In this document: positions 1-24,532 of the stretch, piece after piece
Position numbering within the stretch: position 1 is the stretch's first letter
Layout: every line of letters starts with the position of its first letter
Assembly: GCA_030617085.1 (NCBI GenBank)
Contig: JAUWWB010000001.1
Coordinates: forward strand, 1-24,532
Direction: 5' to 3'
Source of the DNA: Candidatus Omnitrophota bacterium
GTDB taxonomy: Bacteria > Omnitrophota > Gorgyraeia > Tantalellales > Tantalellaceae
DNA length: 24,532 nt
Notes under the pieces: generated by a model
What the model was told of the DNA's origin: nothing
Seen by the model: the letters and a program-made list of their open reading frames with translations, nothing else
Databases searched by the model: none
Position numbers and translations under genes: made by a program

Positions 1-37
1 ATGTTCAAGGATTTGGATGCAAGCCATGGCGATCCAA

Positions 38-230
38 TTGTAATTTATAGTAATTCATAGTAATTTGTTGTAATTTGTTGTGATTTATCATACTTGTGGA
101 ATGGCTACGCCAATGAATTAGTACCAACTACTATCAATTACAATCAATTACCACAAATTATTGAAATTCCGTCACAATGAATTACTATCAATTACCATGA
201 ATTACTACAAATTACAATGAATTACCATAA
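38..230. repeat. AT-rich 10-nt periodic repeat element with inverted arms (copy 1)
   Basis: On +, TAA at 41, 51, 61, 71 and TGA at 81 (GTAATT-type units). The opposite arm has AATTA(C) units at 10-nt spacing over ~131-160 and 175-230. Lies just downstream of the thiL stop. Confidence 0.9.
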
Positions 231-246
231 GTCGCCACCTGACTCC

Positions 247-1143
247 TCACAAGTGCCTAAATCCCTCCATCCTCAACGCGCTGATGCGCCCCTCTTTGCC
301 TATCAGGGTCAGGCCGTCCTTTTTCGGCACTATCTCACCGATGACAAAGTACCGGGGCTCTTGCTTCCGCGACTTCACCTCCAGGAACAGCTTCCTCGCT
401 TCCTTTACCCCCATAGTGAACAATAGCTCAAAGCTTTCCCCGTAATAAAGGGCATCGTGAAGCGTCAGCGCCTTCGAAAGGGGGATAGCGCCCTCGTATA
501 GCCTGCATCCCACGCCGCTTTCGCGGCATACCCGGCCGATGTCCGGGGCGATCCCGTCCGAGACGTCTATCATCGAACTCACCTTGTAGCGCCCCGAAAG
601 GAACCGCGCCTCCTCCAGGCGCGGCGAAAAATCAAGATGTTCCTTTCTCCCGTTCCTGACGGGACCGGTAATCAACACAAGTTCTCCCTTTTTTGCGCCG
701 CTTCGTGTTATCAGTCTTTTCTTTTCCACAAATCCGATGACAGAAACATCGATCACCAGGGTGTCGGACCGGTTGGTATCGCCCCCCACGACCTTGATAT
801 CATATTCTTTACAGATGCCGAATATCCCGTCATAAATGCCCCGGATCGCGGCTTTTTTCGTCCCGGGAGGAACACCGATAGTCACCGTAATATATCCGGG
901 CACGCCCCCCATCGCGGCGACATCGCTGATATTGACCGCGACGGCCTTCCGCCCGACCCTCTTATACCCCGCCTGCCTGAGATAAAAATGCGTCCCCTCC
1001 ACAAGCATATCCGTGGCCCATAAAAGATAACGCTTCCCGTCATACTTGAGGACCGCGCAGTCGTCACCGATACCGGCAATAACGTCCTCCCCCGGACTCC
1101 CGGCGCGCTTTCTGATCTCGTCTATCAATTCTATCTCTCTCAT
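247..1143 (-). CDS. thiL: Thiamine-monophosphate kinase
   Basis: 298 aa. N-terminal E-x-x-L-I, GIGDDCAV, TDMLVEGTHF, NISDVAAMGG, VVGGDT, MIDVSDG and GESFELLFT match ThiL motifs. Confidence 0.95.
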   Translation of the reverse strand: MREIELIDEIRKRAGSPGEDVIAGIGDDCAVLKYDGKRYLLWATDMLVEGTHFYLRQAGYKRVGRKAVAVNISDVAAMGGVPGYITVTIGVPPGTKKAAIRGIYDGIFGICKEYDIKVVGGDTNRSDTLVIDVSVIGFVEKKRLITRSGAKKGELVLITGPVRNGRKEHLDFSPRLEEARFLSGRYKVSSMIDVSDGIAPDIGRVCRESGVGCRLYEGAIPLSKALTLHDALYYGESFELLFTMGVKEARKLFLEVKSRKQEPRYFVIGEIVPKKDGLTLIGKEGRISALRMEGFRHL

Positions 1144-1155
1144 GTACCGCCCCCA

Positions 1156-1231
1156 TTGTCATCCTGAGCGAAGCGAAGGATCTCTGGCGAGTCGACGTGG
1201 GAGAGATCCTTCGCTTCGCTCAGGATGACAA
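1156..1231. repeat. TGTC(CGTC-class)-tagged REP-like dimer with a 30-bp perfect inverted repeat (copy A)
   Basis: TTGTCATCCTGAGCGAAGCGAAGGATCTCT (1156-1185) and its exact reverse complement (1202-1231), with a 16-nt spacer. Each arm carries an internal ATCCT..AGGAT palindrome. Confidence 0.9.
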
Positions 1232-1294
1232 ACCGCGACAACTCACGGCCTGCACCAAGGGTTCGCTCCCTCGTTCAGAACAAGACACATGATC

Positions 1295-1329
1295 CCATCA
1301 ACCATCAACCATCCACTATCCACCCACCA
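1295..1329. repeat. 7-nt tandem repeat overlapping the mtnA stop codon
   Basis: CCATCAA CCATCAA CCATCCA CTATCCA CCCACCA. The CTA at 1316-1318 is the mtnA TAG. Confidence 0.8.
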
Positions 1330-2350
1330 ACTTCGCAATCTTCCGCCTATCCGGCCTCCTGATAACCCCGCGTTCGGTGATGATCGCCGTGATCAGCTTC
1401 GCCGGGGTGATATCGAATGCCGGGTTTCTGACATCGACATCTTTCAGGGTCACGTATTCTCCGCCCATTTTCTTGACTTCCAGGGGGGAGCGTTCCTCGA
1501 TAGGGATCGCGCCCCCGTCGGCCACGGACAGGTCAAAAGTGGAACGGGGGGCGGCGACATAGAACGGAACTTTGTGATAATGGGCCAACACCGCCAGGTT
1601 ATACGTCCCTATCTTGTTCGCGACGTCTCCGTTAGCCGCGATCCGGTCGGCGCCGACCATGACCGCGTCGACCTCGTTCTTTGCCATCAGCGAAGCCGCC
1701 ATGTTGTCGCATATCAGCGTAGCGGGGATATTCGCTTTCGACAGCTCCCATACCGTGAGCCGGGCGCCCTGCATGACCGGGCGCGTTTCATCGACGTAGA
1801 CCCGGCGAACCTTCTTCCCGGCAGCAAAGATCACCCCTAGAGCCGTGCCATACCCGCCGGTTGCCAGGCCGCCGGCGTTGCAGTGCGTTAGAATATTTGA
1901 GCCTTTCGCGATCAGCGCCTTTCCTTCCCGGCCTATCGCGCGGCATCGTCTCCTGTCTTCATCAAGTATGGCATGGGCTTCGTAGAGAACCATGCTCTTT
2001 AGTTCTCCCACCGGCATCCCTTTGTTCTTTTTCACGAGCTCATCGACTCTCTCCAGCGCCCAAAAAAGATCCCTGGCCGTAGGGCGCGAAGCGGCCAGGC
2101 GCTTCATGGTCCTTTCCAGCTCCTTTTTAAAGCTTCTGAAGCCCCTTGCCCTGCTCTTACGCACACCAAGATAAACCCCGTAAGCCGCCGCTATCCCGAT
2201 CGCCGGAGCCCCCCTGACCGCCATCGCTTTTATGGCGCGCACAACATCCCCATCCGTAAAACACGCCGCATACCGCGTCTTCCCCGGAAGAAGCCTCTGG
2301 TCGATCACCTCAAGCCTGTCGTTTTTCCAACGTATCGTTTCGTATTTCAT
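1316..2350 (-). CDS. mtnA: S-methyl-5-thioribose-1-phosphate isomerase (eIF-2B family)
   Basis: 344 aa. Motifs MAVRGAPAIG, SRPTA, THCNAGGLAT, DETRP, GADRIAANGDVANKIGT and NPAFDITP. Confidence 0.93.
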   Translation of the reverse strand: MKYETIRWKNDRLEVIDQRLLPGKTRYAACFTDGDVVRAIKAMAVRGAPAIGIAAAYGVYLGVRKSRARGFRSFKKELERTMKRLAASRPTARDLFWALERVDELVKKNKGMPVGELKSMVLYEAHAILDEDRRRCRAIGREGKALIAKGSNILTHCNAGGLATGGYGTALGVIFAAGKKVRRVYVDETRPVMQGARLTVWELSKANIPATLICDNMAASLMAKNEVDAVMVGADRIAANGDVANKIGTYNLAVLAHYHKVPFYVAAPRSTFDLSVADGGAIPIEERSPLEVKKMGGEYVTLKDVDVRNPAFDITPAKLITAIITERGVIRRPDRRKIAKLVGG

Positions 2351-2351
2351 T

Positions 2352-2365
2352 TTATCAGTTATCAG
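2352..2365. repeat. TTATCAG x2 heptad abutting the mtnA start codon
   Basis: The minus strand reads CTGATAA CTGATAA A ATG. Confidence 0.6.
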
Positions 2366-2372
2366 GGCAAAA

Positions 2373-2398
2373 GGGCAGGCACAGGGGCCTGCCCCTAC
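2373..2398 (-). repeat. GTAG-tagged REP palindrome (copy 1)
   Basis: Minus strand GTAG-GGGCAGGC-CCCTGT-GCCTGCCC: 8-bp stem, 6-nt loop and 5' GTAG tag, the architecture of RAYT-associated REPs. Confidence 0.85.
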
Positions 2399-2408
2399 AT
2401 GCAGTTAG

Positions 2409-2422
2409 GCCACTACGAACTA
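2409..2422. repeat. TAGTTCG-type heptad supplying the stop codon of the CPBP gene
   Basis: The minus strand reads TAGTTCG TAGTGGC. The first TAG (2420-2422) is the stop. Confidence 0.8.
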
Positions 2423-3490
2423 CCCTCCCCCGACGCTCCTCCCCGCGAATACCAGCGCTACCATTGCCAGGTTGTGCATGATGTGCACCGATATTGAGGG
2501 GATAAGCGAACCCGTTTTTTCATAGAGGTATGCCAGCAGCATGCCGAGCGCCAGTATGGGGAAAAATCCCACGGGATGCGCGTGCAGAAAAGAAAACACC
2601 GCGGAAGTCCCCACCATGGCCCAGAACATCCCCAGCCTTTTCCTGACGGCAGTGTACATGAAACCCCGGAAAAAGATCTCTTCAGCGATCGGGCCGAAAA
2701 CAGCCGCGAAGAGCGCCGAGAACCACAGGAGCGACACCTCCTTTTCCTCAATAAAGACGCGCACGATGGGCTGGATGGGAGGCCGGTATTCCAACAGTCT
2801 CGTCACGAAAAAGGTCAGCATCATTATCCCCGCGATAACGGGAACCAGCGCTACATACCCGACCGCGGCGTAAAAGACCCCGCTCCGCAAACCTCTGGGA
2901 GTAAGGCCTATGGCGTCCACGCCCTGCCCGTGCTTCCTGATGACAAAGTACAGGATAACACTGATGCCCACCACGTTCATAACGGCCGTATTGAACACCA
3001 TGCGAAAATTCTCGTTATGGAGAACGGGAAAAAGCCTTGACGCGATGGCCTGGATGATCATGAACGCGTACCCGCAGGAAAGAAATATCAACACCACCCT
3101 GGCGACGTCGGCCATGCCCCAGCGTGGCCTATCCTGCCGCACGAGCCGTATGCTGATCGGTTTCCGGCGCGCCCAGCGGGCTATGAAATACACATCCAGG
3201 AACAAGCCGACCAGTATCACAAACAATACCAGCAGGTTGAGTATCCCCAGGAACAGGTATAACACCGGATTTTGCGCGGCAAGCCGCTCGAGCTTCTCTT
3301 CCCACTCCCTTACGCCCAGCTGTTCGACCGGCGCCTTCTCCGCGGGCCGTTCCCGTAGGACCGCTGCCTCTTTCTCAAGCGGCCTTTCCCCCACCCGGCC
3401 CGCCAGAACCAGAAGGTTCACCCCCACAACGAAGGCAAGCAAAAAAACATACAACCTGTTCCGCCGCATGATATCGAAGAGCTCCCCCAT
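2420..3490 (-). CDS. CPBP-family (CAAX/Abi-like) intramembrane metalloprotease
   Basis: Multiple hydrophobic helices. Motifs AEEIFFRG (EExxxR), FSFLH (FxxxH) and HIMHN (HxxxN). Start set at ATG 3490, which has GGAGG upstream, rather than GTG 3508 inside the repeat. Confidence 0.88.
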   Translation of the reverse strand: MGELFDIMRRNRLYVFLLAFVVGVNLLVLAGRVGERPLEKEAAVLRERPAEKAPVEQLGVREWEEKLERLAAQNPVLYLFLGILNLLVLFVILVGLFLDVYFIARWARRKPISIRLVRQDRPRWGMADVARVVLIFLSCGYAFMIIQAIASRLFPVLHNENFRMVFNTAVMNVVGISVILYFVIRKHGQGVDAIGLTPRGLRSGVFYAAVGYVALVPVIAGIMMLTFFVTRLLEYRPPIQPIVRVFIEEKEVSLLWFSALFAAVFGPIAEEIFFRGFMYTAVRKRLGMFWAMVGTSAVFSFLHAHPVGFFPILALGMLLAYLYEKTGSLIPSISVHIMHNLAMVALVFAGRSVGGG

Positions 3491-3505
3491 AAGCGCGCCT
3501 CCGCT

Positions 3506-3582
3506 CACTACGAACTATGGCAAAAGGGCAGGCACAGGGGCCTGCCCCCTACATGCAATTAGGCCACTACGAACTAAAACTA
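3506..3582. repeat. Composite heptad / GTAG-REP (copy 2) / heptad cassette
   Basis: CACTACGAACTA at 3506-3517 and again at 3565-3576 brackets the REP GGGCAGGCACAGGGGCCTGCCCCCTAC (3526-3552, one extra C). The CTA at 3580-3582 is the TatD-rSAM stop. Confidence 0.85.
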
Positions 3583-4956
3583 CCCGACAATATCCATCCG
3601 CCTCAAGCGGAAGCCCACGCCCAGCTCTTCCGCTATGCGGCGGCATCCGGCAACGCCTTCTTCTCCCAGCATATCCAGGCAGGTCACTTCGACTTCTATC
3701 CCCCGGGCTTTGCATCCGGCGATAAAATCCAGGATAGCTTTGTAAGCGCGCTCTCCGAAAACCGGCCTCGAGATCCGGGCGTATCCCGCCTCGTCCGGCG
3801 CGTTCAAACTGACCGAGACCCTGTCAATGATCCCTTTGAACTCCGCGGTGATGTCCCTGCCGCTAATAAGGCTGCCTTCGCCGTTAGTCACCAGACGCAC
3901 CCTGCCGCCTTTTTCCTTTACGAAAGAAGCTACCCTTTTTATGACCTCCAGCCGGAGCGTGGGTTCGCCGTAACCGCAGAACACCACCTCGGCGTAGCCG
4001 GATATCTCACCCATGGCTTCCATCACTTCCTCCGTAGTCGGCTCGGCGTCCAGCTTGAGAGCATGCCCTTTCACGTAATTGGAATACTGGCGCGTGCAGA
4101 ACGTGCACCTGTTTGTGCACCTGTTGGTGATATTGAGATACAGAGAGTCCCTTATGGGATACGCCACCGCGGGCTTCTCTTCTATCCCGAGGCGAAAAAG
4201 CTGATTCGCGTTATGCGTGGTGATCCTCGCGATATCCTCCGCGGTCAGACCGTATATGCCGGCATGGACGTCCAGGAGCCGGCCGATATACGCCGGTTCG
4301 TTCCTTTTTCCCCTGAAAGGCACGGGCGCGATAAACGGCGAATCCGTTTCCAGAAGCAGCCGCTCGGGGGGAACGTGTTTTATCAGGTCCCGCAGGCGGG
4401 CGGCTTTTTCGAACGTTATGTTCCCCGCGAATGAAACATGCATGCCGAGCGACAAAAGTTCCCCCACGAGGGCCGCGTCCGCCGAAAAGCAATGGACGAC
4501 CCCCCTTGAGGCGGGCGGCATCAATTCCTTGAGGATGCTCAAAAAATCTTCGCCCGCGTCACGGTTGTGGAGTATTACAGGCAGGTCAAACTCATCAGCG
4601 ACGCGCAGACAATCCCGGAAAAGCCTTTTCTGGTTTTCCGGCTTTGAGTATCCCCTGTAATAATCCAGGCCTATTTCCCCTATGGCTACGACTTTGTCAC
4701 TCTTGAGGGCGATGTCCCTCAGGCGCGATATCCCTGCCTTATCAACCCTGTCCGCTTCATGGGGATGTATGCCCACGGCGGCGAATACCGGACGGTGCTG
4801 CTTAGCCAGGGCCACAGCCCTCTCGCTGCCCGCTATATCCGTACCGGGCACGACGAAACGCACCACCCCGGCAGAAGCAGCCCTCTCCAGGACTTCGCCC
4901 AGGTCGTCCTTGTAATCAGGAAAATCCAAATGGCAGTGAGTGTCTACAAGTCGCAT
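3580..4956 (-). CDS. tatD: TatD-family hydrolase fused to a C-terminal TatD-associated radical SAM domain
   Basis: N-terminal DTHCHLD, AAVGIHPH, AIGEIGLDY, LHNR, HCFS and LETDSPF (TatD). C-terminal LYLNITNRCTNRCTFC (CxxxCxxC) and VVFCGYGEPT (radical SAM). Confidence 0.92.
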   Translation of the reverse strand: MRLVDTHCHLDFPDYKDDLGEVLERAASAGVVRFVVPGTDIAGSERAVALAKQHRPVFAAVGIHPHEADRVDKAGISRLRDIALKSDKVVAIGEIGLDYYRGYSKPENQKRLFRDCLRVADEFDLPVILHNRDAGEDFLSILKELMPPASRGVVHCFSADAALVGELLSLGMHVSFAGNITFEKAARLRDLIKHVPPERLLLETDSPFIAPVPFRGKRNEPAYIGRLLDVHAGIYGLTAEDIARITTHNANQLFRLGIEEKPAVAYPIRDSLYLNITNRCTNRCTFCTRQYSNYVKGHALKLDAEPTTEEVMEAMGEISGYAEVVFCGYGEPTLRLEVIKRVASFVKEKGGRVRLVTNGEGSLISGRDITAEFKGIIDRVSVSLNAPDEAGYARISRPVFGERAYKAILDFIAGCKARGIEVEVTCLDMLGEEGVAGCRRIAEELGVGFRLRRMDIVG

Positions 4957-4970
4957 CGTTAGCTTCCGGG

Positions 4971-5058
4971 TTAGGTTATAGGTTTTAGCAGCTTAATCCC
5001 TAAAACTTGGAATCTAACACCTAAAACCTAGAACCTATAACCTATACCCTGAACTCCG
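4971..5058. repeat. 7-nt periodic repeat element with inverted arms (TAGGTTN / NAACCTA)
   Basis: On +, TAG at 4972, 4979, 4986 and CTA at 5000, 5014, 5021, 5028, 5035, 5042, all on a 7-nt register. The arms are separated by only ~11 nt. Confidence 0.88.
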
Positions 5059-6633
5059 CTATTTGATCCGCGGAAACAGCGGCTCTCCCTTGGCGGTCTT
5101 CGTTCCCGGGGGGAACCTTCTCCAGTCCCGGGGACCCTTCGTGCCGCTTATCTCTTTTCTGACGGCTTCCGTATCCATGTCCTCTTTTAATCCAAGCTGC
5201 TCCCACATCTTTCTCGCTGTCGAGGGCATGAAGGGCAGGAGCGCGATCGCGGCCGCTCTCAGCACCTCCAGCAGGTCCGCGATGATCAGTTTTATCGCCT
5301 CCATGTTCCCCGCTTTTGAGTATTCCCATGGCGCCGACGCCTCGATATACTTATTCGCTTTCCCGACCACCTGCATTATCGCTTCAAGCGCTTCCTTCAA
5401 TAAAAGTTTCGGGCTCAGCAGACGGTCGCTTATTGCCGGGAAAAGGCCGCGGACGGCATCTCTGATGACGTCAGAGCGCCGGTCCTGCTCTTCGTCTCCG
5501 GCGGCCCGTGGAGGCGCGGGCGAGGTGCCGGCGAAATATTTTTCCACCATCGTAAGCGTCCTGTTCAGAAGGTTCCCCAGGTCATTGGCAAGGTCGCTGT
5601 TATAAACGGTGACCAGCACGTCTTCGCTGAAAGAGCCGTCCTGCCCGAAAGCCACTGTTTTTAACAGGAAATATCGAAGAGGGTCGACCCCGTATTTGCC
5701 GGTCATCTCTACGGGGTCGACGATGTTCCCCCTGGATTTGGACATCTTCTCTTTGCCAATCTTCCACCAGCCATGGGCAAAGATGGTCTTCGGCATGGGC
5801 ATGCCCACGCTCTTGAGCATGATGGGCCAGTACACCGCGTGGTGCCTGAGTATGTCTTTCGCGATCACGTGTATGTCGGCGGGCCAGAACTCTTCGAATT
5901 TCTTCCGCGCCTTAAGCCCTGAAGCGTAGTTGATCAAGGCGTCAAACCAGACATAGACGATATAATCCCTGTCGAACGGCAATTCGACCCCCCACGACAT
6001 CCTTTCCCTGGGCCGCGAAATACACAGGTCGTTCAGCTCTTCCCGCAGGAAACCCAGAACTTCGTTCTTCCTGTATTCCGGCATTACGAACTCAGGGTTG
6101 GCGTTAATATGGTCGATGAGCCACTGCTGGTATTTGCTCATGCGGAAAAAATAATTTTTCTCCCTGATCCGCTCCACCGGCCGGTTGCAGTCGGGACAGA
6201 CGCCGTTTTCGGCCTGCGCGTCGGTCCAGAAAGTCTCGCATGGCGTGCAATACCACCCGTCATATTCACCACGGTAGATATCGCCTTTGTCCTTCATCTT
6301 CTCCAGGAACTCCTGGACGACTTTCTTGTGGGACTGGTCGGTCGTGCGGATGAACCCGTCGTACCGTATGCCCAGAGCGCCCCAGACGTTCTTGAAGTTG
6401 GCGACTATGGCATCGACGAATTCCTTCTCTTTCCCTTTTTCAAAACCCGCTTTCAGGCACGCCTTCTCGATCTTTTCGCCGTGTTCGTCCGTACCCGTGA
6501 GGAAGAACACCGCCTCGCCCAGCATCTTGTGATACCTGGCGAGCGCGTCGACGGCGATCTGCGTGTAAGCGTGCCCGAGGTGGGGATTGGCGTTTACGTA
6601 ATAGATGGGCGTTGTGATATAAAACTTTCGCAT
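5059..6633 (-). CDS. metG: Methionine--tRNA ligase (short form, no C-terminal tRNA-binding appendix)
   Basis: MRKFYITTPIYYVNANPHLGHAY (HIGH), TGTDEHG, Zn knuckle CTPC..CPDC, YVWFDAL and KMSKS. Start moved to ATG 6633 (AAGGAGG upstream), giving 524 aa. Confidence 0.97.
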   Translation of the reverse strand: MRKFYITTPIYYVNANPHLGHAYTQIAVDALARYHKMLGEAVFFLTGTDEHGEKIEKACLKAGFEKGKEKEFVDAIVANFKNVWGALGIRYDGFIRTTDQSHKKVVQEFLEKMKDKGDIYRGEYDGWYCTPCETFWTDAQAENGVCPDCNRPVERIREKNYFFRMSKYQQWLIDHINANPEFVMPEYRKNEVLGFLREELNDLCISRPRERMSWGVELPFDRDYIVYVWFDALINYASGLKARKKFEEFWPADIHVIAKDILRHHAVYWPIMLKSVGMPMPKTIFAHGWWKIGKEKMSKSRGNIVDPVEMTGKYGVDPLRYFLLKTVAFGQDGSFSEDVLVTVYNSDLANDLGNLLNRTLTMVEKYFAGTSPAPPRAAGDEEQDRRSDVIRDAVRGLFPAISDRLLSPKLLLKEALEAIMQVVGKANKYIEASAPWEYSKAGNMEAIKLIIADLLEVLRAAAIALLPFMPSTARKMWEQLGLKEDMDTEAVRKEISGTKGPRDWRRFPPGTKTAKGEPLFPRIK

Positions 6634-7439
6634 GCGCAGTTCTTTTCCTCCTTCGTCTCTAAGGTTACTTCTTTGATCTTCCCCCCACCGAGATCGACGG
6701 TCACGGCCCTCCTCAAGGAATTTACAGCGATAACCTTTCCATTGCCGTGTTCGGTCTTGATCTGGCTGCCCTCCCTCGGCAGATGCCTCGAACACTCGCT
6801 GTAGTTCCTGTACTCGTAGCCGAGGCAGCACATGAGCCTGCCGCAAAGGCCCGATATCTTCGAGGGATTAAGCGGAAGGTTCTGGACCTTGGCCATCTTT
6901 ATCGTGACGGGGTCAAAGTCTTTCAGAAAAGACATGCAGCAAAGCTTCCTCCCGCAAGAGCCGTGCCCCCCGAGCATTTTCGCTTCGTCCCTCACCCCTA
7001 TCTGCCGCAACTCGATACGGACGCGGAAGATACTTGCCAGGTCCCTTACCAGGCCGCGAAAGTCCACGCGGTTTTCGGAGGTAAAGTAAAAAATGATCTT
7101 CGACCTGTCAAACGAGTATTCCGCGGCCACAAGTTTCATCGGCAGCCTGTGTTCCCGGATCTTCTGCCTGCAGACGCTCATGAGGTCCTTCGTCTTTGCC
7201 CTGTTCCTGGCGATCTGCTCATTATCCCAGGGATTAGCCTTCCTGATGATCTTGCGCAAAGTCTTCCCCGTGGAGCCGGTGTCGGGGGCCTTTTCGCCGG
7301 AGACGACTATCTCGCCGTAATCAAGACCCCTGTCCCCTTCCACTATTACCATATCCCCCACATCAAGTTTCATGCCGTTGGCAAGGAAATGCCTTATCTC
7401 CCCCGCCGCCCGCAGCTGTATCTGGACTGTATCATGCAT
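6594..7439 (-). CDS. ricT: PSP1-domain protein (RicT/YaaT family)
   Basis: FYFTSENRVDFR, RIELRQIGVRDEAK, CGRKLCC, LPLNPSKISGLCGRLMCCL. Start at ATG 7439 with GGAGG SD. Conserved position between holB and metG. Confidence 0.9.
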   Translation of the reverse strand: MHDTVQIQLRAAGEIRHFLANGMKLDVGDMVIVEGDRGLDYGEIVVSGEKAPDTGSTGKTLRKIIRKANPWDNEQIARNRAKTKDLMSVCRQKIREHRLPMKLVAAEYSFDRSKIIFYFTSENRVDFRGLVRDLASIFRVRIELRQIGVRDEAKMLGGHGSCGRKLCCMSFLKDFDPVTIKMAKVQNLPLNPSKISGLCGRLMCCLGYEYRNYSECSRHLPREGSQIKTEHGNGKVIAVNSLRRAVTVDLGGGKIKEVTLETKEEKNCACESFISQRPSIT

Positions 7440-7475
7440 TGCTGTTCCTCCATATGCTGTGCCAGTTACCATAAT

Positions 7476-7576
7476 AAATCAAATATCAAAATGCAAAATC
7501 ATAGAGCCTCTTTTCGAATTCCTTTTTGAATTTTGATATGTCATTTTGCATTTTAATTTTTGATTTTTAATTTTTA
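7476..7576. repeat. AT-rich heptad element with 24-bp inverted arms (AAAAT-C/T/G-AA type)
   Basis: Arms 7476-7499 and 7543-7566 are reverse complements at 22 of 24 positions. On the minus strand the tract starts at the holB TAA: TAAAAAT TAAAAAT CAAAAAT TAAAAT GCAAAAT. Confidence 0.88.
7486..7551 (-). pseudogene. Putative truncated four-helix-bundle protein gene remnant (MQNDISKFKKEFEKRLYDFAF*)
   Basis: 21-codon ORF read directly from the minus strand inside the heptad element. The resemblance to four-helix-bundle (TIGR02436/PF05635-like) N-termini is from memory and was not searched. Confidence 0.55.
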
Positions 7577-8548
7577 CTTAATCGCCCCCGGCAGTGCCTG
7601 GGCTACGAGCTTCGGGTTGACGTTGCCTGCCAGGGCGAGTTTCATGTTTATGAGGCGCTCTACCGTGCCGTATATCTTCTCTATCGAATATTCACTGAAA
7701 AACCGGTACATGTCGGTACCCACGATCCCTTTATCCAGGGCCATTTCCGCCAGGCCTTCTTTCCCCAGGGCCACATCGCGGAAAAACATGATCAGCATTT
7801 CAAGGTCTTCAATAAGCCGGTCCCTGCTTTCGGTGTCCCAGTTCATGCAGGACGAGTTCTTCTCCCTCCCGATATCCCCGGCCAGGGCCATGAGCTCGTC
7901 TTTCCGCTCCTCGACGCCCGCTTCGATCATCTCCAGGGCCCTGCCCGGCGAACCCTGGGAAAAGCGCGCGAGAAAATACGCGCTCTCCTCCCCGGCACCG
8001 GATCTCTCCATGATGATATCCCTGACGCAGCACGCGGGGAGGGCGTGGAACCTCACTTCCGCGCACCGGGAGATCACGGTCGGCAGCAGCAACTCCTTTT
8101 TGTTCGTAATAAGTATCAGCAAAGAGCAACCCGGAGGTTCCTCCAGCACCTTCAAAAGAGCGTTGGACGCCTGGGGCGTCATCATGTGGGCGTCCTCTAT
8201 CACGCACGCGCTGACAGGCGCTTCGTAAGGTTTCAGGCCCAATACGTCTTTTACCTTCCTTATTTCCTCGATCCTTACGGCCCTGTTCTTTTCCGGCTTG
8301 ATCCAGGTAAGGTCCGGATGTTCAAGCGCGCTTACCCTCCGGCAGGCAGGGCACCGCCCGCATGCCGCGCCGCTGGAGCTCCTCCCGGGGCAGACAAGCT
8401 CCATGACAAACGCTTTCGCGCAAAGGGCGCGCCCCACCCCTACGGGGCCCGAAAAAAGATAACTGCCGGCTATCCTCCCGGAAGACAGGCTGTTGGAAAG
8501 ATACCGGACGGCGTTACTCTGACCCTTTATATCGCTCAATAAGACCAT
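7574..8548 (-). CDS. holB: DNA polymerase III delta' subunit
   Basis: YLFSGPVGVGR (degenerate Walker A), CGRCPAC Zn motif, HPDL, IEDAHMMTPQASNALLKVLEEPP and LLPTVISRC. Start at ATG 8548 with AGGAG upstream. Confidence 0.93.
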   Translation of the reverse strand: MVLLSDIKGQSNAVRYLSNSLSSGRIAGSYLFSGPVGVGRALCAKAFVMELVCPGRSSSGAACGRCPACRRVSALEHPDLTWIKPEKNRAVRIEEIRKVKDVLGLKPYEAPVSACVIEDAHMMTPQASNALLKVLEEPPGCSLLILITNKKELLLPTVISRCAEVRFHALPACCVRDIIMERSGAGEESAYFLARFSQGSPGRALEMIEAGVEERKDELMALAGDIGREKNSSCMNWDTESRDRLIEDLEMLIMFFRDVALGKEGLAEMALDKGIVGTDMYRFFSEYSIEKIYGTVERLINMKLALAGNVNPKLVAQALPGAIK

Positions 8549-9167
8549 ATACCTGCTCCTTGACGAGACCGTAAGTCCCGTCCGGGTCATCGCCGACCTT
8601 TACGACCTTGATCCTGTCGGGGGACCTTTCCGCGAGAGCGAGATAACCCCGGCGGACTTTTTCATGAAAGTCCCTGCTCCTTTTCTCCATCCTGTCAGCC
8701 GGATGCTCGGCCGCGGCCCGCGCGAGTCCCGTTTCCACATCCACGTCCAGCAGGATCGTGAGGTTCGGACAAAGTCCGCCGGTGGCCACCCGGTCCACCT
8801 TCTCTATAAGTCCCAGGTCCATTCCGAGCCCGTACCCCTGGTAAGCGAATGTGGCGGTATTGAAACGGTCGCATATGACGACTTTCCCCGTCTCGAGGGC
8901 CGGGATGATGACCTCTTCGACGTGCTGCGCCCTGTCGGCCTCAAAAAGAAAAAGTTCCGCCTGTTCATCGAGCCGGATGTCATCTTTTTGCAGGAGCATG
9001 TCCCTTATCCTGCGGCCGAGCGCCGTGCCGCCGGGCTCCGCCGTATGCAGGACATCATACCCGTCGGATAAGAGGTCATCGACCAGCCGGCGCGACTGCG
9101 TGCTCTTTCCGCTTCCTTCGGGCCCTTCAAGCGTTATGAAGAGGGCCCTCCTCAGGTTTTTCGGCAT
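8514..9167 (-). CDS. tmk: Thymidylate kinase
   Basis: FITLEGPEGSGKSTQ (P-loop), EPGGT, ELFLFEADRAQH, CDRF and AYQGYG. Confidence 0.96.
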   Translation of the reverse strand: MPKNLRRALFITLEGPEGSGKSTQSRRLVDDLLSDGYDVLHTAEPGGTALGRRIRDMLLQKDDIRLDEQAELFLFEADRAQHVEEVIIPALETGKVVICDRFNTATFAYQGYGLGMDLGLIEKVDRVATGGLCPNLTILLDVDVETGLARAAAEHPADRMEKRSRDFHEKVRRGYLALAERSPDRIKVVKVGDDPDGTYGLVKEQVYGLIERYKGSE

Positions 9168-10621
9168 ACCGGCCCCTCCGGCGTATCCTCAATAACCACG
9201 CCCTTTTCCATGAGCTCCCGGCGTATCCTGTCCGCGGCGGCGTAATCCTTTTTCTTCCTGGCGTCTTCCCTCAACGCGACCAGCCGCTCTATTTCCCCCG
9301 CGAGCCCCTCCTCGAGCTTGCCGGGGATGAGCGACAGGCCGAGGATATCCGCGAAGCCCGATATGCAATTTTTAACGGCAGTGGCCTGCCGCGCTTTTTC
9401 ATCCGGGGATAACCCCGGCCCGGACAAAAGATCGTTCCCGGCCCGGACGGCCTCGAACATGACAGACATCGCCGCGGGAGTGTTGAAATCGTCGTCCATC
9501 GCTTCGTCAAATCTTCCACGCAGGCTCGCCACGCCCCCGGGTTCTTTCCCGGCGCCGCCGGCGGGCGGGGCCGCGGCCCCGGCGAAGCCGTGGGCCATCC
9601 TGTCCACCTTATCGAAAAAGATCATGATCCTTTCCCTGGACCTGGCGGCATCCTGGATCCTCTCATCACTGTAGTTCATCGGACTGCGGTAGTGGCTGTT
9701 CAAAAAGGCTATCTTCAGCAGGTCCGGCTCCTTATACCTTTCCAGAAAGTCCGCGACCGTGATGTAATTGCCCAGGGATTTGGACATCTTTTCGCCGTTT
9801 ACGGTCAGCAGGCCGTTATGTACCCAGTAATTGGCGAAGGTCCTGCCCGTAGCCGCTTCCGCCTGGGCGATCTCGTTCTCGTGGTGGGGGAAGATAAGGT
9901 CCAGCCCGCCGCCGTGGATGTCAACCTGCGCGCCGAAAATGCGGGTGCTCATGACGGAACATTCTATATGCCACCCGGGCCGCCCATTTCCCCATGGACT
10001 TTCCCAGTAAGGCTCATGGGGTTTGGAGGCCTTCCATAAAGCAAAATCCAGCGGGTCACGCTTTTTCCTGTCGAGCTCGACGCGGGCGCCGGTGGCCATT
10101 TGCTCCCTATCCTGCCCGGACAGCTTTCCGTATTCCGCGAACTTTTCAACGCTGAAATAGACATCTCCGCCGGCAGCGTAAGCGTACCCCTTATTTACCA
10201 GCGTCTCTATGAACTCTATCATCTGCGGGATATTCTCAGTGGCTTTCGGCTCGGCGACCGGAGGGCGTATGCCCAGCATGTCCATTTTCGCGTGATAATC
10301 ATCAAGATAACGTTCCGCCACCTCGCCCACTTTTTGTTTCAGGCGGCCGGCGGATATCTCTTCACCGGCATCGGCGAGCTCGTCGGCGGCTTTCTTGATG
10401 ATCTTGTCGTCGACATCCGTCACGTTCCTCGCGAAGCAGACGTCGAACCCGGCGTGCTCGAAGTGCCTCCTGATAACGTCGAAGATATAAGCGCTGCGCG
10501 CGTGCCCGATATGCGGCACGTCATAAACAGTAGGCCCGCAGACATACATCGTCACCTTCCCCTCTTCCAGGGGCCTGAACTCTTCTTTCCGCCTCGTCAA
10601 CGTATTATACAACGTGATCAT
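9152..10621 (-). CDS. cysS: Cysteine--tRNA ligase
   Basis: MYVCGPTVYD, HIGH, NVTDVDDKII, DFALWK, GRPGWHIECS, DIHGGGLDLIFPHHENE and KMSKS. Confidence 0.98.
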   Translation of the reverse strand: MITLYNTLTRRKEEFRPLEEGKVTMYVCGPTVYDVPHIGHARSAYIFDVIRRHFEHAGFDVCFARNVTDVDDKIIKKAADELADAGEEISAGRLKQKVGEVAERYLDDYHAKMDMLGIRPPVAEPKATENIPQMIEFIETLVNKGYAYAAGGDVYFSVEKFAEYGKLSGQDREQMATGARVELDRKKRDPLDFALWKASKPHEPYWESPWGNGRPGWHIECSVMSTRIFGAQVDIHGGGLDLIFPHHENEIAQAEAATGRTFANYWVHNGLLTVNGEKMSKSLGNYITVADFLERYKEPDLLKIAFLNSHYRSPMNYSDERIQDAARSRERIMIFFDKVDRMAHGFAGAAAPPAGGAGKEPGGVASLRGRFDEAMDDDFNTPAAMSVMFEAVRAGNDLLSGPGLSPDEKARQATAVKNCISGFADILGLSLIPGKLEEGLAGEIERLVALREDARKKKDYAAADRIRRELMEKGVVIEDTPEGPVCRKT

Positions 10622-10635
10622 AAAACTCTACCCGC

Positions 10636-11118
10636 TCACTGTTCACTGTTTCCTTTCAGCAACGCCACCGCGTAAGCCGCCACGGCCTTGCCTTCTCCGA
10701 TGACGCCGAGCTTCTCGGCGGTTTTTCCTTTTATGTTCACGGCGTTCGCGGAGACTTTGAGCGTATTGCTGATCACGCGGGTCATCTCTTCGCGGTACGG
10801 GCCTATCTTCGGCTCCTCCGCGACGACAACGCAGTCCAGGTTACTAACGCCGAACCCTTCGCCATCCATCAGCTCCCCCACGTCCCGCAAAAGTTCCACA
10901 CTGCGGATATCCTTATATTTGGGGTCGATGTCGGGAAACCTCATTCCTATATCCCCCTTGCCGAGAGCCCCCAGTATCGCGTCACAAACCGCATGAAGAA
11001 GCACATCCCCGTCAGAGTGCCCCACCGGTCCCCTCGGAAAAGGAATGCTGACACCCCCCAGGACCATCGGCCGCCCTTCAGCCAGCCTGTGTATATCGTA
11101 GCCCATGCCTATCTTCAT
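10636..11118 (-). CDS. ispF: 2-C-methyl-D-erythritol 2,4-cyclodiphosphate synthase
   Basis: MKIGMGYDIH, GHSDGDVLLHAVCDAILGALG, DIGxxFPD and NIKGKTAEKLG. Start set at ATG 11118 (160 aa). Confidence 0.95.
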   Translation of the reverse strand: MKIGMGYDIHRLAEGRPMVLGGVSIPFPRGPVGHSDGDVLLHAVCDAILGALGKGDIGMRFPDIDPKYKDIRSVELLRDVGELMDGEGFGVSNLDCVVVAEEPKIGPYREEMTRVISNTLKVSANAVNIKGKTAEKLGVIGEGKAVAAYAVALLKGNSEQ

Positions 11119-11159
11119 AGTAAAGTTACTGTTCAAACAGCTCCGGGTTCGCAGGCAAA

Positions 11160-11185
11160 GGGCAGGCACAGGGGCCTGCCCCTAC
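11160..11185 (-). repeat. GTAG-tagged REP palindrome (copy 3)
   Basis: Identical to 2373-2398 and in the same orientation. Confidence 0.85.
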
Positions 11186-11191
11186 ATTTTT

Positions 11192-11221
11192 CTCCGAACT
11201 ACGAACTCCGAACTACGAACT
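11192..11221. repeat. Alternating CTCCGAA/CTACGAA heptads supplying the yacL stop codon
   Basis: Four units plus CT. The CTA at 11213-11215 is the stop, and the last two Ser codons lie in or overlap the repeat. Confidence 0.88.
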
Positions 11222-12289
11222 GCCCCTCCCCGACTCCCGCCTCCTCTGTGGAGGCCTCTGCCTCTTCTGCTCGGGCTTTTCCGCGAGGCTGGCGAATATC
11301 ATCTTGCCGGCCGAAGTCTGGAGGACGCTCGTAACGGAAACGTTCACGTTCTTGCCGATAAGCTTCCTCGCGTCATCCACGACGATCATGGTCCCGTCGT
11401 CCAGGAAGGCGACACCCTGGTTCTTTTCCTTGCCTTCCTTCCTTATATGGACGTTTATCTGCTCCCCCGGAGAAAACACCGGGCGCAAGGCGTTGGCCAG
11501 ATCGTTGATGTTGAGGACCTTGACCCCTTCAAGCCTGGCGACCTTGTTAAGGTTGAAATCGTTGGTCAACACGTGGCAATCCAGAATCTTCGCCAGGCGG
11601 ATGATCTTGGCGTCCACACCTTTGATGCCGGGCAGCCTTTCATCGTGTATTATCACTTCCACCCCCTGGATCTCCTTGAGCCTGTCCAGCATGTCCAGGC
11701 CCCTGCGGCCCCTGCTGCGCTTCGCGTCGTCGGAGCTGTCCGCAACCTGGTGCAGCTCCTGCAGCACAAAGCGGGGGACCACGATCTTCCCTTCCAGAAA
11801 ACCCGCCTCGCATATACCGGCTATCCTGCCGTCTATGATCACGCTGGTGTCCATCAGGAACAGCTGGTCTCTACGATCCTCGCGCGCGAACCGGACATAC
11901 GGTATCACGAGATTGAACTCGTCCTTGCCCTTAATGGCTATCACCATGCCGAGATAGCAGAAAACAAGCGTGAATACTATCTGGAAAACGGAATAAAACA
12001 CCTCTTCCATGGGGATGAGCCTCACTATCAAGGTAACGACCCATGCCATGAAAAAGCCGAAGATCAGCCCGAAAACGGCCGCGGAGAGATTTCTCAGAGA
12101 TACGCGCCTCAAATGCGTTTCCGCGAGTATCAAGGCCGATCCCACAAAAAGCCCGACCCCGGCCCCCATCATCTCTCCCCGCCAGGGAAGACCTGCCAGA
12201 AGAGGTCCCAGATAATACTGGGATCCCAGGAAATACCCACAAACTACGCTCAGGGTCAGAAAAAAGACCCTTATCAGCCATACAGACAT
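11213..12289 (-). CDS. yacL: Membrane-anchored PIN/TRAM domain protein (YacL family)
   Basis: Four N-terminal TM helices. PIN motifs MDTSVIIDGRI, RSRGRRGLD and LTNDFNLNKVA. TRAM region GKEKNQGVAFLDDGTMIVV..VLQTSAGKMIFA. Start at ATG 12289 with GGGAG SD. Confidence 0.9.
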   Translation of the reverse strand: MSVWLIRVFFLTLSVVCGYFLGSQYYLGPLLAGLPWRGEMMGAGVGLFVGSALILAETHLRRVSLRNLSAAVFGLIFGFFMAWVVTLIVRLIPMEEVFYSVFQIVFTLVFCYLGMVIAIKGKDEFNLVIPYVRFAREDRRDQLFLMDTSVIIDGRIAGICEAGFLEGKIVVPRFVLQELHQVADSSDDAKRSRGRRGLDMLDRLKEIQGVEVIIHDERLPGIKGVDAKIIRLAKILDCHVLTNDFNLNKVARLEGVKVLNINDLANALRPVFSPGEQINVHIRKEGKEKNQGVAFLDDGTMIVVDDARKLIGKNVNVSVTSVLQTSAGKMIFASLAEKPEQKRQRPPQRRRESGRGSS

Positions 12290-12325
12290 ACCGATCACTC
12301 CCTTTCCGTTAAGTTACCCTATTAG

Positions 12326-12492
12326 GTAATTCGATGGTAATTCGTAGTAATTCGTAGTAATTTATAGTAATTCTTTGTGCTTAATTACTCCGGGAAACAA
12401 TAAATTGCTCCTATATTAAATCTCCCGAACATATCACTTCAAGAAATTACAATAAATTACTATGAATTACAATGAATTACTATAAATTACTA
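12326..12492. repeat. AT-rich 10-nt periodic repeat element with inverted arms (copy 2)
   Basis: Left arm on + has TAA at 12327, 12338, 12348, 12358, 12368 (TGGTAATTCG TAGTAATTCG TAGTAATTTA TAGTAATTCT). Right arm has AATTAC ending at 12450, 12460, 12470, 12480, 12490. Confidence 0.92.
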
Positions 12493-12504
12493 CCGGAGCC
12501 ACTA

Positions 12505-13242
12505 TCAGCGTGGCTCTATAACCGTGCCTCGTTTTTTCTCTTCCCCGGGCTTTTTCCTGCCGCCCGAAGGTTTGTGCAAAAGCTTCCACGGATGCGCCTT
12601 GATATCGCTTACAAAATCCTCCAGATCATAATAGATCTTATCTTCCACAAGGAGCTTTCCTATGGTCCCTTCTCCCCTGGTCAACCTCCCAAAAATGGTC
12701 TTCAGGTCGTCGTATAACGTGTCGTCTACAAGAAGTTTTCCGAGGGTCCCCTCGCCTTTTTGGACACGCTGCATAATCTCTGTCGTGGAGTCGACAAACT
12801 GACCCATCCTGTCCATCTGCAGGCCGACGTCCACGGGATTCTTACCGAGGAGAGCATCCCCGGGCGCAAGAAAATCCTTTTCCGTGCCGGGAGATATCTC
12901 AAGATACTGTTCCCCCAAAAGCCCCAGGGTGTTGATCCTGGCGACGGCATCCCTTTCGATCAGGAGATCGCCTTCGATCCACGCGTCCAGCCAGACGCGG
13001 TTCCTGCCGGCATCCTCGTCGTAATAGATCCCCATATCCCTGATCTCACCGACATAGACGCCTGCCAGGCGGACCGGCGCATTTTCAGTTATCCCGTTTA
13101 CATAATCGAATATCACCCTGATGCTGTATCCCTTTTTCAGCAAATAAAAATCGCCTATCGAGAAGACGATCAAAAACATCATGAATATGCCTATCCCCAC
13201 GAACAGACCCACTTTTAATTCCAGCTTCTCGTCCCTGAACAT
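12505..13242 (-). CDS. mlaD: MCE/MlaD family protein with helical C-terminal extension
   Basis: N-terminal TM (VGLFVGIGIF). MCE motifs GITENAPVRLAGVYVGEI and ARINTLGLLGEQYLEISPG. Two GEGT(L/I)GKLLV repeats. Follows mlaE-mlaF. Confidence 0.88.
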   Translation of the reverse strand: MFRDEKLELKVGLFVGIGIFMMFLIVFSIGDFYLLKKGYSIRVIFDYVNGITENAPVRLAGVYVGEIRDMGIYYDEDAGRNRVWLDAWIEGDLLIERDAVARINTLGLLGEQYLEISPGTEKDFLAPGDALLGKNPVDVGLQMDRMGQFVDSTTEIMQRVQKGEGTLGKLLVDDTLYDDLKTIFGRLTRGEGTIGKLLVEDKIYYDLEDFVSDIKAHPWKLLHKPSGGRKKPGEEKKRGTVIEPR

Positions 13243-13305
13243 AATGCCCCCCCTTAGCAATTAACTCAGAAAAATGCCGACCGTACGGCGTCCCGGTCGC
13301 AATTC

Positions 13306-14067
13306 TTACGCCCCTGACCCCTCCTCATTGGTTATAGGCCCCCGCGCGCTGCCGCTTATGAACTGCCTCGTAATGGCGTTTTTGGAGTGCCTTATCTCCT
13401 CCGGGGTCCCTATGTCTACTATCCGTCTGTCGTGCAGCATGGCTATCCGGTCGGCGATCTTATAGGCGCTTGTCATGTCGTGCGTCACGGTTATGGAAGT
13501 GACGCTGAGCGTATCGTGCAGATGCCGTATGAGCCGGTTGATAACATCCCCCGTTATGGGATCGACGCCCGTGGTCGGTTCGTCGAACAGGATGACCTTG
13601 GGGGACATGCATATCGCCCTGGCCAGGGCCACTCTCTTTTTCATGCCGCCGGAAAGCGCCGCGGGCTTTTCATGCTCTATATCTTTCAGCCCCACCTTCG
13701 CGAGGCATTCGGCCACGCGCTGCCTTATCTCTTCCGCGGACATGTCCGTGTATTCGAAAAGCTGAAAGCCCACGTTCTCCAGCACGCTCAACGAATCAAA
13801 AAGCGCCGCCCCCTGGAAAAGCATGCCGAAGTCCATGCGCACCTTATCGAGATCCTTGATGCTGAGCATGGTGATGTCCGTCCCGTCGATCGCCACGCTG
13901 CCGGAATCCGGCCGCATCACCCCTATGATGTGTTTCAGCAAAACGCTTTTCCCGATCCCCGACCTGCCGATTATGACCATCGACTCGCCAGTATTGATCA
14001 TAAGGTTCAGGTCTTCCAGGACCACGTGGTCACCGAACGATTTGTATATGTTCTTAAGCTCGATCAT
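13306..14067 (-). CDS. mlaF: MlaF/Mkl-type ABC ATPase
   Basis: Walker A GRSGIGKS, GMLFQGAALFDSLSVLENV, LSGGMKKRVALARA, Walker B ILFDEPTTGVDP and VTHD. Confidence 0.93.
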   Translation of the reverse strand: MIELKNIYKSFGDHVVLEDLNLMINTGESMVIIGRSGIGKSVLLKHIIGVMRPDSGSVAIDGTDITMLSIKDLDKVRMDFGMLFQGAALFDSLSVLENVGFQLFEYTDMSAEEIRQRVAECLAKVGLKDIEHEKPAALSGGMKKRVALARAICMSPKVILFDEPTTGVDPITGDVINRLIRHLHDTLSVTSITVTHDMTSAYKIADRIAMLHDRRIVDIGTPEEIRHSKNAITRQFISGSARGPITNEEGSGA

Positions 14068-14094
14068 GGCTCGTCCCCGGGTATAAGGCGCATC

Positions 14095-14904
14095 CTATTC
14101 CACGGTAAAATAAAAAAGCGCCGTAAAAAAGCAGTCGGCGATTATGACCAGCATAAAGCTCTTAACGACGCTGGCGGTAGTCGCCCTGCCGACCCCTTCG
14201 GCCCCGCCCTGCGAGTTCATTCCTTCATAAGAGGCTATCAGGCATATGATCAACGCGAAGAAAAAGCTTTTTATCAGCCCCGTCATTACATCTTTGATAA
14301 CAAGCGGGTCAAACGTCATCTTGATGTACATGCCGTGCGTTATGTGCAGCTTGCCCACACCTATCAGGTATCCGCCGACTATCCCGCAGAAATCCCCGTA
14401 GATCGTCAAAAGCGGCACCATGATAAGCATCGCGAGAAATCTTGGCACCACCAGATACTGGACGGGGTTAACGGACAGGGTCTCCAGGGCCTCTATCTGC
14501 TCCGTGACCTTCATCGTCCCGAGTTCCGCGGTTATCGCCGCTCCGCACCGGCCGGCGATGATCAGAGCCACCAGCACCGGCCCCAGTTCGCGCGTGATAG
14601 AAAGCGCGACAAGCGACGCTATGTACATTTCAGCGGACACTTTCTGCATCTGGTACGCGCTTTGCAGCGCCAGGACTATGCCCGTAAAAAGCGTTATCAG
14701 GAACACGATCGGAAAGCTGGCGACGCCGATCTTGTTCATCTGTTCCAGGATCTGCCATTTCCGGAGAGGCGGACTGAAAAGCCAGAACACGGTCTGCGCG
14801 AAAAGCGTTACGAGCCCGCCGATGTAGGCAAAGAATCCTATCACCCGGCCTCTCACGCCGGAAAATATTTTTTCCGCGAATGTTCTGAACGGCCTCAACT
14901 CCAC
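14095..14904 (-). CDS. mlaE: MlaE-type ABC permease
   Basis: RELGPVLVALIIAGRCGAAITAELGTMKVTEQIEALETLSVNP..LVVPR and GGAEGVGRATT. The start codon (GTG) is uncertain. Confidence 0.93.
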   Translation of the reverse strand: MELRPFRTFAEKIFSGVRGRVIGFFAYIGGLVTLFAQTVFWLFSPPLRKWQILEQMNKIGVASFPIVFLITLFTGIVLALQSAYQMQKVSAEMYIASLVALSITRELGPVLVALIIAGRCGAAITAELGTMKVTEQIEALETLSVNPVQYLVVPRFLAMLIMVPLLTIYGDFCGIVGGYLIGVGKLHITHGMYIKMTFDPLVIKDVMTGLIKSFFFALIICLIASYEGMNSQGGAEGVGRATTASVVKSFMLVIIADCFFTALFYFTVE

Positions 14905-14907
14905 CCC

Positions 14908-22491: not shown

Positions 22492-23703
22492 CTATTCGTA
22501 CCTTATAGCCTCCACCGGATCCAGCCGCGACGCTTTCCACGCGGGGTAGAGGCCCGCTGCCAGCGCCAGAAACATGGCGACGGCGATGATCGTACCGACG
22601 TCCGGCGCGGTCACCTTGACGGGTATTTCCGTAAAGTAATACACGTCGTTGGGGAAGACCGAGAACCCGGTAATCCTTTCGATAAAGTCCGCCGCTGCGT
22701 TGACCCTCCTGGCCAGGAAAACACCGCCGAATCCGCCAAGCATGACGCCTGCCAGGCCCGTCATCGCCCCCTGAAGAAGAAAAACAAGGCTTATCCCGCG
22801 CGAGTTGGCCCCGATGGCCCTTAGTATTCCGATATCCCTGGTCTTTTCCATGACCATCATCATAAGGGAGCCGGCGATATTAAAACAGGCGACCATGATC
22901 ACGAGCGCCAGCAATATGAACATCATCTTCTTCTCAAGCGCCAGCGCGGACACCAGGTTGCGGTCCATGTCCATCCAGCTTCTCACGACATAAGGGTATT
23001 TCAGCATGGACTCGAGGCGCGACTTTATCCCGCTTACCTTCATCGCGTTTTCCAGCCTCAGGCCGATACCCGTTATCTTCTGGCCTGTCCGGAAAAGTTT
23101 ACGGGCCGTCGGGAGCCCCACTACGGCCATGTGCGCGTCATAATCATACCGTCCCGAGGTAAAGCTTCCGATAACCTTCAATCCGCTTTTTTCCAGATCC
23201 GTCAGCGAATATCCCACGACGACCTCCACGGTATCTCCCACGGAAATCCTCTCGTTCTTCATCAGCTCGCTGCCCAGGATTATGGTATCGCCTTTGAGCC
23301 GCGTGGCCTCTTCCCCGGTATACCTGATCACTTCGGTGACCTTTGATTCCTTTTCCGTATCGATCCCTTTCAAAAGTATGCCCGTAACGGAACCCTTTGC
23401 CCTCAAAACCGCCTGGCCGGTCACAAAGCCCGCGGCGCTCTTCACTTCCGGCATCGACTCGATGCGGGATATCAACGCCGGATGATCGTCTATGCCCCCT
23501 TCTTTCTGCACGACGAGGTGCGCGTAAGTCCCGATGATCTTCTCGCGGACTTCGGCATCAAACCCGTTCATCACCGAAATAACGACAATAAGAGCCACAA
23601 CCCCCAGCGCCACCCCCAGCACCGAGATGCCCCCTATCAGGGATATCATGCCTTCTTTTCTTTTCGCCAGAAAGTATTTTAGGCTAATGAATGAAGTCCA
23701 CAT
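22492..23703 (-). CDS. lolE: Lipoprotein-releasing ABC permease, LolC/E family
   Basis: ISVLGVALGVVALIVVISVMNGF, MMVMEKTRDIGILRAIGA, YYFTEIP and LYPAWKASRLDPVEAIRYE. Confidence 0.9.
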   Translation of the reverse strand: MWTSFISLKYFLAKRKEGMISLIGGISVLGVALGVVALIVVISVMNGFDAEVREKIIGTYAHLVVQKEGGIDDHPALISRIESMPEVKSAAGFVTGQAVLRAKGSVTGILLKGIDTEKESKVTEVIRYTGEEATRLKGDTIILGSELMKNERISVGDTVEVVVGYSLTDLEKSGLKVIGSFTSGRYDYDAHMAVVGLPTARKLFRTGQKITGIGLRLENAMKVSGIKSRLESMLKYPYVVRSWMDMDRNLVSALALEKKMMFILLALVIMVACFNIAGSLMMMVMEKTRDIGILRAIGANSRGISLVFLLQGAMTGLAGVMLGGFGGVFLARRVNAAADFIERITGFSVFPNDVYYFTEIPVKVTAPDVGTIIAVAMFLALAAGLYPAWKASRLDPVEAIRYE

Positions 23704-23717
23704 ATTCCGCTCGCCAC

Positions 23718-24532
23718 CTACTCCGGCCTCATGTGCGGGAAGAGGATCACTTCGCGGATGCTTGCTGAATCGGTGAATATCATCGCGAGGCGGTCCATGC
23801 CTATGCCCAGGCCTCCGGCGGGCGGCATCCCGTACTCAAGGGCGCGTAGAAAATCCTCATCGACCATCACCTCGGGGTCTCGCTCCGCCTGCTCTTCGAA
23901 CCTCTTCCGCTGGTCAAGGGGGTCGTTCAGCTCCGAATACGCGTTCGCTATCTCCATCCCCCCGATGTACAGCTCGAACCTGTCGACGAGGCCGGGCGCG
24001 TCCTTCTTTTCCTTTGCCAGCGGGCTCAGCTCCTTGAACATGTCCACGACAAATACCGGGTGCGTTTCCGCCTCGGGCTCGACCAACTCGCCGACTATGT
24101 TTAAAAGCTGCGTCTTGCCGACCGTATCGCCTTCGACCTTTATGCCTTTCGCCCTGAGCTTGTCCACCCAGCCGTCCAGAGGTTCGTCGACCTCGATACC
24201 GAAGTTCTTCTCCATGAGCTCCGCGAACGACACCTTCTTCCAGACGGTCAGGTCCACATCCCTGCCCTGGTACGTGAACCGCTCCGTCCCAAGTATGGCC
24301 TTCGCCGCCGAACGGATAAGGTCTTCCGTAAGCCTCATCATGCTGGCGCAGTCGGAATAAGCCTCATAGACTTCCATCATGGTGAACTCGGGGTTATGCC
24401 TTGTGGAAATGCCCTCGTTCCGGAAAGAGCGGTTGATCTCGAACACCTTCTCAAACCCGCCGACGAGGAGTTTTTTCAGGTATATCTCCGGGGCGATCCT
24501 GAGATAAAGGTCCATGTCCAGCGCCTCATGAC
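23718..24532 (-). CDS. lysS: Lysine--tRNA ligase class II, C-terminal part (5' end outside the window)
   Basis: HEALDMDLYLRIAPEIYLK, motif 2 FRNEGISTRHNPEFTMME, RFELY, ANAYSELNDP and motif 3 GMPPAGGLGIGMDRL. The frame is open to the window edge. Confidence 0.97.
   Translation of the reverse strand, partial: HEALDMDLYLRIAPEIYLKKLLVGGFEKVFEINRSFRNEGISTRHNPEFTMMEVYEAYSDCASMMRLTEDLIRSAAKAILGTERFTYQGRDVDLTVWKKVSFAELMEKNFGIEVDEPLDGWVDKLRAKGIKVEGDTVGKTQLLNIVGELVEPEAETHPVFVVDMFKELSPLAKEKKDAPGLVDRFELYIGGMEIANAYSELNDPLDQRKRFEEQAERDPEVMVDEDFLRALEYGMPPAGGLGIGMDRLAMIFTDSASIREVILFPHMRPE

What the first reader, a model, noticed from the sequence alone, without database searches (positions are those of the whole stretch)
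7476..7576. Truncated four-helix-bundle-like ORF trapped between heptad arms: a candidate parent element
Seen: the minus strand reads holB-TAA, heptads, then ATG CAA AAT GAC ATA TCA AAA TTC AAA AAG GAA TTC GAA AAG AGG CTC TAT GAT TTT GCA TTT TGA (7551-7486), or MQNDISKFKKEFEKRLYDFAF*. The ATG lies in the upstream arm and the frame runs into the downstream arm at GATTTT. From memory (unverified), small four-helix-bundle proteins (TIGR02436/PF05635-like) of CPR and PVC bacteria often start MQNDxxKFKxEFKKRLYxF and are flanked by such AT-rich heptads. Inference: the gene body was deleted by joining an internal GATTTT to the similar arm sequence. This would make the other tracts empty derivatives of a gene-bearing cassette. 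Caveat: the + strand also reads MQN from the opposite arm, so the first codons are repeat-derived.
Basis: partly seen in the sequence, partly recalled or inferred. Interest (0 to 1): 0.8.

Follow-up and report, generated by a model that had tools for sequence, protein, structure and literature searches.

The report
Four-helix-bundle gene stub in heptad hairpin
The 100-base AT-rich spacer between holB and ricT is the gutted remnant of a small gene cassette found across many bacterial groups: both 7-base-repeat arms and the first 17 to 20 codons of its four-helix-bundle gene survive. It ties the gene-less 7-base-repeat hairpins of this arm type to a gene-carrying parent.

Summary
The minus strand at 7551-7486 reads MQNDISKFKKEFEKRLYDFAF*.

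- **Arm part.** Codons 1-10 are repeat-arm sequence. The arm word occurs 9 times in this genome.
- **Wide spread.** An exact 22-mer from the arm occurs at more than 114 loci in genomes labelled as many different phyla. At 14 of 82 inspected sites it starts a four-helix-bundle gene (123 aa where complete; PF05635/TIGR02436) beginning MQNDKSKFKxEFKKRLYxF, closed by an inverted AT-rich heptad arm.
- **Homology beyond the arm.** The 21 non-arm bases encode EFEKRLY. This is the only one of 2.15 million six-frame heptapeptides in the genome to reach its profile score.
- **Deletion.** The tail is the outer part of the 3' arm, joined through the shared word GATTTTGCA. Other genomes hold a series of comparable internal deletions.
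- **Discrete block.** A contig about 97-98% identical, from another metagenome, lacks exactly 108 bases (7466-7573), with GTAA on both sides. No relative has a gene at this junction, so the deletion may predate the insertion here.
- **No protein function is likely.** What remains is an AU-rich hairpin.
- **Mechanism unknown.** How the cassette moves was not established. RNase III and reverse transcriptase were not found in this genome.

This scan has already reported heptad-armed cassettes of this kind on other DNA (417 notes). I found no paper describing them outside rRNA.

The parts
7466..7573 (-). The whole element. It is a 108-base block that is present here and exactly absent in a close relative. 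Its boundaries can shift by up to 4 bases.
   Evidence: a contig from run X4 (8 differences in 451 bases on the ricT side) joins 7465 directly to 7574, with 4 letters fitting either side.
7574..7577 (-). GTAA, which contains the holB stop codon TAA (7576-7574). It is one copy of the 4-base direct repeat that brackets the block. The stop codon also starts the first heptad.
7466..7469 (-). Second copy of the GTAA direct repeat, at the inner edge of the block. It may be a target-site duplication or just microhomology.
7522..7573 (-). 5' arm: AT-rich heptads followed by the conserved composite end word. It includes the ATG (7551-7549) and codons 1-10 (MQNDISKFKK).
   Evidence: 9 copies in the genome. 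(more than 114 loci in other genomes). (alignment with intact cassettes).
7501..7521 (-). The only non-arm sequence: codons 11-17, EFEKRLY. This is the surviving piece of the start of the four-helix-bundle gene body.
   Evidence: 13-18 of 21 bases identical to intact genes, with differences mostly at third codon positions. (17 bits, unique among 2.15 million positions)..
7492..7500 (-). GATTTTGCA, codons 18-20 (DFA). The word fits both the gene (some family members read RLYDFAL) and the 3' arm, so the deletion joint lies somewhere within it.
   Evidence: P0115 reads RLYDFAL. (3' arms of L104 and L126 carry GATTTTTGCATTTTGATATTTGA).
7473..7500 (-). Shortened 3' arm, 28 bases against about 50 in intact cassettes. 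It is complementary to the 5' arm.
   Evidence: (the arms pair; -22.4 kcal/mol).
7486..7551 (-). Relic ORF of 21 codons plus stop. It is probably not a functional gene.
   Evidence: No Shine-Dalgarno sequence is visible upstream. The block is absent in the X4 relative.
7437..7451 (-). Probable true ricT start: ATG at 7439-7437, with GGAGG at 7451-7447. The ATG at 7472-7470 that ORF callers pick lies inside the element.
   Evidence: Relatives align only from residue 8-13 onward. The empty-site allele lacks the upstream ATG. Sequence.

Best explanation
The tract is an internally deleted, non-coding copy of a heptad-armed four-helix-bundle (4HB) cassette.

The intact unit is about 450 bases long. 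It consists of:
- a 5' arm of AT-rich heptads that runs into the first 9 codons;
- a 123-codon PF05635 gene;
- a 3' arm of about 50 bases that is the inverted complement of the 5' arm.

The unit sits wedged between the stop codon of one gene and the start codon of the next gene on the same strand. In this copy, everything from about codon 18-20 to the inner half of the 3' arm has been lost. The joint lies in a 9-base word that the gene and the arm share, which suggests slipped-strand or microhomology-mediated deletion (inferred).

The remaining 108-base block sits exactly at the holB stop codon and is bracketed by GTAA. It now encodes nothing useful. It can only act as an AU-rich hairpin of about 26 paired bases in the holB-ricT transcript.

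Shown: homology of the stub to the gene, the architecture of the intact cassettes, the presence/absence polymorphism of the block, and the deletion series in other genomes. Inferred: the deletion mechanism, and that the cassettes are selfish mobile units. Unknown: what moves them, and whether the deletion happened at this locus or before the copy arrived.
For: - **Sequence and neighbours:**
- **Arm copies:** one search shows the copies in the genome; searches count 9 A-type and 11 B-type cassette ends, with the arm word found in none of 53 genomes of the same family.
- **Wide spread:** the exact 22-mer occurs at more than 114 loci, under record titles that name many phyla. Twelve complete 123-aa ORFs, plus 2 cut off by locus ends, start with it.
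- **Family membership:** searches place these ORFs above the PF05635 and TIGR02436 cut-offs.
- **Alignment of stub to intact cassettes:**
- **Significance:**, EFEKRLY is the only one of 2,150,722 heptapeptides to reach 17 bits. In one search the stub scores 26.5 bits (E = 1.4e-5), the best hit in the genome, and no intact gene of this type is present.
- **Deletion series elsewhere:** (L113, L076, L127, L147, L103, L115).
- **Empty site:** a close relative lacks the block, the X2 strain carries the same stub, and the arm recruits summed depths of 680-6,800 in four metagenomes.
- **Selection on the cassette:** codon positions 1+2 are 75% identical and position 3 is 39%, so the protein is under purifying selection. 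The arms are 67-72% identical and the outer flanks 27%.
- **Hairpins:**; the arms close a hairpin in both the stub and an intact cassette.
- **Wedged position:**; intact cassettes abut the upstream stop and the downstream start.
- **Generality:**; 23 of 28 testable 4HB genes in this genome and its relatives have complementary flanks (z > 4).
Against: - No intact gene occupies the holB-ricT junction in any of 29 relatives. The only informative allele is an empty site. In-situ decay of a full cassette is therefore not demonstrated.
- The unique part is only 21 bases.
- The 92.7%-complete assembly has no intact gene of this type that could be the parent.
- Codon 5 is Ile here. It is never Ile in 75 family proteins or in the 14 gene-bearing copies, but it is common in gene-less copies. 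This suggests a long non-coding history, or homogenisation with other arms.
- The 4HB protein has no known catalytic domain, so 'mobile element' rests on distribution patterns only.
- Two metagenome scans for a near-identical intact parent found nothing.
Confidence: 0.87

Rival explanations
1. An already truncated, non-autonomous copy (arms plus 5' stub) inserted at the holB stop codon as a 108-base unit. On this view no full gene ever sat at this locus. This is a variant of the main explanation, not a contradiction of it.
For: -: a clean empty site in a close relative, with 4-base repeats at both edges.
- most relatives have an ancestral-looking junction of 10-30 bases, and none carries a gene there.
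- one Nitrospinota genome holds four copies with the same 5' stub (L103, L115, L127, L147), so truncated forms can multiply.
- the Ile-5 arm variant is seen only in gene-less copies.
Against: This exact stub occurs only once in the genome. A precise loss in the X4 lineage cannot be excluded. Insertion of a full cassette followed by deletion, before the X1 and X2 strains split, fits the data equally well.
Confidence: 0.45
2. The match is chance. AT-rich heptads happen to give an open frame whose Lys/Glu/Phe-rich peptide only looks like a 4HB N-terminus.
For: Ten of the 21 codons are repeat sequence. The peptide alone hits no Pfam or NCBIfam model. The other strand also reads MQN.
Against: The non-arm heptapeptide is unique among 2.15 million positions at its score. 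It lies in frame and directly after the arm, as in the intact genes. At DNA level it differs from them mainly at synonymous sites. Comparable stubs with other breakpoints exist elsewhere.
Confidence: 0.03
3. The tract is a host regulatory element: a terminator, attenuator, RNA-processing site or mRNA-stabilising hairpin between holB and ricT. Its resemblance to the gene would then be incidental to its function.
For: A stable hairpin sits between two co-transcribed genes. The same junction carries unrelated heptad arrays in at least 7 relatives, which could mean that a structure is favoured there.
Against: No terminator-like or promoter-like site lies in the tract, and no Rfam family matches. 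A close relative does without it, as do most relatives, which have junctions of 10-30 bases. RNase III was not found in this genome, nor in 36 of the 41 genomes searched, this one included.
Confidence: 0.1
4. The 21-codon ORF is a real micro-protein gene.
For: It is an open frame with an ATG, on the same strand as the operon.
Against: It has no Shine-Dalgarno sequence, and its start codon is paired within the hairpin. It encodes at most the beginning of the first of four helices: the Pfam match starts at residues 11-16. It is absent in the X4 relative. The other arm copies in the genome read differently after codon 10.
Confidence: 0.02

Closest known systems
ORF-bearing intervening sequences (IVS) of 23S rRNA, such as the 428-nt Coxiella burnetii IVS that encodes S23p (PMC4990558); also Leptospira, as cited in that paper
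   Same: The cargo family is the same (PF05635) and the unit size is similar, about 430-450 nt. Both have terminal inverted repeats that close a stem. In Coxiella, tandem heptamers (GACAGAT, in variable copy number) lie just upstream of the ORF. The distribution is sporadic and suggests horizontal spread.
   Different: The element here lies in an mRNA spacer between protein-coding genes, not in an rRNA helix. Only a 5' stub of the ORF is left. IVS elements are excised by RNase III, but no RNase III domain was found in this genome, nor in 36 of the 41 genomes searched, this one included.
MITE-like non-autonomous derivatives of DNA transposons (general knowledge: internal-deletion derivatives that keep both ends)
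   Same: Both ends are retained and the interior is lost. Other genomes show a graded series of breakpoints. Gene-less copies outnumber gene-bearing ones: about 20 ends and no intact gene of this type in this assembly. The block shows presence/absence variation with a short flanking repeat.
   Different: The parent carries no recognisable transposase or recombinase, only a four-helix-bundle protein of about 120 aa. The arms are built of tandem heptads rather than unique terminal inverted repeats. The 4-base flanking repeat is not established as a target-site duplication.
Intergenic heptamer repeats of cyanobacteria (STRR, recalled from memory) and the TAACTGA repeats of Beggiatoaceae, cyanobacteria and Bacteroidetes (PMC4679880)
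   Same: Both are tandem 7-base units in intergenic spacers, often next to stop or start codons. This genome even uses the same units: the AACTGAT family equals TAACTGA, and ACTGGGG is the complement of CCCCAGT.
   Different: Those repeats were described as direct repeats with a suggested regulatory role. A text search of PMC4679880 found no mention of four-helix-bundle or IVS genes. Here the heptads form inverted arm pairs around a defined gene or its remnant.
Avd, the accessory protein of diversity-generating retroelements
   Same: It belongs to the same broad four-helix-bundle superfamily. There are weak NF033474 hits to the intact cassette protein and to this genome's two other 4HB genes.
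   Different: The scores are far below the Avd cut-off. No reverse transcriptase was found in the genome, and no template or variable repeat was looked for.

Membership tests
PF05635 / TIGR02436 four-helix-bundle protein (23S rRNA IVS protein) | A domain of about 106 residues that scores above the curated cut-off | tested here: not met
   The 21-aa peptide hits no Pfam or NCBIfam model, even at E = 10. Only 17-20 codons of the gene remain.
PF05635 / TIGR02436 four-helix-bundle protein (23S rRNA IVS protein) | The surviving residues are homologous to the N-terminus of bona fide members | tested here: met
   The intact relatives pass both models. The stub scores 26.5 bits against their profile and is the best hit in the genome. 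The non-arm heptapeptide is unique at 17 bits. The closest family N-terminus reads KKEFKKRLYDFAL.
Heptad-armed 4HB cassette, MQND / AAAAATC-arm type (an operational class, not a published family) | A 5' arm of AT-rich heptads ending in the conserved composite word that contains the ATG | tested here: met
Heptad-armed 4HB cassette, MQND / AAAAATC-arm type (an operational class, not a published family) | A 3' arm that is the inverted complement of the 5' arm and closes a hairpin | tested here: met
   A shortened arm of 28 nt still pairs with the 5' arm. The intact cassette L102 folds in the same way.
Heptad-armed 4HB cassette, MQND / AAAAATC-arm type (an operational class, not a published family) | An intact 123-codon cargo gene | tested here: not met
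Heptad-armed 4HB cassette, MQND / AAAAATC-arm type (an operational class, not a published family) | Wedged between the stop codon and the start codon of two genes on the same strand | tested here: met
   The element starts at the holB stop and ends 26 nt before the probable ricT start (7439). Most of the 12 intact cassettes sit the same way, as do the further examples.
23S rRNA intervening sequence (IVS) | Inserted in a 23S rRNA helix (helix 9, 25 or 45) | tested here: not met
   It lies between holB and ricT.
23S rRNA intervening sequence (IVS) | Excised from the transcript by RNase III at the stem formed by the arms | tested here: inconclusive
   No RNA data were laid on this stretch. RNase III domains PF14622 and PF00636 were not found in this 92.7%-complete genome. 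PF00636 was found in only 5 of the 41 genomes searched, this one included.
MITE / non-autonomous transposon derivative | Terminal inverted repeats, and many copies per genome | tested here: met
   The arms are inverted. The genome holds 9 + 11 cassette ends. This particular stub form is single-copy.
MITE / non-autonomous transposon derivative | Target-site duplication | tested here: inconclusive
   A 4-base GTAA lies on both sides of the 108-base block. This is one case only, and it could equally be microhomology.
MITE / non-autonomous transposon derivative | The parent element encodes a transposase | tested here: not met
   The only cargo is a PF05635 protein.
Rho-independent terminator | A GC-rich stem followed by a U tract | tested here: not met
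   The scan finds no terminator-like site in 7466-7576. The stem is almost entirely A-U.

The most novel reading that the evidence does not exclude
Heptad-armed four-helix-bundle cassettes would be an undescribed class of mobile unit found across many phyla. Their arm sequence would be matched to their own 4HB protein. Here the arms are kept as DNA while synonymous sites are near saturation. Their internally deleted progeny, of which this stub is a caught-in-the-act example, would be the source of the 'orphan' intergenic heptamer-repeat hairpins of bacteria (STRR, TAACTGA and the like). The 23S rRNA intervening sequences would be just the special case that landed in rRNA.
Probability: 0.45. 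Interest if true: 0.9.

Novelty: new variant of a known kind. Interest (0 to 1): 0.68.

Why it matters
**What is at stake.** Three things have stayed unexplained for decades:
- what the very common "23S rRNA intervening-sequence / four-helix-bundle" proteins do;
- where rRNA intervening sequences come from;
- why some bacteria fill their intergenic spacers with tandem 7-base repeats.

**What this locus adds.** It links them physically. A gene-less heptad hairpin still carries 17-20 codons of the gene. This shows that empty hairpins of this arm family descend from gene-bearing cassettes.

**What else the data offer.**
- A defined 108-base insertion/deletion allele with exact edges at a stop codon.
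- An arm word conserved across groups labelled as many phyla.

Both are concrete handles for experiments on how the cassettes move and what the protein binds.

**Practical point.** The element supplies a false upstream ATG for ricT. Elements like it also break assemblies, since several arm copies lie at contig ends.

Tried and rejected
- **Peptide against family models.** hmmscan of the 21-aa peptide against Pfam and NCBIfam gave nothing. The peptide is too short, so I replaced this with a custom profile of the intact family.
- **Arm word in close relatives.** A pattern search in 53 genomes of the same family gave 0 hits. The arm type is not inherited within the lineage.
- **Gene at the junction in relatives.** None in 29 genomes.
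- **Near-identical intact parent.** Two metagenome-contig scans, one for the Glu-13 variant and one for the Ile-5 variant, each gave 0 hits.
- **IVS-like processing by RNase III.** The enzyme was not found here or in most relatives. I therefore do not adopt it as the mechanism for this genome.
- **Retro-mobility.** No reverse transcriptase domain was found in the genome.
- **Terminator or promoter reading.** No such site lies in the tract.
- **Known RNA family.** Only sub-threshold miRNA-like hairpin hits.
- **Compensatory changes between the coding 5' arm and the 3' arm.** I looked in N-terminal variants (MEND, MKND, MQSD, MQDD). One suggestive paired change was seen (L187) and several changes were uncompensated. 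With repeat arms the pairing register is ambiguous, so the result is inconclusive.
- **Taxon of the genome.** It was not determined; the protein-atlas look-up was uninformative.

Full report
**1. The observation**

The window is contig C46 of a 1.08 Mb genome (54% GC, 172 contigs, 92.7% complete). On the minus strand, holB (7574-8590; PF13177) ends in TAA. About 100 AT-rich bases follow, and then a PSP1/ricT gene (PF04468).

Translation of 7551-7486 gives exactly MQNDISKFKKEFEKRLYDFAF*. TRF reports period-7 tracts on both sides. The two arms pair as RNA at -22.4 kcal/mol, with a z-score of -3.4, and none of 200 shuffles folds as well.

**2. How much of the ORF is repeat**

The genome holds about 424 merged period-7 or period-10 arrays. 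Many are inverted arm pairs around a centre of 10-60 nt.

The arms of this locus belong to an AAAAATC/AAATATC family with a composite end. The 25-mer covering codons 1-7 occurs 9 times in the genome, against 0 for the reversed control word. A second end type occurs 11 times.

Codons 1-10 are therefore arm sequence, and the last four codons are arm-like too. Only 7501-7521 (EFEKRLY) is unique.

**3. Is the recalled gene family real?**

The arm word was absent from 53 genomes of the same family. The record titles name Planctomycetota/Phycisphaerae, Patescibacteria groups, Nitrospirota, Nitrospinota, Chloroflexota, Omnitrophota, WOR-3, deltaproteobacterial lineages and others. By my estimate, fewer than one hit is expected by chance.

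I inspected 82 occurrences:
- 12 start a complete 123-codon ORF, MQNDKSKFKxEFKKRLYxF..., and 2 more are cut off by the locus end.
- These ORFs pass PF05635 (61-70 bits; cut-off 33.8) and TIGR02436 (75-78 bits; cut-off 24).
- A protein search finds 4,408 clusters at 90% identity with E ≤ 1e-10. Most of the best 120 are exactly 123 aa, and sources name them "four helix bundle protein".
- Their N-termini were not selected through the DNA word. They read M[QE]NDK[SAEL]KFK[KN][ED]FK[KSR]RLY[NSD]F[TVA]L.

**4. Architecture of the intact unit**

Each intact gene is preceded by about 25 nt of AT-rich heptads that continue into the first 9 codons. Directly after the stop comes an arm of about 50 nt that is the inverted complement. 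In the minimum-free-energy fold of L102, the two arms close the whole unit, with a z-score of -3.9.

Among the 12 intact copies:

| Region | Mean pairwise identity |
|---|---|
| Codon positions 1+2 | 75% |
| Codon position 3 | 39% (27% after shuffling) |
| Arms | 67-72% (43-48% after shuffling) |
| Sequence beyond the arms | 27% |

The protein is therefore under purifying selection. The arms are constrained as nucleic acid, and the unit ends at the arms.

The units sit between genes on the same strand. The upstream ORF ends 8-32 nt before the ATG in 8 of 12 cases. The next gene starts 36-65 nt after the stop in 10 of 12. Examples are cassettes between the large and small aconitase-family subunit genes, and between dxs and lpxC.

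**5. Is the stub homologous beyond the arm?**

Bases 31-51 of the relic ORF are 13-18 of 21 identical to the same positions of the intact genes. The differences lie mostly at third codon positions.

I built a profile from the 12 intact proteins. EFEKRLY scores 17.0 bits at positions 11-17, and no other of the 2,150,722 six-frame heptapeptides of the genome reaches that score. In a six-frame hmmsearch of the genome the stub is the top hit (26.5 bits, E = 1.4e-5, profile positions 1-20). It ranks above the genome's two real but distant 4HB genes (21.3 and 17.1 bits) and the arm-only copies (4-13 bits). Chance is excluded for practical purposes.

**6. The joint**

After codon 17 the locus reads GATTTTGCA and then TTTTGATATTTGATTT.
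- Family members exist with RLYDFAL.
- The 3' arms of L104 and L126 contain GATTTTTGCATTTTGATATTTGA in their outer half.

The same 9-base word thus fits both partners. The joint lies somewhere in 7492-7500. What is missing is codons ~18/21-123, the stop codon and the inner ~24 nt of the 3' arm. An alternative is a joint at the inner TTTTGCA word plus the loss of two heptads by slippage.

**7. The same thing elsewhere**

Other genomes hold comparable relics with different breakpoints:
- L113 keeps 21 N-terminal and 7 C-terminal codons.
- L076 keeps 9 N-terminal and about 27 C-terminal codons.
- Four loci of one Nitrospinota genome share the stub ...DEFKRRNYSF.
- Many others keep the arms alone.

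This is the pattern expected for non-autonomous deletion derivatives.

**8. Is the block a discrete unit?**

Public contigs were laid on 6900-8200.
- Run X4 (subsurface metagenome) has one contig with 8 differences in 451 bases on the ricT side. It joins 7465 directly to 7574, skipping exactly 108 bases, and 4 letters (GTAA on the minus strand) fit either side.
- The empty allele reads holB-TAA, then 27 nt containing GGAGG, then the ATG at 7439. This resembles the junctions of 10-30 nt in most relatives.
- Run X2 (hydrothermal vent) carries the same stub: its contig runs from 7203 to 7549.
- The arm region recruits summed depths of 680-6,800 in all four runs, so this arm type is abundant in many organisms of these sediments.

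The empty allele rests on one low-depth contig (2.5x). A de Bruijn assembly artefact across only 4 shared bases is unlikely.

**9. Relatives**

The holB-ricT synteny holds in all 29 relatives examined. None has a 4HB gene there. At least seven carry unrelated heptad arrays or other repeats at this very junction (G013, G002, G021, G005, G007, G022, G017).

In this genome and 40 relatives:
- 30 genomes have PF05635 genes.
- 23 of 28 testable genes have significantly complementary flanks, mostly with visible 7-base periodicity and a copy-specific unit sequence.
- In this genome, the 4HB gene on C81 lies between GGGACTG/CAGTCCC arms, and three empty arm pairs of the same unit exist elsewhere.

**10. 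Mechanism**

What can be said:
- The locus is a dead copy, and its only plausible activity is as a hairpin.
- It contains no terminator-like or promoter-like site and no known RNA family.

The published analogue is the ORF-bearing IVS of 23S rRNA. The Coxiella IVS is 428 nt long, has a 28-bp terminal stem, carries tandem heptamers upstream of the S23p ORF, and is cut out by RNase III (PMC4990558). I do not transfer that processing step to this genome. RNase III domains were not found here, and PF00636 was found in only 5 of the 41 genomes searched, this one included. No reverse transcriptase was found either. How the cassettes move remains open.

A search for compensatory changes between the coding arm and the 3' arm was inconclusive.

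One detail fits a long non-coding history. Codon 5 is Ile (ACATATC), which makes the 5' arm the exact complement of the 3' arm word. Ile was not seen at this position in the 75 MQND-type family N-termini tabulated or in the 14 gene-bearing copies. It is common in gene-less copies.

**11. Literature and earlier notes**

Full-text searches found no paper that links PF05635 genes outside rRNA with heptad arms. MacGregor 2015 (PMC4679880) describes intergenic TAACTGA repeats, and a text search of that paper found no mention of this gene.

This scan has already noted heptad-armed 4HB cassettes on other DNA: 417 notes from at least 350 genomes. The class is therefore not new to the scan. What this locus adds:
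- a gene stub inside an otherwise empty hairpin;
- an exact empty-site allele;
- the cross-phylum arm word.

**12. Verdict**

Whether the deletion happened at this locus is undecided. Relative to the published record, the feature is a new variant of a known kind (IVS-like elements).

Noticed in passing
whole genome G000 (e.g. window 37-225, 4999-5050, 11195-11221, 12326-12492, 20690-20714, 22280-22477): There are about 424 merged period-7 or period-10 tandem arrays in 1.08 Mb, roughly one per 2.5 kb. They fall into a few unit families (AACTCCG, AACTACG, AAAACCT/AACCTAT, ACCATCC, AAAAATC, AACTGAT, ACTGGGG, and AATTAC decamers). Many form inverted arm pairs around a centre of 10-60 nt.
   Followed up: partly
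G000 and 40 relatives: RNase III domains (PF14622, PF00636) were not found in this genome. PF00636 was found in only 5 of the 41 genomes searched in the class, and in 1 of 24 other genomes of the family. These genomes are nonetheless full of long intergenic hairpins. Lack of the dsRNA nuclease may be what lets such hairpins accumulate inside operons.
   Followed up: partly
L043, L046, L054, L061, L045, L056, L062 (holB-ricT junction of relatives): The same junction has independently acquired unrelated heptad arrays or other repeat tracts in at least seven other genera. Most relatives keep a spacer of 10-30 nt.
   Followed up: partly
G000 C81:6757-7215 (L001); C12:6946-7027; C113:2753-2841; C120:3043-3131: An intact 4HB gene sits between GGGACTG/CAGTCCC arms, and the same genome has three gene-less arm pairs of that unit. 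From memory, the unit is the complement of the cyanobacterial STRR heptamer CCCCAGT.
   Followed up: partly
G000 C3:4388-4457, C5:3820-3918, C75:4769-4837, C74:~1740-1805: Arm pairs of the same AT-rich family enclose a perfect GC-rich hairpin (CCCCAAACC...GGTTTGGGG) instead of a gene remnant. Together with the A and T tracts, these look like bidirectional terminators.
   Followed up: no
G000 C39:957-1205 and C39:2883-3111: Nested elements. Arm pairs of this family carry other repeats in their centre. One is a second heptad pair (CTTCGTG/CACGAAG); the other is a longer GC-rich palindromic element.
   Followed up: no
window 7437-7472: The longest ricT ORF starts at an ATG (7472-7470) that belongs to the inserted element. 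The likely true start is the ATG at 7439-7437, behind GGAGG (7451-7447). Relatives align from residue 8-13, and the empty-site allele lacks the upstream ATG.
   Followed up: yes
L103, L115, L127, L147 (one Nitrospinota MAG, JACRGM01): Four loci share the same truncated 5' stub (MQNDKSKFKDEFKRRNYSF). Three of them also share an identical upstream flank. Truncated copies therefore multiply as part of larger repeats.
   Followed up: partly
window 3580-4956 (minus): A single 458-aa ORF combines a TatD-type DNase domain with a radical-SAM domain. This is an unusual fusion that I did not examine.
   Followed up: no
L190, L191: An MQDD-variant cassette has a T-rich arm upstream, in 3'-arm orientation, instead of the usual A-rich 5' arm. 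This suggests elements abutting head-to-tail.
   Followed up: no
G000 AACTGAT-family arrays (e.g. C59:4632-4781, C41:7853-7938, C140:1522-1646): The unit is a rotation of TAACTGA, the heptamer described as abundant direct repeats in Beggiatoaceae, cyanobacteria and Bacteroidetes (PMC4679880). Here it forms inverted arm pairs.
   Followed up: no
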